Below are positions 1 through 64,000 of a DNA stretch of 64,000 nt, one piece after another. The notes beneath the pieces were generated by a model. That model did no database searches, was not told the origin of the DNA, and was given only the letters and a program-made list of their open reading frames with translations. Location: contig JAUQQN010000001.1 of assembly GCA_030549845.1 (NCBI GenBank), forward strand, positions 6,879-70,878, in the 5' to 3' direction. Within the stretch, counting starts at the first letter, position 1; each line of letters begins with the position of its first letter. The DNA comes from Patescibacteria group bacterium. GTDB lineage: Bacteria > Patescibacteriota > Minisyncoccia > UBA6257 > HR35. Both the position numbers and the translations under genes were made by a program.

Positions 1-377
1 TCTAATTCTTTATTTTTTATCAAACCTTTCAAAATAGAACCACCTATTAGACCTACTCCAATTATCCCAATTTTTTTAAAGGGTATATCTATATTTTTGT
101 TTAAAAGAAATTTTTCCTTACTTATTTTAAAAATCAACTCATAAATTTGTGGGATAGAATCTTTTACTGCTTGATCTTTAGCTATATTTTTCAAATTTTC
201 TAAAATTTCTTTTTCTCGTTTTATATCTGTTATAGGAAGACCTAATTCTATTTTTCTTTTTATAATCTTTTGAGATAACCTAATTCTTTTTTCAAGAACT
301 CTAATAAGTTTTTTATCAATTTTGTCAATTTCTCTCCTTAAAATAGCAATATTTTCATCCAAGTTTGCCCTCCTCAT
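1..377 (-). CDS. Chorismate mutase / prephenate dehydrogenase (TyrA-like), 5' part only; gene runs off the window start
   Basis: rc translation from ATG at 375-377: MRRANLDENIAILRREIDKIDKKLIRVLEKRIRLSQKI (AroQ chorismate mutase motif), then IGIIGVGLIGGSILKGL (NAD-binding GxGxxG of prephenate dehydrogenase). Not in the ORF track because there is no stop in the window. Overlaps pheA 3' end by ~23 nt. Confidence 0.6.
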   Translation of the reverse strand, partial: MRRANLDENIAILRREIDKIDKKLIRVLEKRIRLSQKIIKRKIELGLPITDIKREKEILENLKNIAKDQAVKDSIPQIYELIFKISKEKFLLNKNIDIPFKKIGIIGVGLIGGSILKGLIKNKEL

Positions 378-1203
378 AAAAACCCAAAATTTTTAATTTG
401 TTAACTCTTTTTGAAAATTCTTTAATAATATCTATAATCTCTTCTATTTTTCTATTCTTAAAAACAAAATCTAAGAAAAAGAAGTACTCAAATGGTCTTG
501 TGGGGATAGGCCTTGATTCAATTTTTGTTAAATTTAAATTATTTTTAGCAAACACCTCTAATGATCTATATAAACTTCCTGGCGTATGAGATAAGACAAA
601 AATCAAAGAACATTTATCAGCTTTTTTATTTATTTTATATTTCTTTTCATGTGTAATTATTAAAAATCTTGTGTAATTAAAATCAAAATCTTGAATATTT
701 TCCTTTAAGATTTGTAAATTATATATTTTTGCACATTCTTTACTTGCTATGGCTGCTAAAGAAATATCTTCTGTTTCCGAAATAAACTTTGCCGCTCTCG
801 CTGTGTCAGAAAAAGCAATTTTTTCTAAATATGGATATTTCTCAAAAAATTTTTTACACTGTTCCAATGCCTTAGGATGGGAATAAACTTTTCTAAGATA
901 TTTTAATCTTAAATCAATAGGTATTTCTGATCTTATGCCCAAAAGAAAGAGGTTGATTTTCAAATAGATTTCTCCACAAACTTTAACAGGATATTTATTC
1001 AAAAAATCTACATTTTCATAAACTGAACCAGCTAAAGAATTTTCTATTGGTATTACACCATAATCAACTTCTTGTTTGGAAATTTTTTCGAAGATTTCTT
1101 TAAACTCATTTGTACCTATAAATTTTCCCTTTTTTGAAAAAAACTTATTACCTGCCAAATAAGAATAAGAACCTTCTATTCCTTGGTATGCTATTTTTAC
1201 CAT
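355..1203 (-). CDS. pheA: Prephenate dehydratase
   Basis: PDT domain (IAYQGIEGSYS...TRF) plus C-terminal ACT domain (ESRPIPTRPFEYFFFLDF). Confidence 0.85.
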   Translation of the reverse strand: MVKIAYQGIEGSYSYLAGNKFFSKKGKFIGTNEFKEIFEKISKQEVDYGVIPIENSLAGSVYENVDFLNKYPVKVCGEIYLKINLFLLGIRSEIPIDLRLKYLRKVYSHPKALEQCKKFFEKYPYLEKIAFSDTARAAKFISETEDISLAAIASKECAKIYNLQILKENIQDFDFNYTRFLIITHEKKYKINKKADKCSLIFVLSHTPGSLYRSLEVFAKNNLNLTKIESRPIPTRPFEYFFFLDFVFKNRKIEEIIDIIKEFSKRVNKLKILGFYEEGKLG

Positions 1204-1222
1204 TTAAAATTTAAACTGTAAT

Positions 1223-1447
1223 CTAAAATCCAACTGAGGCTTTTAAAATCTCTAATGATTTAAAATATGTATAGGCAATAATAATTCCTGCTATCAATCC
1301 TGCAATAAATCCAGCTAGACCGGAGGCTACAGATTTTCCTATGGATATCTTATAAACTTTTTGTTCTTTTACCACCAATTCTTCAAGAATTTTCTGGAGC
1401 TCATTAAACTGAAGATTTTCTTTTATTAAACCCATTTTACTTAACAA
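1223..1447 (-). CDS. Small hypothetical membrane protein (one TM helix)
   Basis: 74 aa; hydrophobic GLAGFIAGLIAGIIIAYTYF; sits between ilvE and pheA in the same orientation. Confidence 0.3.
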   Translation of the reverse strand: MLSKMGLIKENLQFNELQKILEELVVKEQKVYKISIGKSVASGLAGFIAGLIAGIIIAYTYFKSLEILKASVGF

Positions 1448-2360
1448 AAGTCAGCCACTTGTAATAATTTTTTAATTCGGCCCTTACTATTTTTTCAAAT
1501 GTTTCCTTTATTTTTTGAGTTATAGGCCCAATTTTGCCTTTGTTTATTAATTTTTTATCAATTTTAAAAATAGGGGTTATTTCAGCGGCAGTACCTGTAA
1601 AGAAAGCTTCATCTGCATTTAAAAGCTCTTTGACCGAAATGTCCTTTTCGAATGTTTTAATACCTAAATCTTTTGCTATTTTAATAACACTATCTCTTGT
1701 GATTCCTAATAGAATCGATCCTGGTTTTGGAGTATAGAGTGTATTCTTTTTTACTATAAAAATGTTTTCTCCTGGACCTTCTGCAACATATCCTCTAAAG
1801 TCTAACAATATTGCTTCATCATATTTTTTCTTTTTAGCCTCCATAGTTGCAAAAATAGAATTTACATAATAACCTGAAACCTTAGCAGTAGATATTACAG
1901 ATTGAGGATGAAGCCTTATGAAATCTGATACAATTACCTTAACTTTTTCTTTTAAATATTTACCCCATGGCCATACAGCAATAGCAATATTTAATTCTGC
2001 ACCTTCAGGATTTAGACCCATCTTCCCGTAACCATAAAAAACTATAGGTCTTATATAACCTTGATTTATTTTGTTTATTTTTACTAATTTTATTATTGCA
2101 TTTTTAATATCTTTTTTAGAAAACGGTATTCTCATTGAAAAAACTTTAGCAGAGTTAAAAAGTCTTTCTATATGTTCATTTAATCTAAATATAGCTGGCC
2201 CTTTTATAGTATTATATAACCTTATTCCTTCAAAAACTGCTGACCCATAATGCAAGGCATGAGAAAGAACATGAATCTTTGCTTGCTGCCATTTTACAAA
2301 CTTGCCATTTAACCAAATGTATTTTGTTTTTTCCATTTTATTTTTAAAATTATAAAACAA
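1437..2360 (-). CDS. ilvE: Branched-chain amino acid aminotransferase (class IV PLP enzyme)
   Basis: Motifs FEGIRLY, EGPGENIFIV, GITRDSVI typical of BCAT. Confidence 0.85.
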   Translation of the reverse strand: MFYNFKNKMEKTKYIWLNGKFVKWQQAKIHVLSHALHYGSAVFEGIRLYNTIKGPAIFRLNEHIERLFNSAKVFSMRIPFSKKDIKNAIIKLVKINKINQGYIRPIVFYGYGKMGLNPEGAELNIAIAVWPWGKYLKEKVKVIVSDFIRLHPQSVISTAKVSGYYVNSIFATMEAKKKKYDEAILLDFRGYVAEGPGENIFIVKKNTLYTPKPGSILLGITRDSVIKIAKDLGIKTFEKDISVKELLNADEAFFTGTAAEITPIFKIDKKLINKGKIGPITQKIKETFEKIVRAELKNYYKWLTFVK

Positions 2361-2384
2361 ATTTAATAAATATTTGTTAAAATT

Positions 2385-3035
2385 TTGGAAATAAAAATGA
2401 TATCATGCATAATACCTGCCTATAATGAAGAAAAATTTATAAAAGATGTAATAGAAACTTTAAAAAAATGCGAATTTATAGATGAAATAATAGTAGTTTC
2501 AGATGGTTCAACAGATAATACGGCTTTAATAGCAGAGAGTTTAAATGTGAATAAGGTAATACAATTAGAAAAAAACATAGGAAAGGCAGGAGCAATTTTT
2601 GAAGGCTTAAAATATGCAAAAGGAGATATCGTAATTTTAGTTGATGCTGATCTTAGAGGGTTGACAGAAAAAAATTTGTACCAACTTGTAAAACCTATTT
2701 TAGAAAATACAGCAGACATGACAATAGGTTCAGGAATTCCTTTTGTCATGAATAAGTTTTCAGGCTTAAGAGCATTAAGAAAATGGTTTTTAGAAAAAAT
2801 TTCAAAAGATTTCCCAGATTATTTTAAGTCTCTTGAATACAACATAGAAAATGAGTTAAATACCCAAGCTAAAATTTTAGGTTTAAGGGTAAAGTATATA
2901 AAAATGGAAGGAGTGCGAAATGTTCACAAAATAAAAAAATATGGTTTAAAAGAAGGATTAAAAAGAACTTTAAAAATGTATTTACAATTAGCCTTATATC
3001 CTAAAAAAATTAGAAAAAGAAATGGCGGTAGTTAA
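2385..3035 (+). CDS. Family 2 glycosyltransferase (dolichyl-phosphate mannosyltransferase-like)
   Basis: CIIPAYNEE...VVSDGSTDNT...DADL motifs; track start is TTG at 2385, an ATG at 2397 (MISC...) is the more likely start. Confidence 0.75.
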   Translation: MEIKMISCIIPAYNEEKFIKDVIETLKKCEFIDEIIVVSDGSTDNTALIAESLNVNKVIQLEKNIGKAGAIFEGLKYAKGDIVILVDADLRGLTEKNLYQLVKPILENTADMTIGSGIPFVMNKFSGLRALRKWFLEKISKDFPDYFKSLEYNIENELNTQAKILGLRVKYIKMEGVRNVHKIKKYGLKEGLKRTLKMYLQLALYPKKIRKRNGGS

Positions 3036-3039
3036 AATT

Positions 3040-4965
3040 TTATTTGATAGTTTGAAGAATATCTAAAATCTGAGGATCCAAGCTTAAATTATAGGCAGTT
3101 TGAATTATTTGTTTAGCCAAATTTTTATTTCCTATATTTAAATACACTAAGCCAAGATTCAAATAATGAGTATGATTTGTTGGGTCTAATTCTATTGCTT
3201 TTTTATAATTATCAACCACTAAGGTTAACACTTGTTGATTATTTAAGCCAAGATTTTGGTATATGCTTGCTAAGTTAGAGTAATTTAAGGGCTCTTTAGG
3301 ATTTAAAAGAATAGCTGTATTTGCAGAATTTATAGCATTTGACAACGAATTCAAAATAAATTGTTGAGTTTGGGGTGATGTAGTGGCAAGATTTTGTATA
3401 CTTTGATTAAGTTTTTGCATCATTAAAAAGCTTAAATCTCTATAATACAAATCTGTAGTTGGGTCTATGGTTATTGAAATAACTAAATTATTAATAGCTA
3501 AGTCTAAATTATTATTTTGAAAACTTAGTATACCCTTTGCATAGTATACATTGGCTATATATTTCAAAGAAATAGAATATAAAAAGTAAATTATTGTTAC
3601 AATTAAAAGAACCCATATAATAAATGAGGTGATTTTTGTAAATTTATTTTTGTCAATTTCTAACTTTAATGAATCTTCTTTCGAAATTGATGTTATCATA
3701 CCTAAAAGGAAAAACATATAAATTCCATTTACTAAGCCTAATGGATAATATAAGGTGCTTAATGCTAGAATCAAACCTAAAGGGTAAAAGAGTTTTACTT
3801 CGATTAAGTTTATGTTTTGAATATTGAGCAACAAAAGGTAAAGCAGAAAGAAAAGAAAGGTAATAAAAGTTAAAAATCCTGTTTCACAAAGAAGTGTGAA
3901 AAGAAAATTGTAACCTTGCTCAAATCTCAATAAAGGTTGATATGGAAGTTGAGGTTTGTATTTAAGCCAGTTGTACAAAAAAGTATTTGGCCCAGTGCCT
4001 AATAAAAGATTTTTAATACTTTCATTAAGAGATCTAAAGGTTATCTGAAGAGTGACATTTAGGTTTGGCCTTGACTCTAAAATAGGTTGTGTTTTAAAAA
4101 TATTATTCAAAAATATGCTCAAATATGATGAGAAGAAGTATAAAATTATAAATATTGTCAAAATGGTTAGCCAATAAAAAGATTCTTTATCCAAAGGCTT
4201 AAAATGGAAGTGTTTATAGGCAAGTAAGGCAAGTATTATTAAGGAAAGAAGAAGCCATATTTGATTGAAATTTATAATTGTCATTAAAAACATACTAATC
4301 AACAAATTGATTATAGATAAAACAGTAATAAAATAAAACAGTTTTTTATTCTCTATTATTTCATGTAGAGATTTTAAATTAAGTAATATTAAAAGAGAGA
4401 AAAATAAACCTAACGAGATAAATATCACTAAATCAGAGATGCTTCCAATAAAGAAAATCCCAACGATGGTAAGTGGTTTTTGAAAAATAACAAAAAGAGT
4501 GAAAATGTTTGAAATAAAAAATATAACAGGAAAAATAAACAATAAAATTTTAATGTCTTCTTTTTGTAAAAGATAAATAGAAATCAGAAAGGTCAAAAAA
4601 TATAAAATATATGCAAGAAAAGAATGGGATGAAGATAATAAACCATACAAAGAATAATATTTAGCTTGGGATAAAAATGAGCTCGTTAGAGTAAGAATTA
4701 AAAATAAAAGAAAAATCAAAATAAATATCCATGCTTTTATTTTTATCTCTTTATTTATTAAGATGTTATTAAGTGTGGATAAAAATATTAATCCGAGAAG
4801 TATAGCCAGTAAAAATGTTTTATTAATTAGAACAAAATTGGAAGTATTAGTTAAAAAGAAAAATGGCAAAATAAAGATTGTTAATATTAATAAATATTTA
4901 GCAAGAAAATAAAAAACATTTTGGTAAGAAATTCCTTGGATTTTTAAAATTTTTAATGCTTTCAT
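3040..4965 (-). CDS. Polytopic membrane protein, O-antigen ligase/Wzy-like, with C-terminal TPR repeats
   Basis: >12 predicted TM segments, then TPR-like repeats (AYYAKGILSFQNNNLDLAINNL, AIELDPTNHTHYLNLGLVYLNIG). Confidence 0.55.
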   Translation of the reverse strand: MKALKILKIQGISYQNVFYFLAKYLLILTIFILPFFFLTNTSNFVLINKTFLLAILLGLIFLSTLNNILINKEIKIKAWIFILIFLLFLILTLTSSFLSQAKYYSLYGLLSSSHSFLAYILYFLTFLISIYLLQKEDIKILLFIFPVIFFISNIFTLFVIFQKPLTIVGIFFIGSISDLVIFISLGLFFSLLILLNLKSLHEIIENKKLFYFITVLSIINLLISMFLMTIINFNQIWLLLSLIILALLAYKHFHFKPLDKESFYWLTILTIFIILYFFSSYLSIFLNNIFKTQPILESRPNLNVTLQITFRSLNESIKNLLLGTGPNTFLYNWLKYKPQLPYQPLLRFEQGYNFLFTLLCETGFLTFITFLFFLLYLLLLNIQNINLIEVKLFYPLGLILALSTLYYPLGLVNGIYMFFLLGMITSISKEDSLKLEIDKNKFTKITSFIIWVLLIVTIIYFLYSISLKYIANVYYAKGILSFQNNNLDLAINNLVISITIDPTTDLYYRDLSFLMMQKLNQSIQNLATTSPQTQQFILNSLSNAINSANTAILLNPKEPLNYSNLASIYQNLGLNNQQVLTLVVDNYKKAIELDPTNHTHYLNLGLVYLNIGNKNLAKQIIQTAYNLSLDPQILDILQTIK

Positions 4966-4983
4966 GGTTTGATAAAAATTATA

Positions 4984-5694
4984 TCAAATTAAAATGTTAT
5001 CTGCTATAAATTGTGGATATGTTTTATGAAAGCTATGTCCCCCTTGAGGACAAATTATTAATTTTGAATTTTTAATCAATTTATTGATTATATAAGCATT
5101 TTTTAGAGGTGTGATTTTGTCTTTTTTACCCCAAATTAATATCGTTTCTGTTTTTATTTCAGGCAAAATAGGAGTTAAATCTTCAGAAATTACATTTTGC
5201 ATTGTTTTTTGCATAATAGGGGGAAGTTTTAAGTAATCAGTAGAACCAGTAAAAATTTTATAAAAAACCTTTTTGCAAAAAGGTGAAAGAGTAAAAAGAG
5301 TTTTTCCTAAGGGTTTAAATATACTAAGTATTTTTTGTATTAATGATTTTTTCCTAACACAAGCTCCATTGTATATTATTAATTTTTCCACTTTTTCTGG
5401 ATAAAGATAAGTAAATTTACAAGCTATCTGCCCGCCGAATGAATGCCCCATTAAATAAAATTTATCTATTCCCTTCTCTTCTAGGTATTTTTTCACATAC
5501 TCTACATAATCATCTAAAGTAAATGGCCTTTCAAGCTCTTTATTACTACTAAATCCTGGCAAAATAATAAATTCAACATCAAATTTTTCTTTTAAGCAGT
5601 TAACTAATTCTTTATAAAAATCAAAAATATTTTCTTCTCTATTAATAATATATTTATTTATCCATCCATGCAAAAAAACCAACTTCTTTTTCAT
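4984..5694 (-). CDS. Alpha/beta-fold hydrolase
   Basis: GHSFGG nucleophile elbow (GxSxG), later HSFH. Confidence 0.7.
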   Translation of the reverse strand: MKKKLVFLHGWINKYIINREENIFDFYKELVNCLKEKFDVEFIILPGFSSNKELERPFTLDDYVEYVKKYLEEKGIDKFYLMGHSFGGQIACKFTYLYPEKVEKLIIYNGACVRKKSLIQKILSIFKPLGKTLFTLSPFCKKVFYKIFTGSTDYLKLPPIMQKTMQNVISEDLTPILPEIKTETILIWGKKDKITPLKNAYIINKLIKNSKLIICPQGGHSFHKTYPQFIADNILI

Positions 5695-5707
5695 CTTACC
5701 TTAATTG

Positions 5708-5737
5708 AACAAATAATTCCGTACGGAACTATTTGTT
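5708..5737. repeat. 30-bp palindromic repeat AACAAATAATTCCGTACGGAACTATTTGTT (family P2, copy 1)
   Basis: Near-perfect palindrome with CCGTACGG centre; exact reverse complement of copy 2 at 6484-6513. Confidence 0.8.
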
Positions 5738-5747
5738 TAATTATGAT

Positions 5748-6434
5748 TTACTCATGGGGTTTAATTTTATTTAAATGGAATTTGTATTTTAAAACTTCTT
5801 CTCCTTCTATTACTTTCGCTTTAATATATATTATATTTTCATATACACCTAAAACAGCACTTAAAAAATCAATTTCTTTTTTAATATCAAAAGGATAAAC
5901 ATATACACTTTTTTGTAATCTATATAACCCCAAATTTTTTAACCACTTAGAAAATAATTTACGAAAAATTTCTTTTTTATTTGGAATATCAAAAATAACA
6001 ATCCTCCAATAACCATCCCATTCTTTATATTTTGGCAATTTTAATAATGAAAGGCTGTATTTTAATATATATTTTTTACCCTCATCATTTATTGTGATAA
6101 AATGTTCTTCTCCTTTTTTTGTTATTCTAATCAATTTTCTTTTTTTCAATTTTTCTATACTATATATAAAATTTTTGGGTGTGGTATTAAACTTTTTGCT
6201 TATTTTTTTCAAAAATGGATATAAACCTGAAGGCAAATTTGGAAAAAGAAAAGCTGCAGTAATTACTCCCCCTAAAGCTAGGAAGATTAATATATCTCTC
6301 ATTAGTTCATTTCTTTTTCTTCTTATCGGAGTATTTTGATAATCTTTATCTACAATATTTTTTTCTTTCAAAGACTTTTTTAAATATAAATAAGCTAATT
6401 TTTCTATATCTTGAATATTCTTACCCTTTTTCAT
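5748..6434 (-). CDS. Putative transcriptional regulator, PaaX-C/Cas2-like domain with N-terminal TM segment
   Basis: C-terminal WRIVIFDIPNKKEIFRKLFSKWLKNLGLYRLQKSVYVYP resembles PaaX C-terminal / Cas2-like fold; flanked on both sides by inverted copies of the P2 palindrome. Confidence 0.35.
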   Translation of the reverse strand: MKKGKNIQDIEKLAYLYLKKSLKEKNIVDKDYQNTPIRRKRNELMRDILIFLALGGVITAAFLFPNLPSGLYPFLKKISKKFNTTPKNFIYSIEKLKKRKLIRITKKGEEHFITINDEGKKYILKYSLSLLKLPKYKEWDGYWRIVIFDIPNKKEIFRKLFSKWLKNLGLYRLQKSVYVYPFDIKKEIDFLSAVLGVYENIIYIKAKVIEGEEVLKYKFHLNKIKPHE

Positions 6435-6483
6435 CCTAAATGGTAAAATTATAAAATAAAAAATTAAAAAATAAATTAATTTA

Positions 6484-6513
6484 ACAAATAGTTCCGTACG
6501 GAATTATTTGTTT
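6484..6513. repeat. 30-bp palindromic repeat, family P2 copy 2 (inverted relative to copy 1)
   Basis: AACAAATAGTTCCGTACGGAATTATTTGTT; lies in the divergent spacer between the PaaX-like gene and recG. Confidence 0.8.
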
Positions 6514-6532
6514 TATAAAAGAAGGAAGAAAA

Positions 6533-8620
6533 ATGGAATTGGAAGATTTGGAAATTCCTTTAACTGAGTTTAAGGGAATAGGAGTAAAAACTGCAGAAAA
6601 ATTTAGAAAGAACAAGATCTTGACAATTAAAGATCTATTATATTTTTTTCCTTATAGATATGATGACTTAAGGAATGTTGTAAAAATTAAAGAAGCTAAA
6701 ATTAACGAATATTGCGTAATAGTTGGACAGATTAAAAATATAAAAGTTTTCCCTACTCCTAAAAAGAAGATGATATTGATCCAAGGAATTATTGAAGACG
6801 AAACAGGTTCATTAAAAGTTATTTGGTATAATCAAACTTATATTGCAAAACTCTTAAGCGGTGCTCCGTATGTTATGCTTTATGGGAAGGTTATAAAAAA
6901 TAAATATGGTTTACATCTTTCTAATCCAGATTTCAAAATTTTAGAAAGAGGTGTAAAGTTTAAGGGAGAAATAATTCCTGTATACAGAGAAATAAGCGAA
7001 ATACCTTCTGGTTTCATAAGAAGGATAATTTTAGAAATTTTTAAAAAATTTCCTATAAACAAGCTACAAGATCCGATTCCAGAATTGATAAGAATAAAAG
7101 CAAATATTCCAGAAATTTCAAAAGCTTTAATTGCTATTCATAAGCCTACAAATTTGGAAGAGATTGAAAAAAGCAGAAGAAGATTTTTGTTTGAAGAAAT
7201 TTTCTATGTCCAATTAAAAATCAATCAAGAAAAAATCATGCTTAAATTAGAAAAATCTCCCTCTATAAATTATGATCCTAATTTAATCGAGGACTTTCTT
7301 CAAAAAATAAACATAACCCTAACTAATGCCCAAAAGGAGGTTTTTAATGAAATTTTAAATGACCTCAATAAGCCTTATCCTATGAATAGATTGATACAAG
7401 GAGAAACGGGGGCTGGTAAAACTTTAATTGCGGAATTAATTACTTTACTAACTGTAAATAGCGGATATATGGTAATTTTTATGGCTCCTACTGAAATATT
7501 AGCTAACCAACATTTCCACCGATTTTTAAATGATTTTTCTTATTATGATTATGGCATAGGTTTATTAATAAAAAATTCAGGATATTATGGAATTCATGGT
7601 TTTAAAGTAAGAAAAAATAAAGAAGATATAATCAGACTAATTTTGAGCAAAAAAATAAATATTTTAATTGGAACACATGCTTTAATCGAAAGTCCTATTC
7701 CCTACCCTAACGTAGGTCTTGTAATTATTGATGAACAACAAAGATTTGGGGTTAATCAAAGAAAAAAATTGTTAGAAAAATCATCTCAAGATTATTTGCC
7801 TCATTTTATATCAATGACAGCAACACCTATTCCAAGAACTTTATATTTGGCATTTTATGGGGATTTAGATCTTTCTATATTAAAAGAAAAACCACCCGGG
7901 AGGAAAGATGTTAAAACTTATGTAGTGGATAAAGAAAACATAAATGAAGTTTGGAATTTTGCAAGAAAAGAAGTTGAGAAAGGTCATCAGGTTTTTGTCA
8001 TTTGTCCAAGAATAGAAAAAAGTGATACTGGTAAATATGAAATTAGAACAGTTAAAGAAGAATATGAGAAAATAATAAAATTGTTTCCTGATTATAATGT
8101 AGCAATGCTTCACGGTAAAATGAATAGCCTAGAAAAAGAAATGATAATGAAAAAAATGCAAAATGGAGAAGTTCAGATTTTAGTAGCTTCATCTGTAGTA
8201 GAAGTAGGAATTGATTTACCTTTAGCTACAGTTATAATAATAGAAGGAGCAGAAAGATTTGGACTATCTCAATTACATCAACTTAGAGGAAGGGTTGGAA
8301 GATCTATTCATGAAAGCTATTGTTTTCTAATTCCGGAAGTTTATACTCCTCTTTCTTATAAGAGATTAAAAATTCTAGAAGAATCACAAGATGCTTTTTA
8401 CATCGCAGAAAAAGATCTAGAAATAAGAGGACCTGGGGAACTTTTGGGTGAAAAACAATCTGGAATTCCAGATTTGGCCATGGAAGCTCTTTCAAATATA
8501 GAAATAGTCAATTTAGCTCAAAAATTAGCAGAAGAACTCATTTCACAAAATCCTAAACTTGAAGGTTATCCACTTTTACGAAGAGAAATTGAGAAAAGGA
8601 AAGAATTTGTCATAAGTTAA
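6533..8620 (+). CDS. recG: ATP-dependent DNA helicase RecG
   Basis: N-terminal wedge/OB region, helicase motifs GETGAGKT, DEQQRFGV, QLHQLRGRVGR. Confidence 0.9.
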   Translation: MELEDLEIPLTEFKGIGVKTAEKFRKNKILTIKDLLYFFPYRYDDLRNVVKIKEAKINEYCVIVGQIKNIKVFPTPKKKMILIQGIIEDETGSLKVIWYNQTYIAKLLSGAPYVMLYGKVIKNKYGLHLSNPDFKILERGVKFKGEIIPVYREISEIPSGFIRRIILEIFKKFPINKLQDPIPELIRIKANIPEISKALIAIHKPTNLEEIEKSRRRFLFEEIFYVQLKINQEKIMLKLEKSPSINYDPNLIEDFLQKINITLTNAQKEVFNEILNDLNKPYPMNRLIQGETGAGKTLIAELITLLTVNSGYMVIFMAPTEILANQHFHRFLNDFSYYDYGIGLLIKNSGYYGIHGFKVRKNKEDIIRLILSKKINILIGTHALIESPIPYPNVGLVIIDEQQRFGVNQRKKLLEKSSQDYLPHFISMTATPIPRTLYLAFYGDLDLSILKEKPPGRKDVKTYVVDKENINEVWNFARKEVEKGHQVFVICPRIEKSDTGKYEIRTVKEEYEKIIKLFPDYNVAMLHGKMNSLEKEMIMKKMQNGEVQILVASSVVEVGIDLPLATVIIIEGAERFGLSQLHQLRGRVGRSIHESYCFLIPEVYTPLSYKRLKILEESQDAFYIAEKDLEIRGPGELLGEKQSGIPDLAMEALSNIEIVNLAQKLAEELISQNPKLEGYPLLRREIEKRKEFVIS

Positions 8621-8632
8621 AATTAAATTAAT

Positions 8633-9262
8633 ATGCTTTTTAGATCAAACAAAGAATTAGTAGATTATTTAATAAATACAGGGGTTTTAAGGACTGAAAA
8701 AATTATTCAAGCTTTCTTAAATATTGATAGGAAAAATTTTGTAAGAGAAGAAAACTTATTTGAAGCCTACGGTGATTATCCTCTTTATATTGGAGAAGGA
8801 CAAACAATTTCTCAACCATGGACCGTTGCTTTTATGTTGGAATTACTCAATCCACAAGAGGGACAAAAAATCTTAGATGTAGGATTTGGATCTGGTTGGA
8901 CTACTTCTTTGCTTGCCTATATAGTTGGTGAGAATGGAAAAGTTTATGGAATTGAGATATTGCCTTCTATATTTGAATTTGGAAAGAATAATATTTCAAA
9001 ATATAACTTTTTAGAAAAAGGCAGGGTTGAATTAAAATTAGGAGATGGATCCAAAGGTTGGAAGGAACATTCTCCTTTTGACAGAATTTTAGTGAGTGCT
9101 GCAGCAAAAGAAATTCCTCCAAAACTAATAGAGCAATTAGGAAATAATGGAATTTTAGTAATCCCTGATAGAAATGGAATATGGCAGATTGTTAAAAAAG
9201 ATAGCGAATTAGAAAAAAATTATTTTCCAGGCTTTGCTTTTGTGCCATTAGTAGAAGAGTAA
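8633..9262 (+). CDS. pcm: Protein-L-isoaspartate O-methyltransferase
   Basis: LDVGFGSGWTTSLLAYIVG SAM-binding motif and overall PCMT architecture (~209 aa). Confidence 0.8.
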   Translation: MLFRSNKELVDYLINTGVLRTEKIIQAFLNIDRKNFVREENLFEAYGDYPLYIGEGQTISQPWTVAFMLELLNPQEGQKILDVGFGSGWTTSLLAYIVGENGKVYGIEILPSIFEFGKNNISKYNFLEKGRVELKLGDGSKGWKEHSPFDRILVSAAAKEIPPKLIEQLGNNGILVIPDRNGIWQIVKKDSELEKNYFPGFAFVPLVEE

Positions 9263-9285
9263 CTAGTTTGTACGCGATAAAATTC

Positions 9286-9774
9286 CTAACTTCTCCTAAT
9301 TTTCTTTCTTAGAGCTTTTTTCAAGCTCTTAATTTTCTTTTCTTTTATTCTCTCTTCCTTTGCCTCTTTGCTCTCTTTAGATTCAAAAATTCGAGGTTTG
9401 GGAAAAAGTTTTTCAATAATTTTATATATCTTTTCAAGTAATCTTTCAGTGGCTAATTTTTTATTTTTTAATTGGCTTCTTTCGTCTTCAGAAATTGCTT
9501 CAATAAATTTGCCTAATTCTTTTATTTTTAATTTTTGATTAACACTTATTGGAAGCTCTAAATCTCTTTCTAATATGTTAATAAAATCATTTATAGAAAT
9601 CTTTGCCCTAACTTTCGATTTTGTTGTATGCAGATACTGGCCACCATGCTTTGAGGCTGTCATAAATTCATAATTTATATACTTTTCAAAAAACTTAGAA
9701 ATTTTCTTTTTCTCATTTAAAAGAGAATTTACTTTCTCATGTAATTGTTCTTTTTCGTAATAATCAAGGGGCAT
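9286..9774 (-). CDS. Hypothetical Lys/Glu-rich protein
   Basis: ORF only; no recognisable motif. Confidence 0.3.
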   Translation of the reverse strand: MPLDYYEKEQLHEKVNSLLNEKKKISKFFEKYINYEFMTASKHGGQYLHTTKSKVRAKISINDFINILERDLELPISVNQKLKIKELGKFIEAISEDERSQLKNKKLATERLLEKIYKIIEKLFPKPRIFESKESKEAKEERIKEKKIKSLKKALRKKIRRS

Positions 9775-9826
9775 AATTTTTTAATTTTTTTTATTAATTT
9801 CGACTTGCTTTTATAATTATATAATA

Positions 9827-10120
9827 ATGCTAACAAAAGAAGAATTAGAACATTTAGCAAAATTAGCAAAGATTGAATTTAAAGAAAAAGAGTTAGAAAA
9901 AATTTTGGAAGATATTGAAAAAATTTTTGGCTATGTAAATGAAATCCACAAATTAGATTTAGAAAATTATGAACCAATGATAGGAGGACCTATTCAAACA
10001 TTAGGATTAAGAGAAGATATTAAAGAGGTGTGCGATTTAGAAATTAAAGAACTGATCATCAATCAATTTCCAGAAAAAGAGAAAAATTTCTTAAAAGTTC
10101 CTAAAATAATTGAAAAATAA
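9827..10120 (+). CDS. gatC: Asp-tRNA(Asn)/Glu-tRNA(Gln) amidotransferase subunit C
   Basis: 97 aa, LTKEELEHLAKLAKIEF...E.E...DL pattern typical of GatC. Confidence 0.7.
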   Translation: MLTKEELEHLAKLAKIEFKEKELEKILEDIEKIFGYVNEIHKLDLENYEPMIGGPIQTLGLREDIKEVCDLEIKELIINQFPEKEKNFLKVPKIIEK

Positions 10121-10122
10121 AT

Positions 10123-11025
10123 TTATATTTTTAGATATTTTTGAATAGCAATACTACTAGAAATTATTGTAATCAAAAATAAAAAGAAAAACAAAAGAAG
10201 ATTTATTTGCCAAAAGTTTATAAAATAAAATAGCTCTGGGTTTAATGTAACTAAAATGTTTCTCCAAAAACCCCTTGTTTTTATTAATATTAAAATAAAA
10301 ACTCCTTGAGCTAATAAAAATCCTATTATTAACGAAATTAACTGTGAAATAAGGAATGGTAATCTAATAAAATAATTGGGAGCCCCTATTAATCTGAAAA
10401 TTTCTATTTCTTCTTTTTGTGAATAAATAGAAAGCAAAGTAGAATTAAAAATTATTAAAGCATTAAATCCTACTATTAATATTAAAAATATTGCTAAAGA
10501 GTATTTTAATTGAGTAGAAATTTTTATAAATCTGTTTATAACTTCTCTATTTTCTGAATAAGTAAGAAAATCTATAATTGCCCTATAAGGTGAATGCTCC
10601 AAATAACTTGCTACTTCTTCGTATACCTCTGGTTTATCTGCTTTAATAACTAAATAATCAACAAAAGGATTAATTTTTAATTCATTCAAGGCTTTTAAAA
10701 TGGTTGGGTTTGCTAAAAATTTTGTTTGAAATTCTTGCCATGCTGTTTCTTTAGTTATAAAATTTACCCTTCTTACTCCTTGAAAATTTTCTAAAATATT
10801 TTTGAGTTTATTAATATCTTCTCTACTTGTATTTTCTTTAAAATAGACAGTAAAATCTAATTTAGTTTTTACATATTCTATACCTTCATTCATTACATAA
10901 TATGAAATTACAACAATAAAAATAAACAAAGTTGTAAGAAAAGTTATAAAAATATTAACTAAGCTTATTAAGGTTTTATTTCGAAATAAACCAAAGCCTT
11001 CTCGAAGGATTCTTATTATAAGCAT
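10123..11025 (-). CDS. ftsX: Cell division permease FtsX
   Basis: FtsX-like 4-TM topology with periplasmic loop; immediately downstream of ftsE. Confidence 0.8.
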   Translation of the reverse strand: MLIIRILREGFGLFRNKTLISLVNIFITFLTTLFIFIVVISYYVMNEGIEYVKTKLDFTVYFKENTSREDINKLKNILENFQGVRRVNFITKETAWQEFQTKFLANPTILKALNELKINPFVDYLVIKADKPEVYEEVASYLEHSPYRAIIDFLTYSENREVINRFIKISTQLKYSLAIFLILIVGFNALIIFNSTLLSIYSQKEEIEIFRLIGAPNYFIRLPFLISQLISLIIGFLLAQGVFILILIKTRGFWRNILVTLNPELFYFINFWQINLLLFFFLFLITIISSSIAIQKYLKI

Positions 11026-11040
11026 CTTTAAATTTTAACA

Positions 11041-11724
11041 TCAAACTAAAGTATACTTCCCAGGATTTTCATCTCTTACTATTCGACCTTGATGTAAGGT
11101 AATAACCCTTTTATTTAGATAATTCACTATATCCTTATGATGGGTAGCTAATATAACTGTAATTCCTTGTTGATTAATGTTCTTCAAAAGTTCTACAATT
11201 TCCATCGCAGAGATAGGATCCAAATTACCTGTTGGTTCATCTGCTAATAAAACTTCTGGGTTTGTAGATAATGCTCTTGCTATAGCTAATTTTTGTTTTT
11301 CACCACCAGATAAAAATTTTGCTAATATTTTTCTATGACTCCAAAGATCAATCATTCTTAAAAGTTCTTCTGTCTTTTTCATTATTTCTTTATTTGAAGC
11401 TCCAATAATTTCTAATGGCAATCGTAAATTGTCATATACAGTTCTATCTAGCAATAATTTAAACTCTTGAAATACAATTCCTATTTTTCTTCTAAGCTCA
11501 GAAAGGGTTTTACCTTTTATTTTTTTATATTCTAAATTTTTATAATAAATAGTTCCTTCGGTGGGAGTTTCTTCTTTTCTTATTAATTTTAAAATTGTCG
11601 TCTTACCTGCGCCGGATCTACCTACAAATATCACAAATTCACCACTTTTGATTTCAAAAGATGCTTTTTCTACAGCTACTATGTTAGGATAATAAATTTT
11701 AGTTACATTTCTGAAAATTATCAT
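11041..11724 (-). CDS. ftsE: Cell division ATP-binding protein FtsE
   Basis: Walker A GRSGAGKTT, ABC signature LSGGEKQKLAIARAL, Walker B LLADEPTGNLD. Confidence 0.85.
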   Translation of the reverse strand: MIIFRNVTKIYYPNIVAVEKASFEIKSGEFVIFVGRSGAGKTTILKLIRKEETPTEGTIYYKNLEYKKIKGKTLSELRRKIGIVFQEFKLLLDRTVYDNLRLPLEIIGASNKEIMKKTEELLRMIDLWSHRKILAKFLSGGEKQKLAIARALSTNPEVLLADEPTGNLDPISAMEIVELLKNINQQGITVILATHHKDIVNYLNKRVITLHQGRIVRDENPGKYTLV

Positions 11725-11726
11725 TT

Positions 11727-12747
11727 TTAAGTTAACAAAGCCCCTAATGGATGAATTAATTCTAAATGACCTTCTAAAACTTCAATTAATTTATTTGTTT
11801 CATAACCAAATTGATGATCATTTACTAATTTATAAGGATCCATAATGTAAGATCTTTTTTGATGCCCCCAACTTATTTCTATTTTTTTGCCTTTTAATTC
11901 TTCTATTTTTTTAACTTTCATTTCTTGTAAATAATTATAAATTCTTGATTTCAAAATCTTTAAAGCAATCTCTTTGTTTTGATGCTGTGTTCGTTCACTT
12001 TGACAAGTTACTGTTATGTTTAATGGTTTATATCTAACCCTTACAGCTGTTTCTACTTTATTTACATTTTGACCTCCTTTACCGCTTGATCTAAATGTTT
12101 CAATTTCTAAGTCTTCTTCTCTAATTTCAATTTTGGGTTCTTCAATTAATGGTAAAACCTCAACATATGCAAAACTTGTATGTCGCAAGCCTTTTGCAGA
12201 AAAGGGTGAAATTCTTACTAATCTATGAACTCCTTTCTCAAATTTTAGAATTGGATAACAATTTTTAGTATCTATTTTCATTTCAACATATCTATAACCA
12301 CCATATTCATTTTTGTTTTCGTCAGTAATTCTAAAAGCAATATTTTGATTTTCAAAAAATTTTGAATACATCCGAAGCAAAATACTTACCCAATCTTCAG
12401 CATCTTTCCCACCAGTGCCAGCATAAATATTCATTATAACAGGACTTGATTTATATTCATCATCTTTCAGGCAATAGTTAAAATATATGTCTTTTAATAT
12501 ATTTTTAGCTTCAAGGTAATTTTCCTTTTCTAAATTTTCTTTTAAAGTTTCAAGCTTTTCTTTAAAGGATTTCAAAAATTCATATTCCTCTAAAACCTTA
12601 AAATTCCCTTCATTTTCCCAAAATTTTGGATTTTCTATCTCTTTTTCTATTTTTTCTATCTCTTTGACTTTTTCAAAAACAGCCCTCCAAAAACTGGAGG
12701 GTTCTTAACCAAATTTGGTTTTTTATTTGAATATTTACTATGTTCAT
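11727..12747 (-). CDS. prfB: Peptide chain release factor 2, with programmed +1 frameshift at ~12674-12680
   Basis: SPF and GGQ motifs in the track ORF (11727..12575). A frame-0 leader from ATG 12745-12747 (MNIVNIQIKNQIWLRTLQFLEGCF) ends at UGA in the context GGAGGG-CUG-UUU-UGA-A. The +1 frame continues ...EKVKEIEKIEKEIENPKFWENEGNF..., the RF2 N-domain. Confidence 0.85.
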
Positions 12748-12794
12748 AGTAAAAATTATAAAATATAATTGTAATTAAGTTATAATTTTAAATA

Positions 12795-12882
12795 GGAGGG
12801 TTGTGCCGAATGGTAAGGCGACGGCCTGCTAAGCCGTGCTCCCACTTTAGGGAGCTTGCGGGTTCGAGTCCCGCACCCTCCG
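12795..12882 (+). tRNA. tRNA-Ser (anticodon GCU), class II with long variable arm
   Basis: Acceptor stem GGAGGGT/ACCCTCC, anticodon loop CUGCUAA, long variable arm GCUCCCACUUUAGGGAGCU, T-arm GGGTTCGAGTCCC; CCA not encoded. Confidence 0.9.
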
Positions 12883-12916
12883 CTTTTTAAGCAGCTCTAA
12901 AAAGCTAATAAAAATA

Positions 12917-14533
12917 ATGAGTTTTTCAAAAAATAAATGTTTAAAAATTCAAAGTTTTACTCTTTTGGAACTAATAATCTCAATTTTAATTTTAGGAATT
13001 TTAACATCTCTTATTGTCAAAATAACCAAACCATCAGAATTTTTTTCAAACTTACGAGATACAAATAGATTTACAAATCTCAAAAAAATCGAAGAGATGA
13101 TTAATATTAAAATTGCTTCTTCACCTTATTTTAATGTATCACAATTTGCTTCTTCTAATGTAATTTATATTTCTTTACCAGATGAATCTCCTACTTGTAC
13201 GAGCTACATAAATGATCTTCCTGCTCTTCCTTCGGGTTGGACTTACAGATGTTCGCCAAATCCAGAAAATATAGATGGGACGGGATGGATTCCTCTAAAT
13301 TTGCAGGATGTTAGCAATATTAATAAACTGCCCATTGACCCAAGAAATACACCAGGGAGTTTTTATTCTCTTATTATAGGAGACAATTCTTTCAAATTAA
13401 CTGCAACCCTAGAAAATGAAAAAAATAAAAAGGAATTGGCTGCAAAAGATGGTGGAATTAATGATAATGTTTTAGAGTTAGGAGATTCAAAACTAAAGAT
13501 ACCTTTATGTTTTCTTGTATATCAAAATCCCATCGAAACTACTACATTAATTTCGATTTTTCTAGCAGGAGATAGGCCATGGACGGATATGGATGCAAAT
13601 GACAAATATTTATTTTATAATGAATTTTATGATTCACCACCCGAAAACCATATAATAGATATAACTAATCCTAAAAATCCTATTGATGTCATAAGATCAG
13701 TCTATCCTCAACCATCTACACAATATAACTGGCGTCCGGGTCAAGGTGTTCAAGGCCCAGAAGCTATTAAAGACAATTACATATTTTTTTATAATAGATC
13801 AACTGGGAAATTAGAAATATATGACTTTTCAAACCCACTGCCCAAACCTACTTTAGTTAGTTCTGTTTCTTTGCCTGCCTCATGGCCAGAGGCTGTCATA
13901 ATAAGAGATAATCTGGTTTATACATTAAACCAAGGAGGGCAGATTAGAATTATAGATATTTCAACCATTACTTCTCCTACTGTAATTGGAATGTATGATA
14001 TAGGTGTTACTGCTAGAGCAATGAAAGAAAAAAATGGATATTTATTTGTTACTACTGATGGAACTTATAATTTTAGAATTTTTGATGCAAGAAACCCCTC
14101 AAACATAACACAAATAAGTGCTCTTTCATTGGCGGGGGCTAGTTATTACCATATTCAATTAGAAGTATATGAAAATGCAGCTTACGTTGTAGCTAATAAT
14201 AGAATAATGTATGTAATTAATATATCAAATCCTGCTTCACCAAACGTAGTAAAAATAATAAACACACAATACACCCCAATTGATCCAGGTAATGCTTTAG
14301 AAGCTGTAGAAATATTTAAGGAAAAAAGATTATATGGAGGAGGGGGAGATACAACTGAAGGAGTAATTGAGGTTTTCGATATCTCTAATCCCTTAGAACC
14401 TAACTCATTAGGTACTATACTAACAGGAGAAAATGCTTTTGTTCGTACATTAAAAATTAAAAATTGTCATATTTATATTGGAACAAGACCAACACATGAC
14501 ATAAGAATTTTCCAAATAGGGAGAAAATATTAA
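12917..14533 (+). CDS. Type IV pilin-like (prepilin N-terminal methylation motif) protein with large beta-propeller-like C-terminal domain
   Basis: N-terminus FTLLELIISILILGILTSLIV (class III signal), then repeated LVYTxxxGG.IRIIDIS / YLFVTTDG motifs. Confidence 0.65.
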   Translation: MSFSKNKCLKIQSFTLLELIISILILGILTSLIVKITKPSEFFSNLRDTNRFTNLKKIEEMINIKIASSPYFNVSQFASSNVIYISLPDESPTCTSYINDLPALPSGWTYRCSPNPENIDGTGWIPLNLQDVSNINKLPIDPRNTPGSFYSLIIGDNSFKLTATLENEKNKKELAAKDGGINDNVLELGDSKLKIPLCFLVYQNPIETTTLISIFLAGDRPWTDMDANDKYLFYNEFYDSPPENHIIDITNPKNPIDVIRSVYPQPSTQYNWRPGQGVQGPEAIKDNYIFFYNRSTGKLEIYDFSNPLPKPTLVSSVSLPASWPEAVIIRDNLVYTLNQGGQIRIIDISTITSPTVIGMYDIGVTARAMKEKNGYLFVTTDGTYNFRIFDARNPSNITQISALSLAGASYYHIQLEVYENAAYVVANNRIMYVINISNPASPNVVKIINTQYTPIDPGNALEAVEIFKEKRLYGGGGDTTEGVIEVFDISNPLEPNSLGTILTGENAFVRTLKIKNCHIYIGTRPTHDIRIFQIGRKY

Positions 14534-14915
14534 AGTTATATTTACTTTTTGTCACTATTCTTTTAAATTTTTCAGTTAATTTTATCTATAATTCCTCCCT
14601 AATTAATGACCTATTTTTTAAAATTAATAATTTAAAAATTTTTAAATTTAATTTTTAAAACGAAATTCTAAACAAATCATTTTCAATAAACCAACAAAAG
14701 GAACAAATAAAATTAAACTTTTAAACATTTATTTGTCAAAGATTAATATTCATTTTGATATTATTTTTACTTCAAAGCTTTCTCCTCATAGATATTAAAA
14801 TTTTTTAAATTATTGAAATAAATTTAAAATTAGCTTCTGTAAAAGTAGCAAAAATTAAGTAAAAGTTTTTTCATAACTACAAAATTAAAGCGAAAATCTT
14901 TTTTAAGTATAAAAG

Positions 14916-15437
14916 TTAAGGTAAAATTGCTAAAGAATTATTAAAGCGATTAATATAATTAAAGAAGCACATTACAGATATTATTTCTATAATCTGTTTC
15001 GGGCTAAATTTTTCTTTTAATTTTTGAAACAATTCTGGTTTATCTAAATGACCATCTAGTGTTATATCTTTAATCAACTCAAAAATTTCTTTTTCAGCAT
15101 CGGTCTCTCCTTCAGCATTTTTTATTTTTTCAATAGTTTCATTAGAAAGACCAAAAGATAACAGCATTTTCTCTGAAACATCTATACAAAAAGGACATTT
15201 TAAGGTTTGAGAAACAACTAATGCTATTTTCCACTTCAAAATAGAATCTATTTCGCTTTCTCTTTTCATAATAACTTCAAAAAGCTCGACAAATGCTTTT
15301 AAAATTAATGGATCATAAGCCATCACTTTTACCCATTGGGGTATTTTTCCTGTAGCTTTTTCAAATTTTTCATAAACTTCTCGCGCAATGGTATCTACTT
15401 GTTCTTTTGGCAAGGGTGGTAAAAATGGGATTTCCAT
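14916..15437 (-). CDS. Carboxymuconolactone decarboxylase / AhpD-like family protein
   Basis: CPFCI (CxxC-type AhpD motif) and overall CMD-family size. Confidence 0.6.
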   Translation of the reverse strand: MEIPFLPPLPKEQVDTIAREVYEKFEKATGKIPQWVKVMAYDPLILKAFVELFEVIMKRESEIDSILKWKIALVVSQTLKCPFCIDVSEKMLLSFGLSNETIEKIKNAEGETDAEKEIFELIKDITLDGHLDKPELFQKLKEKFSPKQIIEIISVMCFFNYINRFNNSLAILP

Positions 15438-15566
15438 TAAATAATTATATAATAATTGTTATTTTAGCATGGGTTTTACTTCAAAAAATGAATTTCAAAT
15501 ATGTTTTGTGTCATTATTTAAACTTTTAATACTTTCAATATAATTTATTAAAATTAAAAAAACACC

Positions 15567-16844
15567 ATGAGTATTTATGAAAACACTCTTAAAAGATTAG
15601 AAGAAATTAAAGATTTAATAATAGAAAAGGGAGAATCAGAAAACAAAGTTGATGAAGTCTTTCAAATATTAAAAATACCACAAAGAATAATCAAGGTTAA
15701 CCTTCCCCTACGAAAAGATAATGGAAAATTAGAAATATACGAAGGTTATAGAGTTCAACATAATAATTTTTTAGGCCCATATAAAGGAGGTATAAGATAT
15801 TTATTACAGGTTGATGAAGATGAAATAAAAACTTTAGCTTTATTAATGACATTGAAGTGTGCATTAGTAAATTTGCCATTAGGAGGTGCTAAGGGTGGGA
15901 TTAAAGTGGATCCTAAAGCTTTATCAGAAAATGAACTTGAAAAACTTTCAAGAGAATATGTAAGAAAAATTTACGATTTTATAGGTCCCGATAAAGATAT
16001 TCCTGCTCCAGATATAAATACAAACTCAAAAATAATGGACTGGATGGTTGATGAATATTTAAAAATTAAAGGAGAAAAAAAGGAGGTTTTTAAAGCAGCA
16101 TTTACAGGAAAATCTCTAGAGAATGATGGCATTGAAGGAAGAGAGGAGGCAACTGGCAAGGGAGGAGAAATTATTTTGGAAGCACTAATTAAAAAATTAG
16201 GTCTTAAAAAACCACTTACTGTTGCCATTCAAGGTTTTGGTAATGTTGGTTACAATGTAGCTAAATTTTTATATAAAAGGGGTTATAAAATAATTGCAAT
16301 TACTGATAGTAAAGCAGGAATATATTCCAAAAATGGACTAAACCCAGAAATGATGATAATATGGAAAAAGGAGAAAGGGAGTTTTGATGATTATAAAATT
16401 TCAAAGTCAAATTCTGAATATAAGATAAAGAATGAAGAAATTTTTAATTTAGAAGTAGATGTATTAATTCCTGCAGCAATTGAAAACGTAATTACTGGAA
16501 ATAATGCTAATAATATAAAATCAAAAATCATTTTAGAAATGGCAAACAATCCATTGACAGAAGAAGCAGAAAAAATTTTAGATTCTAGAGGTATTTTAAT
16601 AGTACCAGATATACTAGCTAACGTTGGAGGTGTAATTGTTTCATATTTTGAAATGTTACAAAATATTGAGGGAAAAAGATGGAGTAAAGAAAAAGTTTTC
16701 AAGGAATTAACGAATATTTTAGAAAATACCTTTCAAGAAGTGTGGCAAATAAGTAAAAAATTTAATACAAATTTTAGAAAGGCCTCTTTATTTCTTGCAG
16801 TAAAGAGAATTTATAAAAGATACTTAGAACTAGGGAGCTATTAG
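15567..16844 (+). CDS. gdh: Glutamate dehydrogenase (Glu/Leu/Phe/Val dehydrogenase family)
   Basis: Catalytic GGAKGG and NAD-binding QGFGNVG motifs. Confidence 0.85.
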   Translation: MSIYENTLKRLEEIKDLIIEKGESENKVDEVFQILKIPQRIIKVNLPLRKDNGKLEIYEGYRVQHNNFLGPYKGGIRYLLQVDEDEIKTLALLMTLKCALVNLPLGGAKGGIKVDPKALSENELEKLSREYVRKIYDFIGPDKDIPAPDINTNSKIMDWMVDEYLKIKGEKKEVFKAAFTGKSLENDGIEGREEATGKGGEIILEALIKKLGLKKPLTVAIQGFGNVGYNVAKFLYKRGYKIIAITDSKAGIYSKNGLNPEMMIIWKKEKGSFDDYKISKSNSEYKIKNEEIFNLEVDVLIPAAIENVITGNNANNIKSKIILEMANNPLTEEAEKILDSRGILIVPDILANVGGVIVSYFEMLQNIEGKRWSKEKVFKELTNILENTFQEVWQISKKFNTNFRKASLFLAVKRIYKRYLELGSY

Positions 16845-16878
16845 GGTCTTTACTTCATATTTAGTTTAATATAATTAC

Positions 16879-18090
16879 TTACTCATATCTTAATGCTTCT
16901 ATGGGATCAAGATTAGCAGCTTTTTTAGCAGGATAATAACCAAAAATTATTCCAATAGAAGTTGAAACTAAAATTGAAATTAATATTGCTTTATAAGAAA
17001 TAATAATTGTTATATTTGTTATTTTACCTACAAATATAGTAATACAACTTCCCAAAATTATGCCCACCGCACCACCAATCAAAGTTATAAATACAGATTC
17101 CAAAAGGATTTGATTCAAAATATTCTTATTTTTAGCACCAATAGCTTTTCTTAAACCAATTTCTCTTGTTCTTTCAGTAACACTAGTTAACATCATATTC
17201 ATAATACCTATCCCGCCAACAATCAGCGAAATCCCAGCAATAAAAGAAAGGAAAATTGTAAAAGTATTAATAACAGAAGTTAAGGTAGTTAAAATATCTT
17301 CTTGTGAAAAAATAGAAAAATCTGGTTCAGTAACTTTATGAAGCTCTGTTAACCTTATTTCTATTTCTTCTCTAACTTTTTCAATATTTTCTTTACTATC
17401 TACTTTTACAGTTATTGAATTAAAATATTCAGTACCAGCTAATTGTTTTTGCATTACAGTATAAGGAACCAAAATAAAATCGTCATAACTTACAAAACCA
17501 GCTGATCCTTTAGGTTGCATAACTCCTATTACCCTAAAACTTAAATTATTTATTCTAATTTTTCTTCCTAAAGGATCAATATCACCAAATAAATCTTTAG
17601 CAACATTGCTTCCTAACACAGCTACTTTAGAAAATGACCTTATATTTTCGTTAGTAATTTGGTCACCTTCAGCAATTTGTATATTTCTTACTTGAAAAAA
17701 TTCAGGAGCGATTCCTAATACTGTTGAGTTTATATTATTACCAATATCAGAAACAATTTGAAATCTTCTTTGAACCTCTGGAGAAACAGCGCTTACGTTT
17801 TCAATTTTTTTTATTTCTTCAACGTCTTTTATTTTCAAAACCTCTGCACTACCACGACCACTAGCTACAAATCCTCTTCCTGGCTGTACTATACCTGGGA
17901 AAACAATTAAATTATTTGAACCTAAGCTTTCGATACTTTGCTGAATACTAACTTTTGAGCCTTCTCCTAATGAAATCATAGAAATTACAGAAGCGACACC
18001 AATTATGATACCAAGCATTGTAAGCCCTGTTCTTAACTTATTTGACTTCAACGAACTTAAGCTTTCTTTTAATAAATCATTAAATTTCAT
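16879..18090 (-). CDS. macB: ABC transporter permease, MacB/FtsX-like
   Basis: N-terminal TM, large periplasmic domain, C-terminal FtsX-like 3-TM bundle; overlaps upstream ATPase gene by 11 nt. Confidence 0.75.
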   Translation of the reverse strand: MKFNDLLKESLSSLKSNKLRTGLTMLGIIIGVASVISMISLGEGSKVSIQQSIESLGSNNLIVFPGIVQPGRGFVASGRGSAEVLKIKDVEEIKKIENVSAVSPEVQRRFQIVSDIGNNINSTVLGIAPEFFQVRNIQIAEGDQITNENIRSFSKVAVLGSNVAKDLFGDIDPLGRKIRINNLSFRVIGVMQPKGSAGFVSYDDFILVPYTVMQKQLAGTEYFNSITVKVDSKENIEKVREEIEIRLTELHKVTEPDFSIFSQEDILTTLTSVINTFTIFLSFIAGISLIVGGIGIMNMMLTSVTERTREIGLRKAIGAKNKNILNQILLESVFITLIGGAVGIILGSCITIFVGKITNITIIISYKAILISILVSTSIGIIFGYYPAKKAANLDPIEALRYE

Positions 18091-18796
18091 TATTGTGATA
18101 TAAAATTTTTCTATTTTTTACTTCTTCTTCAGCAATAATTTCTCCATCTCTTATTTTAATAATTTTTTCAGCATGTTGAGCAATATATTCTTCATGGGTA
18201 ATTAAAACAATCGTTATGCCTTTTTCAAAATTAAGTTTTTGTAAAGTATGCATAATAATTTCTCCAGTTTTAGTATCTAAATTACCTGTAGGCTCATCAG
18301 CTAAGATTATTTCTGGATCATTAACTAAAGCTCTAGCAATAGCAACCCTTTGCATCATTCCTCCAGAAAGTTGATTTGGATAATGATATATAAAATTTTC
18401 TGGGAAAGCAGAAGCTTTTAGGGCTTCTTTAGCTTTTTCTATTCTTAGTTTTGAATTTAGTCCACTATAAATTGTTGGCAAAATTACATTTTCTAAAACA
18501 TTTTTTCTAGGAAGCAAATAAAAAGCTTGAAAAACAAATCCGATTTTTTTATTCCTCAATTTGGCAAGATCATCATCGTCTAACTTATTAACATTAACTC
18601 CTTCTAAAAAGTATTCACCAGATGTTGGTCTATCTAACAACCCAATAATATGCATTAAAGTTGATTTACCAGAACCAGATGGTCCCATTATTGCTACAAA
18701 TTCACCTTTATTTATTTTTAGATTTACATTTTTAAGAGCTATAGTTTCTACTTCGCCAGTTTTATAAATTTTCGTTATGTTTTTAAGTTCTATCAT
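18080..18796 (-). CDS. ABC transporter ATP-binding protein (MacB/LolD-type)
   Basis: GPSGSGKST, LSGGMMQRVAIARAL, ILADEPTGNLD. Confidence 0.85.
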   Translation of the reverse strand: MIELKNITKIYKTGEVETIALKNVNLKINKGEFVAIMGPSGSGKSTLMHIIGLLDRPTSGEYFLEGVNVNKLDDDDLAKLRNKKIGFVFQAFYLLPRKNVLENVILPTIYSGLNSKLRIEKAKEALKASAFPENFIYHYPNQLSGGMMQRVAIARALVNDPEIILADEPTGNLDTKTGEIIMHTLQKLNFEKGITIVLITHEEYIAQHAEKIIKIRDGEIIAEEEVKNRKILYHNNEI

Positions 18797-20523
18797 TGTC
18801 TAATTCCAGGAGAACGAATAAATCTTCTTGGCTGAGGGAAAAGTTTTTGAAATAAGCCTTCATTTTGGTTAGTAGAAATTATTTGAGCGTTTGTTAAAGA
18901 TTTAACTATAATCCATTCTCCCTCTTCTAAGCCTTTTAAAATTTCAACATTCTTTTCATCACTTAGGCCTGTTTCAATAAACTTTTTCTGTGGTGGATAA
19001 TTTAAATTAACATTAATTATTTTTTCAATATTTCTTTCTTTATTAAGTGTTGTAAGGTTACTTAAATTAGAAAATCTCTGGTTTAAAATAGCTATATCTC
19101 TTTCGTCTGGCACTTCAACGTATTTTCGATTTTTAAACATTTTAACAGCTTGATTAGGAACAATTAAAACATTATTTTTTCCTTCAACGGCAATATCAGC
19201 ATTAACAGTCATGCCTATTTTTACTTTAGGATTATTCTCAAAAGCAATTTTAACTTTATAACTAACTACCCCCTGAGAAATTTCACCAATTGGATCTATA
19301 GAAATAATTTTTCCTTTTAATTGAAAATTAGGTAAAGCATCGAAGGTTAAAATGACATCATTTCCAATTTTTATTTCAGCTGCATCTACTTCATTAAGTT
19401 TAACTTCAGCAATTTTATCTAAAGATTGGATGGTTAACAAAACTTGAGATGGATTCACATAGTCATTTATCTTAACATTCATTTGAGAAATATAACCAGT
19501 AACTGGTGAGTAAATAACATAATCTTTCAAGTCGTCTCTTAAATCTTGAATTTTAATTTCTAATTGCTTAATATTAATTTGGGTATTTTTAATATCTAAA
19601 TCCAAACTATTAAGATTATCATAAAAAGCGTTACTTTTATTAATATAATCGCCGAAATTATTTAAGTAAACAAGAAAAGTAGAATAAAGTTCATTTAAAT
19701 TATTTATATGCTCATTAATTGTATCTTGAAAAATATGCTGTTGTTGATTAAATATTGAACTTTCTTTAATAGACCTAATTTTATCTAAGCCAAATTTTAT
19801 TAAATTAAGATACTCAAGGGTTAAGTTGTAATAATCTTTAATAAAATTCTGATCTATCTCAGAAGGTTCACTTTTTATAAGATTAAATTTAGAGGCAAGC
19901 TTTAAATACCTCTCTTTTAAGGAGTCGAAGGTTTTTTTAATCTTATCAGTTTGTAATTGGTAGTCTTTATTATAATAGCTAAGATAATATTCCAAATTAT
20001 TTTTAATATAAGTTACTTTTGGAAAATCATTACTAAAGTAAATCTTATTTAATCTATCATGAGCTATAGGCAGTTTCTCTGTAAATTCTGAAATAATACT
20101 AAGATATGATTCATTTAATTTTCTTAAATCATCACTTCTTTGTAATTGTTCTTTCTTTTGAAGTAATTTTTCAAGGTTGATTTTTTGAGATTCTAGATTA
20201 AACTCTAGATCCCGAATTTGTTTTTCTAAATCAGTGGAATCAATTTTTGCCAATAATTCACCTCTTTTTACTAAATCTCCTTCTTTGAATGGTAAATATA
20301 TTATTTTGCCACTGACTTGAGATCTAACATCAAATGACTCAATAGAGACTATATTACCACTTCCAGAAACAGTTTTCTGAATAGATCCTCTAGTTACTTG
20401 AGTTATAGCAAAAAGATTGTTGTTTTTCTTAATTATAAGTTTTTTATAAATATAATATCCGCCAACAAGAATTGAAGCTATAATAAACAAAAGAAAAAAC
20501 TTGTTTTTGAATATTTTAAACAT
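18793..20523 (-). CDS. HlyD/MacA-family periplasmic efflux adaptor with extended coiled coil
   Basis: N-terminal TM anchor, lipoyl/barrel segments flanking a long coiled coil; same operon as the ABC pair. Confidence 0.7.
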   Translation of the reverse strand: MFKIFKNKFFLLFIIASILVGGYYIYKKLIIKKNNNLFAITQVTRGSIQKTVSGSGNIVSIESFDVRSQVSGKIIYLPFKEGDLVKRGELLAKIDSTDLEKQIRDLEFNLESQKINLEKLLQKKEQLQRSDDLRKLNESYLSIISEFTEKLPIAHDRLNKIYFSNDFPKVTYIKNNLEYYLSYYNKDYQLQTDKIKKTFDSLKERYLKLASKFNLIKSEPSEIDQNFIKDYYNLTLEYLNLIKFGLDKIRSIKESSIFNQQQHIFQDTINEHINNLNELYSTFLVYLNNFGDYINKSNAFYDNLNSLDLDIKNTQINIKQLEIKIQDLRDDLKDYVIYSPVTGYISQMNVKINDYVNPSQVLLTIQSLDKIAEVKLNEVDAAEIKIGNDVILTFDALPNFQLKGKIISIDPIGEISQGVVSYKVKIAFENNPKVKIGMTVNADIAVEGKNNVLIVPNQAVKMFKNRKYVEVPDERDIAILNQRFSNLSNLTTLNKERNIEKIINVNLNYPPQKKFIETGLSDEKNVEILKGLEEGEWIIVKSLTNAQIISTNQNEGLFQKLFPQPRRFIRSPGIRQ

Positions 20524-20597
20524 TCTTAAAATTATAAAACTATTTAATTATAACCCTAATAACTTTATTATCCTACATTATAAAATTTTGGTAATAT

Positions 20598-20624
20598 AAT
20601 TTTGGTAATCAGATTACGAAAATT
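20598..20624. repeat. P1 palindrome copy A (TTTTGGTAATCAGATTACGAAAA)
   Basis: Perfect inverted repeat 11+1+11; ~80 bp upstream of the efflux operon start and downstream of the GxxExxY gene. Confidence 0.9.
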
Positions 20625-20686
20625 CGTAAATAATTATTATCTAGAAACGATCAATTTCTATACTCAAGTTACAAAAATATAAGTTT

Positions 20687-21154
20687 TTAATCATTATGAT
20701 TCTCTAATTTTATTTCTGCAATTTTTAGACCTTTATAATTTTTCACCTCTGCCTTCAGTTGTCCTGATGGTTTTGTAAAATTAAAAACAAAACCTATTGG
20801 ATAAAGTTCTTCGTTATCTTTTAATTCCTTTCTTAGTTCTTGCATATACCTTTCAACTTGTTTTTGGCTATCGATCTTAAGCTCAGAAATAGACTTTAAC
20901 TCAATAATTATCGCGATTTTTTTCTTTCCTTTTGTATACCAAACTATTAAGTCAGGGGCTCCTCTTCCAACAACATAACCATTAAAAGTTATAGGTAATG
21001 TTCTTTGAGCTTCATATTTTATTCCTTTCTCTCTTAAAGCTACTTCCATTGCTTTTTGATAAATATCTTCTTCCCAGCCTGCGCCTAATTCCTCATAAAC
21101 CCTTGCTGCACATTCTTTCAATTCATTTATTAATTCTTTAATCCCTTTCTCCAT
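20687..21154 (-). CDS. GxxExxY-family protein (PD-(D/E)XK nuclease-like)
   Basis: GWEEDIY signature near N-terminus, ~155 aa as for TIGR04256-type proteins. Confidence 0.65.
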   Translation of the reverse strand: MEKGIKELINELKECAARVYEELGAGWEEDIYQKAMEVALREKGIKYEAQRTLPITFNGYVVGRGAPDLIVWYTKGKKKIAIIIELKSISELKIDSQKQVERYMQELRKELKDNEELYPIGFVFNFTKPSGQLKAEVKNYKGLKIAEIKLENHND

Positions 21155-21294
21155 TTTTTTATTTTTTAAATTAATCCTTCAATCTTTCTACTTTGCTTTT
21201 TTTAATAATCTTTTAATAATTTATACTTTTTCTTATTTTCGTATGATTTTTAAACCAAATCAGTAATTTTTATTGGATGAATTTTTGAAACAAT

Positions 21295-21317
21295 TTTGGT
21301 AATCAGATTACGAAAAT
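21295..21317. repeat. P1 palindrome copy B
   Basis: CAATTTTGGTAATCAGATTACGAAAAT; promoter-proximal to the GxxExxY gene. Confidence 0.9.
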
Positions 21318-21365
21318 GATTAATTCCTGACTTTTTTAAATAATTACTGGAATATTTAATTGCTT

Positions 21366-21409
21366 ATAATCTTGTTTCATTAATTTAATTTTATCACTTT
21401 TTAGGAAAG
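21366..21409. repeat. Duplicate of the mod promoter and first 7 codons ('box' copy 1)
   Basis: ATAATCTTGTTTCATTAATTTAATTTTATCACTTTTTAGGAAAG matches 46173-46215 with 2 mismatches. Similarity extends ~8 nt further 5' (TTGCT[T/C]ATAATCTTG). Encodes a remnant MKQDYKQ... (mod begins MRQDYEQ). Confidence 0.85.
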
Positions 21410-21436
21410 TTTTAGGTTGGCAGATAGAAAAACAAT

Positions 21437-21459
21437 TTTGGTAATCAGATTACGAAAAT
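21437..21459. repeat. P1 palindrome copy C
   Basis: TTTTGGTAATCAGATTACGAAAATACGTAAATAAT, same extended flank as copy A. Confidence 0.9.
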
Positions 21460-21508
21460 ACGTAAATAATGTTATATTGCTAAAAAGAAAGTTATTAGTT
21501 GTTAGCTT

Positions 21509-22510
21509 CTAGTTTTTTAATAAATAGTCCCGAATCAAAGGAATTAAACGCTTCCATTTAGGTGGTAATTCTTTCCCCAAAAATGCAAAAAGATTCTCTT
21601 CGTGAATGCTATTTTGTAATATTTCTCTAAGTTGTTCCTCCTCTTCTTCTGTTATAATCCTATTTACTTTAGCTTCTTTTACAATTTCATCTATATCTTG
21701 CTTATTAAGTTTAATCTTTTTCAATCTCTCTTCGTTTTTAATTTCTTGGATTTTTCTTCTTACAGCCTCGACAGAACCAAGATTAATCAACTGATCTTTT
21801 ATTTGTTGCTTTTTAACTTCATCTGCTTGAAGGCTTTGCAGAAATTCATCAATAATCATATAACATTCCCAAGCTATTATCATATTTATAAAACCGGTAA
21901 AATCAGACAACCCTTCGGAATTTAATGAACCCGCAATATCAAGAAAACAAGCAGTAAAAAACAAATTAATATCTATACCTTTTTCTATAATATGTTTCTC
22001 GAAATTTCTAGCTGAACTACTCTGGTTAAATATTTGAAAATACACCTCGTGGCTTGAAATTATTTTTAAAAGCTGTTCATTTCTATTAATAAAATCATTT
22101 ATTTCTTCTTCTTGAGCAAATTCTTGGATAATCCTTACCCCTTCTTCGCCATGATCTTTATTGCCAATACGGTAACTAATTTGTGTATAACCTTCACTTT
22201 TCAAAACTTCTAAAGCTGCATCACTATTTCCATTAGTCCTTTGTAAATACTCTTGCCATCTATCCATAGTAAAAGGCGTTTGATTTTTTTGAGAATCTAT
22301 GATCATCATACAATTCAATTTGCCTATATCATGTAGATAAATAAACCATAGTAATTGTTCAAATGAATTTTTGACAGTAGTGGTTATTATGCTAATAACT
22401 CGATTTCTAAGTTCCTCTAATCCTGGAGGGAATTTTAAGATACTAAAATCAAAAGAACCTCCCTTAATTTCTTCTAGGGCTTGAATCATTAGACCAATAT
22501 GAGCAGCCAT
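21509..22510 (-). CDS. HD-domain phosphohydrolase-like protein
   Basis: LWFIYLHDIGK (H..HD metal-binding motif); in-frame open extension continues to 22651 without an ATG, so the true start is uncertain. Confidence 0.55.
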   Translation of the reverse strand: MAAHIGLMIQALEEIKGGSFDFSILKFPPGLEELRNRVISIITTTVKNSFEQLLWFIYLHDIGKLNCMMIIDSQKNQTPFTMDRWQEYLQRTNGNSDAALEVLKSEGYTQISYRIGNKDHGEEGVRIIQEFAQEEEINDFINRNEQLLKIISSHEVYFQIFNQSSSARNFEKHIIEKGIDINLFFTACFLDIAGSLNSEGLSDFTGFINMIIAWECYMIIDEFLQSLQADEVKKQQIKDQLINLGSVEAVRRKIQEIKNEERLKKIKLNKQDIDEIVKEAKVNRIITEEEEEQLREILQNSIHEENLFAFLGKELPPKWKRLIPLIRDYLLKN

Positions 22511-22968
22511 TACAGGACCTTCACTATGATAAGGACCTAATTGAGGAATATTTAAAGATTCTTCAACAATCTCTCTTAATTTTTGGGGTATTTTAATATC
22601 TTGAAGTTTTTCTCGAGCTAAATTAATCCAACTTTCTATATTTTGTGCTGTTAATTTCCGTGAGTCCTTTGAGCGATTTTCTTAATGAGGTTGTGGTTTA
22701 TAAATTTCGGATTGCATTTAAAAATTTATACAATAAGCTTGTAAAGTTTTTTTTGCTTAACCTATTGATGACGAAAATTTTATATAGAGTTTTCTCGGTT
22801 ATTTTTCTCTCTTTTCTTTTTTCAAGAATTCCAAATTTTTCTTCACATAAAACTCCTTTTATTAAATCCTCAAGTATTGCATTATTATATTATAACTTAA
22901 TTATTAATTAGCACAATTCTTTTTCATTACTTAACCAGTTAATTGATTTTTCGTCTTTTTCGTAAGTC

Positions 22969-22992
22969 TTTTTCGTAATCAGATTACAAAAC
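22969..22992. repeat. P1 palindrome copy D (degenerate)
   Basis: TTTTTCGTAATCAGATTACAAAAC. Confidence 0.8.
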
Positions 22993-23047
22993 CTCAAATG
23001 CGACAAATAAATCCTTTTTCTCAAGAGGCTGAGAAATTAATTATAAT

Positions 23048-23863
23048 TTAGAGAATTATTCTTAAATCATCATTTTTTAAGATAATATTTTTTGTTTTAA
23101 GGTCGAGATATATTTGAATAGCTTTGATTTTTATATCTTTCTTTTTAGCAATTTTAAGTAATTTATAGATTTTTTCATCAGCATCCTTATTTGGTTTAAA
23201 AGCATTAATATTTTTAATACCTGCGATAAAAAGGATAATTGAATTTTTTGGTTTTCTTATTAATTCTTTAATATGTTTTTGACCCCTCAAAGAGGGACAG
23301 TCAGGATACATAGCAAGATTATCTCTTTTCATTACAGCACTTTTAATTTCTAAATAATATTTTTTATTTTTGTATTGAACTAAATAATCAATTAGAGAAT
23401 TATTTAATTTTATATTCTTTTTCAATATTTTTGCTCCTTTAAGCCATGAAATCAAATTTTTTTCAACAGCAATTTCAAAACATTTCATTTGAAGTAAAGT
23501 ATCTATTATACTTGCTGAGTTTTTGTCTTCTTTAATAAAGGAAAGTCTATATTTTGTTTTTTTAGGATTTTTTAGAGGGGAAAGATAACCAATTTTTCTT
23601 TTAATTAAAAATTGTTCTAATCTTCCAGTATTATTTAAAGAAGCTTTAGTAATTTTATTATTAATTTTTACCTCGATAACAAATCTATTTACTCGTCTAA
23701 CAATTTTAGAGGGGATTAAAGAAGGGATTTTTAAAATGCTTCTCATCAAACAAAATTCTATTATAATTAATTTCTCATTATCTTGAGAAAATAAGGAAGA
23801 TTTTCGCTCTGCGCCGTTTTTACGCTGTAAAGCAATTTTTAAGTAATCTGAAGAAATATTCAA
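23048..23863 (-). CDS. sfsA: SfsA-like (sugar fermentation stimulation protein A family; nuclease-fold DNA-binding protein)
   Basis: YLEIKSAVMKRDNLAMYPDCPSLRGQKHIKELI matches the SfsA core (Y.EVKSVTL......FPDAPTERGQKHL.EL); N-terminal RFV.EV.....TKA...NTGRL. Confidence 0.7.
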   Translation of the reverse strand: MNISSDYLKIALQRKNGAERKSSLFSQDNEKLIIIEFCLMRSILKIPSLIPSKIVRRVNRFVIEVKINNKITKASLNNTGRLEQFLIKRKIGYLSPLKNPKKTKYRLSFIKEDKNSASIIDTLLQMKCFEIAVEKNLISWLKGAKILKKNIKLNNSLIDYLVQYKNKKYYLEIKSAVMKRDNLAMYPDCPSLRGQKHIKELIRKPKNSIILFIAGIKNINAFKPNKDADEKIYKLLKIAKKKDIKIKAIQIYLDLKTKNIILKNDDLRIIL

Positions 23864-23882
23864 TTAAATCCTACCAAATATT

Positions 23883-24914
23883 TTAATAAACCTGATTTAA
23901 TTCCAAATATGCTAAAGTTGCAAATGAATAAAGAAAAGTTTTAAAAATACCTGATAATAAAAGAACCCCTCCGAAAACTAATGTGCCTAATATAATTCCA
24001 ATTATAATTCCTGCTATAGGTGAAATAAAATATAACCCTATAACAAGCATTATAATAATAAAAATTGTAGGGGAAAGAATAAAATATTTAATTCCTGTTT
24101 CCAGAGCCATATATATAAGCCAAGTTAATAAAACATTTTTAGGATTAGCAAATAATAATCTTCCCGCATTCTTTAATGAACCCAAAGCTCCGTTATTTTT
24201 TATTACAATAAACCTTTCAGCAAATATATGTAATATAGAAAGATAAGCTAAGATTAATAACCATAAAATAAGTGAAATTATTCCTACAAAAATAGAAGCG
24301 GGGACATTTCTTGTAGTAAAATTAAAGTAGAGAAATAGTAAAACAAAAAGTAATAAACTAAAATCACCGAGAAATGAAATAATTAACTTCAAAAAGAACA
24401 TTCTGAAGAAATAATGAGCTCCATCTTTGAATAATTTTCTAAAATTTATTTCTTCCTCTTTTTTAATATTATTTACTCCAGAAATCAATGCAGTCTTTGA
24501 TATAAAACCTAGGATTATAAAAATTAAATAAATTGCAATTAGAATAAATATTATTTCTATATAATCCCACCAAAGGCGCCTTAAAATACTTATATAAGGA
24601 TCTTCTAAAATCAAGCTTTTCGCAGTTTCTAAACTATCATATGGAGGGTATATTGGTAATGTCTCTTTTAAAGATTCATGAATAGATGCTAAAAATTTTG
24701 TTGACCATATTGGAGGCAGAAAAAGAAGAGGGAGATTCAAAAACCCTTCTTGCTTAAATTCCTTTAATATATTTAATATATCATTAATATCAATTAAAAA
24801 TCTCAAATCAATAAAAATAAACTCTAATAAAAATGCGAATATTCCAAAGATCCAAAGAAATTTATACTTAAATGTTATTTGCCAAGCTCTTGAAATTATA
24901 TAAGAATAATTCAT
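23883..24914 (-). CDS. Hypothetical polytopic membrane protein
   Basis: ~8 hydrophobic helices, no recognisable motif. Confidence 0.45.
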   Translation of the reverse strand: MNYSYIISRAWQITFKYKFLWIFGIFAFLLEFIFIDLRFLIDINDILNILKEFKQEGFLNLPLLFLPPIWSTKFLASIHESLKETLPIYPPYDSLETAKSLILEDPYISILRRLWWDYIEIIFILIAIYLIFIILGFISKTALISGVNNIKKEEEINFRKLFKDGAHYFFRMFFLKLIISFLGDFSLLLFVLLFLYFNFTTRNVPASIFVGIISLILWLLILAYLSILHIFAERFIVIKNNGALGSLKNAGRLLFANPKNVLLTWLIYMALETGIKYFILSPTIFIIIMLVIGLYFISPIAGIIIGIILGTLVFGGVLLLSGIFKTFLYSFATLAYLELNQVY

Positions 24915-24958
24915 TTATAGAATTATAGAACAAATCAATTCCAAATTTCAATTTAATA

Positions 24959-24981
24959 GTTTCGTAATCAGATTACGGAAG
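24959..24981. repeat. P1 palindrome copy E
   Basis: GTTTCGTAATCAGATTACGGAAG, ~45 bp upstream of the 23883..24914 gene start. Confidence 0.85.
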
Positions 24982-25066
24982 ACATGTTATTTTTAGAAGA
25001 AAAATTACAAAAAAAATTTTATTTATTTAAGGGCACCTCTAGAATTTTTAAGTTCTTTTAATCACT

Positions 25067-25089
25067 TTTCGCAATCAGATTACGGAAGA
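25067..25089. repeat. P1 palindrome copy F
   Basis: TTTTCGCAATCAGATTACGGAAG, ~58 bp upstream of the 25147 (+) gene. Confidence 0.85.
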
Positions 25090-25146
25090 GAGGACTTGTT
25101 AAAATAATTTTAAAATAATTTTAATGTTAAGATAATTTTAAGCAAC

Positions 25147-26166
25147 ATGGGAAATTTTGAAAGACAATTTATTTCAGGACAAAAAAGACAGGAACGAAAA
25201 AAATCAGAAATAAAAATTACACCAGAACAAAAAGAAATTTTAGAATCTGCAGTAAAATTTGCTGAATATATAGTATCTCGTTTCCCTCAGATTGATGAAA
25301 ATCGTAGGATAATAATTGAAGTCAGTGAAGAAGGGCCTACTGTCGAACTTCCCGAGATGCCGGAATTCATAGAAACAGTATTGATGATGTTGAATTACTA
25401 TTTTTCCGGTTCTTTAGCTACAATGCTTTTATCGATGGCTGAGCAATTTACTGAAATAGATGAAAGCGAACTGCCTGGCATAAAAGAAGGTCAAACCCGT
25501 ACTATTCCAGAAAGTGCGCGAGAAATCTTAGCAACTTTTGCACGCCCTATAGGAGATTTAGATTATGTTCCTACAGATTTCTATGAAGGGAAAAGAGCAC
25601 ATGTTAGAAGTCTTTATGGAAAAGTAAGTAGTGAAGAATATCAAAAATTGTGCGCTAAGTTTTTGTGGAAAGGTGGTAGTATAGGGTTTGATGAAATTCC
25701 GGAGGAAGCATCTAAATGTCTTAAACGAGAAGCAACACAATTGAGAATATTCGTTGATCCTCTTGAATGTTATGGCGTGAAACGAGTTGCAAAAATTGTG
25801 GTTGCTGGAAAAGAATATTTCATAGCGAGACCGGATGCTATGTTTGCTTATAAAGTTTTACATTTGTTGCAAGCGTATGAACAAAAGCCGGAAAAATTTA
25901 ACGCTGATTTTAGTAAATTGTTTTCAGCTATGAAGGAAATTTACAGTGAAGACGAATTACTACAAACAGTTTTTCAAGTTCTTAAGGATTATGAAAATGC
26001 TATGGAAGCTTCTCATCGCAGATGGCATGAAGCCCTAGGTTATGAAAAGCCATACAAATCCGAAATCCCGGCTTTTTGTAAAAAAATTTTAGGCAATCCA
26101 AGCATTACACCCGAGATTAGATATGTTATTGAAGAAATTCAAAAAAAATTTACCGTCAAAGAATAA
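25147..26166 (+). CDS. Hypothetical protein with locally elevated GC content (cassette-like, flanked by P1 copies F and G)
   Basis: 339 aa, no recognisable motif; visibly more G/C-containing codons than neighbours (e.g. GAAGGGCCTACTGTCGAACTTCCCGAGATGCCGGAATTC). Confidence 0.5.
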   Translation: MGNFERQFISGQKRQERKKSEIKITPEQKEILESAVKFAEYIVSRFPQIDENRRIIIEVSEEGPTVELPEMPEFIETVLMMLNYYFSGSLATMLLSMAEQFTEIDESELPGIKEGQTRTIPESAREILATFARPIGDLDYVPTDFYEGKRAHVRSLYGKVSSEEYQKLCAKFLWKGGSIGFDEIPEEASKCLKREATQLRIFVDPLECYGVKRVAKIVVAGKEYFIARPDAMFAYKVLHLLQAYEQKPEKFNADFSKLFSAMKEIYSEDELLQTVFQVLKDYENAMEASHRRWHEALGYEKPYKSEIPAFCKKILGNPSITPEIRYVIEEIQKKFTVKE

Positions 26167-26202
26167 AATCTTACATATCCTTCAGCCACCAAAAATCTAC
26201 AG

Positions 26203-26225
26203 TTTTCGTAATCAGATTACGAAAA
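26203..26225. repeat. P1 palindrome copy G
   Basis: TTTTCGTAATCAGATTACGAAAA, perfect; sits between convergent gene ends. Confidence 0.9.
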
Positions 26226-26273
26226 TTTATTGTAATTGTAAGTAGTTTTAAAAATAAATTTTTTGTATAAAAT

Positions 26274-27539
26274 CTATAGACCAAATTCTGCTGGAAGGTT
26301 GTTTAAGATGAATTCTTGTGGTTTTTCTGTAAAAATAATTCTTTTTCCTAAAGATTGTGCAAAACCAATTTCTAAAAGAGCTGAAGCTTCAACATATCCA
26401 TCTGGATCGCAAACTATTAAAGCATCAGAGTTAATAATTGAGTTTAAATGGTAACGTTCTAATTCTAATGGAGATAAACCTTCCTTGCCGCTAAAAATTA
26501 CGAATTCTTCTCCAGGATTTTTAGGTTCAATAAACCTTGGACTAAGAACTTTAACTCCAGAAGCTTCTAATTCTTTCTTTATTTTCAAAATGTAATCTAG
26601 ATGTTTTCTAAAACTCCCACTTAAAGTTACATACCTAAACTCTTGTCTAATAACACCATTTATCAAATTAGAATCTGATGGAATAATTTTTAAAATCCCA
26701 TACTTTTCGCATATAGCTTGCGAAATAGCCGAAAAAGCTCTTGCCCCATGCATCCATTTTGGATTATCTGGCATTAAATCTTCAAGTTCTTTTAAGGTTA
26801 TCTTTTCAAAAATTTCCTTATTTTTAATTTTGTAATCATCAATTGTAATCAAAAAAGGATGATCTTCATCTTCAAATAAATTATTTTTTTGAAGTGGATA
26901 ATCGGCTAACTTCATATATGTTAATTCTCCTCCTGTTAAGAAGGCAATTTCAGATTTATTATCTAATACCGGAAGTTTTGACTCCACAAAATTTACAATT
27001 TCATCTAACTTTGTCCTAGATATATTTTCATTAATCTCAGGAAATTTAGTTAAAATTGTACCAACTCCTATGTCTAGATTCTTTCTTTCAATAGCTTCGT
27101 CGCCATACATTACTACTAATTCAGTCGTTCCTCCGCCAATGTTAATAAGCAAAATAGGTTCTTTTAAACTACATTTTCTTATTAGCGCCTTTTCAAGATA
27201 AAAATTTTCTAACTCCTGACTTATGATATTAAAATACAACCCCGTTCTTAAAAAAACTTCATCAATAAAATCTGTTTTAGTCGCTGGAGCTAATTTTCTA
27301 AAAATTCCTGTAGCATAAATTTTTATCTGGGCATTTCTATTTTGTGCTTTTATTGCATCCAAAAGTTCGAAAAGTTCTTTTTTAGATTCTGGCGAAATTC
27401 CACCTTCAGGGTCAAAATTTTCTTTAAAAAAGATGGAACGTTTTAATAATAAACTTAATTTTTGACCAGAATATTTATAAACCTTAATAGTTGGAGAACC
27501 AATATCCAAAAGAATTTTTTCCATATTTATAAAAAACAA
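26274..27539 (-). CDS. Fusion protein: Ppx/GppA-like (ASKHA) N-terminal domain plus nucleoside 2-deoxyribosyltransferase-like C-terminal domain
   Basis: N-terminus LLDIGSPTIKVYKY...ATGIFRKL resembles the Ppx/GppA phosphatase fold. C-terminus DALIVCDPDGYVEASALLEIGFAQSLGKRIIF resembles the NDT/LOG-like motif (Y.G.S...E.G.A.A.GKPI). Confidence 0.5.
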   Translation of the reverse strand: MFFINMEKILLDIGSPTIKVYKYSGQKLSLLLKRSIFFKENFDPEGGISPESKKELFELLDAIKAQNRNAQIKIYATGIFRKLAPATKTDFIDEVFLRTGLYFNIISQELENFYLEKALIRKCSLKEPILLINIGGGTTELVVMYGDEAIERKNLDIGVGTILTKFPEINENISRTKLDEIVNFVESKLPVLDNKSEIAFLTGGELTYMKLADYPLQKNNLFEDEDHPFLITIDDYKIKNKEIFEKITLKELEDLMPDNPKWMHGARAFSAISQAICEKYGILKIIPSDSNLINGVIRQEFRYVTLSGSFRKHLDYILKIKKELEASGVKVLSPRFIEPKNPGEEFVIFSGKEGLSPLELERYHLNSIINSDALIVCDPDGYVEASALLEIGFAQSLGKRIIFTEKPQEFILNNLPAEFGL

Positions 27540-27654
27540 AATTTGATTAATTTAACAAATTGCTAATCTTTTATGAAAATTATATCAAGTTGCAAATTAA
27601 AAAGGTATAATAAATAAGCTAAAATGAAGAATGAATAATTACAAAATCCTACAG

Positions 27655-27677
27655 TTTTCGTAATCAGATTACGAAAA
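27655..27677. repeat. P1 palindrome copy H
   Basis: ACAGTTTTCGTAATCAGATTACGAAAATTTATT; flank identical to copy G over ~35 nt. Confidence 0.9.
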
Positions 27678-27954
27678 TTTATTAGGTTATAAATGGAGAG
27701 AACAAAATAAAAAGCAACTAAAAAAGCAAAGATAATTAAAATGAAAATAATCTTTAGGTTTTAGAACCAAGAAAATTAACTTAGGACTAGTTTTATATTC
27801 TGGAGTAAAGTAAATTTGAACAATAAGAAAAAGAGAAAAAGAATAAAATTAAAACAATTAAAAAAGCTAAATATATTGGTTTTCGCAAAGGCTTTATAAA
27901 TATTTGAACATCCATTCAAATATTATAAATTAAAAAAATTTTTCTTATCAAGTT

Positions 27955-30243
27955 TTATTTTAATCTCAAAGCATTTAAAGCAACGATTATTGTGGATAAA
28001 CTCATAAAAATTGCACCTAAAGCTGGAGAGAGTAAAATTCCTTTAAAAGCTAAAATTCCAGCAGCAAGAGGAAGAGCAATAATGTTATAACCAGTTGCCC
28101 AAAATAAATTTTCTATCATTTTTTGATAAGTTTTTCTTGAAAGTTCAATTATTTTGACAATGTCTCTTGGATCATTCTTTACTAAAATTATTCCTGCAGA
28201 TTCAATGGCAACATTTGTTCCGGCGCCAATAGCAACTCCAACATCAGCTTGCATAAGTGCTGGCGTATCATTAATTCCATCACCAACCATCATTACTTTA
28301 AAGCCACGCTTTTGTAATTCTTTAACTTTATTTACTTTCTCTTCTGGTAAAACTTCAGCAAAATATTCATCAATGCCAAGCTCTTTTGAAACTTTCTCAG
28401 CAACTTCTTTTTTATCACCAGTTATCATTGAAACTTTAATGCCTAATTTATGAAGTCCCTTAACTGCTTCAAAAGATTCTTTTCTTATTTCATCTTCCAA
28501 AATAATTGCTCCTAAAATATTTTTCTCTTCAATTAAATAAACTATTGTTCCGATTTCAGATAAAAGTGGTTTTTCAATACCTAATTCTTTTAATAAATTA
28601 TCACCACCCAAATAATAAAGTTTACCACCAATTTTTCCCTTAACCCCTCTTCCAGGTAAATTTTCAAAATCTTCAACTTTTAAAAACTCTAATCCATCTT
28701 CTTTTGCCTTTTCCAAAATTCCTTGAGAGATAAAATGAGAAGAATATTGACTTAAAGAAGCTGCAAGTTGAAGGATTGTTAATTCTTGTGAACCTTCTCG
28801 CGAACTATTATGTGAATTTTCTCGAATATTAAATTGTCTTCCGAGGTTCGTTCCGGCGGAGGTATTTAATATCTTTTTCACTTTAAATTTTCCTGAAGTT
28901 AAGGTTCCAGTTTTATCAAATAAAACAATATCTATTTTTCTTGCAAATTCAAGCTGGAGTCTATTTCTAATTAAAAATCCATTATGAACTGCTAAAGATG
29001 TTGAAATAGCAGCAACAAGAGGAACAGCTAAACCTAAAGCATGAGGACAAGCAATAATCAAAATAGTAACTAATCTTTCTAAAGCAAAATCAAAATCTTT
29101 TTTAACTAAAAGCCAAAGAGTAAAACTTAAAAGACCAATAAAAATAGCGATAAATGTTAAATATTTTGCAAAAACATCAGCTAAAACCTGAAGTTTTGAT
29201 TTTGAAGCTTGGGCTTCTTTAATTAGTCTTTTGATACCTGCTAAAAATGTCTCTTCACCAATTTTTGTTACTTTAATTTTCAGCATTCCATCACCATTAA
29301 TTGTTCCAGCAATAACTTCTGAACCAACTTCTTTCAAAACTGGCTTACTTTCACCAGTAATCATACTTTCATTAACTTCTGATTTCCCTTCAATAACAAT
29401 TCCATCAGCGGGAATTTTTCCTCCTGGTCTTACTAAAACTATATCGCCTACTTTAATTTCTTCGAGTTTTATTATTTTTATTTCTTCTTTTTTATTAACA
29501 GAATCTTCTGCATTATCAAAGTCATCCTGCGAGCGAGAATCGGGTAGGCCGTGGGTAAATGTTTGATTTAATATTATTACTTCTGCTGTATCTGGTAATA
29601 ATTTCTCAATTTCTTGTAAAGCTCTCTGGGCTGAAGAAACTGATTTCATTTCAAAATAATGTCCTAAAAGCATAATCGTAATTAAACTTGTCAGTTCCCA
29701 GAAAAATTCATGTCCAATTTTAAATAAAACAGGAAAAACACTATAAACATATGCAGAAGATATGGCTAAACCAATTAAAGTCATCATCCCGGGATTTTTA
29801 GCCTTAAGTTCGCGATATGCACCAACAAGAAAAACAAAGCCACCATAGAAAAAAATAATTGAGCCAAGAATTAAAATCAAATATTGAATTCCCTCGAAAG
29901 ATGGCAATTTTATCCCAATAAATTTTTGAAAGACATCAGAATAAAGAATGATAGGAATAGTCAAAATTAAAGAAAGCCAAAATTTATTTAAAAAATCTTC
30001 AGCACGGTGGCCATGATGTTTATTTTGGGTCGCGAACTTCTGCGAACTTTCTCGCGAACTGATGTGAATACTACTTTCGCTAGAAACATCTTCAACTTCA
30101 ATGAGTTTCATTCCACAGACATGACAATTACCAGGCTTTTCCTGTGGTTCAATACACTGCATTGGGCAAATATATTTCTTCATTCTCAAAAATATTATAT
30201 CATAAAAATACCCCCAGGTGGTATATAGAGTTTTTAAAAACAC
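27955..30243 (-). CDS. copA: Copper-translocating P1B-type ATPase (CopA/CopB-like)
   Basis: N-terminal CPMQC...CHVCGMKL metal-binding motif, His-rich stretch HHGHRAED, TGES, CPH transmembrane metal site, DKTGTLT, GDGINDTPAL. The true start is probably the internal MKKYICPMQC. Confidence 0.85.
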   Translation of the reverse strand: MFLKTLYTTWGYFYDIIFLRMKKYICPMQCIEPQEKPGNCHVCGMKLIEVEDVSSESSIHISSRESSQKFATQNKHHGHRAEDFLNKFWLSLILTIPIILYSDVFQKFIGIKLPSFEGIQYLILILGSIIFFYGGFVFLVGAYRELKAKNPGMMTLIGLAISSAYVYSVFPVLFKIGHEFFWELTSLITIMLLGHYFEMKSVSSAQRALQEIEKLLPDTAEVIILNQTFTHGLPDSRSQDDFDNAEDSVNKKEEIKIIKLEEIKVGDIVLVRPGGKIPADGIVIEGKSEVNESMITGESKPVLKEVGSEVIAGTINGDGMLKIKVTKIGEETFLAGIKRLIKEAQASKSKLQVLADVFAKYLTFIAIFIGLLSFTLWLLVKKDFDFALERLVTILIIACPHALGLAVPLVAAISTSLAVHNGFLIRNRLQLEFARKIDIVLFDKTGTLTSGKFKVKKILNTSAGTNLGRQFNIRENSHNSSREGSQELTILQLAASLSQYSSHFISQGILEKAKEDGLEFLKVEDFENLPGRGVKGKIGGKLYYLGGDNLLKELGIEKPLLSEIGTIVYLIEEKNILGAIILEDEIRKESFEAVKGLHKLGIKVSMITGDKKEVAEKVSKELGIDEYFAEVLPEEKVNKVKELQKRGFKVMMVGDGINDTPALMQADVGVAIGAGTNVAIESAGIILVKNDPRDIVKIIELSRKTYQKMIENLFWATGYNIIALPLAAGILAFKGILLSPALGAIFMSLSTIIVALNALRLK

Positions 30244-30340
30244 TAAACTAAAATTTGAAAAAGAATGCTAAGTAAAATTAATAATAAAAAGGTTATTACT
30301 AGTCTTTGATAAGGAAAAGCCCTTCCCTGACGAAGTTGAC

Positions 30341-30796
30341 TTAATTTTTATTTAGCAAAGGTGAAATTAAAATAACCAAACCACCCAAAATTGAATCCAA
30401 CAAAAATTTATCATAAACATATGTTCGATTAAACAAACTTCCATAATCCCCAAATAAATATAAATAAAAAGAACCGATTTCATAGAAATAGAGCTTTAAA
30501 GGAAGAACAACGGAGAGAAAAGAAATTAAAATTAGTAGAAATTTTGCAAGGTTGGCGAGCGAGATTCGGGTAGGCCGTGGGCGAATGTTTGAGCCGAAGC
30601 GGAGCGGAGGCCAAACTGGCGCATCGAGTGAGCCAACTTGCAAAATATTAGAAAGCCACCATCCTAAAGCAACACTAAAAGCTCCTATCCAAACGCCAAT
30701 CGCTGATGATTTCATTCCTAATTCTCGTGCCAATAAAGCACCTATTTCAACTCCAATAGTACATAAAGGACAATGAGCAAAAGCAAAGATTGGCAA
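30341..30796 (-). CDS. Small membrane protein with N-terminal CxxC (HCPLC) motif, carrying a GC-rich in-frame insertion
   Basis: 151 aa, 3-4 TM; internal segment ...RFGSNIRPRPTRISLANLAKF is encoded by the GC-rich block at 30553-30640. Confidence 0.45.
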   Translation of the reverse strand: MPIFAFAHCPLCTIGVEIGALLARELGMKSSAIGVWIGAFSVALGWWLSNILQVGSLDAPVWPPLRFGSNIRPRPTRISLANLAKFLLILISFLSVVLPLKLYFYEIGSFYLYLFGDYGSLFNRTYVYDKFLLDSILGGLVILISPLLNKN

Positions 30797-30822
30797 AAAA
30801 AATTAAAACTATGATTATTATT

Positions 30823-31317
30823 TTATATTTCCATAAATAATCCTTGATCTTTACCATCTTTGACTGAATGAATTCTGAATGGATAAAATTTAATTCCTGG
30901 CATTCCCGGTGAACCAGAAGGCATTTCTGGAAGAGCAATGCCATTAATTTTTGGCTTTTCAGTTAAAAGTTTTTCAATTGCTTCAACTGGAATATGGCCT
31001 TCAACAAAATAATTGTTCAAAAAAACTGTATGACAAGACCATAAATTATAAGGAATATTATTTTGCCTCTTAATATTTTCAAGTTCTTCATCAGAAACTT
31101 CTCTAACTTCAACTTTAAAGCCATTTGCTTTTAAATAATTTGCGTATTGGGCACAACAATTGCAGTTAGGGGATTTATAAATAACTGCTGACATACCAGA
31201 AAATTTAGTTCGTTTTGAAGATTGATTTTTTATTAAAACCATAATTGACCCAACTAAAAGAAAACCTATTATTAACCCTAAAATTATACTTTTGTTTTTC
31301 ATTTTTATAATCCACAA
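30823..31317 (-). CDS. DUF411 / CopG-like periplasmic copper-resistance protein
   Basis: N-terminal TM anchor, CNCC motif, conserved His and Met-rich MPSGSPGMPG segment, typical of the DUF411 family found in cop loci. Confidence 0.65.
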   Translation of the reverse strand: MWIIKMKNKSIILGLIIGFLLVGSIMVLIKNQSSKRTKFSGMSAVIYKSPNCNCCAQYANYLKANGFKVEVREVSDEELENIKRQNNIPYNLWSCHTVFLNNYFVEGHIPVEAIEKLLTEKPKINGIALPEMPSGSPGMPGIKFYPFRIHSVKDGKDQGLFMEI

Positions 31318-32393
31318 CCTCCGCCAGATGATTGAAGTTCTGGCAAATTTAATTTTGCTAATTTTTGTTCGACGTTTTGAAGATAACCCGAAATTGAAGA
31401 ATATTTAGCTGACATAATTTCTTTGGGGTCAACATTTTGCCAGTCGATATTTTCAACTAATTTTAAATACATAGCAATCTTAACATAATTTTGAGGAAAC
31501 CAAAAAGAATTTAACTGAAGAGCCAATTTATAAAGTTCATCCTTTGTATATCCTTGACTAGCTGCAAGTTCTAAAGCTCCAAGTAAAGCTGAACCGTGAT
31601 TACAATCTTGAGCAAAAGTTGAATTATCACAACAAGGCCTAAAAGTATTTTGAGCAACCTCATAAACAATTTCCTCTTGCTTAGGAGTTAATTTTATAAT
31701 TTCACATTTATTAAAATATCCAGCTCCATTATCTTTCTTACCTAACCACCAACCACCAGTTGAAGCTAAATAAGGTAAATCTTTCTCACTAAAAGGAATA
31801 TTCTTATTAAATTCAGTTTTATTTGAAAGTCCCAAGGGCCAGAAAATATTTAACAAGTAATTAGCTGTTTCTTGATCAATAACTAAAGGTTCGTAATAAC
31901 CATTAATTAACTTTTGAAGATATTCAGGAATTTGCCCATTATAAAGTTTCTTCATTTTTTCTAAATCAATTACCCCACAATCAACCATTTTTTTAACAGC
32001 ATCACCCAAAACTAATCTAGTTTTAAATCCTTCAAGCGGAAGAACTTGGTTAATTATTTGCTGATATAATTCTTGATTAAAATTTGTTTGTTGGTTTGAA
32101 GATTGAGATAAATTTGAAGTAGTAGGTGAATTACTTAATTTAAAATTAAAAAACAGAAAAACCAAAACACCTCCCAACAAAACACCTATAAGAAGTTGTT
32201 GAATGTTGTAAGAGAAAATTTGGTGATTTATTTCTTCTTTGCCTATACTTTGTTTTATTATTTCTGAATTACAGCTTTTGTGTTCTCTACACCAATTTTC
32301 ACACTGTTTTGCTAATCCTTCGGTATCATAATAATAGCCACAAATTTCACACTGATAATAAACTTTGTTCTCCTTTTTAATTTCTTTTACCAT
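31305..32393 (-). CDS. Hypothetical protein with N-terminal zinc-ribbon (CEICGYYYDTEGLAKQCENWC), one TM and Cys-containing C-terminal domain
   Basis: Motif inspection only. Confidence 0.4.
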   Translation of the reverse strand: MVKEIKKENKVYYQCEICGYYYDTEGLAKQCENWCREHKSCNSEIIKQSIGKEEINHQIFSYNIQQLLIGVLLGGVLVFLFFNFKLSNSPTTSNLSQSSNQQTNFNQELYQQIINQVLPLEGFKTRLVLGDAVKKMVDCGVIDLEKMKKLYNGQIPEYLQKLINGYYEPLVIDQETANYLLNIFWPLGLSNKTEFNKNIPFSEKDLPYLASTGGWWLGKKDNGAGYFNKCEIIKLTPKQEEIVYEVAQNTFRPCCDNSTFAQDCNHGSALLGALELAASQGYTKDELYKLALQLNSFWFPQNYVKIAMYLKLVENIDWQNVDPKEIMSAKYSSISGYLQNVEQKLAKLNLPELQSSGGGCGL

Positions 32394-32406
32394 CTTTATA
32401 TATTAT

Positions 32407-32943
32407 TTATTTATTAATTCCTTCTTTTAATCTTTTGATTAAATAAATTATTCCCAAAATTAATAAGATTAAAACAAGTATTGGAACAACTAAAATAATT
32501 AACATCCAAAAAACACCGACAATCGCAAAAATAGGTGCAAAAATACTCCAACCTTTCCAATTAGAAAAATTCCACCATTCCCAATACCCCATCATTGGAC
32601 CCATCATCCAATTTGACCTACTATAACTAACTTCACAACCACTAAATCTTTTACCCATATTTATATGCATTTGTTCTTCAGCTTCTTTGCCATGCATTCT
32701 TTCCATCATTTGATTCATTAAAAGATGATCGCTTCCACCAACCATAAGTTCCATAGCATATTCACCAATTGCATGAAAATCTTCATTGGTTAAATCTTGA
32801 CAAGTAATTTTTCCTTGTTGCAATTTCTCAAAAAGTTCCTTTCCTTTTTGAATTTCAGCATTCAACTCAGCATCTTCACTGTGAGCAAAAGCAAAAGAAA
32901 TAACGACGAAAAATAATAAAATAATAATTAAAAGCTTTTTCAT
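32407..32943 (-). CDS. Met/His-rich putative periplasmic metal-binding protein with C-terminal membrane anchor
   Basis: Signal peptide; MNQMMERMHGKEAEEQMHINMG and MMGPMMGYWEWW segments; C-terminal TM helix. Confidence 0.4.
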   Translation of the reverse strand: MKKLLIIILLFFVVISFAFAHSEDAELNAEIQKGKELFEKLQQGKITCQDLTNEDFHAIGEYAMELMVGGSDHLLMNQMMERMHGKEAEEQMHINMGKRFSGCEVSYSRSNWMMGPMMGYWEWWNFSNWKGWSIFAPIFAIVGVFWMLIILVVPILVLILLILGIIYLIKRLKEGINK

Positions 32944-33206
32944 TTTCTTTTTGCTAATTTGAAAATTTTCAATAATTCTTTAATAGCGACCTCTTTTTTA
33001 TTTTTAAAATTTTTAGGAGCGCAAGTTCGAAAATGATTTTCTAAAATTAAATCCTCAATTCCCGATAGAGCATTTTTTATGGCCATTGATTGAATTAAAA
33101 TATCAATACAATATTTTTCATTTTCTATCATTTTCTTTAGCCCATCTAATTGACCTCTTACTATATTTAATCTTTTTAAAATTTTTCTTTTCAATTCTTT
33201 CTCCAT
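32940..33206 (-). CDS. csoR: CsoR/RcnR-family metal-sensing transcriptional repressor
   Basis: 88 aa; LNIVRGQLDGLKKMIENEKYCIDILIQSMAIKNAL...ENHFRTC carries the conserved Cys...His...Cys ligand pattern of CsoR (DUF156). Confidence 0.8.
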   Translation of the reverse strand: MEKELKRKILKRLNIVRGQLDGLKKMIENEKYCIDILIQSMAIKNALSGIEDLILENHFRTCAPKNFKNKKEVAIKELLKIFKLAKRK

Positions 33207-33216
33207 AGGTTAATTA

Positions 33217-33233
33217 TACCATACCCGGGTATT
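33217..33233. promoter_or_regulatory. Candidate CsoR operator (TACCATACCCGGGTAT, containing the perfect 12-bp palindrome ATACCCGGGTAT)
   Basis: GC-tract palindrome flanked by ATAC/GTAT, 11-27 bp upstream of the csoR start. Resembles known CsoR operators (e.g. B. subtilis copZA TACCCTACGGGGGTATGGTA). Confidence 0.55.
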
Positions 33234-33287
33234 TTAACAAAATTTCTTCCTGATTATATTATAGCTTATAATTTAAAAAATCTTCCT

Positions 33288-33641
33288 ATGAAAATAATTT
33301 ATACTATTGGGCATTCAACAAGAAAATTAGAAGAATTTATTGAGCTTTTAAAGAATTTTAAAATTGAAGTTTTAATAGACATTCGTCATTTTCCCCATTC
33401 AAAACATAATCCTCAATTTAACAAAGAAATTTTAGAAAAAGAATCACCGAAAGAAGGAATAGATTATCTTTGGCTTGAAGAACTTGGCGGATTTAGAAAG
33501 GGAGGTTACTTAGCTTACACTGAAACACAAGATTTTAAAGAAGGATTAAGAAAACTTACAAAAATTACTGAAGAAAAAGTAACCAATTTTCGTAATCAGA
33601 TTACGAAAATTTTAGGAATTCATTGCAATTTTAGGTTTTAA
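33288..33641 (+). CDS. DUF488-family protein, C-terminally truncated/replaced by a P1 palindrome copy
   Basis: N-terminus MKIIYTIGHSTRKLEEFIELLKNFKIEVLIDIRHFPHSKHNPQFNKE is canonical DUF488. The usual C-terminal ...CAE...CHR segment is absent; the last 17 codons are encoded by the P1 repeat (33587-33609) and its flank. Confidence 0.6.
   Translation: MKIIYTIGHSTRKLEEFIELLKNFKIEVLIDIRHFPHSKHNPQFNKEILEKESPKEGIDYLWLEELGGFRKGGYLAYTETQDFKEGLRKLTKITEEKVTNFRNQITKILGIHCNFRF
33587..33609. repeat. P1 palindrome copy I (inside the DUF488 3' end)
   Basis: CCAATTTTCGTAATCAGATTACGAAAATTTTAGG. Confidence 0.9.
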
Positions 33642-33672
33642 TTCATAGAAGATTATTTACTTTATTATCCAA

Positions 33673-34719
33673 TTACTCTATCTCGATAATGCTCTTTTGG
33701 ATACCAAATTTGTTTTCAATTTCCCTGAACCTTTCCATAAGTTTGTTGCTATCCATTTGCATAATTCTTGGCAAAACTTGGGATTTTAGATATTTCTCAG
33801 CCTCTAAATCTATCAATTCCTGCAACTTTTTCAACGCATTAAGTTTGTAAGGGTCTTCATCATTTTCAAGAATTTTCCAAAATACCTTATTGTACTGTGC
33901 TAATTCATCAGCTATTATCAATAAGGCAATATACTGTGCTTTCTCATAAAGACTTAAAGGGTTTTGCTGTTCTTTTGTAGTTCTGTTTTCTGCTATTCTA
34001 TTTAAAGAATACTCTAATTGCTGGTTGAATATTTCGTTATCTTTAGGGTTGAATATAAATTGGACAATATGGCTAGCAATTTCGGTTTTAATTTGACTTA
34101 TCAATCCATCATCTCGCTCTAAATGAGTTAATTCGTGAACAATAGAGGCAGCAAGGTGCTTTTGTTGGCTATCTATTTCTTTTTTATTTTTAGCCTTAAT
34201 TGCTTCTATTAAAGGCATTAATTCTCGGTAACTAATCCTAATCCCCCCGATATCTCCAGCTTCCATACCAAAATGCTTACTTCCTTCAATAACAAACCCT
34301 TTTGGTTTGTATCGCCAGTTGTAAAAATGAATTGCGCTATTGTAGGTTTCGATAAGCAGTTTATTAACCTCCTCAATAATTTCAGGCTGCTCGGTTAAGT
34401 CTTTCCATGCCTCTTGAGGTATTGTTTCGTAGGTATAAAGCAACTCCTCAGATTTGTTATAAATCCAAATTACATGGTTCAGTCGTTTTTCTTGCTCATT
34501 TTCTATTTCATACAAATAAACAGCATCTCTATTTAGAGAAATAATGTTATGAATGTTTGCTTGAGCTAGCGAGTTTGTAGTATAATTCTCCCAATATTCT
34601 TTAAATCTTTTATCAATTCTAGCAATACCTTCTATTCGTTCTCTCCTCTGCCTGGCTAATTCTTCCCTCTCTTCTTCAGATAACTTTTTAAATCTTGATT
34701 CAAATATTTCGGGATTCAT
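33673..34719 (-). CDS. Hypothetical protein with HExxH motif (possible metallopeptidase-like)
   Basis: VHELTHLERDDG; otherwise unassigned. Confidence 0.4.
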   Translation of the reverse strand: MNPEIFESRFKKLSEEEREELARQRRERIEGIARIDKRFKEYWENYTTNSLAQANIHNIISLNRDAVYLYEIENEQEKRLNHVIWIYNKSEELLYTYETIPQEAWKDLTEQPEIIEEVNKLLIETYNSAIHFYNWRYKPKGFVIEGSKHFGMEAGDIGGIRISYRELMPLIEAIKAKNKKEIDSQQKHLAASIVHELTHLERDDGLISQIKTEIASHIVQFIFNPKDNEIFNQQLEYSLNRIAENRTTKEQQNPLSLYEKAQYIALLIIADELAQYNKVFWKILENDEDPYKLNALKKLQELIDLEAEKYLKSQVLPRIMQMDSNKLMERFREIENKFGIQKSIIEIE

Positions 34720-34755
34720 CTTAATAAAAAATAATTTTATAAAGATTTCTCAATT

Positions 34756-34777
34756 TTTGTAACCTGATTACGAAAAT
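34756..34777. repeat. P1 palindrome copy J (degenerate, ~40 bp upstream of gene start 34719)
   Basis: TTTTTGTAACCTGATTACGAAAA. Confidence 0.8.
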
Positions 34778-34933
34778 ATTAATTCATGGATTTCTTTTAT
34801 CTTAAGATGATATTCTTCTCATATAGTTTCTTTTAATTGAGGTGTTATCGTAATAAAAACTTTTGAATAAAAAAGACTAACAAATCCATCAAAAATTAAA
34901 ACCATTAACTGAGTAAAATTTTTATCCCTATTT

Positions 34934-35983
34934 TTATTGTCTCGGCACTGGGGTACAAACATTATTAACACATTTTATTCTAAATTGGCCAGTAAAACCC
35001 GTACAAAAATCAGGACATTCTCTTGAAGTATCAATAAATCTTTTATTTCCAAAAGCACATTTTTTTGTTTCTTTATCAACTCCGCAGGCACAATCAGCAT
35101 CAGTTTGGCAAAACATTTTACCTACTTCTGAAGGAAAACCTGGAAATTGTGATCCTGGCGGAAAACTAGGAAGTTCTGAAGTTTTCTTACAAGCTTTAAG
35201 ATCATTATCAGTGAAATTTGGTAAGCCTCCATCCATACCAAAATTAGTAAGCATAATTGATCTCTGCTGTATCCCTATTCTTTCTTTAAACATTACAAAA
35301 TAAATTGGTACTTCTCCTGAAAGCCAAAATTCATTTATTACTTTTTCATTTTCCATTACCCCTTCTTTTTTAAATTTAGCAACTTTAATCTTTTTACCTG
35401 ACTCCAAAGTTATTTCTTCTTCGCCAACAAAATTCCATTCAGAAAGATTAACTTTATATTCTTTTTCTAAATTCTCATTTGAAAATGCTACATCTGGTAA
35501 ACCACCAACAAATCCCTTCATAAATTTTTCTTTCAAGCATTGAGTGGGCATCCCCTTACCTTTTGCTAAATAAAGAGATTCCCCTGTTTCTTTATTAAAC
35601 ACCATAGCAAATATCATTCCTCCCATTAATTCGTCACTATCCATTTCAATTCCAACATATTCTTTACCACCAATCGGAAGAGAAATAAGTTTGACTAAAG
35701 CTTTAAAAATTCTTGGCGTCTCTTTACTACCCATTAAACTTACTCCATAACCTTCAAGCTTATATTCTAACCAAGCTTCTTTTTTAAACCCAATTCCTGG
35801 AATTATTTTAAAATTATCCCCTTCTACTTTGGGCACTTCATAACCTTCTGGCGCTTTATATCCACCAATTTCTGGAACTTGATAACTTCCTTTTTGTGAT
35901 TTTCCTTTAAGAACAAAAAATCCAATCACCATAACTAAAACCATTATCCCTACTAAAATAAAAAGTAAAAATTTTTTATCCAT
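34934..35983 (-). CDS. Secreted/anchored hypothetical protein with Cys-rich C-terminus
   Basis: N-terminal TM/signal (FLLFILVGIMVLVMVIGFFVL); C-terminal CQTDADCACG...CAFGNKRFIDTSRECPDFCTG...CVNNVCTP. Confidence 0.5.
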   Translation of the reverse strand: MDKKFLLFILVGIMVLVMVIGFFVLKGKSQKGSYQVPEIGGYKAPEGYEVPKVEGDNFKIIPGIGFKKEAWLEYKLEGYGVSLMGSKETPRIFKALVKLISLPIGGKEYVGIEMDSDELMGGMIFAMVFNKETGESLYLAKGKGMPTQCLKEKFMKGFVGGLPDVAFSNENLEKEYKVNLSEWNFVGEEEITLESGKKIKVAKFKKEGVMENEKVINEFWLSGEVPIYFVMFKERIGIQQRSIMLTNFGMDGGLPNFTDNDLKACKKTSELPSFPPGSQFPGFPSEVGKMFCQTDADCACGVDKETKKCAFGNKRFIDTSRECPDFCTGFTGQFRIKCVNNVCTPVPRQ

Positions 35984-36083
35984 TTTTTTATTATATTTTT
36001 AATGCCGCCCTCTTTGGATAAATTTTACAATAAAAACTTAAATTTTTATTTTAGTAAATATATCTTTAAAAATAAACTTAAAA

Positions 36084-36275
36084 TTATAAATTTTACATTT
36101 ACAATGCTATAGCATTTTAAATTTACAGCCCTTTCAGTAAGCATAGTTTTTTAAATGTGGGCTCATTTTTGAAGGTAGGCTAAGGATTTTAAATTTACAA
36201 TGCTATAGCATTTTAAATTTACAATTCTTTTTAAATAAGCATATTCTTCGAAGGTGGGTTAGAATTTTTCAGAAG
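36084..36275. repeat. Two ~96-bp tandem units, each with TTTAAATTTACA direct repeats flanking the palindrome AATGCTATAGCATT
   Basis: Palindromes at 36103-36116 and 36199-36212; unit tails share TAAGCATA...GAAGGT.GG.TA. Lies in a 560-bp spacer upstream of the 34934..35983 gene. Confidence 0.8.
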
Positions 36276-36543
36276 CTCCACTGCAGTGTTTTTTTTAATC
36301 TTCATTATAAATAATGGGATTTTCTGAAGTACTGTAATAAGCAATAAATGCTTTAAAGGATTCAAAGGAATTTCCATCATTGAATTTTCTTCGATTTTTG
36401 ATATTGTTTCTAGTTTAAATCCTAGATAGTAGATTATCTCATGACATATTTTATCCGTTATTGATTTTGGCGAGTCATCTTCTGATGGTTTATAAACTAT
36501 TACAGGATAAAAACCAAACTCTTTTTTTATACCTATAACTCCA

Positions 36544-37230
36544 TCAACATCGAGAAAGGGTGCTTCGCCTAGAAGTGTGGTAAGGGTGAGTTTTAAGGGA
36601 TAGAAGAAAATTATTTAAATAATAAGTAAATGAGGAAATTATTGAAAAATTGTGTTGGTTAAGAAGATCTTCTAATTCTTTTTTTGAATAATATTTTCTT
36701 GCTGATTCTAAATTTTTTATTATTTTAAGAAGTAGTTTAAGATAAAAAACATCAGGCGAGGGATCAACTAATAAAAATAAACCATTATCTTTTAAAACTC
36801 TTCCTATTTCTTTTAAAGCTGAGTCTGGATTGTAGAAATGATGGAAAGTATCCACACAGATAACAAAATTAAAACTTCCCTCTTCAAAGGGTAAATTTTC
36901 AACATTAGCTTCAATAATTTTTGTATTATTTAGATTAAAAGTTTTGTTTATTGCTTTTTCAACCATACCTTTTGAGAAATCAACACCGAAGAATTCTACT
37001 TCTTTAAATTCTTTTGCTAATTTGAAAATAACTTCAGCTGTTCCACATCCAACATCTAAAAATTTGCTTTTAGGTTTTAAGTATCCATTTGTTTGATTTT
37101 TGATTACTTCGATTACTTTTTTATAAAGTTTTTCAAAATAAATTAATCTAAATATCGAAGAATCATAAAACCTTGACCACAAATCAAACTGTTTTTTATT
37201 TAAATTTTCAAATTCTTCTTTTGTCATCAA
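36544..37230 (-). CDS. Class I SAM-dependent methyltransferase
   Basis: LDVGCGTAEVIF motif I, DTFHHF; odd GC-richer C-terminal tail ...KTHPYHTSRRSTLSRC suggests the 3' end may be altered. Confidence 0.7.
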   Translation of the reverse strand: MMTKEEFENLNKKQFDLWSRFYDSSIFRLIYFEKLYKKVIEVIKNQTNGYLKPKSKFLDVGCGTAEVIFKLAKEFKEVEFFGVDFSKGMVEKAINKTFNLNNTKIIEANVENLPFEEGSFNFVICVDTFHHFYNPDSALKEIGRVLKDNGLFLLVDPSPDVFYLKLLLKIIKNLESARKYYSKKELEDLLNQHNFSIISSFTYYLNNFLLSLKTHPYHTSRRSTLSRC

Positions 37231-37313
37231 AAGTTTTTTAAATTAAGAATTATATAACCTTAAAAAACTAAAAATAGTATTCAAGATAAAATTGAATTCA
37301 AAAATAATTATTT

Positions 37314-38015
37314 TTATATACTATTTCTTTTTTCAAAATAACTACAATAAGCACAATTTGGATTAGCAAGTGGAGGAGTTTTGCTATAATAAACCTCTTT
37401 TAAGTTTTCTAAAATTTCATCATATTTTTCATAATCTAAATTTTCTACCAAAACAACATCTCTTTCTTCAATTATTAAGGTTTCTCGCCTGTTTGAATCC
37501 CCTAATTCTTTAATGATATCAATTTTAACTACATAAAAAGCTCCATAATTTGCTACTTTTTCTTTATTTTTTAAAAGCAAGTAGCCATAAATTTCTAACT
37601 GTCTTTTATAACTCTCATAAATTTGAAAATTTTTACTTAATGTTGTTTTGAAATCAAAAGGTACAAGATTATTATGTTTATCAATTAAAAGTTCATCAAT
37701 CTTCCCCCAATAAATAAAATTATGTTCTGGATGATAAAACTCTATGCCTTTACCTCGCCAAGTTTTTAATTTTTCAAAATCATCAAAAAGATCTAATCCA
37801 AGTTCTTTTAATTTTTCTGGCTTAGTAAAGCTTTGGCGGTAATTGTCGAATTCACTTTTAATTAATGGATCGTATTTTTGGCCTATAAACCCACCTGTAA
37901 TTCCTTCAGGTCTTTTAATATTATGTTTAATTTCTAACCAAAAACACCTTGGACAATCAATAAAAAGTTCAATTTTAGCTCTGGATATTTTGATAGTACT
38001 GTTTGTATTTTTCAT
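37314..38015 (-). CDS. PD-(D/E)XK nuclease, Cas4/RecB-like with 4-Cys cluster
   Basis: N-terminal CPRC and C-terminal CAYC cysteine pairs bracketing a nuclease core (..D..K pattern FDFKTT...QLEIYGYLL); architecture like DUF83/Cas4-family exonucleases. No cas genes nearby. Confidence 0.55.
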   Translation of the reverse strand: MKNTNSTIKISRAKIELFIDCPRCFWLEIKHNIKRPEGITGGFIGQKYDPLIKSEFDNYRQSFTKPEKLKELGLDLFDDFEKLKTWRGKGIEFYHPEHNFIYWGKIDELLIDKHNNLVPFDFKTTLSKNFQIYESYKRQLEIYGYLLLKNKEKVANYGAFYVVKIDIIKELGDSNRRETLIIEERDVVLVENLDYEKYDEILENLKEVYYSKTPPLANPNCAYCSYFEKRNSI

Positions 38016-38329
38016 GGAAAAACATTTTAAATTTCGACATATTCCAATTTTTTAATTATAGAACAATAATTTAAAAAATCTAATAATTTTTATCATTAAT
38101 CATTCAGCCAACAAAAAAGGCCTTAAAATTCCTTAGTCATTGTTCAAATTTATTTTCTCAATTTCTAGAGAAAATAAGAAAGGTAAATTTTTAAAATTTC
38201 TAAAGTAAATTTTTAAATTTTATAAAATACCTTTTTAATTTCGGCCTTTTTGAATAAATTTCGCAATAAAATTTTTATTTTTCAATTTTGGTTAGTATAT
38301 TTTTAGATACCATGTTTAAGCTGTTTTAA

Positions 38330-39142
38330 ATTTATTATTATTTTTGATCTTTAATACATCCAAAATCTTTTTTTCTAAGTTTTTATTCCAATTTTCTATA
38401 TCGGTTAATTTATTAATAAAATCAACTAATTTGTAATATTCTATAACAAAACAATTATCTAACCCCTGAACATTTTCTATTTTTCCATTTACAAAAACAA
38501 CAATTGGGATTGTTTTTATATTGATGTTATTATCCTTTAATAACTCATTTAAAAAAATTCTCTTTCTAAAATTTGGCGAATCGGATTTTTATAATAAAGT
38601 TTATATCTCATTTTACCTTTTTCTTTGCGATATAATTCTTGACCACTAACCCTAAATAATCCGTGGTAATTTTTAATCTCTAATAAAATTATTCCTTTAG
38701 GCCCTATTAGTATTCCATCAATATCACCTGTCTCTATATTGGATAATTCATAATTTTTAATATAATTGGATAATTCATAATTTTTAATATAAACATATTT
38801 ATCACTCAAATGTCTTTTTAAAAATTTTATAACCCTATTTTCTCCTTCTTCGCCTTTTATCAAAGAGTCTAATTTATCAATTAAACTATCTAAATACTCA
38901 AAACCTCCTAAAATAGAAAATAATAAAAATACAATTAAAAAGAAAATTGCTATACTGGAAAAGAATTTTTTGACAGGCTCTAAGAATTTAAGAAATTCTG
39001 GTAATGGTACTAATGAAAAAACGCCTGTAAAAACAAAAATAAGCAAAAATACTAATAAAAGTAAAAGAATAATTGTTGGTTTATTGCCAATTTTTTCAAG
39101 TTCTTTGGCGAGGTATGATTTTTGATATTCTATTATCCTCAT
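38330..39142 (-). pseudogene. NERD-domain protein with N-terminal TM segments, interrupted by a frameshift at an A7 tract (38551-38557)
   Basis: Track ORF 38549..39142 ends ...QILEREFF*. The adjacent frame continues LNELLKDNNINIKTIPIVVFVNGKIENVQG... (canonical NERD continuation) to a stop near 38330. Removing one A from the homopolymer fuses the two parts. Confidence 0.6.
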
Positions 39143-39252
39143 TTATAAAAATCAAATATAAACATATTTTTATCTCATAAATTGACTTTAAAAAAATTTT
39201 TATTTTGATACATTGATTATCGTAGTTTTTATCTCGATTAATTTATTAAACA

Positions 39253-42144
39253 TCACAACTTGCCTTTTGTAAAATTTACAATGTTTTCTAAGATCTTATC
39301 AAAATTTTCAAACCAATAATCTTTATAGCCGGAAGATCTAACTCTATCTTCATCTTCTGTGTATAGAAAACAAAAAATATAACAATTTAGATTTTTGTAT
39401 TGGAATTTTTTAGGCTTATTTTCTTCTTCGAAAATTTCTTTATATCCTAAAACTTTATCTTCAAAATTCCTATAACTTGTACTCTTAGGATCAACAAAAA
39501 CTATATAATAATCATTCCCTCTCTTAAGCCAAAAAATAAAGTCTGGTTTGAAGTTTTCAAACTGGGATTTTTCATAATTATAGTAAGGAATATAGACATC
39601 ATCTAAATTTTCATCAATTTTGCTAAATAACCACCAATCAAAATTATTGAATTTACTTTCTTTACTAGCAATATATTTTTCTAACTCTTCTATAAATTTA
39701 ATCTCGCTTTTAGTTTTTATTATATGTTTTATATATTCCACTCTCTCATTTCTTTGCAAAATCAAAGGAAGATAATAATGTTGAGGAATGTATTTTAAAT
39801 CTAATTCTCTGCCATATACTGAAGTTTTTTTATTTTCAAATACATTCTTTATTAAATTTTCAAAATTTTTAAAGTCTGCTTCTTCTAATTCAACAATAAT
39901 TTTTTTATAATGCTTTATCTCATCCTTTAATTCTTCAATATTTTCTAATTCTCTTAATTCTTTATTCCAGAAATTAAAAATATTATTCAAAACTACTACG
40001 GGATTTTTGACAATTGACTGATCTACAAATTTGTAAAACTGATTTTCTCTTTCAAAAGAATTTTTAACAAATTTCAAAAGTTTAGGCTCAACATTGTAAT
40101 TAACTAACAAAATTCTTTCATCTTTAATAAATTCGTAAAATTCTCTAACCAAACTCAATTCATCTCGTGATAATTTAAACCTTGATTTTACTTCACTTTC
40201 TTCAAATAACTTTTTATCTGCAAGCTTGTATTTAGGAATTAAGAGAATTTTATCTTTTATAATTTCTTCATTTTTAAATAGACGAAGTTCTTTTTTAGCT
40301 TTTGTTTCTTTTTTAAACTCTTCTGTTTCTTTTAAGATCGTCTCCAATGCTGATTTGTTAGTGCCAAATATAAATAAAGTTTCTATAGAAGGCACAAAAT
40401 CTTTAATTTTTTGAAAAACATCCTTAAACTCTGGATCTAAATCTATATATATTCCTCTTTTCCTTTGATTTTTAACAGGTTCAATTCTTACCCCTCTCCC
40501 TATTGACTGCAAAACAAATTTCCTAGCATTTTTCTGCGTGCCAATATTTATAAACATTATTATATTCGGCCTATTGGAATCCCATCCTTCATAAAATACT
40601 CTTGAACCAAGTAAGATGTTTACTGAAGATTCTTCATCATTTACCCTTTCAAAAAATCCTTCATTTTCGAATGTATGATTTACTTCAAAATTCAATAACT
40701 CATTTTTAAGCCAATTTGGCATTTGTCCGGTTTTACTAAGACAAAAATGAGAATCTGATGTTTTTAATTTAAAAGCAACTTCACTATTATTTGAAGGATT
40801 AAAAGATATTTCTATTTCTCCAGGTTTTTCCGAATTAAACACATATCTTAAAATATCTCGGTAATTTATTGATTGTAAAAGTTGGTCATCAAATTCAATT
40901 TCCTCGTTTGGCAGTATATATTCCTTTTTATTATTTAATTCTTCTATAATTTCATTTTTAGCCTCTTCAATAATTTTTTCTTCTACTTTTCCTTTCCCTA
41001 TCTTCTCTAATTCTTTAAATATTTTCTTTAAATCAGCTAATTCATTATCAACAGAGTTTACTAATACTAAAATTAATGGCTTATGATATAAATTGGTTTT
41101 GATTTTTCTAATCTCTTCAAGATTCTTTTTAATATATGTCAAAAGAATTAATGCTTTAAGAATAATTTTTTGTTTAGTTAAATCATCAAAATCTTCTTTA
41201 TTTCTAAAAGCATCAATATCTCTTTCGAAAATATAAATTTTCTTACCGAATCCTTTTTCAATAAAACTTGAAAGATTAAATTCATAAACGCAAGTTACTA
41301 AATCTCTAATATCATCAAAAGTCGCTGAAAAATTAAAAAGAAAACCATTTTGTGAAAGAATAGAATAGATATGTTGTCTTTTTGATTCATCTTTGTCGCC
41401 TTTATGAGCTTCGTCCAAAATTAAATACCATTTACCTTCATTATAATAATTTCTAAAATCTATAATTTTTTCTTTCTCTTCATCGCTAAACAAATCTGAT
41501 CTATAATAAAAAACAATATTTTCTTTAAAAAGTTTTAAAGAAGATTTTATTTTCTCATAATCCTTAAAATTACAAAGTTCAATTCTATTTTGTATATTAA
41601 ACTTATTATATTCATCTATGTGCTCTTGAAATTGCTTTATTAAATCTTCCCTATGAGTCAGAAATAAAATGTCATAATCAGGTATTTCTCTTCTTTGAAT
41701 CAAATTTTTGAGAATTTCTATAAGTTTAATAATCACCAAAGTCTTTCCGCTCCCAGTTGCCATCCAAAAACTCATCCTATTAATGAAATGCTTAAAACTT
41801 ATCTCGTTATTTTCTAACTCGTAATAATCAAAAATAAATTTATGCTTTCTTTCTTCCTTGTATTTATGAGAAACTTCTTGAGGATTTAAGCCCCAATCTA
41901 AATATTTTTCATACAAAATTTTCTTTCTTCGCTCATTAATTTCTAAATTTTCATTTTCAAAATAGTCATACTCTTTATCATAGTAGAACCATAAAATTTT
42001 TAAAGCATTCTCTAGAGCTTCTTTTTGAAAATCATAAAGTTTTTTATTCTCAGAGAAATTATCTAAATCAAAATTCTGCCAATTAAAAGATAATTGATTT
42101 TTATCAATATTTTCAGCTATTTTTTGAAGAATTAACTTTGCCAT
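39253..42144 (-). CDS. res: Type III restriction enzyme Res-like subunit (SF2 helicase plus C-terminal PD-(D/E)XK endonuclease)
   Basis: Motif I MATGSGKT, motif II ILDEAHKG, motif III NFSATF, motif VI QSIGRGVR; C-terminal KPDFIFWLK...YIVFVDPK nuclease motif. Confidence 0.75.
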   Translation of the reverse strand: MAKLILQKIAENIDKNQLSFNWQNFDLDNFSENKKLYDFQKEALENALKILWFYYDKEYDYFENENLEINERRKKILYEKYLDWGLNPQEVSHKYKEERKHKFIFDYYELENNEISFKHFINRMSFWMATGSGKTLVIIKLIEILKNLIQRREIPDYDILFLTHREDLIKQFQEHIDEYNKFNIQNRIELCNFKDYEKIKSSLKLFKENIVFYYRSDLFSDEEKEKIIDFRNYYNEGKWYLILDEAHKGDKDESKRQHIYSILSQNGFLFNFSATFDDIRDLVTCVYEFNLSSFIEKGFGKKIYIFERDIDAFRNKEDFDDLTKQKIILKALILLTYIKKNLEEIRKIKTNLYHKPLILVLVNSVDNELADLKKIFKELEKIGKGKVEEKIIEEAKNEIIEELNNKKEYILPNEEIEFDDQLLQSINYRDILRYVFNSEKPGEIEISFNPSNNSEVAFKLKTSDSHFCLSKTGQMPNWLKNELLNFEVNHTFENEGFFERVNDEESSVNILLGSRVFYEGWDSNRPNIIMFINIGTQKNARKFVLQSIGRGVRIEPVKNQRKRGIYIDLDPEFKDVFQKIKDFVPSIETLFIFGTNKSALETILKETEEFKKETKAKKELRLFKNEEIIKDKILLIPKYKLADKKLFEESEVKSRFKLSRDELSLVREFYEFIKDERILLVNYNVEPKLLKFVKNSFERENQFYKFVDQSIVKNPVVVLNNIFNFWNKELRELENIEELKDEIKHYKKIIVELEEADFKNFENLIKNVFENKKTSVYGRELDLKYIPQHYYLPLILQRNERVEYIKHIIKTKSEIKFIEELEKYIASKESKFNNFDWWLFSKIDENLDDVYIPYYNYEKSQFENFKPDFIFWLKRGNDYYIVFVDPKSTSYRNFEDKVLGYKEIFEEENKPKKFQYKNLNCYIFCFLYTEDEDRVRSSGYKDYWFENFDKILENIVNFTKGKL

Positions 42145-42179
42145 TTATTAAATTTTAAAATTAGGATTTATTGTTGCTG

Positions 42180-42956
42180 TCATATAATTAATTTTTCTAA
42201 AATATTCCTATCTAATCTCTTTAAATATTCATTAACATAAAAATAGTCTGGTTCTTGTTTAATCGCTCTTGTTATTATTCTAAAAGCTTTATCTAAGCCT
42301 ATATCTTCTTTCAAAACTTGATTGACATTGAAAAGAATTAAACCTATTCCAAATCTTAAACATAAAGATTCTAATCTACTTAAATCAACCTGAGATATTG
42401 TCTCTGGTAATACTAAATAAACTTTATGACTAAATAATTTATAAGAACAAGCTTGACCAAAAGCAATAATTGGCTGATTAGTATCTATTTTAATTTCAGC
42501 ACTAATTATTTCTGGTAATGGTTCAATTATTGATGGCTTCGAGATTTTATAAATTCCTAAAACATCTGGAGTACCCCATCTATCTCTAAACACACTACCT
42601 CCTAATGGTATAGTTTTTGTACATCCTTCTAATTCTTGTACTAAATAATCAGCAAATTTTTGATAGATTGTCTCTTCTCTAATTTTTGTTTCTTCTTCAA
42701 ATATTTTTTCTTCCTTAAGATTTTCATAAAATTTCCTTAAAATATAGAGCCCTCTTTCTGGTTTTATTACATCTTTGATTTTTTTATCTAAATTCCATAT
42801 TTCCCATTGAATAAGTTTTAATTTAATTTCTGGATATTCTTCGTAAATTTTATTTACTAATTTAGAATACCTTATTCCTTGAGGTGAATTTTCTAAAATC
42901 TCCAAAGCTTTTTCTCTTATTGCTTCCTGTTTTTGTTTATGGGTTAGTTTTTTCAT
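42180..42956 (-). CDS. Hypothetical protein with possible PD-(D/E)XK-like core, embedded between mod and res
   Basis: GTPDVLGIYK ... SAEIKID (PD...E.K pattern); N-terminal helical/wHTH-like region. Overlaps the upstream gene by 20 nt, so co-transcribed. Confidence 0.4.
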   Translation of the reverse strand: MKKLTHKQKQEAIREKALEILENSPQGIRYSKLVNKIYEEYPEIKLKLIQWEIWNLDKKIKDVIKPERGLYILRKFYENLKEEKIFEEETKIREETIYQKFADYLVQELEGCTKTIPLGGSVFRDRWGTPDVLGIYKISKPSIIEPLPEIISAEIKIDTNQPIIAFGQACSYKLFSHKVYLVLPETISQVDLSRLESLCLRFGIGLILFNVNQVLKEDIGLDKAFRIITRAIKQEPDYFYVNEYLKRLDRNILEKLII

Positions 42957-43626
42957 TTTTATAATTTAAATACTTCAAAAGATATATAAAATCCTCTTTA
43001 ACACCAACAATTTCACTAATACTCATAGGGGTAATATTTTTTTTCATAACAATATGTAAGGATAATGTATGATTACTAGGTTTAATTTTCATTGTTTTTA
43101 TTTGAAAATATTTTAATATTTCATTAAACATTTTTTGAATATAATCAATTATCTCTTTTAATTCATCTATGATGTCATTAAATTTAATAACTGATAATAT
43201 ATCTACCGCAGATAATTTTTTATTGATATCTATATGGGCTACAACCTTATTTACAGTTTTTAAAATCTCATTAATTTCATTGTTTTTATATTTATCAATT
43301 TCTGATTCAATTTCTTTTAATTTCTGCACATCTTCCAATAAATTTTTGTGTTGGAATTCTTTAGAGAAATAGATTAGGGGAAAATATAAAGAATATACAT
43401 CATCTCTTTCTCTTTTATCGAAAATTTTTCTTATTTCTAATAAAGTTATTAAAAGAGTGTTGATAACAAACAAAATAAAAAAATTTCTAAATTTTTTTAT
43501 TAGAATATGATTCCTATATTCTTCTAGTACATTTAAATTTGTTTTAACAAAAGCAATTTCTTTTGCCAAAATATCTTTCCACTCTTCCAGTTTTTTAATT
43601 GCATTTTTATTTAAAATTTCTTCCAT
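42937..43626 (-). CDS. Hypothetical protein with one TM helix and coiled-coil regions, embedded between mod and res
   Basis: FRNFFILFVINTLLITLLEI hydrophobic segment; starts 4 nt after the mod stop. Confidence 0.4.
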   Translation of the reverse strand: MEEILNKNAIKKLEEWKDILAKEIAFVKTNLNVLEEYRNHILIKKFRNFFILFVINTLLITLLEIRKIFDKRERDDVYSLYFPLIYFSKEFQHKNLLEDVQKLKEIESEIDKYKNNEINEILKTVNKVVAHIDINKKLSAVDILSVIKFNDIIDELKEIIDYIQKMFNEILKYFQIKTMKIKPSNHTLSLHIVMKKNITPMSISEIVGVKEDFIYLLKYLNYKNEKTNP

Positions 43627-43630
43627 CTTT

Positions 43631-46186
43631 TCACCACCAAATTAATTTTTTAATTTCTGGCAAATGTTTTTCTAATTGATTTAAACTTACTTTTTCTCCA
43701 TCTTCAAATTCAACTTCATTTTCTGAAATTTTTTTAAGCCACTTGCCTTTTAAACAAGAAAGTGTTTCAGCAATATCTACATTTGAATAAATTTTACTAA
43801 AATCAATTTTTATCTTGTTATTTTCATAATTAATTTCTAAGGCTTCTAACATTTTAGGGTCAGCCATAAATATATAATTAAAATCTTCTTTAAATAATTT
43901 AGGTGATTCTTTTTCAGTCAAATATTTTGCTTTATCCAAAATATCTGGAAATTGCTCAAGTTCATAATATTTGAAAAATCCACCTGCTTTATCTTCGTTA
44001 TATTTTTCCTTAACATCCTTTTCTTTTGATATTCCAAATTTATCATAAGCTAAAACCTTTTTCATTCTTGGTAAAACTACTGTATAAAAATGCTCTCCCA
44101 TCTCTACACCAATCCATTTTCTTTTTAGTTTATGTGCTACTGCTGTTGTTGTGCCACTTCCTAAAAAGAAATCCATAACTAAATCGTCTTCGTTGGAAGT
44201 AGATTCTATGACACGTTTGAGAAGGATTTCAGAGTTTTCGGTAGGGAAACCAGTTGATTTGGATATAACGTAAGTGTAGCCTAAAATATCTGTCCAGTCA
44301 TTATTTACAGGAACCTCTCGTCTTAAATAGAAAGCATCAAACTCCCTAGAGCTACATTTTTGACAACAGAGAATCTTTAGATTAGGATCAGTATTTTGAT
44401 ATTCCCATCCACAATTCTTACACACGATTTTTATATTTCCTTTACTTATTTCAATTTCTATTCTCTCTTGAGAAAATTGCCAATGAGTTCCTTTTGGTGC
44501 TTTAATAATCATTCCCCAAAATACCCGTGTTGGTTCTCCTCGTTCCCCAGGGAAAAACATTATTGTCCATTCTAGCTTTTCGTCAGGTTTAGGTCTTAAA
44601 GGTATAGTTATGGTTGCTTTTTGTTTATTCACGGAAAAAAATATTAAGCTTTCTGTATCATTTTCAAATTTATTTCTCTCTTTACTCTCAGTTCTCTTTC
44701 CTTTTCTTACTATTATCTCATTCCTAAAATTCTCCTTTCCAAAAATCTCATCCATCAAAGGTCTTACAATCCAATTCCCATTGTAATCACATCTAACAAA
44801 AATACTTCCTGTATCTTTTAACAACTCTCTTGCAAGCCTTAGTCTATTTTCAAGCATTGTAGCCCAGGTGGAGTCTTTGTATTTTACAGAATAGAAATAA
44901 TCTGCTTCTTGTTCTTTATTAAATGGTGGATCGATATAAATAGTTTGCACTTTTTCTTTAAATTTTGGTAAGATTGTATTTAATGCTTGATAATTTTCGC
45001 TCTTTATTAACCAACCATCTAAATTTTCATCTAAATTATCAAAAAGGCTTAAAATTTCAAGTTCTAAATCTTTAAAGTATTTTGTATCTATAGGTAAAAA
45101 TTGATATTTTTTGTTTAAATTTTTGCCACTTAAATCTTTTTGAATGATTTTATTTTTGTCAAAATCTTCATCAATTATATTTAATTCTTTCCATTCTTTT
45201 ATTTGTTCACTAAAATTTTTATGATTTATTATCTTTTCAATAATTTGGATTCCCTTTTCATGATTTTGTTTTACTAATCTATCTAAAGTGATAACATAAT
45301 TCGAATTTAAAACAAATCTTGGTTTATTCCATATTTTTACAAGTTCATCCTCAAATTTAGAGACAAAATCAATAATAAATTCTGCGCATTCCCTTAACTT
45401 ATTTATCTGATCGATTCTTTCTGGAGTATAATCTTGGTTAGTTGAGAAAAATTTATTATAGATAAATAGTTTTAATTGTTCGGTTAAAAAAGCTTTTGCA
45501 TTTTTATGAATAAAATAATCTATTTCTGATTGTTGTTCAAATTTTTTGAATGCTTTTTCTAAAATTTCTTCTGTTAACTTGATATTCTTGTTTTTAAATT
45601 TATTTTTTAATTTTTTGAGAATTTCATCTATTTTTGTTGTTTTCCCTTTTTCTGAATAATAAACTTTAAAAACAAATCTTTCTTCTGATGTTTGACTTTC
45701 ATCTAATTCATAAATAAGCTCTCTTTTCTCATTTGCTTTTTTAGCTTCAAGAGTTGAAACATCAAAGTAAAATCTAAATTCTTTATTATTTTCTTGTAAG
45801 ACAACTTCTAATGATTTATATATTCTATCGGTTTTAAGATAATAAAGATCACGGGTTTTCCAAAATAAAATTATGTCTTCTTTATCTGTATAAACCCTGT
45901 CATAAATTTGATGATAGTATGGAGTATTAACAAAATAGATTGATCCTGATTCTGAAAAATATCGAGAAAAGAAAGTATAAATTTTTTCAAAAAGTTCTTC
46001 CTTAAAATTTGGGTATTTCTTTAAAATTTCTTTTATTTTTTGTTCGAGCTTAGGTTTAAAAACTTCATCGTAATATTTCTTTTTAATTTTCATCAAATTT
46101 ATATAGCCACCAGTGCCCTCAATCTCAGCCCCAACAAACATATTAGTTAAAAGATTGTAAAATTTTTGCTCATAATCTTGTCTCAT
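43631..46186 (-). CDS. mod: Large beta-class N6-adenine/N4-cytosine DNA methyltransferase (Type III Mod-like) with Zn-ribbon insertion
   Basis: Motif IV IYIDPPFN precedes motif I VMDFFLGSGTTTAVA (beta-class order); CKNC...CCQKC zinc ribbon between them; 851 aa. Confidence 0.75.
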   Translation of the reverse strand: MRQDYEQKFYNLLTNMFVGAEIEGTGGYINLMKIKKKYYDEVFKPKLEQKIKEILKKYPNFKEELFEKIYTFFSRYFSESGSIYFVNTPYYHQIYDRVYTDKEDIILFWKTRDLYYLKTDRIYKSLEVVLQENNKEFRFYFDVSTLEAKKANEKRELIYELDESQTSEERFVFKVYYSEKGKTTKIDEILKKLKNKFKNKNIKLTEEILEKAFKKFEQQSEIDYFIHKNAKAFLTEQLKLFIYNKFFSTNQDYTPERIDQINKLRECAEFIIDFVSKFEDELVKIWNKPRFVLNSNYVITLDRLVKQNHEKGIQIIEKIINHKNFSEQIKEWKELNIIDEDFDKNKIIQKDLSGKNLNKKYQFLPIDTKYFKDLELEILSLFDNLDENLDGWLIKSENYQALNTILPKFKEKVQTIYIDPPFNKEQEADYFYSVKYKDSTWATMLENRLRLARELLKDTGSIFVRCDYNGNWIVRPLMDEIFGKENFRNEIIVRKGKRTESKERNKFENDTESLIFFSVNKQKATITIPLRPKPDEKLEWTIMFFPGERGEPTRVFWGMIIKAPKGTHWQFSQERIEIEISKGNIKIVCKNCGWEYQNTDPNLKILCCQKCSSREFDAFYLRREVPVNNDWTDILGYTYVISKSTGFPTENSEILLKRVIESTSNEDDLVMDFFLGSGTTTAVAHKLKRKWIGVEMGEHFYTVVLPRMKKVLAYDKFGISKEKDVKEKYNEDKAGGFFKYYELEQFPDILDKAKYLTEKESPKLFKEDFNYIFMADPKMLEALEINYENNKIKIDFSKIYSNVDIAETLSCLKGKWLKKISENEVEFEDGEKVSLNQLEKHLPEIKKLIWW

Positions 46187-46215
46187 TAATTTAATTTTAT
46201 CACTTTTTAGGAAGG
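46173..46215. repeat. Mod promoter / 5' end 'box' (copy 2, the functional one)
   Basis: ATAATCTTGTCTCATTAATTTAATTTTATCACTTTTTAGGAAGG; includes the mod ATG (CAT at 46184-46186). Confidence 0.85.
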
Positions 46216-46220
46216 ATCAG

Positions 46221-46244
46221 TTTTTCGTAATCTGATTACGAAAA
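46221..46244. repeat. P1 palindrome copy K (42 bp upstream of the mod start)
   Basis: TTTTTCGTAATCTGATTACGAAAA. Confidence 0.85.
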
Positions 46245-46283
46245 GGTGTAAGTTATACAACTTATACCAAAATAAATAAAAAT

Positions 46284-46760
46284 TTACTTAAACCTGATTG
46301 GTAGTTCGAAATAGTATTGATTTTCTAAAAGGCCTGACGGGTTAGAATTTCTAAAAATTAATGTTCCTCGATGAGAAAAATGGTTAATGTCAGTATTTGG
46401 AAAGGATGGGTTTTTAAATTCTAATTTTCCTTCAAAAGTAACAAAATCTTCTGTCATCCAATTATCTTTTGCTTCAACATAGCTTTCAGTAATAATCTTT
46501 CCGTCCCAATCAACTAAAGTAACTGGGAAGGTTGCTTCAAAAAACCAATTACCTTTTGCTTTACCTTTAATAATAAGTGGAGAGTCAATAACATCATTTG
46601 CTTTTGGAGATTCGATTATTATTGTTTTTGATATTTCTTTTTCTGTTTTTATTTCTTTTTGTGGTTTAAAATAAAGTTTTTCAAGATAAGAACGAGACAA
46701 AAATAATAAAATTAACAGAGTTACTGATGTTATTATAAAAATTATTATTTTCTTAAGCAT
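46284..46760 (-). CDS. Secreted hypothetical protein
   Basis: Signal/TM N-terminus, no recognisable domain. Confidence 0.45.
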   Translation of the reverse strand: MLKKIIIFIITSVTLLILLFLSRSYLEKLYFKPQKEIKTEKEISKTIIIESPKANDVIDSPLIIKGKAKGNWFFEATFPVTLVDWDGKIITESYVEAKDNWMTEDFVTFEGKLEFKNPSFPNTDINHFSHRGTLIFRNSNPSGLLENQYYFELPIRFK

Positions 46761-47919
46761 TGATTTTTAGTGATTTTAGAAGAATTAAAAGAGAAATTGA
46801 CATTAAGATTATACCGATTGTGAACGAATAAGTAAAGCCAAATTTTGTCCAGATATAACCAGCAAGTGAACCACCAAGAAGTTGGCCTATGCCAAAAAGA
46901 GCATTTAAAGTGCCTTGGGAGGTTGCTAAATATTCAGAAGAAACATTCTTGCCTATATAAACCATTTTTATCCCATCTATTGAAGCTAAACTAAATGCTA
47001 AAACAATAATTCCTAAAATCACAAGTAAATTAATATTTATTAGAAATAAGAAGTAAGAACTAATTGCAGTTAAAAATCCAATAATTAAAACTTTATCTTC
47101 GCCTAATTTATCAGCGGTTTTTCCTAGAAAAAAAGCAAAAATTACAAAAGATAAATTAAAAATAAAATAAAACAATGGGAAAAATTTTAATGAAGGATCA
47201 ATTGTTTGAGTCCTTAAAAGAACTAAAGCTAAAGGAAAATAACCTAAAGAAAAAATAAAAAATGAAAGAAGATAAAGCTTTATTTTGGATGAAAAAATTT
47301 TGAAATCAAAAATAAATTTTTTGTTTTTATTATGAGGTTCTTTTTTGTCTTCAACAAAAATAAAAGTTAAAATTGCTAAAAAACCAATAAGTGTTCCGAA
47401 CAAAAATAAACTTTTATAATTCAAATTTAAAAAATAGTTTAAGAGAAAAAAGCCTAAAAGAGGGCCTAAAATAGCGCCAATAGTATCAAAAGCTCTATGA
47501 AAATTAAATGATTTATTAAGCTCTTCTTTGTCTGAAGAAAGATATAGTAAAGCATCGCGAGGTGCATCTCTTAATCCCTTCCCTACTCTATCAATAATTC
47601 TTAAGGTAAATACTTGCCAAATGCTATTTACAAAATAAAGCATAAACCTTGTAAGATTAGAAATTGTATAGCCTAAAACAGCAAATATTTTTCTTTTATT
47701 GTAATAGTCAGAAAGTCTTCCCGAAAAAATTTTAAAGATATTGACTAAAGCATCAGCAGTTCCTTCTAAAAAACCAACAAACCATAAGGGTGCATTTAAA
47801 CTTTTAACTAAAAAAGCAGGCATAACAGAATAAATCATCTCACTTGAAAAATCATTAAATAAACTCACAAGACTTAAAAAGAAAACATTCTTATTTACTC
47901 CTAAGATTTTATTTTTCAT
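46753..47919 (-). CDS. MFS-family transporter
   Basis: 12 TM helices, motif GRLSDYYNKRK in loop 2-3 (MFS signature G-R-[LI]-[SA]-D-R). Confidence 0.7.
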   Translation of the reverse strand: MKNKILGVNKNVFFLSLVSLFNDFSSEMIYSVMPAFLVKSLNAPLWFVGFLEGTADALVNIFKIFSGRLSDYYNKRKIFAVLGYTISNLTRFMLYFVNSIWQVFTLRIIDRVGKGLRDAPRDALLYLSSDKEELNKSFNFHRAFDTIGAILGPLLGFFLLNYFLNLNYKSLFLFGTLIGFLAILTFIFVEDKKEPHNKNKKFIFDFKIFSSKIKLYLLSFFIFSLGYFPLALVLLRTQTIDPSLKFFPLFYFIFNLSFVIFAFFLGKTADKLGEDKVLIIGFLTAISSYFLFLININLLVILGIIVLAFSLASIDGIKMVYIGKNVSSEYLATSQGTLNALFGIGQLLGGSLAGYIWTKFGFTYSFTIGIILMSISLLILLKSLKINA

Positions 47920-47969
47920 ATCTTTTATTATTTATTATATATTTTTATTAATAAACGCGATAACTTCGT

Positions 47970-48640
47970 TCAGCACTTCCAACAACTCATCGATTCTATG
48001 AATTCTTTTTTCCCAACAAGAATTTGATCTTGCGGATAACGAGGTTTAGGAGATAATTTTATTTCTGATTGCATTGTATTTATCAATTGAGATAAATAAA
48101 TTATAAACCTCATGCATAAAGCTTCGTCTTCATAATTATCAATTAGATTCCATAACACATCTTCACTTACAGCTAATAAAATTACTGGTAAACCCTCAAT
48201 ATTTGTTGTTAATTCAAAACTCTTATTTTCTTTAAGTCTGAAACCAAAAACAATCGTAGCGCCTTTTTCCAAATCAATTCTTCTTACTTTATTTTTTTCT
48301 CTTGATATCTAAGTGAGTTTACATCAGCAATGTCGTCTATAGTTGTAATTAATTCACCACTGTTCATATCTACAATAATATTATCTATTCCATTAAAATA
48401 ATCATTATATTCAGCACTTCTTAAACATAAAAACTCTCTTTCAATTAAGTATTTATTTAAAATAAAAGTTTTAAAAATTTCCAAGGCTTCACCAGAAGAT
48501 AATATAGATTTTTTCTCATTTATTCTTAATTCATCAATAATAGGAATTTCAGGAAATCTTTATTCAATTTGTTTATGGATTTTTTTTATAATATTTCTTA
48601 ATCTTTCAGTCCTATTTCTTTTTCTTCTCTTTCACTTTTT
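47970..48640 (-). pseudogene. Possible degraded gene: three adjacent ORF fragments in different frames plus an in-frame TAA
   Basis: ORFs 47970..48272 and 48284..48484 abut in different frames. Upstream of 48484 the same frame reads ...KKIHKQIE*RFPEIPIIDELRINEKKSILSSGEALEIFKTF... across a stop. Confidence 0.3.
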
Positions 48641-48685
48641 CTTAATACATAAAATTCAGGATTATATTTATATATAGAATAAATC

Positions 48686-49117
48686 TTATAAAATCATTAA
48701 AATCGCTCCAATAGTTATTAATATTGCTCCCAATAATTTGTAAAAAGTTAATTTTTCCGCTAAGAATAAAACACTAAAAATTAAAACAAAGACAACGCTT
48801 AACCTATCTAAAGCAGCAACTCCTGATGCTGGGCCAAGTTGTAAAGCCAAAAAATAAAATAACCAAGATAAAGCTCCAGAAATTCCGGCCAAAATTATAA
48901 AACCTAAAGCTTTTGAATCAATTGTTGTTATAAGCTGGTATTTCCCTAGCGCAAAAGATACAAGAATCAAAAATAAAGCCATTATAATAGCCCTTACAGT
49001 TGTTGCCAAGGTTGAATCAATATTAGAAACTCCAATTTTCCCAAAGATTGCTACCAAAGCTGCAGAAATTGCTGAAAGTAAAGCAAAAATTACCCAGCTC
49101 ATTTTGATTCCTCCCAT
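48686..49117 (-). CDS. EamA-like (DMT superfamily) small transporter
   Basis: 143 aa, 4 TM; typical EamA half-repeat composition. Confidence 0.6.
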   Translation of the reverse strand: MGGIKMSWVIFALLSAISAALVAIFGKIGVSNIDSTLATTVRAIIMALFLILVSFALGKYQLITTIDSKALGFIILAGISGALSWLFYFLALQLGPASGVAALDRLSVVFVLIFSVLFLAEKLTFYKLLGAILITIGAILMIL

Positions 49118-49413
49118 TTTTCTGCATTTTCTAAAATATCTCCTTCTTTAAATAAGATTGCCTTTAATACCTCCCTCCATTTAGGCAATTTTCTTGTTAA
49201 CCATTCCAAATCGATAGCAAAGTGTTCAAACTCTTCTGCTTGTGCATGCTCTAAAATTTTTTTTACCTCTGAATCTTTGGTAACAGAAATTCTTTGCTGA
49301 TACCAATTAATCGCTTCAGCTTCTTCAATTAATGATGCCATTACTCTTGCAAAATCTTTTGTTTCTTCATTTAATTCTTCTGGTGATTCGTGGTATTGAC
49401 TAAATCCTGCCAT
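49099..49413 (-). CDS. Ferritin-like (EncFtn/rubrerythrin-like) small protein
   Basis: EEAEAINWYQQR ... AQAEEFEHF (E..EExH di-iron ligand pattern), ~100 aa. Confidence 0.5.
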   Translation of the reverse strand: MAGFSQYHESPEELNEETKDFARVMASLIEEAEAINWYQQRISVTKDSEVKKILEHAQAEEFEHFAIDLEWLTRKLPKWREVLKAILFKEGDILENAEKWEESK

Positions 49414-49631
49414 TTTTATTTTTATTAATTAATTATTGACCTTGTTGTAATTTTTAAACTAAATAATGTAAGAAATAAGAAACATAAAAATTATAACAAA
49501 AAATTAACCCAGAAATATACTAGCAAAAGCAAATTGATCTTATTGAAAAACCTTAAAAATAAAGCAAAAATTGTTGCTACTTTTAAAAGATAAAACAACA
49601 AAATTTAAAATAGAAGTAAAAAATAAATTTA

Positions 49632-49667
49632 ATAAAAAGGCCAGCGCCTTAAAGCACTGGCCTTCGA
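49632..49667 (-). terminator. Rho-independent terminator for the 49690..50112 gene
   Basis: GC-rich hairpin AAGGCCAG(C)GC-TTAAA-GC(A)CTGGCCTT, followed on the minus strand by TTTTATTAAATTTATTTTTT. Confidence 0.65.
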
Positions 49668-49689
49668 CCGTCAAAAATTTATTAATTTA

Positions 49690-50112
49690 TTATTGTGAAG
49701 TGGAGGTTGATGTAGTTGATGTTGTAACTGGTGTTGATGTAGGTATCATTAATTGTCTACATTCTGCTTTAATTCTTCTCAATTCTTGATTAAACCATTT
49801 GTTCATTTCTTTTATTTCTTGATTATAGGTTCTCCTCATCTCTCTTTTTGCCTCAGTAGTTGTTGCATTTTTATATCCTTCTTTAAATTTGCTTAAAGCT
49901 TGTTTTTTTCTATTCTGCATTTCCCTTGTTAGCGCTCTTACCTTTTCACCAACACACGTATTATAAGCTTTATTTTTCTGTAAAAAAGAAGGAGTTGATG
50001 TTGTTGAAGTTGCTCTACGATGAAACATAAATTTTGACCTTTCAGTAGCAGCAAAAGTTAATTGTGTAATTAAGAAAATAACTAAGGCTATAAAGATAAA
50101 ATATTTTTTCAT
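49690..50112 (-). CDS. Secreted basic protein with C-terminal Thr/Ser-rich tail
   Basis: Signal peptide; K/R-rich helical region; TSTPVTTSTTSTSTSQ tail. Confidence 0.45.
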   Translation of the reverse strand: MKKYFIFIALVIFLITQLTFAATERSKFMFHRRATSTTSTPSFLQKNKAYNTCVGEKVRALTREMQNRKKQALSKFKEGYKNATTTEAKREMRRTYNQEIKEMNKWFNQELRRIKAECRQLMIPTSTPVTTSTTSTSTSQ

Positions 50113-50172
50113 CTTTAATTATTAATATTTTTAATTTTGACCTTATCAATAATTATCCTGTTAATTACCCTA

Positions 50173-50487
50173 TTAATAGACTAAAGGAGGCGAACGAGTA
50201 TAAAGTTTATTTGTAAAATTAGCTGGTCGTATAATTTCAAAGGTGATAGATAATTTATTAAAATAATTTTTAAAAATAATAAGGATGATCAAAAATAAAT
50301 TAACTAAAAGGAGAATTGCATAAATTAGGTTATTTTCAGGAAAAATAAATTCTAAAATATCATAGTTATCAGGATCAAGAATAAAAATTAAATTTAAATC
50401 TGGATCCAAATAGTTATTATAAAGAAGAACAGGAAGGCTAATAATTAATGATATTAACAAAAATAAAAATAATAAATATTTTTTCAT
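50173..50487 (-). CDS. Hypothetical small membrane protein
   Basis: Two hydrophobic helices. Confidence 0.35.
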   Translation of the reverse strand: MKKYLLFLFLLISLIISLPVLLYNNYLDPDLNLIFILDPDNYDILEFIFPENNLIYAILLLVNLFLIILIIFKNYFNKLSITFEIIRPANFTNKLYTRSPPLVY

Positions 50488-50579
50488 TATTATAATAATT
50501 ATAGCATAGATAGTATAAAATTTAAAAATATCAGCTTTACTTCATACAACTTGCGCTTTAATTACACTATTTTTCTTAA

Positions 50580-50706
50580 CTTATTGGTACTTCTTTAATC
50601 CTTCCTTTTGAAAATAAAAATTTAATTTTAGGAACTTGGCAAAGGGTGGTTTTAGTTGAATTTAATGGACCACGAGAAAGAGAGATTTATATTAGAATTA
50701 TTTAAT
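50580..50706 (+). repeat. Duplicated 3' end (~125 bp) of yjbQ-like gene (gene remnant)
   Basis: Near-identical to 54500-54624 (...GGTACTTCTTTAAT[C/T]CTTCCTTTTGAAAATAAAAATTTAATTTTAGGAACTTGGCAAAGGGTGGTTTTAGTTGAATTTAATGGACCA[C/A]GAGAAAGAGAGATTTATATTAGAATTATTTAA). Confidence 0.85.
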
Positions 50707-51417
50707 CTCATAAGTGAGAGTCACTAAAATTTTTATTTCTTGGGAGCCGGTTTCAATTTGAGGAGTCCCAATTCCTCCTTGCTCTCCTGCACCTATTCCT
50801 TTTGGAAAAATTGCATAAGGCAGTAATCCAGATGATTCTGTTATATTTACAATTTTGCCAAGTCTAAAGCCTGCTGTTTTAGCAATTTTTTCTGCTTTTT
50901 CTTTTGCCTCTTTGATTGCTTTTTCTCTTGCTTTATCTAAATAGATTTTTTCATCATCAATTGTAAAATTAGGACCATAAATATTATTAGCACCATTTTG
51001 AACTGCTCCACTTAAAATTTCTCCGATTTTCCTTAAATCTCTAATCTTTACAGAAAAACTTTGATTAATTGTATAACCAACTATTTCTGCCACTTGACCA
51101 TATTTATATTTGGGTGTAATTGAATAATTTTCTGTACTTATATCTTTCTCTTCAATACCTTGACTTTTTAAAAAATTTATTACTTTATTAAATTTCTCAC
51201 TATTTTCTTTTTGGAGTTCAATTAAATCTTTCCCTTCACTAATTAAACCAATTCTTATTTCAGCAATATTTGGAATAACAATTTCTTTTCCCTCACCCGA
51301 AACAGAAAAAGTTCTTTGAGGCGTGATTGTTTTTGAATATTCATAAACAAACCAAAATACTGCGGTGACAAGAAGGAAAATTCCAATAATTATTGAATTT
51401 CTTAGTGCTTTGTCCAT
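50698..51417 (-). CDS. SIMPL/DUF541-family periplasmic protein
   Basis: N-terminal anchor, then GEGKEIVIPNIAEIRIGLISEGKD and ...GPNFTIDDEKIYLDKAREKAIKEAKEKAEKIAK... typical of DUF541. Confidence 0.6.
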   Translation of the reverse strand: MDKALRNSIIIGIFLLVTAVFWFVYEYSKTITPQRTFSVSGEGKEIVIPNIAEIRIGLISEGKDLIELQKENSEKFNKVINFLKSQGIEEKDISTENYSITPKYKYGQVAEIVGYTINQSFSVKIRDLRKIGEILSGAVQNGANNIYGPNFTIDDEKIYLDKAREKAIKEAKEKAEKIAKTAGFRLGKIVNITESSGLLPYAIFPKGIGAGEQGGIGTPQIETGSQEIKILVTLTYEIK

Positions 51418-51481
51418 TTATATAAAAATTTTAATCTCGGCCAAAGTTATAATTTTTCTTCTAACTTTTTATGAATTTTAT

Positions 51482-51868
51482 CTATTTTTTAACAATTAAA
51501 GACGAATGATGATGTAAAATCTCCCAATTATTGTTTTTATGCCAAACAAATGTAAACTTAGCATCTACTTTTTTCTTCTTATTTTTGTTTTGAATTTCAA
51601 ATTGATATAAACCGCAATGAATATAACAAATCTCTGAAATAATTTTGGTTTTTTCCTCAACAATATTAACTTTAGGTTTTTTCTTTATAAATTCTTCAAA
51701 ATACCTTTGAATTTCTTTTCTTCCAATTCTTATTTTTTTATCAAATGTAGGAAGTAATATAGCATTTTTAGAATATAGATTTAAAATCTCATTAATATTT
51801 TGGTTTTCTAATGCCTTTTTCCATTTATTAAAATTTTCTTTTGCAATATTTTTCATTTTTAAATTCAA
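51482..51868 (-). CDS. NTF2-like/SnoaL-like small protein
   Basis: Size and hydrophobic pattern; weak. Confidence 0.35.
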   Translation of the reverse strand: MNLKMKNIAKENFNKWKKALENQNINEILNLYSKNAILLPTFDKKIRIGRKEIQRYFEEFIKKKPKVNIVEEKTKIISEICYIHCGLYQFEIQNKNKKKKVDAKFTFVWHKNNNWEILHHHSSLIVKK

Positions 51869-51908
51869 GTCTATCTAATTTAAAAACGACCTTTTGTTGT
51901 TATAATAT

Positions 51909-54092
51909 TTATTCTTCTAAAGAAAGCTCTTTTATGGCTTCGAAGTTTTTTTCGTCTAAAACTATAATTTTATTTTCGCTTATTACATAAAGATAATCAT
52001 TGATATAAATAGCCCTTTTAACACTATAGTTTGATATTGATTTTACCAAATTTAACTTATCATCTTTATACGAAAAAATATAGCCACCATTACTTGCAGG
52101 CAAGAAAAATATTTGATGTTTGTCATCAAGTAAGAAAGCATGAAAGTTATTTAAAACTTCGCTCCAATATTCACTTAATACATATTTGTCTTTCTCGATT
52201 GGATTTTCAGGATTTGATACATCAAAAAGAGAAATTTTTACTTCTTGTCCATCTTTACCTATTCCTAAGATTTTGTCTTTTGTAATTGGATGCAAATATG
52301 ATGACCAACCTGGAATTTTTAATTCTCCTTTCAAAACAGGATTTTGTGGGTTACTTAGATCTAAAACATAAAATGGATCAGTTTCTCTAAATGTTACTAC
52401 GTATCCCTTATCTTCTATAAATCTAACTGAATATATTCTTTCGCCCTTTCCTAAATCTAAAACATAACTTAAGACTTTTAAGTTTTTATCTAAAATATAA
52501 ACATCATTTACGCTTTCTCTACTTCCAATGAATAGTCCCATCTCCCAAAATCTTTCTCCTATAGTTACTGCTATCCTCAAATTATCGTTATATTCATCTA
52601 AAGAAAACTGATTAAGCGGATAACCAGGAACTTCGCCTGTTGAATCTATTTCTAATGTGTCATTATTTATTTTAACTATTATTGTTTTTTCAAATTTTCT
52701 TTTATTTAAAGAATAATATTTCTTAAATCTATTTATAATCTCATTTTGAATTCTTAAAACCTCATCTGAATTGAGTGTTTTAGAGTAATTTTCTAATATA
52801 AATTCAATTTCATTTAATTTTGAATAACTGCTTATTTCATAATTTTTTAATTGAGATAATTTTTTAATAACCGAAGAAGGCAACAAATCTGATAATTGGG
52901 TGAAGAAATCAATAATCAAGTTAGGGGTTTCTTCATTATAGCTGTAAGTTAAATAAATATTTTTATAAGACATATAAAAAACCGAATCTTGAGTAGAACC
53001 CAAGAAAGAAACTTGTTTTTCAATTTCACCATTTTTAGGATTAATCACTGAAACAACAAATAATGCATTTGTTGGGAATAAAATATTAGGATGATAAATT
53101 TCTTTGCAGTTTAAAATTATTTCTTTATTATTTAACAAAAATAATTTTATCGGACAAGCTTCATTAATTTCTATAAATCTTTTTGTTGCTAAATAAATTT
53201 TATTTTTAAACAATCGAGCTGTTATTATTGAGGTATTTTCTAGGCTAATGTTCCATTTTTCTTTAGGATTTTGAGGTTCAGAAATATCATAACCATAGAT
53301 TTTGTTTAAATTTTTATCGAATATTATTAAAATTTTTTCATCTTTCAAAAGCAATAAATCTCCAGCTTTATCAATTTTAGAAAGAACCCTTAAATTCTCA
53401 ACAGGAAAGGCATTTATTAGTAACAATAATGATTCTATTTCATAATATGGAGATATAAAATTACTTTCTTTTGGAGGCCTTGAAATTACATAACGAGGCT
53501 CTTTTGAAAAATAAATATTATAACCATCAGTTTTTACTATATCAGGCTCATCAATTCCCTTAATTTGAACTGTAGTTTCTGAAACTCTTTCGGGGCTTGG
53601 TGTTAAAGAAGTAGCCTCAGGCATTTCTAGTATCATACCTTTGGATATTCCCAGCCCTTTTAGTTCTCTATCTTTATTTGCTAATAATAAATAATTCATA
53701 AAATCTTTTTCAGATTTAAATCTTTCAAATTTTATTTTTGAAGTTTTAGAAGGTAAAAGTGTAACAAGTTCTTTTAATTTTTTAATCCCTAATTGCCCAA
53801 TACTATATCCACTTACATTACCATACCAAAGTTTATAAAATTCTTTAACTGCTTCTATTGTTTGCTTTCCATAATAACCTGTAGCGCCAGAAGGAATATT
53901 GATTCCTATCTTAATTAAACATAATTGCAAATTTTTTACATAATAGCCAGATTGTTTATATTTAATCGGAATTAATTTTTGTGGGTTGCAGTCACTTATT
54001 TTTTGCGCAAAGCTTATATTTGTAAATCCAAAAATTATGAGAAATAACAAAAAAGAAATCAATATTACTTTTTTAATTTTTAACAAGTACAT
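51909..54092 (-). CDS. Secreted protein with N-terminal peptidoglycan-binding domain and large beta-rich C-terminal region
   Basis: Signal peptide; PG_binding_1-like LQLCLIKIGINIPSGATGYYGKQTIEAVKEFYKLW. Confidence 0.55.
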   Translation of the reverse strand: MYLLKIKKVILISFLLFLIIFGFTNISFAQKISDCNPQKLIPIKYKQSGYYVKNLQLCLIKIGINIPSGATGYYGKQTIEAVKEFYKLWYGNVSGYSIGQLGIKKLKELVTLLPSKTSKIKFERFKSEKDFMNYLLLANKDRELKGLGISKGMILEMPEATSLTPSPERVSETTVQIKGIDEPDIVKTDGYNIYFSKEPRYVISRPPKESNFISPYYEIESLLLLINAFPVENLRVLSKIDKAGDLLLLKDEKILIIFDKNLNKIYGYDISEPQNPKEKWNISLENTSIITARLFKNKIYLATKRFIEINEACPIKLFLLNNKEIILNCKEIYHPNILFPTNALFVVSVINPKNGEIEKQVSFLGSTQDSVFYMSYKNIYLTYSYNEETPNLIIDFFTQLSDLLPSSVIKKLSQLKNYEISSYSKLNEIEFILENYSKTLNSDEVLRIQNEIINRFKKYYSLNKRKFEKTIIVKINNDTLEIDSTGEVPGYPLNQFSLDEYNDNLRIAVTIGERFWEMGLFIGSRESVNDVYILDKNLKVLSYVLDLGKGERIYSVRFIEDKGYVVTFRETDPFYVLDLSNPQNPVLKGELKIPGWSSYLHPITKDKILGIGKDGQEVKISLFDVSNPENPIEKDKYVLSEYWSEVLNNFHAFLLDDKHQIFFLPASNGGYIFSYKDDKLNLVKSISNYSVKRAIYINDYLYVISENKIIVLDEKNFEAIKELSLEE

Positions 54093-54234
54093 TTTTGTTT
54101 ATTAACATAATATTTAATTTAATACCCGACTGTTTCAAGACTTAATTATAACTTAAAATTTAAATCTACTTAAAGTATGTATTATCGAAAGCTGGATTTT
54201 AATTGTTTAAAATTATAATAAAGTTATTCAAAAA

Positions 54235-54624
54235 ATGAAGATTTTGAAAATAAAAACAAATAAAGAAAAACAAATTTTAGACATAACGGGGGAGATTAAT
54301 AAATTATTACAAAATCAAAACAAAAATGAAGGCTTGATTTATCTTTTTTTACTTCATACAACCTGTGCTTTAACTACTGCTGATCTAGATCCAGGGGCAG
54401 ATTTAGATTATTTAAATGCTTTTGAAAAAATTGCTCCTAAATTAAAATATCGTCATCCACATAACCCAGCGCATTTTCCTGATCATTTTCTTTCTTCAGT
54501 TGTTGGTACTTCTTTAATTCTTCCTTTTGAAAATAAAAATTTAATTTTAGGAACTTGGCAAAGGGTGGTTTTAGTTGAATTTAATGGACCAAGAGAAAGA
54601 GAGATTTATATTAGAATTATTTAA
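54235..54624 (+). CDS. yjbQ: YjbQ/UPF0047-family protein
   Basis: LHTTCALTTADLDPGADLDYL ... HPHNPAHFP...LILPFENKNLILGTWQRVVLVEFNGPRER signature. Confidence 0.75.
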   Translation: MKILKIKTNKEKQILDITGEINKLLQNQNKNEGLIYLFLLHTTCALTTADLDPGADLDYLNAFEKIAPKLKYRHPHNPAHFPDHFLSSVVGTSLILPFENKNLILGTWQRVVLVEFNGPREREIYIRII

Positions 54625-55319
54625 TGAAAAAAGGTAATAAATTACTTGTATTTTTATCCTTAATTTTGGTGATTTTTATAATAATTTATTTTGCTAAAGA
54701 GATAAATAAAACGCCATCTAAACCACTAATTAAAAATTTAGAAAAATCTCAAAATATTGAAAAAATAAAAGAAAGAAAATTAGATTGGGCTTTATTATTA
54801 CCCGAAATAAAAGAAATAATTTCGCAAAGTTTAAAAATTCCATCTTCGACTTTAGAAGTAACAATTCATCAAGAAATTGATCTAAATAATGATAAAGTAA
54901 ATGAAGTTATTGTTGAAATATTAAACCCATATCATGGTGCAGTTGCCTTAGAACAGTATGCTATTTTTAAAATAGGAGAAAATAATAAACCAGAGTTTAT
55001 TAAATTAAAAGAAAAAAGTGGTGAGATACAAGAAGCAATGTTTTCACAAGGTGAAGGTGGAGCAGGAAGATATGGATTTAATTTTGGATTTTTACCAGAA
55101 AAACAAATTATATATAGACAAGCTTTTTCTGCTTATAATTCTCCAAGTGATTTCTGTAAAGTTGATGCCTATATTTATAAACCTTTATCTGGCTACTTTG
55201 AGTATGATGAAAATATCTCAAAGGATTTAACAAAAAAATATTGCAAAGAATTATGTGACTATATTTCTAAAATGGAAGGAATGGAAGAGTATTTTTCAAA
55301 TATTTGCAGCCAGTTTTAA
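54624..55319 (+). CDS. Hypothetical membrane-anchored protein
   Basis: N-terminal TM; no motif. Confidence 0.4.
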   Translation: MKKGNKLLVFLSLILVIFIIIYFAKEINKTPSKPLIKNLEKSQNIEKIKERKLDWALLLPEIKEIISQSLKIPSSTLEVTIHQEIDLNNDKVNEVIVEILNPYHGAVALEQYAIFKIGENNKPEFIKLKEKSGEIQEAMFSQGEGGAGRYGFNFGFLPEKQIIYRQAFSAYNSPSDFCKVDAYIYKPLSGYFEYDENISKDLTKKYCKELCDYISKMEGMEEYFSNICSQF

Positions 55320-55834
55320 ATCTCTTTTATTATGATTTCTTTTAAACTTTTTCTTGGAGGTCTTTCTTTGTCTTCTTTTGAAAAACCAAGAGGAATTACT
55401 GCTATTGGTTTTAACTCGTCCTTCAAATTTAATAGCTGTTTTAATGTGTCTTCATTAAAAGCCCCTACCCAACAAGAAGCTAAACCAAAATTTGTAGCAA
55501 CTAATTGAATATAAGAAGCAAAAATGGTGGCATCTTGAATTGCATATAAATTTCTTCCTCTTTCTCCATATTTTTTAGCTGATTCTTCCAAGTTAGCACA
55601 AATCACAAAGACAACCGTAGCTGATTCAATAAAACTTTGCCCATAACAAATCTCAGCTATTTTCTTTTTAACTTCTTTATCTTTTACGATTACTACGCTT
55701 CTTGCTTGCAAATTTCCTGCGGAAGGAGATAAATTAGCTAATTCTATAATTTTGTAAATTAATTCCTGAGGGATTTCTTTAGCTTCAAATTTCCTTATTG
55801 ATTTTCTTTTATTTATGACTTCCTCAAATTCCAT
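55316..55834 (-). CDS. Nitroreductase-family protein
   Basis: KRKSIRKF ... PSAGNLQ N-terminal nitroreductase signature. Confidence 0.7.
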   Translation of the reverse strand: MEFEEVINKRKSIRKFEAKEIPQELIYKIIELANLSPSAGNLQARSVVIVKDKEVKKKIAEICYGQSFIESATVVFVICANLEESAKKYGERGRNLYAIQDATIFASYIQLVATNFGLASCWVGAFNEDTLKQLLNLKDELKPIAVIPLGFSKEDKERPPRKSLKEIIIKEI

Positions 55835-55854
55835 TAAAAAATTATAATATAACT

Positions 55855-56832
55855 ATGAAAATAGCTTTTATAGGAGATGTAATGATAGGAAGGTTGGTTA
55901 ATGAGATTTTAAAGTATGAAGAATTTAAATATGTTTGGGGAGATACATTAGAAATTTTGAAAAATGCAGACTTGAGAGCTTGTAACTTAGAATGTGTAAT
56001 TTCTGATATAGGTGAACCATGGTCAATAACTCCTAAAGTTTTTCATTTTCGCTCGGATTCTAAAAATATTGAAGTTTTAAAAGTTGCAAATATTAATATT
56101 GTTTCTTTAGCTAATAATCATACCTTAGATTATGGTTATGAAGCAATGTTTGATATGTTAGAGAATTTAAAAAAGAATGGTATCTATTATACCGGAGCTG
56201 GTAAGAATTTAGGAGAAGCTTCTCAACCTGTGATTTTAAAAATCAAAAATAAAAAACTGGGGTTTATCGCTTTTACCGATAATGAACCTTTCTGGTCAGC
56301 GACAAATAATAAACCAGGAATATTTTATGTAGAATTAAAAGAGGGTGGCAAAAATCTTGATTATTTATTAAGCCTTATTGAAGAAACAAAAAGAAAGGTT
56401 GATTATTTGATTATTTCAGTCCACTGGGGACCAAATTGGGGATATCAACCATTGAAAGAACATATTTATTTTGCTCATAAATTTATTGAGTGCGGAGCTG
56501 ATTTTATTTTTGGACATTCTCCTCATATCTTTAGAGGTATTGAGATTTATAAAGAGAAATTTGTTCTTTATAGTGTTGGAGATTTTATTGACGATTATGC
56601 AGTAGATGAAGTTGAAAGGAATGACGAAAGTTTTATTTTTATTTGGGATATAGAAAGGCAAACTTTAGAGCTTTATCCCACAATAATAGAGAATTTCCAA
56701 GCAAGATTAGCAAAGGAAGATAAAAAAATGAAAATAATGGAAAAAATGATAAAACTTTGTAATATATTAGGAACTAAAGTAGAACTAGAAAAAGACAAAT
56801 TATTAATTAAAGATAAGTTAAAATTAAATTAA
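55855..56832 (+). CDS. CapA/PGA_cap-family metallophosphatase (capsule biosynthesis-like)
   Basis: FIGDVMIGR, NLECVISD, NINIVSLANNHTLDYGYEA, HWGPNWGYQP motifs. Confidence 0.75.
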   Translation: MKIAFIGDVMIGRLVNEILKYEEFKYVWGDTLEILKNADLRACNLECVISDIGEPWSITPKVFHFRSDSKNIEVLKVANINIVSLANNHTLDYGYEAMFDMLENLKKNGIYYTGAGKNLGEASQPVILKIKNKKLGFIAFTDNEPFWSATNNKPGIFYVELKEGGKNLDYLLSLIEETKRKVDYLIISVHWGPNWGYQPLKEHIYFAHKFIECGADFIFGHSPHIFRGIEIYKEKFVLYSVGDFIDDYAVDEVERNDESFIFIWDIERQTLELYPTIIENFQARLAKEDKKMKIMEKMIKLCNILGTKVELEKDKLLIKDKLKLN

Positions 56833-57239
56833 TGACAAATTTTGTAGTTGTCGGAATAATTTTAAACAAAAAAGGCGAGGTTTTGATAGTAAAGAGAAAA
56901 AAGGTCGAAATTACTCAATCTGGTAAAAAACTTATTTGGGTATTCCCTGGAGGTAAGGTAGAAAAAGATAAGTCTCGTGAAGAAAAAGTTGTTGAAGAAG
57001 TGTTAGCTGAAACAGGTTATAAAGTAAAACCAATAAAACAAATTCATTTAAGAATTCATCCAGATTCTTTTTTAATGATTGCTTATTTTTTGTGTGAACT
57101 TGAAAACGAAGAACCTATAAAAGAAATTGAGGAGAAGGATGAGATAGAGGAAGTTAGATGGGTAAAACCAGAGGAACTAAAAAATTATTTCACAACTGAT
57201 ATAGACCCTGAAGTTAAAAAGATTTTAAAAATAGAATAA
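56832..57239 (+). CDS. NUDIX hydrolase
   Basis: Nudix box GGKVEKDKSREEKVVEEVLAETGY. Confidence 0.8.
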   Translation: MTNFVVVGIILNKKGEVLIVKRKKVEITQSGKKLIWVFPGGKVEKDKSREEKVVEEVLAETGYKVKPIKQIHLRIHPDSFLMIAYFLCELENEEPIKEIEEKDEIEEVRWVKPEELKNYFTTDIDPEVKKILKIE

Positions 57240-57257
57240 AAATTACTCTTTGGTTGT

Positions 57258-57914
57258 CTAAAATAAATTTGGAAAGTCTGTGGCAATCCCATCTACACCT
57301 TTTTTAATATATTCTAAAATTTCTTCCTTTTTATTAATTGTCCAAACTAAAACTTTTATATTATTTTTATGGTAGCTTTCTATATCTTTTGAGTGAATAA
57401 ATTTATAAAAAGGTAGCACATAATTAACATTTAAATCTTTAGCGGTTGTTAAAGGATTTTTATACTTTACATAAATGAATCCTGTTTCTGCATTTTTTGA
57501 TAGATTTTTTATTCTTTTTACAGAGTTTTCATGAAAACTTACAAATATGACATGGGTTAATAATTTTTTCTCTTTTATCACTTTGAAAACTTTCTCTTCA
57601 TAACCTTCTTCTTTTATTTCTATTAAAATTTTTTCAACTTTCCTGTCGATAAAGTCTATTGCTTCCTCAAAAGTTGGTATAAGATCATTCGAAATTTCTT
57701 TTATCTCTTTCAATTTTAGATCCTTTACAAAAAGATTTTTATTCCAAACTCTTTTTAAATTATCATCATGGATAACAACTAATTTATTATCTTTAGTTTT
57801 TCTTATATCAAATTCGATAGCATTGCAACCTAATTCAATCGCTAATTCAAAGCTTTTTAAAGTATTTTCAATTTCTAACCCTTTTGCTCCACGATGTCCA
57901 ATTTTTAAAAACAT
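57258..57914 (-). CDS. Glycerophosphodiester phosphodiesterase
   Basis: GHRGAKGLEIENTLKSFELAIELGCNAIEFDIRKTKDNKLVVIHDDNL. Confidence 0.8.
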   Translation of the reverse strand: MFLKIGHRGAKGLEIENTLKSFELAIELGCNAIEFDIRKTKDNKLVVIHDDNLKRVWNKNLFVKDLKLKEIKEISNDLIPTFEEAIDFIDRKVEKILIEIKEEGYEEKVFKVIKEKKLLTHVIFVSFHENSVKRIKNLSKNAETGFIYVKYKNPLTTAKDLNVNYVLPFYKFIHSKDIESYHKNNIKVLVWTINKKEEILEYIKKGVDGIATDFPNLF

Positions 57915-57937
57915 CTAATAATTTTATAATCAAATAG

Positions 57938-58417
57938 ATGGTATTAAAAATCAAACGACTTCGCAACCCAGAAGTTTTTAAAAATAAATTTAAAGAAATT
58001 TATCTTTCTGCATATGAAAGTGTAAAGAATGAGTATTATGAGCATACTGAAGAAGAAATTGAAGATTATTTTAATTGGTTAGTAAAACATGCGTATGATG
58101 GATTTTTAGTTGCATATTATAAAAATAAGCCTGTTGGTTTTTTGATTCTAGATTTAGATTGGTATGACAATAAATTAAGAAAAAAAGTAGCTGAAATTCA
58201 TGAAATTTGTATTAAAGAAAAATATAAAAGAAAAGGTATTGGTAAGAAATTAGTAAAAACAGCTGAGAAATTAGCTGGAAAATATGGCTTAAATTATATA
58301 TGTGGTTGGGTTGGTAAAGAAAATTATGGATCAATGAATTTTTTCAAAAAACTTGGTTTTGAAGAGGGAGAAATAGGTTGGAATATTTGGAAAAGAATAA
58401 GAAAGAAAATTAATTAA
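57938..58417 (+). CDS. GNAT-family N-acetyltransferase
   Basis: RKGIGKKLVKTAEKLAGKYG acetyl-CoA binding motif (R/Q-x-x-G-x-G/A). Confidence 0.7.
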   Translation: MVLKIKRLRNPEVFKNKFKEIYLSAYESVKNEYYEHTEEEIEDYFNWLVKHAYDGFLVAYYKNKPVGFLILDLDWYDNKLRKKVAEIHEICIKEKYKRKGIGKKLVKTAEKLAGKYGLNYICGWVGKENYGSMNFFKKLGFEEGEIGWNIWKRIRKKIN

Positions 58418-58458
58418 AATCTACTAATCAATCCCTTTACTTCAAAAAATCTTCCTTA

Positions 58459-58488
58459 AACAAATAGTTCCGTACGGAATTATTTATT
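58459..58488. repeat. 30-bp palindromic repeat, family P2 copy 3
   Basis: AACAAATAGTTCCGTACGGAATTATTTATT between convergent genes. Confidence 0.8.
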
Positions 58489-58517
58489 ATAGAAAAAAGT
58501 GGAAGGTGGGGGAAAAA

Positions 58518-59507
58518 TTAAGGAAGGATTAAGTTTTTGACGGCTTCTTTGATGGCTTCTTTGTCCAATCCATATTTTTTGATTAAATCTTCCATACTTC
58601 CAGATTCACCGAAGGTATTTTGAAGCCCAATAAAATTCATTTTTATAGGTTTTGTCTTTGCTAAAAATTCAGCAACAGCACTTCCCATTCCACCATGAAT
58701 CTGATGATCTTCCACTGTAACAATCCCCTTAACTTTATTTGCAACTTCTAATATTTTTTCTTCATCCAATGGTTTTATAGTATGTACATTAAAGACATAA
58801 ACATCTATTCCCTGCTCTTCCAATTCTTTTGCTGCAAGTAGCGCTTGATAGACTAAATGTCCAGTTGCCATAATGGCAATTTCAGCACTTTCTGTTTTAG
58901 GTTTCCAAAAACATTCTATCTTCCCAAACCTAAAAGGTGTTTCTTCGGTTGTAATAATTGGAGTTTTTTCTCTTACAAATCTTAAATAAAAAGGACCATA
59001 GATTGTTGCAGAATATAAAGTTGCTTTTTTTGCTTCAAAATAATCACATGGAGAGATTATTCTTATATTAGGCAAACATCTCATAATTGCAATATCCTCT
59101 GTTGCTTGGTGAGTTACTCCATCAGGTCCAGTAGAAATTCCAGCATGGTGTCCTGCAATTTTAACATTAGAGTTGTTATAAATAATAGTTGTTCTTATTG
59201 TTTCCCAATTTTTACCAGGTGAAAAGGTTGCAAATGAAGAAATAAAAGCAATTTTATTAGAAATACCAAGACCAGCAGCAATTCCGGCCATATTTTGTTC
59301 AGCAACCCCACATTCAATGAATCTTTCTGGCCATTTTTCAGCAAATTTATGAATTCTTGTTGATTCAGCTAAATCAGCAGTCAATACTACAACGTTAGGA
59401 TTTTTTTCCCCAAGTTCTAATAGAGCATCACCATAACCATCCCTTATTGATTTTCTTTCTGGCTCTTCAAAAATTTTTGAATTTAACTTTAATTCAGGGT
59501 TAAGCAT
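58518..59507 (-). CDS. Transketolase, C-terminal (pyrimidine-binding/C-domain) subunit of a split enzyme
   Basis: YGDALLELGEKNPNVVVLTADL..., GISTGPDGVTHQATEDIAIMR; no N-terminal subunit adjacent. Confidence 0.8.
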   Translation of the reverse strand: MLNPELKLNSKIFEEPERKSIRDGYGDALLELGEKNPNVVVLTADLAESTRIHKFAEKWPERFIECGVAEQNMAGIAAGLGISNKIAFISSFATFSPGKNWETIRTTIIYNNSNVKIAGHHAGISTGPDGVTHQATEDIAIMRCLPNIRIISPCDYFEAKKATLYSATIYGPFYLRFVREKTPIITTEETPFRFGKIECFWKPKTESAEIAIMATGHLVYQALLAAKELEEQGIDVYVFNVHTIKPLDEEKILEVANKVKGIVTVEDHQIHGGMGSAVAEFLAKTKPIKMNFIGLQNTFGESGSMEDLIKKYGLDKEAIKEAVKNLILP

Positions 59508-60946
59508 TATGGTTTATTATATCCTTTTTCTTCTTCTAAATATTCTTCAAACTCTTTTTCTGCTTTTTCCATTATTTCCTTGAATCTCCTATAAATATTT
59601 CTTTCCTCTTCGTTAAGGGTTGGATTTTCATCAAGATTTTTGATTTCTTCTTTCATTTCTCTTATAAATTGCTTAAATTTATTTTTATATCTCTCTTCAA
59701 AATCTTTCCAATGTACTTCTCTTGATTGCTTTTCTGATTTTTCGATTCGTAAAACTAAAATAATAAGTATAATTAAAACAATTAATAGTAGAAAACTGAT
59801 AAATATAAAAATAAACCAGTTGCTAAATGGAACTTCTTTTTCAATTATAATGGGTTTTTCAATGGCTTGGAAAGAAATAATTTCTTCTTTTATCGTTTCA
59901 TTATTTGCTTTATCCTTAATCACAATTTTTATTTTTTGAGTACCGCTTAAATTTGTAATTGTTTTTAGTAGCGTTCCATCAACAAATTTTTCTTTAGAAT
60001 ACAATGAATCATTTAGATATATTTCTGCTAAATCTAAACCAGAAAGTTCATCTTTAGCAGATACTTTAATATGAAGCGAATTTTGATCGGGAATAAGTGA
60101 AAACTCAGAAATAGTTGGGGGGTTTGTATCGATATTAAACTTAAATCTGGAAATTTCACTAACTCCAGCCTCATTTTCAAATTGTACAGCGAAATAATAA
60201 GTTCCATCAGGAATATTTTCTAATTTCCTACGAGAAATAGGGGGGCTATATTCTACATAAGGAATTAAATCAGGATTTTTACCATAAGCTGTTTTTACTA
60301 GATCTACATCTGAAGGAAGATACCATTCAAAAATAGGATTACTATTGTTGTACCATTTATTGGGATCTGGATGGGTAGGTGAGGTTATTATTGGCTTAGG
60401 AGGCAAATAAGTTATTGGAGACTCTTCTCTAACAATAATTTCTTCTCTTTGTTGTGCTTGAACAACTTTATAACTTCCCCCATACATTGCTTTTAAAATA
60501 TTGGTCCCCATACCATCATTTGCTAAAACCATCCCAGAAATGAAATCAATCTTTACCTCTCCTGGTTTAATAGCTTTAAAGTTTATTGTTAAAATTTTTC
60601 CTGATTTGCCCTTAAAACCTGGATTAAAAACCACTCCTTCAAAAACAAACTCATTACCTTCTATTTCTGGTTCTCTTACCCAAAAATTAAAAATTGATCC
60701 AGACTTTGAATGACTAACATATTTTAAAATACTATTATCCCAGGTAATTCTGCCTGAAGCAGCATTCATCGATTGGTCGGAAGATTCAACATAAATTGTA
60801 ATTGTTAAGTTATCGCCGACATTCAAATTCTTACTTGAAGGTTGAAGATATAAAGAAGCAGAAAAAGAGAATGCAGGTAATATTAAAAAAACACCAAAAA
60901 TAAAGAAAATTATAATTATTTTCTTCTTAAAAATTTTACTATCCAT
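59507..60946 (-). CDS. Cell-surface protein with cohesin-like N-terminal domain, TM helix and charged C-terminal tail
   Basis: Signal peptide; TINFKAIKPGEVKIDFISGMVLANDGMGTNIL; paralogous to 60916..61725; TM FIFISFLLLIVLIILIILV. Confidence 0.45.
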   Translation of the reverse strand: MDSKIFKKKIIIIFFIFGVFLILPAFSFSASLYLQPSSKNLNVGDNLTITIYVESSDQSMNAASGRITWDNSILKYVSHSKSGSIFNFWVREPEIEGNEFVFEGVVFNPGFKGKSGKILTINFKAIKPGEVKIDFISGMVLANDGMGTNILKAMYGGSYKVVQAQQREEIIVREESPITYLPPKPIITSPTHPDPNKWYNNSNPIFEWYLPSDVDLVKTAYGKNPDLIPYVEYSPPISRRKLENIPDGTYYFAVQFENEAGVSEISRFKFNIDTNPPTISEFSLIPDQNSLHIKVSAKDELSGLDLAEIYLNDSLYSKEKFVDGTLLKTITNLSGTQKIKIVIKDKANNETIKEEIISFQAIEKPIIIEKEVPFSNWFIFIFISFLLLIVLIILIILVLRIEKSEKQSREVHWKDFEERYKNKFKQFIREMKEEIKNLDENPTLNEEERNIYRRFKEIMEKAEKEFEEYLEEEKGYNKP

Positions 60947-61725
60947 TTATCTTTAATTAATTTTATCAATAAATACATAAAAATAGCCAAAAAAACAAGA
61001 CTGAAAATTTCATCAAAACTTAATATTTTTTTAGGTGATAAATATTCTATTCTTTCATTGCCTGCTTTGTCTACAGCCTTAACAAAAATATAACTTCTTA
61101 AGGTTTGATCCTTTAGAATATGCGGAGATTCTGCTTTTACGAAATTTAAATCTTTTAAGTTAGGCTTTATAAAACCTTGTTTTTCAGCAACTTCATAATA
61201 AGCAATTCCTGATTGTTTATCAGTAGTATTAAAAACAATAAAATATTTATTACCAAAGATTTCTTTATTTCGGGATAAATAGATTTTAAAACTTTCTGGA
61301 GGGTATTTATCCTCAATTACTTCTTGAACTTTTAATTTTTGATTATCTAAAAATTTTTTTTCTACTTTTAATTCTACTGAAGTACCTGAACCATCATTTA
61401 ACAAAACCTTAGACAAAGGTAGAATTTCAATTAATGCTTTATCTTTTTTAGCTTCAAAAATTAAGTTTATTAAAAGCCCCTTTTTGCCAATATATCCCCC
61501 AATACTAACTCCTGAAAATTGAATTATATTATTTTGAATAAATGGTTTTTCTATCCAAAAATTAATAATTGAGCCTGCTTCTTGAAAATCGCGAAAAATT
61601 AAACTATCAGAAAATTTTATTTTAACCTCAAAAGCATTTACTGACTCTCCTTCGCTATCTATATGAATAGGAACTATAATTTTTTTATTTACACTGCTCG
61701 GCTCTCCAAAATAAATTTTTGCCAT
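60916..61725 (-). CDS. Paralogous cohesin-like surface protein with C-terminal TM
   Basis: INLIFEAKKDKALIEILPLSKVLLNDGSGTSVEL aligns with the upstream paralog. Confidence 0.4.
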   Translation of the reverse strand: MAKIYFGEPSSVNKKIIVPIHIDSEGESVNAFEVKIKFSDSLIFRDFQEAGSIINFWIEKPFIQNNIIQFSGVSIGGYIGKKGLLINLIFEAKKDKALIEILPLSKVLLNDGSGTSVELKVEKKFLDNQKLKVQEVIEDKYPPESFKIYLSRNKEIFGNKYFIVFNTTDKQSGIAYYEVAEKQGFIKPNLKDLNFVKAESPHILKDQTLRSYIFVKAVDKAGNERIEYLSPKKILSFDEIFSLVFLAIFMYLLIKLIKDKWIVKFLRRK

Positions 61726-61726
61726 T

Positions 61727-62770
61727 TTATCCTGTATAATAATAAGCCATAATAGAAAAATCTATTAAATCTACTTTACCATCCCCATTTAATTTTTCTT
61801 TTTCTATTTTTGCAAATTCAGAACTTAATTTTTTCTTATACCAATAAGCAGCAATGGAAAAATCAACTAAATTTACCTTACAATCATTATTTAAATCTCC
61901 TTTTAGGGGACATTTTCCTATTGTTTTTTTAGGTATAGAAACTTCTCCAACATAAAAACTAAGCGCTCTTGAATAAGGACTAACTAATTGATTTAGGTAA
62001 ATTTGCCGTGATTTTGTATAGTGCTGGCCGGTTTCCAAAATACCTGTATCTAAAACATATAAATATGAACCATCTTTTTCGGTTGGAATTCTAAAAAATA
62101 ACTCTTCTTCAGATGAAACATTAATAATAACATCGGCATCAGGGGTTGCCTGACCAAAAATTTGTAAAACATCTCCTTTTTTGACAGAGGTTTTATCAAT
62201 ATCAATTGTTGGTGAAAGAAAAAATCCTGAGCTTCTAACAGTTTGTCCAGCAATAACATTTACTTGAAAAGTTAATAAACTTGATCTTCTACCTTTTGAG
62301 TCTTCAGAATACAGGGTAAATAAATAAAAGCCTGGAGTAAGATTACTTAAGGTAATTTCAAAATCTCCTCTTGCTCCAGCTTTTGTGATCTGTCTTATTT
62401 GACCGTCAGAAAGGAGGGTTACTTCAGAATTTGGATAAGCTTTACCAGAAATTATAACTGTTCCATACTGAAGGGGTGGAGGAGCCCATCCTCCGCCTCC
62501 GCCACCAGGAGGTTGGATTATGCATTGAGAAGTATTAAAAGTGCAATTAGAATTACAACTTAAATTACCACCACTATATCCTAAAGAAGTGCAGGTTTGT
62601 CCACCTAAATCTGGACCATCGCACTCTTCATTATTTTCCTTTATATTATTTCCACAAATACCTGGTTTAAATGCTGTTACGCTTACGGAGGCAGATTTTA
62701 TTTTATAGATAAAAGCTAAGGAAACAATTAAAAATAATATTAAAATTAGTATAAAATCTTTTAATTTCAT
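61727..62770 (-). CDS. Secreted protein with Cys-rich module and C-terminal dockerin-like repeats
   Basis: DLNNDCKVNLVDFSIAAYWY and LNGDGKVDLIDFSIMAYYY (type I dockerin-like D.N.DG.V...D repeats); CGNNIKENNEECDG...CNSNCTFNTSQC. Confidence 0.55.
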   Translation of the reverse strand: MKLKDFILILILFLIVSLAFIYKIKSASVSVTAFKPGICGNNIKENNEECDGPDLGGQTCTSLGYSGGNLSCNSNCTFNTSQCIIQPPGGGGGGWAPPPLQYGTVIISGKAYPNSEVTLLSDGQIRQITKAGARGDFEITLSNLTPGFYLFTLYSEDSKGRRSSLLTFQVNVIAGQTVRSSGFFLSPTIDIDKTSVKKGDVLQIFGQATPDADVIINVSSEEELFFRIPTEKDGSYLYVLDTGILETGQHYTKSRQIYLNQLVSPYSRALSFYVGEVSIPKKTIGKCPLKGDLNNDCKVNLVDFSIAAYWYKKKLSSEFAKIEKEKLNGDGKVDLIDFSIMAYYYTG

Positions 62771-63657
62771 TCATGCTTTTGGGTATATTTTCTAATAATA
62801 TAAGCGTTATATTTCCTGATTAATATTGGTAACACAAAAACAACAAATATTATTAAAGCTACAATCACTGCTATGTAGTAAATATTCAAGAAAATAAACC
62901 AGTAATTAAAATTCAAACTATTGTTTTCTCCATAATTCATATTAAAAATAGCTTTATAAATTCCAAAGGCGAACTTTCCTTGCCATTCGGTTTCTAAAAG
63001 CCTTTCAGCATTTGGCAAAATTTGAAGTTCTTTAGGGTTAATTGGTAAACTAGCTACTTCTTTACCAAAAATATTTTTAATATCGATATAACCTCGAGGA
63101 GTGATATAAGTATTTCCTTCATTTTTGATTAAATAAGCAAACTTTACTGGAAAATCCCAAACAATTCTTTTGGCATCAAATTTTGCAATAGTTGCTTTAT
63201 AAATGGCATTACCTCTAACATTAATAAAAACTAAAGCGCCAACACGGGCAATAATTCCAACTTGACCTGCTTCTGTTTTGGGAGCACCACTCCCAACCCA
63301 AATTGCTAAGAAATGTCCGCCAGGTGGGGCTGCTTGAGGAATATTTATTTTAACTGGGATTTGTATATCTTCTTTTGCTTTTAAAGAAAATTCTTTTTGA
63401 ACATTAACCCAGTCTTTTTCAGGGGGATTTTCAAAAAACTTTCTTTCTCCCCCAACATCTGTAAACCCCTCGACAGTGATATAAAATTTAGAATCCCAAT
63501 CGCTATCGTTTCTAATAAACAAATTAAAATCTAAAACATCTCCTGGATTAGCAGTAAATTCTATCTTTGCAGGACCAACAGTTAAAGCATAAGAGTAATT
63601 TATTATCACGAGAAAGAGAATTAAAGGAGAGATGAGGATTAATAACTGTTTCTTCAT
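62767..63657 (-). CDS. Cell-surface hypothetical protein (signal peptide, C-terminal TM)
   Basis: Topology only. Confidence 0.4.
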   Translation of the reverse strand: MKKQLLILISPLILFLVIINYSYALTVGPAKIEFTANPGDVLDFNLFIRNDSDWDSKFYITVEGFTDVGGERKFFENPPEKDWVNVQKEFSLKAKEDIQIPVKINIPQAAPPGGHFLAIWVGSGAPKTEAGQVGIIARVGALVFINVRGNAIYKATIAKFDAKRIVWDFPVKFAYLIKNEGNTYITPRGYIDIKNIFGKEVASLPINPKELQILPNAERLLETEWQGKFAFGIYKAIFNMNYGENNSLNFNYWFIFLNIYYIAVIVALIIFVVFVLPILIRKYNAYIIRKYTQKHE

Positions 63658-63677
63658 ACCTGCTTGTTATGTTTTTT

Positions 63678-64000
63678 AATTAGCACTACATTGATAAGTT
63701 ATTGTATCACTATAATCACCTGCTGGAGCTAATGCTGAAACAGCTACTTTATGGGTAACAACAACTTCTCTATTAGCCACTGGTTGTGATGAGGAGGCTA
63801 AGGTCTGAAATGTTGTAGTTAATTTGCCAACAGTATTACCTGTTTGATTATAGATTGGGTTTAAGGATAAAATACCCCCTGAACCAGATGTTGTTGTAGC
63901 TGCTTGAATTCCATAACCATCTGTTCCAGGCTGTAAGGTTGCTGTATTTGGAAAACCACTTGCTGGTGAAGGAATTAAATATGTAGGAGAAGTTGACTTG
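63678..64000 (-). CDS. 3' end of a Thr/Ser/Gly-rich secreted protein (partial, continues beyond the window)
   Basis: Open minus-strand frame ending ...ITYQCSAN* at 63678-63680. Confidence 0.4.

Follow-up and report, generated by a model that had tools for sequence, protein, structure and literature searches.

A probable slot for interchangeable defence genes between mod and res of a Type III restriction-modification operon

We analysed a stretch of 64,000 nucleotides from the Patescibacteria contig JAUQQN010000001.1 (the window; all positions are counted from its first nucleotide). Centrally placed in the locus under study are four genes and the following associated features:

43631..46186, minus strand: mod, encoding an 851-aa beta-class Type III DNA methyltransferase
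44248..44695, minus strand: target-recognition region of mod (residues ~498-646), hypervariable, with a Cys4 Zn ribbon inside
43627..43641, minus strand: junction of the mod stop and the ORF2 start, with the ...LIWW* end (TGGTGGTGA) and GGTGA
42937..43626, minus strand: ORF2, encoding a 229-aa all-alpha, HEPN_AbiU2-like orphan; variable cargo gene
42180..42956, minus strand: ORF3, encoding a 258-aa protein modelled as winged helix plus PD-(D/E)XK nuclease, from a large unnamed family; recurrent cargo gene
39253..42144, minus strand: res, encoding a 963-aa SF2 helicase with a C-terminal PD..DxK endonuclease motif
38331..39142, minus strand: NERD-domain gene (PF08378 at 1.5e-15), frameshifted; a neighbour outside the operon proper
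37314-38015: Cas4-like PDDEXK_1 gene, neighbour
36544-37230: class-I SAM methyltransferase gene, neighbour

The four genes are co-directional and spaced as described in the first-pass annotation, with mod and ORF2 4 nt apart, ORF2 and ORF3 overlapping by 20 nt, and 35 nt between ORF3 and res. Hence, mod and res share strand and order but are non-adjacent, with two ORFs (1.45 kb) in between. The defence-rich surroundings were likewise recovered, as the Cas4-like gene, the SAM methyltransferase gene and the frameshifted NERD gene all lie beside the operon. Comparison with the intact 263-aa NERD orthologue of the related locus L005 located the frameshift: residues 1-188 align in frame -1 and residues 185-262 in frame -3. 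A repeat search revealed a perfect 27-nt tandem duplication at 38738-38791, within the coordinates of the NERD gene, and detected no flanking direct or inverted repeats, indicative of a mobile cassette, around either ORF2 or ORF3. Scanning of positions 38000-47000 for promoters and terminators returned counts equal to the shuffled expectation and therefore says nothing on the boundaries of the operon.

[quoted passage not shown] The Mod protein encoded here matched PF01555 at 1e-40 and, over its full length, the PADLOC model MTase_III PDLC03638 at 3e-293. Its translation contains DPPF (motif IV) at residue ~420 and FLGSGTT (motif I) at residue ~668 with the Cys4 ribbon between them, which is the beta-class order of motif IV, target-recognition domain (TRD) and motif I found in Type III Mod proteins. 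Res matched ResIII at 2.8e-18 and also DEAD and SWI2_SNF2, while matches to the PADLOC REase_III models were partial and weak (9e-18). Walker A (MATGSGKT), DEAH (LDEAHKG) and motif VI (QSIGRGVRI) could be read from its translation, followed by FKPD...VFVDPK at the C-terminus; SF2 helicase motifs are thus combined with a C-terminal PD-(D/E)XK motif, as in Type III Res subunits. The earlier reading of a Type III-like mod...res operon, with a DPPF-first beta-class methyltransferase and a Res-like helicase/nuclease, is borne out by these matches and motifs. More than 3270 Res homologues were retrieved at E<=1e-30, including the 'type III restriction protein res subunit' of Thermocrinis albus, to which Res is 50% identical. 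In L001, L002 and L091, the Res homologue is preceded by a Mod protein of 50-67% identity.

L005, from a near-identical strain, is 95-97% identical to the study locus across mod, ORF3, res and the NERD gene. In the target-recognition region no nucleotide similarity to L005 was detectable, while the flanks of mod are 97% and 92% identical. This region has a GC content of 33% as compared to 27% for the whole gene, and identity dropped to 0-40% within it in all Mod pairs compared. The idea that a gene between mod and res is a specificity partner co-varying with the Mod TRD was ruled out: the TRDs of L008 and L009 differ, while the 154/155-aa slot gene of these loci is 75% identical.

The 3' end of mod is conserved. 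Its ...LIWW* end (TGGTGGTGA) yields GGTGA, a Shine-Dalgarno-like sequence, 4 nt ahead of the ATG of ORF2, and, judged from the sequence, this element may act in ribosome binding. Of 13 other loci compared, 10 share this Mod 3' end and have the ATG of the next gene 2-5 nt further on. In L092 and L098, two of the three bare pairs, this next gene is res; in the rest of the ten it is the first cargo gene.

For ORF2, the earlier description as a single-pass membrane protein with coiled coils found no support. ORF2 matched the Pfam profile HEPN_AbiU2 (PF18734) at 4.3e-8 with 33.3 bits (cut-off 26.8), residues 11-165 aligning to profile positions 2-170 of 193, and this match includes the hydrophobic stretch at residues ~49-63, where the Kyte-Doolittle maximum is 1.82. 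As the match is above threshold, ORF2 is better read as a putative HEPN protein of the Abi type than as a membrane protein; a membrane helix is possible. Since ORF2 is HEPN_AbiU2-like, the description of the locus as an R-M system plus an abortive-infection-type module is a fair one. A regex search for Rx4-6H in ORF2 found no occurrence; the sole candidate, N126-K-V-V-A-H131, lacks the catalytic arginine. A word-seeded search among 5.8 billion proteins retrieved no homologue besides ORF2 itself. With the HEPN catalytic arginine and homologues both missing, the candidate activity of ORF2 is uncertain. ORF2 had no match in PADLOC, NCBIfam or PHROGs and has a GC content of 20.6%. An AlphaFold (AF2) single-sequence model was all-helical, with a pLDDT of 44.5, which is too low for a fold search.

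In the structural model, ORF3 combines a winged helix with a PD-(D/E)XK nuclease domain whose catalytic set is intact. The winged helix is of the DNA-binding type, and the C-terminal domain adopts, in the model, a restriction-endonuclease fold with the conserved D...(D/E)xK signature of the PD-(D/E)XK superfamily. D131, E154 and K156 are invariant, as is a QxxxY motif, and the suggestion that ORF3 is a nuclease-fold protein has therefore held up. No Pfam nuclease family, Mrr_cat included, matched ORF3 or any of 65 family members at E<=0.5, NCBIfam, PADLOC and PHROG gave no match for ORF3, and a PDB profile search returned the Rok winged helix only and no nuclease. The family comprises about 700 clusters at 50% identity in Bacteria and Archaea. 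Its N-termini vary, with Mrr_N, HARE-HTH, HTH_3 or Rok-type winged helices as replacements or additions. Identity across phyla and domains is 45-63%, which is above that of typical restriction nucleases.

We surveyed 80 species-level ORF3 loci for a beta-class methyltransferase (MTase) or Res-type helicase within 4.5 kb, using iterated HMMs and multi-seed phmmer with seeds from these two families only, so that other R-M types could escape detection. Few matches were obtained when the same 80 loci were searched by tblastn with Mod and Res of the study locus. In the HMM-based survey, 61 of the 80 loci (76%) carried neither an MTase nor a Res-type helicase, and ORF3 adjoined one or the other in the remaining 19, being co-directional with it in 17 of these. 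The neighbourhood survey suggested by the first-pass annotation hence placed ORF3 mostly away from Mod and Res. Many ORF3 copies adjoin housekeeping genes. Genes near the solitary copies included AlaRS, LeuRS, AspRS, CPSase and an AIR-synthase-family (PurL-like) gene, and the neighbours differed in almost every locus. Short SPPY methyltransferases accompany ORF3 in L045 and L049; the idea that ORF3 is their Type II REase partner was set aside, because most ORF3 copies lack a methyltransferase. The interval from mod to res contains ORF3 in the study locus, L005, L001/L008, L009/L093, L002 (with a 4-nt overlap with res), L018 and L020, and also in combination with other Res families in L015 and L025. 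In L083 the order is reversed (res-ORF3-mod). Taken together, ORF3 recurs at the mod-res junction of at least three different Res families, with both gene orders represented (L015/L025, L018/L020, L083).

How variable the mod-res junction is became apparent from the comparison of related loci. The gap in the similarity of L005 to the study locus corresponds exactly to positions 43626-42937, i.e. to ORF2, in place of which L005 carries an unrelated 288-aa gene. In L088, whose Res is 98% identical, a Fic gene lies between ORF3 and res. L001 carries an inserted ATPase cassette and retains, on its left side, a 38-aa duplicate of the Res N-terminus. We also compiled a sample anchored on Res, consisting of four loci from a metagenome scan with Res plus eight single look-ups, of which 11 loci were informative. 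Mod and res are adjacent in three of these, cargo lies between them in the other eight, and ORF3 is present in two. The bare pairs, with mod and res 1-6 nt apart, are those of Thermocrinis albus DSM 14484 (L092), L098 and L099. The eight occupied junctions contain:

L088: ORF3 and Fic
L093: a 155-aa protein and ORF3
L089 and L094: a DUF3800-type protein
L091: GIY-YIG, a 149-aa protein (no Pfam match), a 128-aa protein (partial Proteasome-family match) and RhuM-Fic
L095: a 178-aa protein, AAA_15/21 and a 154-aa protein
L096: KAP NTPase
L097: AAA_23 and SLFN_AlbA_2/HATPase_c_4 (Schlafen-like)

Cargo families recur in differing combinations across loci: RhuM-Fic proteins of L013 and L091 are 63% identical, the DUF3800-like proteins of L025 and L094 48%, and the cargo ATPases of L001 and L095 43%. 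Several cargo genes, encoding 154/155-aa, 178-aa, 288-aa and 367-aa proteins, are without any annotation.

These observations are probably best explained by a Type III R-M operon that accommodates, in a slot at its mod-res junction, exchangeable defence genes which act independently. The core would be a widespread Type III family composed of a Mod with an exchangeable target-recognition region and a helicase-nuclease Res, and the slot of the study locus would hold two unrelated cargo genes, ORF2 and ORF3. ORF2 would represent a fast-evolving, AbiU2-like HEPN protein, which may be an abortive-infection RNase if catalytically active. The presumed DNase ORF3 most likely cuts DNA alone, in the manner of Mrr-like or winged-helix Type IV enzymes, rather than as a subunit of Mod2Res, because its family is mostly solitary in genomes. 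The cargo would be read from the mod transcript. As the first cargo gene starts 4 nt past the conserved mod stop, which is the start site of res in bare relatives, it would inherit the GGTGA element and its putative ribosome-binding function. The likely logic, by analogy to EcoprrI-PrrC, is a layered defence in which R-M acts first and the extra nucleases serve as additional or back-up lines. Gene content, folds, conservation, the variability of the cargo and the exact boundaries of its replacement were observed, and co-transcription, the enzymatic activities and any cross-talk with Mod or Res are predicted. Several points count against the slot explanation: ORF3 is strongly enriched near R-M genes (19 of 80 loci) and better conserved than typical restriction nucleases, and a modification-dependent nuclease sharing an operon with a methyltransferase would need non-overlapping specificities.

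The placement of ORF3 in at least three Res families and both orders would also fit a dedicated accessory role. In such a three-component Type III variant, ORF3 would be an accessory nuclease or DNA-binding subunit, serving as a second cleavage module or sensor, and the cargo slot would shrink to the position of ORF2. Besides the recurrent mod-res placement listed above, including the reversed L083, the tight packing with overlaps of 20 nt at the study locus and 4 nt in L002, the unusually strong conservation of ORF3 and the precedent of a conserved third gene in hundreds of Type III loci (PMC8259958) speak for it. However, ORF3 is present in only two of the 11 Res-anchored loci, three of which are bare, and 61 of 80 ORF3 loci are without mod and res. 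Moreover, ORF3 and res are interrupted by Fic in L088 and by the ATPase cassette in L001, and Res retains a PD..DxK motif of its own. We therefore regard the accessory subunit as unlikely. Likewise unlikely is a joint reading, in which the members of the ORF3 family would constitute a widespread, new type of defence nuclease with a specific functional tie to Type III R-M, either as a guard DNase firing upon inhibition of Mod2Res or as a second cleavage module, and in which the mod-res junction would be dedicated to the exchange of defence-gene cassettes and pre-wired for their translation. The functional tie would account for the mod-res placement in three Res families and both orders.

ORF3 might also be a selfish mobile nuclease, akin to a free-standing homing endonuclease or an addiction module, that inserts between conserved genes and for which R-M operons are frequent landing sites. 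Rampant horizontal transfer is implied by its 45-63% identity between phyla of Bacteria and Archaea, solitary copies adjoin the housekeeping genes named above, and a small GIY-YIG gene occupies the slot of one relative (L091). Yet repeats or recognisable ends flanking ORF3 are absent at the study locus, a common target site is not evident from neighbours that differ almost everywhere, and the Mrr_N and HARE-HTH swaps indicate restriction-type enzymes, which makes this idea improbable. An integrated four-gene system, as envisaged in the first-pass annotation, is hardly tenable; in it, ORF2 would be a membrane or effector protein that joins Mod, ORF3 and Res in one new defence system. The tight coupling of the ORFs on one strand and the hydrophobic helix of ORF2 would agree with it, but ORF2 is without homologues in the word-seeded search and is exchanged at exact gene boundaries for an unrelated gene in L005, where the other three genes are 92-97% identical. 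Furthermore, the Mod/Res family also occurs bare or with other cargo, the four-gene set was repeated in no other locus compared, and the PADLOC check yielded no model for ORF2 or ORF3. The slot for independently acting cargo thus remains the explanation that we favour.

In the literature, we found no description of the ORF3 nuclease family or of a cargo slot between mod and res for this family of Type III systems. For annotation, the locus cautions against calling genes inside an R-M operon subunits without a comparative check; here, comparison between strains told the conserved R-M genes apart from cargo that is shuffled. With >3000 Res homologues, this Type III family is large, and its mod-res junction could be a hotspot in which to search for new defence genes, as has been done with Type I operons and defence islands. 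The ORF3 family, which is sizeable, highly conserved and uncharacterised, is a reasonable candidate for a new class of restriction enzymes or a tool enzyme.

Compared with canonical Type III systems (EcoP15I/EcoP1I and the Thermocrinis albus DSM 14484 pair), the study locus shares a Mod with a central variable TRD upstream of a SF2 plus PD-(D/E)XK Res on one strand, but differs by the two extra genes (1.45 kb) that part mod from res and by the weak match of its Res to the PADLOC REase_III models. The swapping of TRD alleles resembles that of the H. influenzae mod gene (PMC1557822). In 2013, Anantharaman et al. (PMC3710099) reported R-M operons that harbour HEPN genes (including AbiU2) as well as Fic/Doc and RhuM genes. 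Like these operons, among them EcoprrI-PrrC and RloC, the study locus carries a putative AbiU2-type HEPN gene inside an R-M operon, and in its relatives this slot is occupied by Fic, RhuM-Doc and ABC-type ATPase genes. In contrast, the EcoprrI-PrrC/RloC paradigm concerns Type I systems (hsdMSR) with ABC-ATPase-HEPN fusions, whereas the putative HEPN protein of this Type III locus is a small orphan without the Rx4-6H arginine, and the slot is located exactly at the mod-res junction. With Lactococcus AbiU2, known from abortive infection, ORF2 shares the HEPN_AbiU2 match of residues 11-165, but it is very divergent and devoid of the catalytic arginine.

ORF3 resembles the Mrr-like or winged-helix Type IV enzymes (Helbrecht et al. 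2024, PMC11037411) in the predicted fusion of a winged helix to a PD-(D/E)XK domain, in family members bearing Mrr_N or HARE-HTH instead of the Rok-like winged helix, and in its stand-alone share (76% of loci without MTase or Res nearby versus 87% in that study). It differs by its domain order, which is winged helix-nuclease rather than the PD-(D/E)XK-winged helix of the FcyTI/Psp4BI class (PMC11037411), by having no match to Mrr_cat or another Pfam nuclease, and by adjoining a beta-class MTase or Res in about a quarter of its loci, the study locus included. Finally, Murray et al. (2021, PMC8259958) reported a third gene 5' of mod that encodes a SF2 ATPase without nuclease motif and is constant in >500 genomes. 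The extra genes of the study locus are likewise closely linked to mod and res, but they sit between the two rather than upstream of mod, and they are variable rather than constant.

The operon consists of four ORFs:

43631-46186, minus strand: mod, methyltransferase, 851 aa
42937-43626, minus strand: ORF2, 229 aa
42180-42956, minus strand: ORF3, 258 aa
39253-42144, minus strand: res, 963 aa

The layout described in the first-pass annotation was re-derived identically: all genes run in one direction, with a 4-nt gap between mod and ORF2, a 20-nt overlap of ORF2 with ORF3 and a 35-nt gap preceding res. Mod matches Pfam N6_N4_Mtase (1e-40) and, over its full length, the PADLOC Type III methyltransferase model PDLC03638 (3e-293). 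Its translation contains DPPF, a Cys4 ribbon and FLGSGTT in this order, confirming the beta-class arrangement with a Zn-ribbon read previously. Res matches Pfam ResIII (2.8e-18), DEAD and SWI2_SNF2, and weakly the PADLOC Type III REase model (9e-18). Walker A, DEAH, motif VI and a C-terminal FKPD...VFVDPK are all legible, which upholds its designation as SF2 helicase/PD-(D/E)XK protein. The Mod/Res pair is of a known kind, Mod fitting an existing PADLOC model. Scans for promoters and terminators of the operon and repeat searches yielded no further signal.

The four genes had been proposed to form one integrated system, which is contradicted by close relatives (L-numbers denote relative loci on other contigs, gathered via ORF3 or Res homologues). 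L005, a MAG contig nearly identical to the window, shares both ends of mod (97% and 92% identity) as well as ORF3, res and the flanking NERD gene (95%), while two segments are without similarity, i.e. the target-recognition region (TRD) of Mod (44695-44248) and exactly ORF2 (43626-42937). At the position of ORF2, L005 carries an unrelated 288-aa gene with a weak, sub-threshold match to DUF5677. In L088, whose Res and ORF3 are 98% and 95% identical to those of the window, a 356-aa Fic_N/Fic gene separates ORF3 from res, where the window has 35 nt. The ORF2 swap and the Fic insertion thus reveal one core operon with differing extra genes among close relatives, and an integrated four-gene system is hardly credible. 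The source MAG of L005 (GCA_038741235.1) is labelled Candidatus Aenigmatarchaeota, i.e. archaeal. The nearest relatives of ORF3, Mod and Res belong to Patescibacteria/Parcubacteria, and bacterial-type MacB/FtsX and RND adaptor genes are present on L005; either mislabelling of the MAG or transfer of the region could account for this.

The TRD including the Zn ribbon (44248-44695, minus strand, inside mod) is swapped between strains that are 92-97% identical elsewhere, and its GC content is 33% as compared to 27% for the mod gene. By implication, the methylation specificity of Mod differs among close relatives. The TRD was hypervariable in all Mod comparisons made, in agreement with the known shuffling of Type III mod alleles (PMC1557822). 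Coupling of TRD changes to the slot gene was considered and rejected, as L008 and L009 have different TRDs and the same 154/155-aa slot gene.

[quoted passage not shown] In the window, this slot would be filled by two independent defence-type genes, ORF2 and ORF3. Homologues of Res number more than 3270 at E<=1e-30, among them the protein annotated as res subunit in Thermocrinis albus DSM 14484. A small sample of 11 informative loci was found by Res alone and not via ORF3.

Genes between mod and res, or as specified, in the Res-anchored loci
L092 (T. albus): none, adjacent
L098: none
L099: none
L088: ORF3 and Fic upstream of res; contig ends before mod
L093: 155 aa and ORF3
L089: DUF3800
L094: DUF3800-like
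L091: GIY-YIG, 149-aa ORF (no Pfam hit), 128-aa ORF (partial Proteasome-family hit), RhuM-Fic
L095: 178 aa, AAA_15/AAA_21 ATPase and 154 aa
L096: KAP NTPase
L097: AAA_23/21 and SLFN_AlbA_2/HATPase_c_4 upstream of res; contig ends before mod

Cargo is present in eight of these 11 loci and ORF3 in only two; for L088 and L097 the view is limited to genes immediately preceding res. Cargo families turn up again in differing combinations: RhuM-Fic is shared by L013 and L091 (63% identity), the DUF3800-like gene by L025 and L094 (48%) and the ATPase by L001 and L095 (43%). L001 has a second, 38-aa copy of the Res N-terminus (8788-8901; 58% identical to residues 3-40 of the window Res) between ORF3 and an inserted cassette of an AAA_15/21 ATPase and a 156-aa gene, upstream of the full res; this is apparently a scar left by the recombination that inserted the cassette. 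The 154/155-aa slot family occurs in L001 (7547-8011), L009 (9535-10002) and L093 (5766-6233), the latter two copies being identical. Neither this family nor the slot proteins of L002 (6883-7986, 367 aa) and L095 (4973-5509, 178 aa) have a Pfam match, and their genes are candidate defence genes that carry no annotation. The bare operon of L098 lies between TIR-domain genes, ThsB_TIR upstream and TIR/TIR_2 downstream (3343-3894, 10011-10496).

The C-terminus of Mod, ...LIWW* (TGGTGGTGA), is conserved, and the next gene begins 2-5 nt further on in 10 of 13 other loci compared. In two of the three bare operons (L092, L098) it is res that begins there, in the other loci the first cargo gene. GGTGA within TGGTGGTGA is presumably a ribosome-binding element common to res and cargo starts, and cargo placed at the 3' end of mod would therefore be coupled to mod automatically.

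In the main rival reading, ORF3 belongs to Type III systems as a genuine accessory. In its favour, ORF3 recurs between mod and res with three Res families and in both gene orders, but most Res-family loci lack it and other genes are inserted between ORF3 and res. The first-pass annotation had called for a survey of whether ORF3 regularly occupies this position. Among the best 80 species-level ORF3 loci, assessed by crude gene calling and with seeds of two R-M families only, this is the case in seven (L008, L009, L015, L018, L020, L025, L083; L009 was set by hand owing to an overlap artefact). In L083 the order is res-ORF3-mod, and its Res is of a different type with a RE_endonuc domain. A methyltransferase was the sole R-M gene detected nearby in eight loci, co-directional in six (including short SPPY-type enzymes) and on the opposite strand in two; four have a Res-type helicase alone. 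Neither gene is found within 4.5 kb of ORF3 in 61 loci (76%), nor in 26 of the 36 loci whose contigs extend 3 kb or more to both sides. N6_N4_Mtase and ResIII were the only recurrent R-M families in aggregate Pfam scans of the flanks; apart from these, ORF3 is flanked by housekeeping genes (AlaRS, LeuRS, AspRS, CPSase, an AIR-synthase-family (PurL-like) gene, TruD, ThiI). ORF3 is strongly enriched near R-M genes as compared to any random gene, yet mostly autonomous: 19/80 loci have a methyltransferase or Res-type helicase nearby and 61/80 have neither. We consider the accessory role unlikely, and that ORF3 is a selfish nuclease more improbable still. In the favoured cargo-slot reading, ORF3 would act as a self-sufficient winged-helix DNase.

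The ORF3 family comprises 1647 homologues in 711 clusters at 50% identity, distributed over 350 species-level genomes of many bacterial and archaeal phyla and all annotated as hypothetical. No Pfam, NCBIfam, PADLOC or PHROG model matched its C-terminal domain. E110/E111, WGTPD131, E154-I-K156, Q168xxxY172 and K178 are invariant or nearly so in the alignments, which bears out the nuclease-like PD...E.K core (D131, E154, K156) suspected earlier. The N-terminal 75 residues match winged helices (cullin WHB, the ZBP1 Z-alpha domain, RPA32, PadR), the family profile matches the Rok winged-helix structure (2.5e-5), and some family members have Mrr_N, HARE-HTH, HTH_3 or additional Rok-type winged helices at their N-termini. 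On these grounds, ORF3 is a predicted winged-helix/PD-(D/E)XK nuclease with an architecture like that of Mrr, though by sequence it falls outside Mrr_cat. In L045 (5146-6926; Pirellulales MAG) and L049 (110-1851; Desulfobacca MAG), an ORF3 homologue lies 24-27 nt downstream of a short SPPY-type beta-class methyltransferase, the two enzymes being 70% identical. Each of these loci resembles a Type II-style system of two genes.

ORF2 had been described as a membrane protein. A hydrophobic stretch is present (Kyte-Doolittle maximum of 1.82 at residues 50-68), but falls within an above-threshold match to Pfam HEPN_AbiU2 (residues 11-165; 33.3 bits, curated threshold 26.8). ORF2 would thus be an Abi-type HEPN protein of uncertain activity. 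It lacks an Rx4-6H motif, N126-KVVA-H131 being nearest. A homologue search detected only ORF2 itself, and single-sequence AlphaFold gave a poor model (pLDDT 44.5). Its GC content (20.6%) is lower than that of neighbouring genes (25-27%).

The neighbouring genes claimed in the first-pass annotation are all present:

38331-39142, minus strand: NERD gene, frameshifted
37314-38015: Cas4-like PDDEXK_1 gene
36544-37230: class-I SAM methyltransferase gene

The NERD gene aligns in two frames with its intact 263-aa L005 orthologue, the shift lying near 38560, and is a pseudogene in the window. It also contains a perfect in-frame 27-nt tandem duplication (38738-38791; YIKNYELSN twice). The 2.2-kb segment 36068-38232, carrying the other two genes, is missing from the otherwise collinear L005 and hence represents an indel adjoining the R-M operon. 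The SAM methyltransferase matches PADLOC 'mad2' (9e-19) and the NERD protein NCBIfam MADS6 (3.6e-10, far below cut-off); both are domain-level resemblances only to the MADS system.

HEPN genes inside R-M operons have been described. With EcoprrI-PrrC as the model, a 2013 study proposed that R-M and genes for HEPN, Fic or RhuM embedded in its operons act as layers of defence (PMC3710099). Type III loci with a third gene are likewise on record (PMC8259958). In the literature searched, we found neither the ORF3 nuclease family described nor a recurrent cargo slot, translationally pre-wired, between mod and res of this Type III family. In function, ORF3 would come nearest to Type IV enzymes of the Mrr-like and winged-helix kinds, which mostly stand alone: 87% were without an adjacent methyltransferase in one study (PMC11037411), as compared to 76% of the ORF3 loci without methyltransferase or Res-type helicase.
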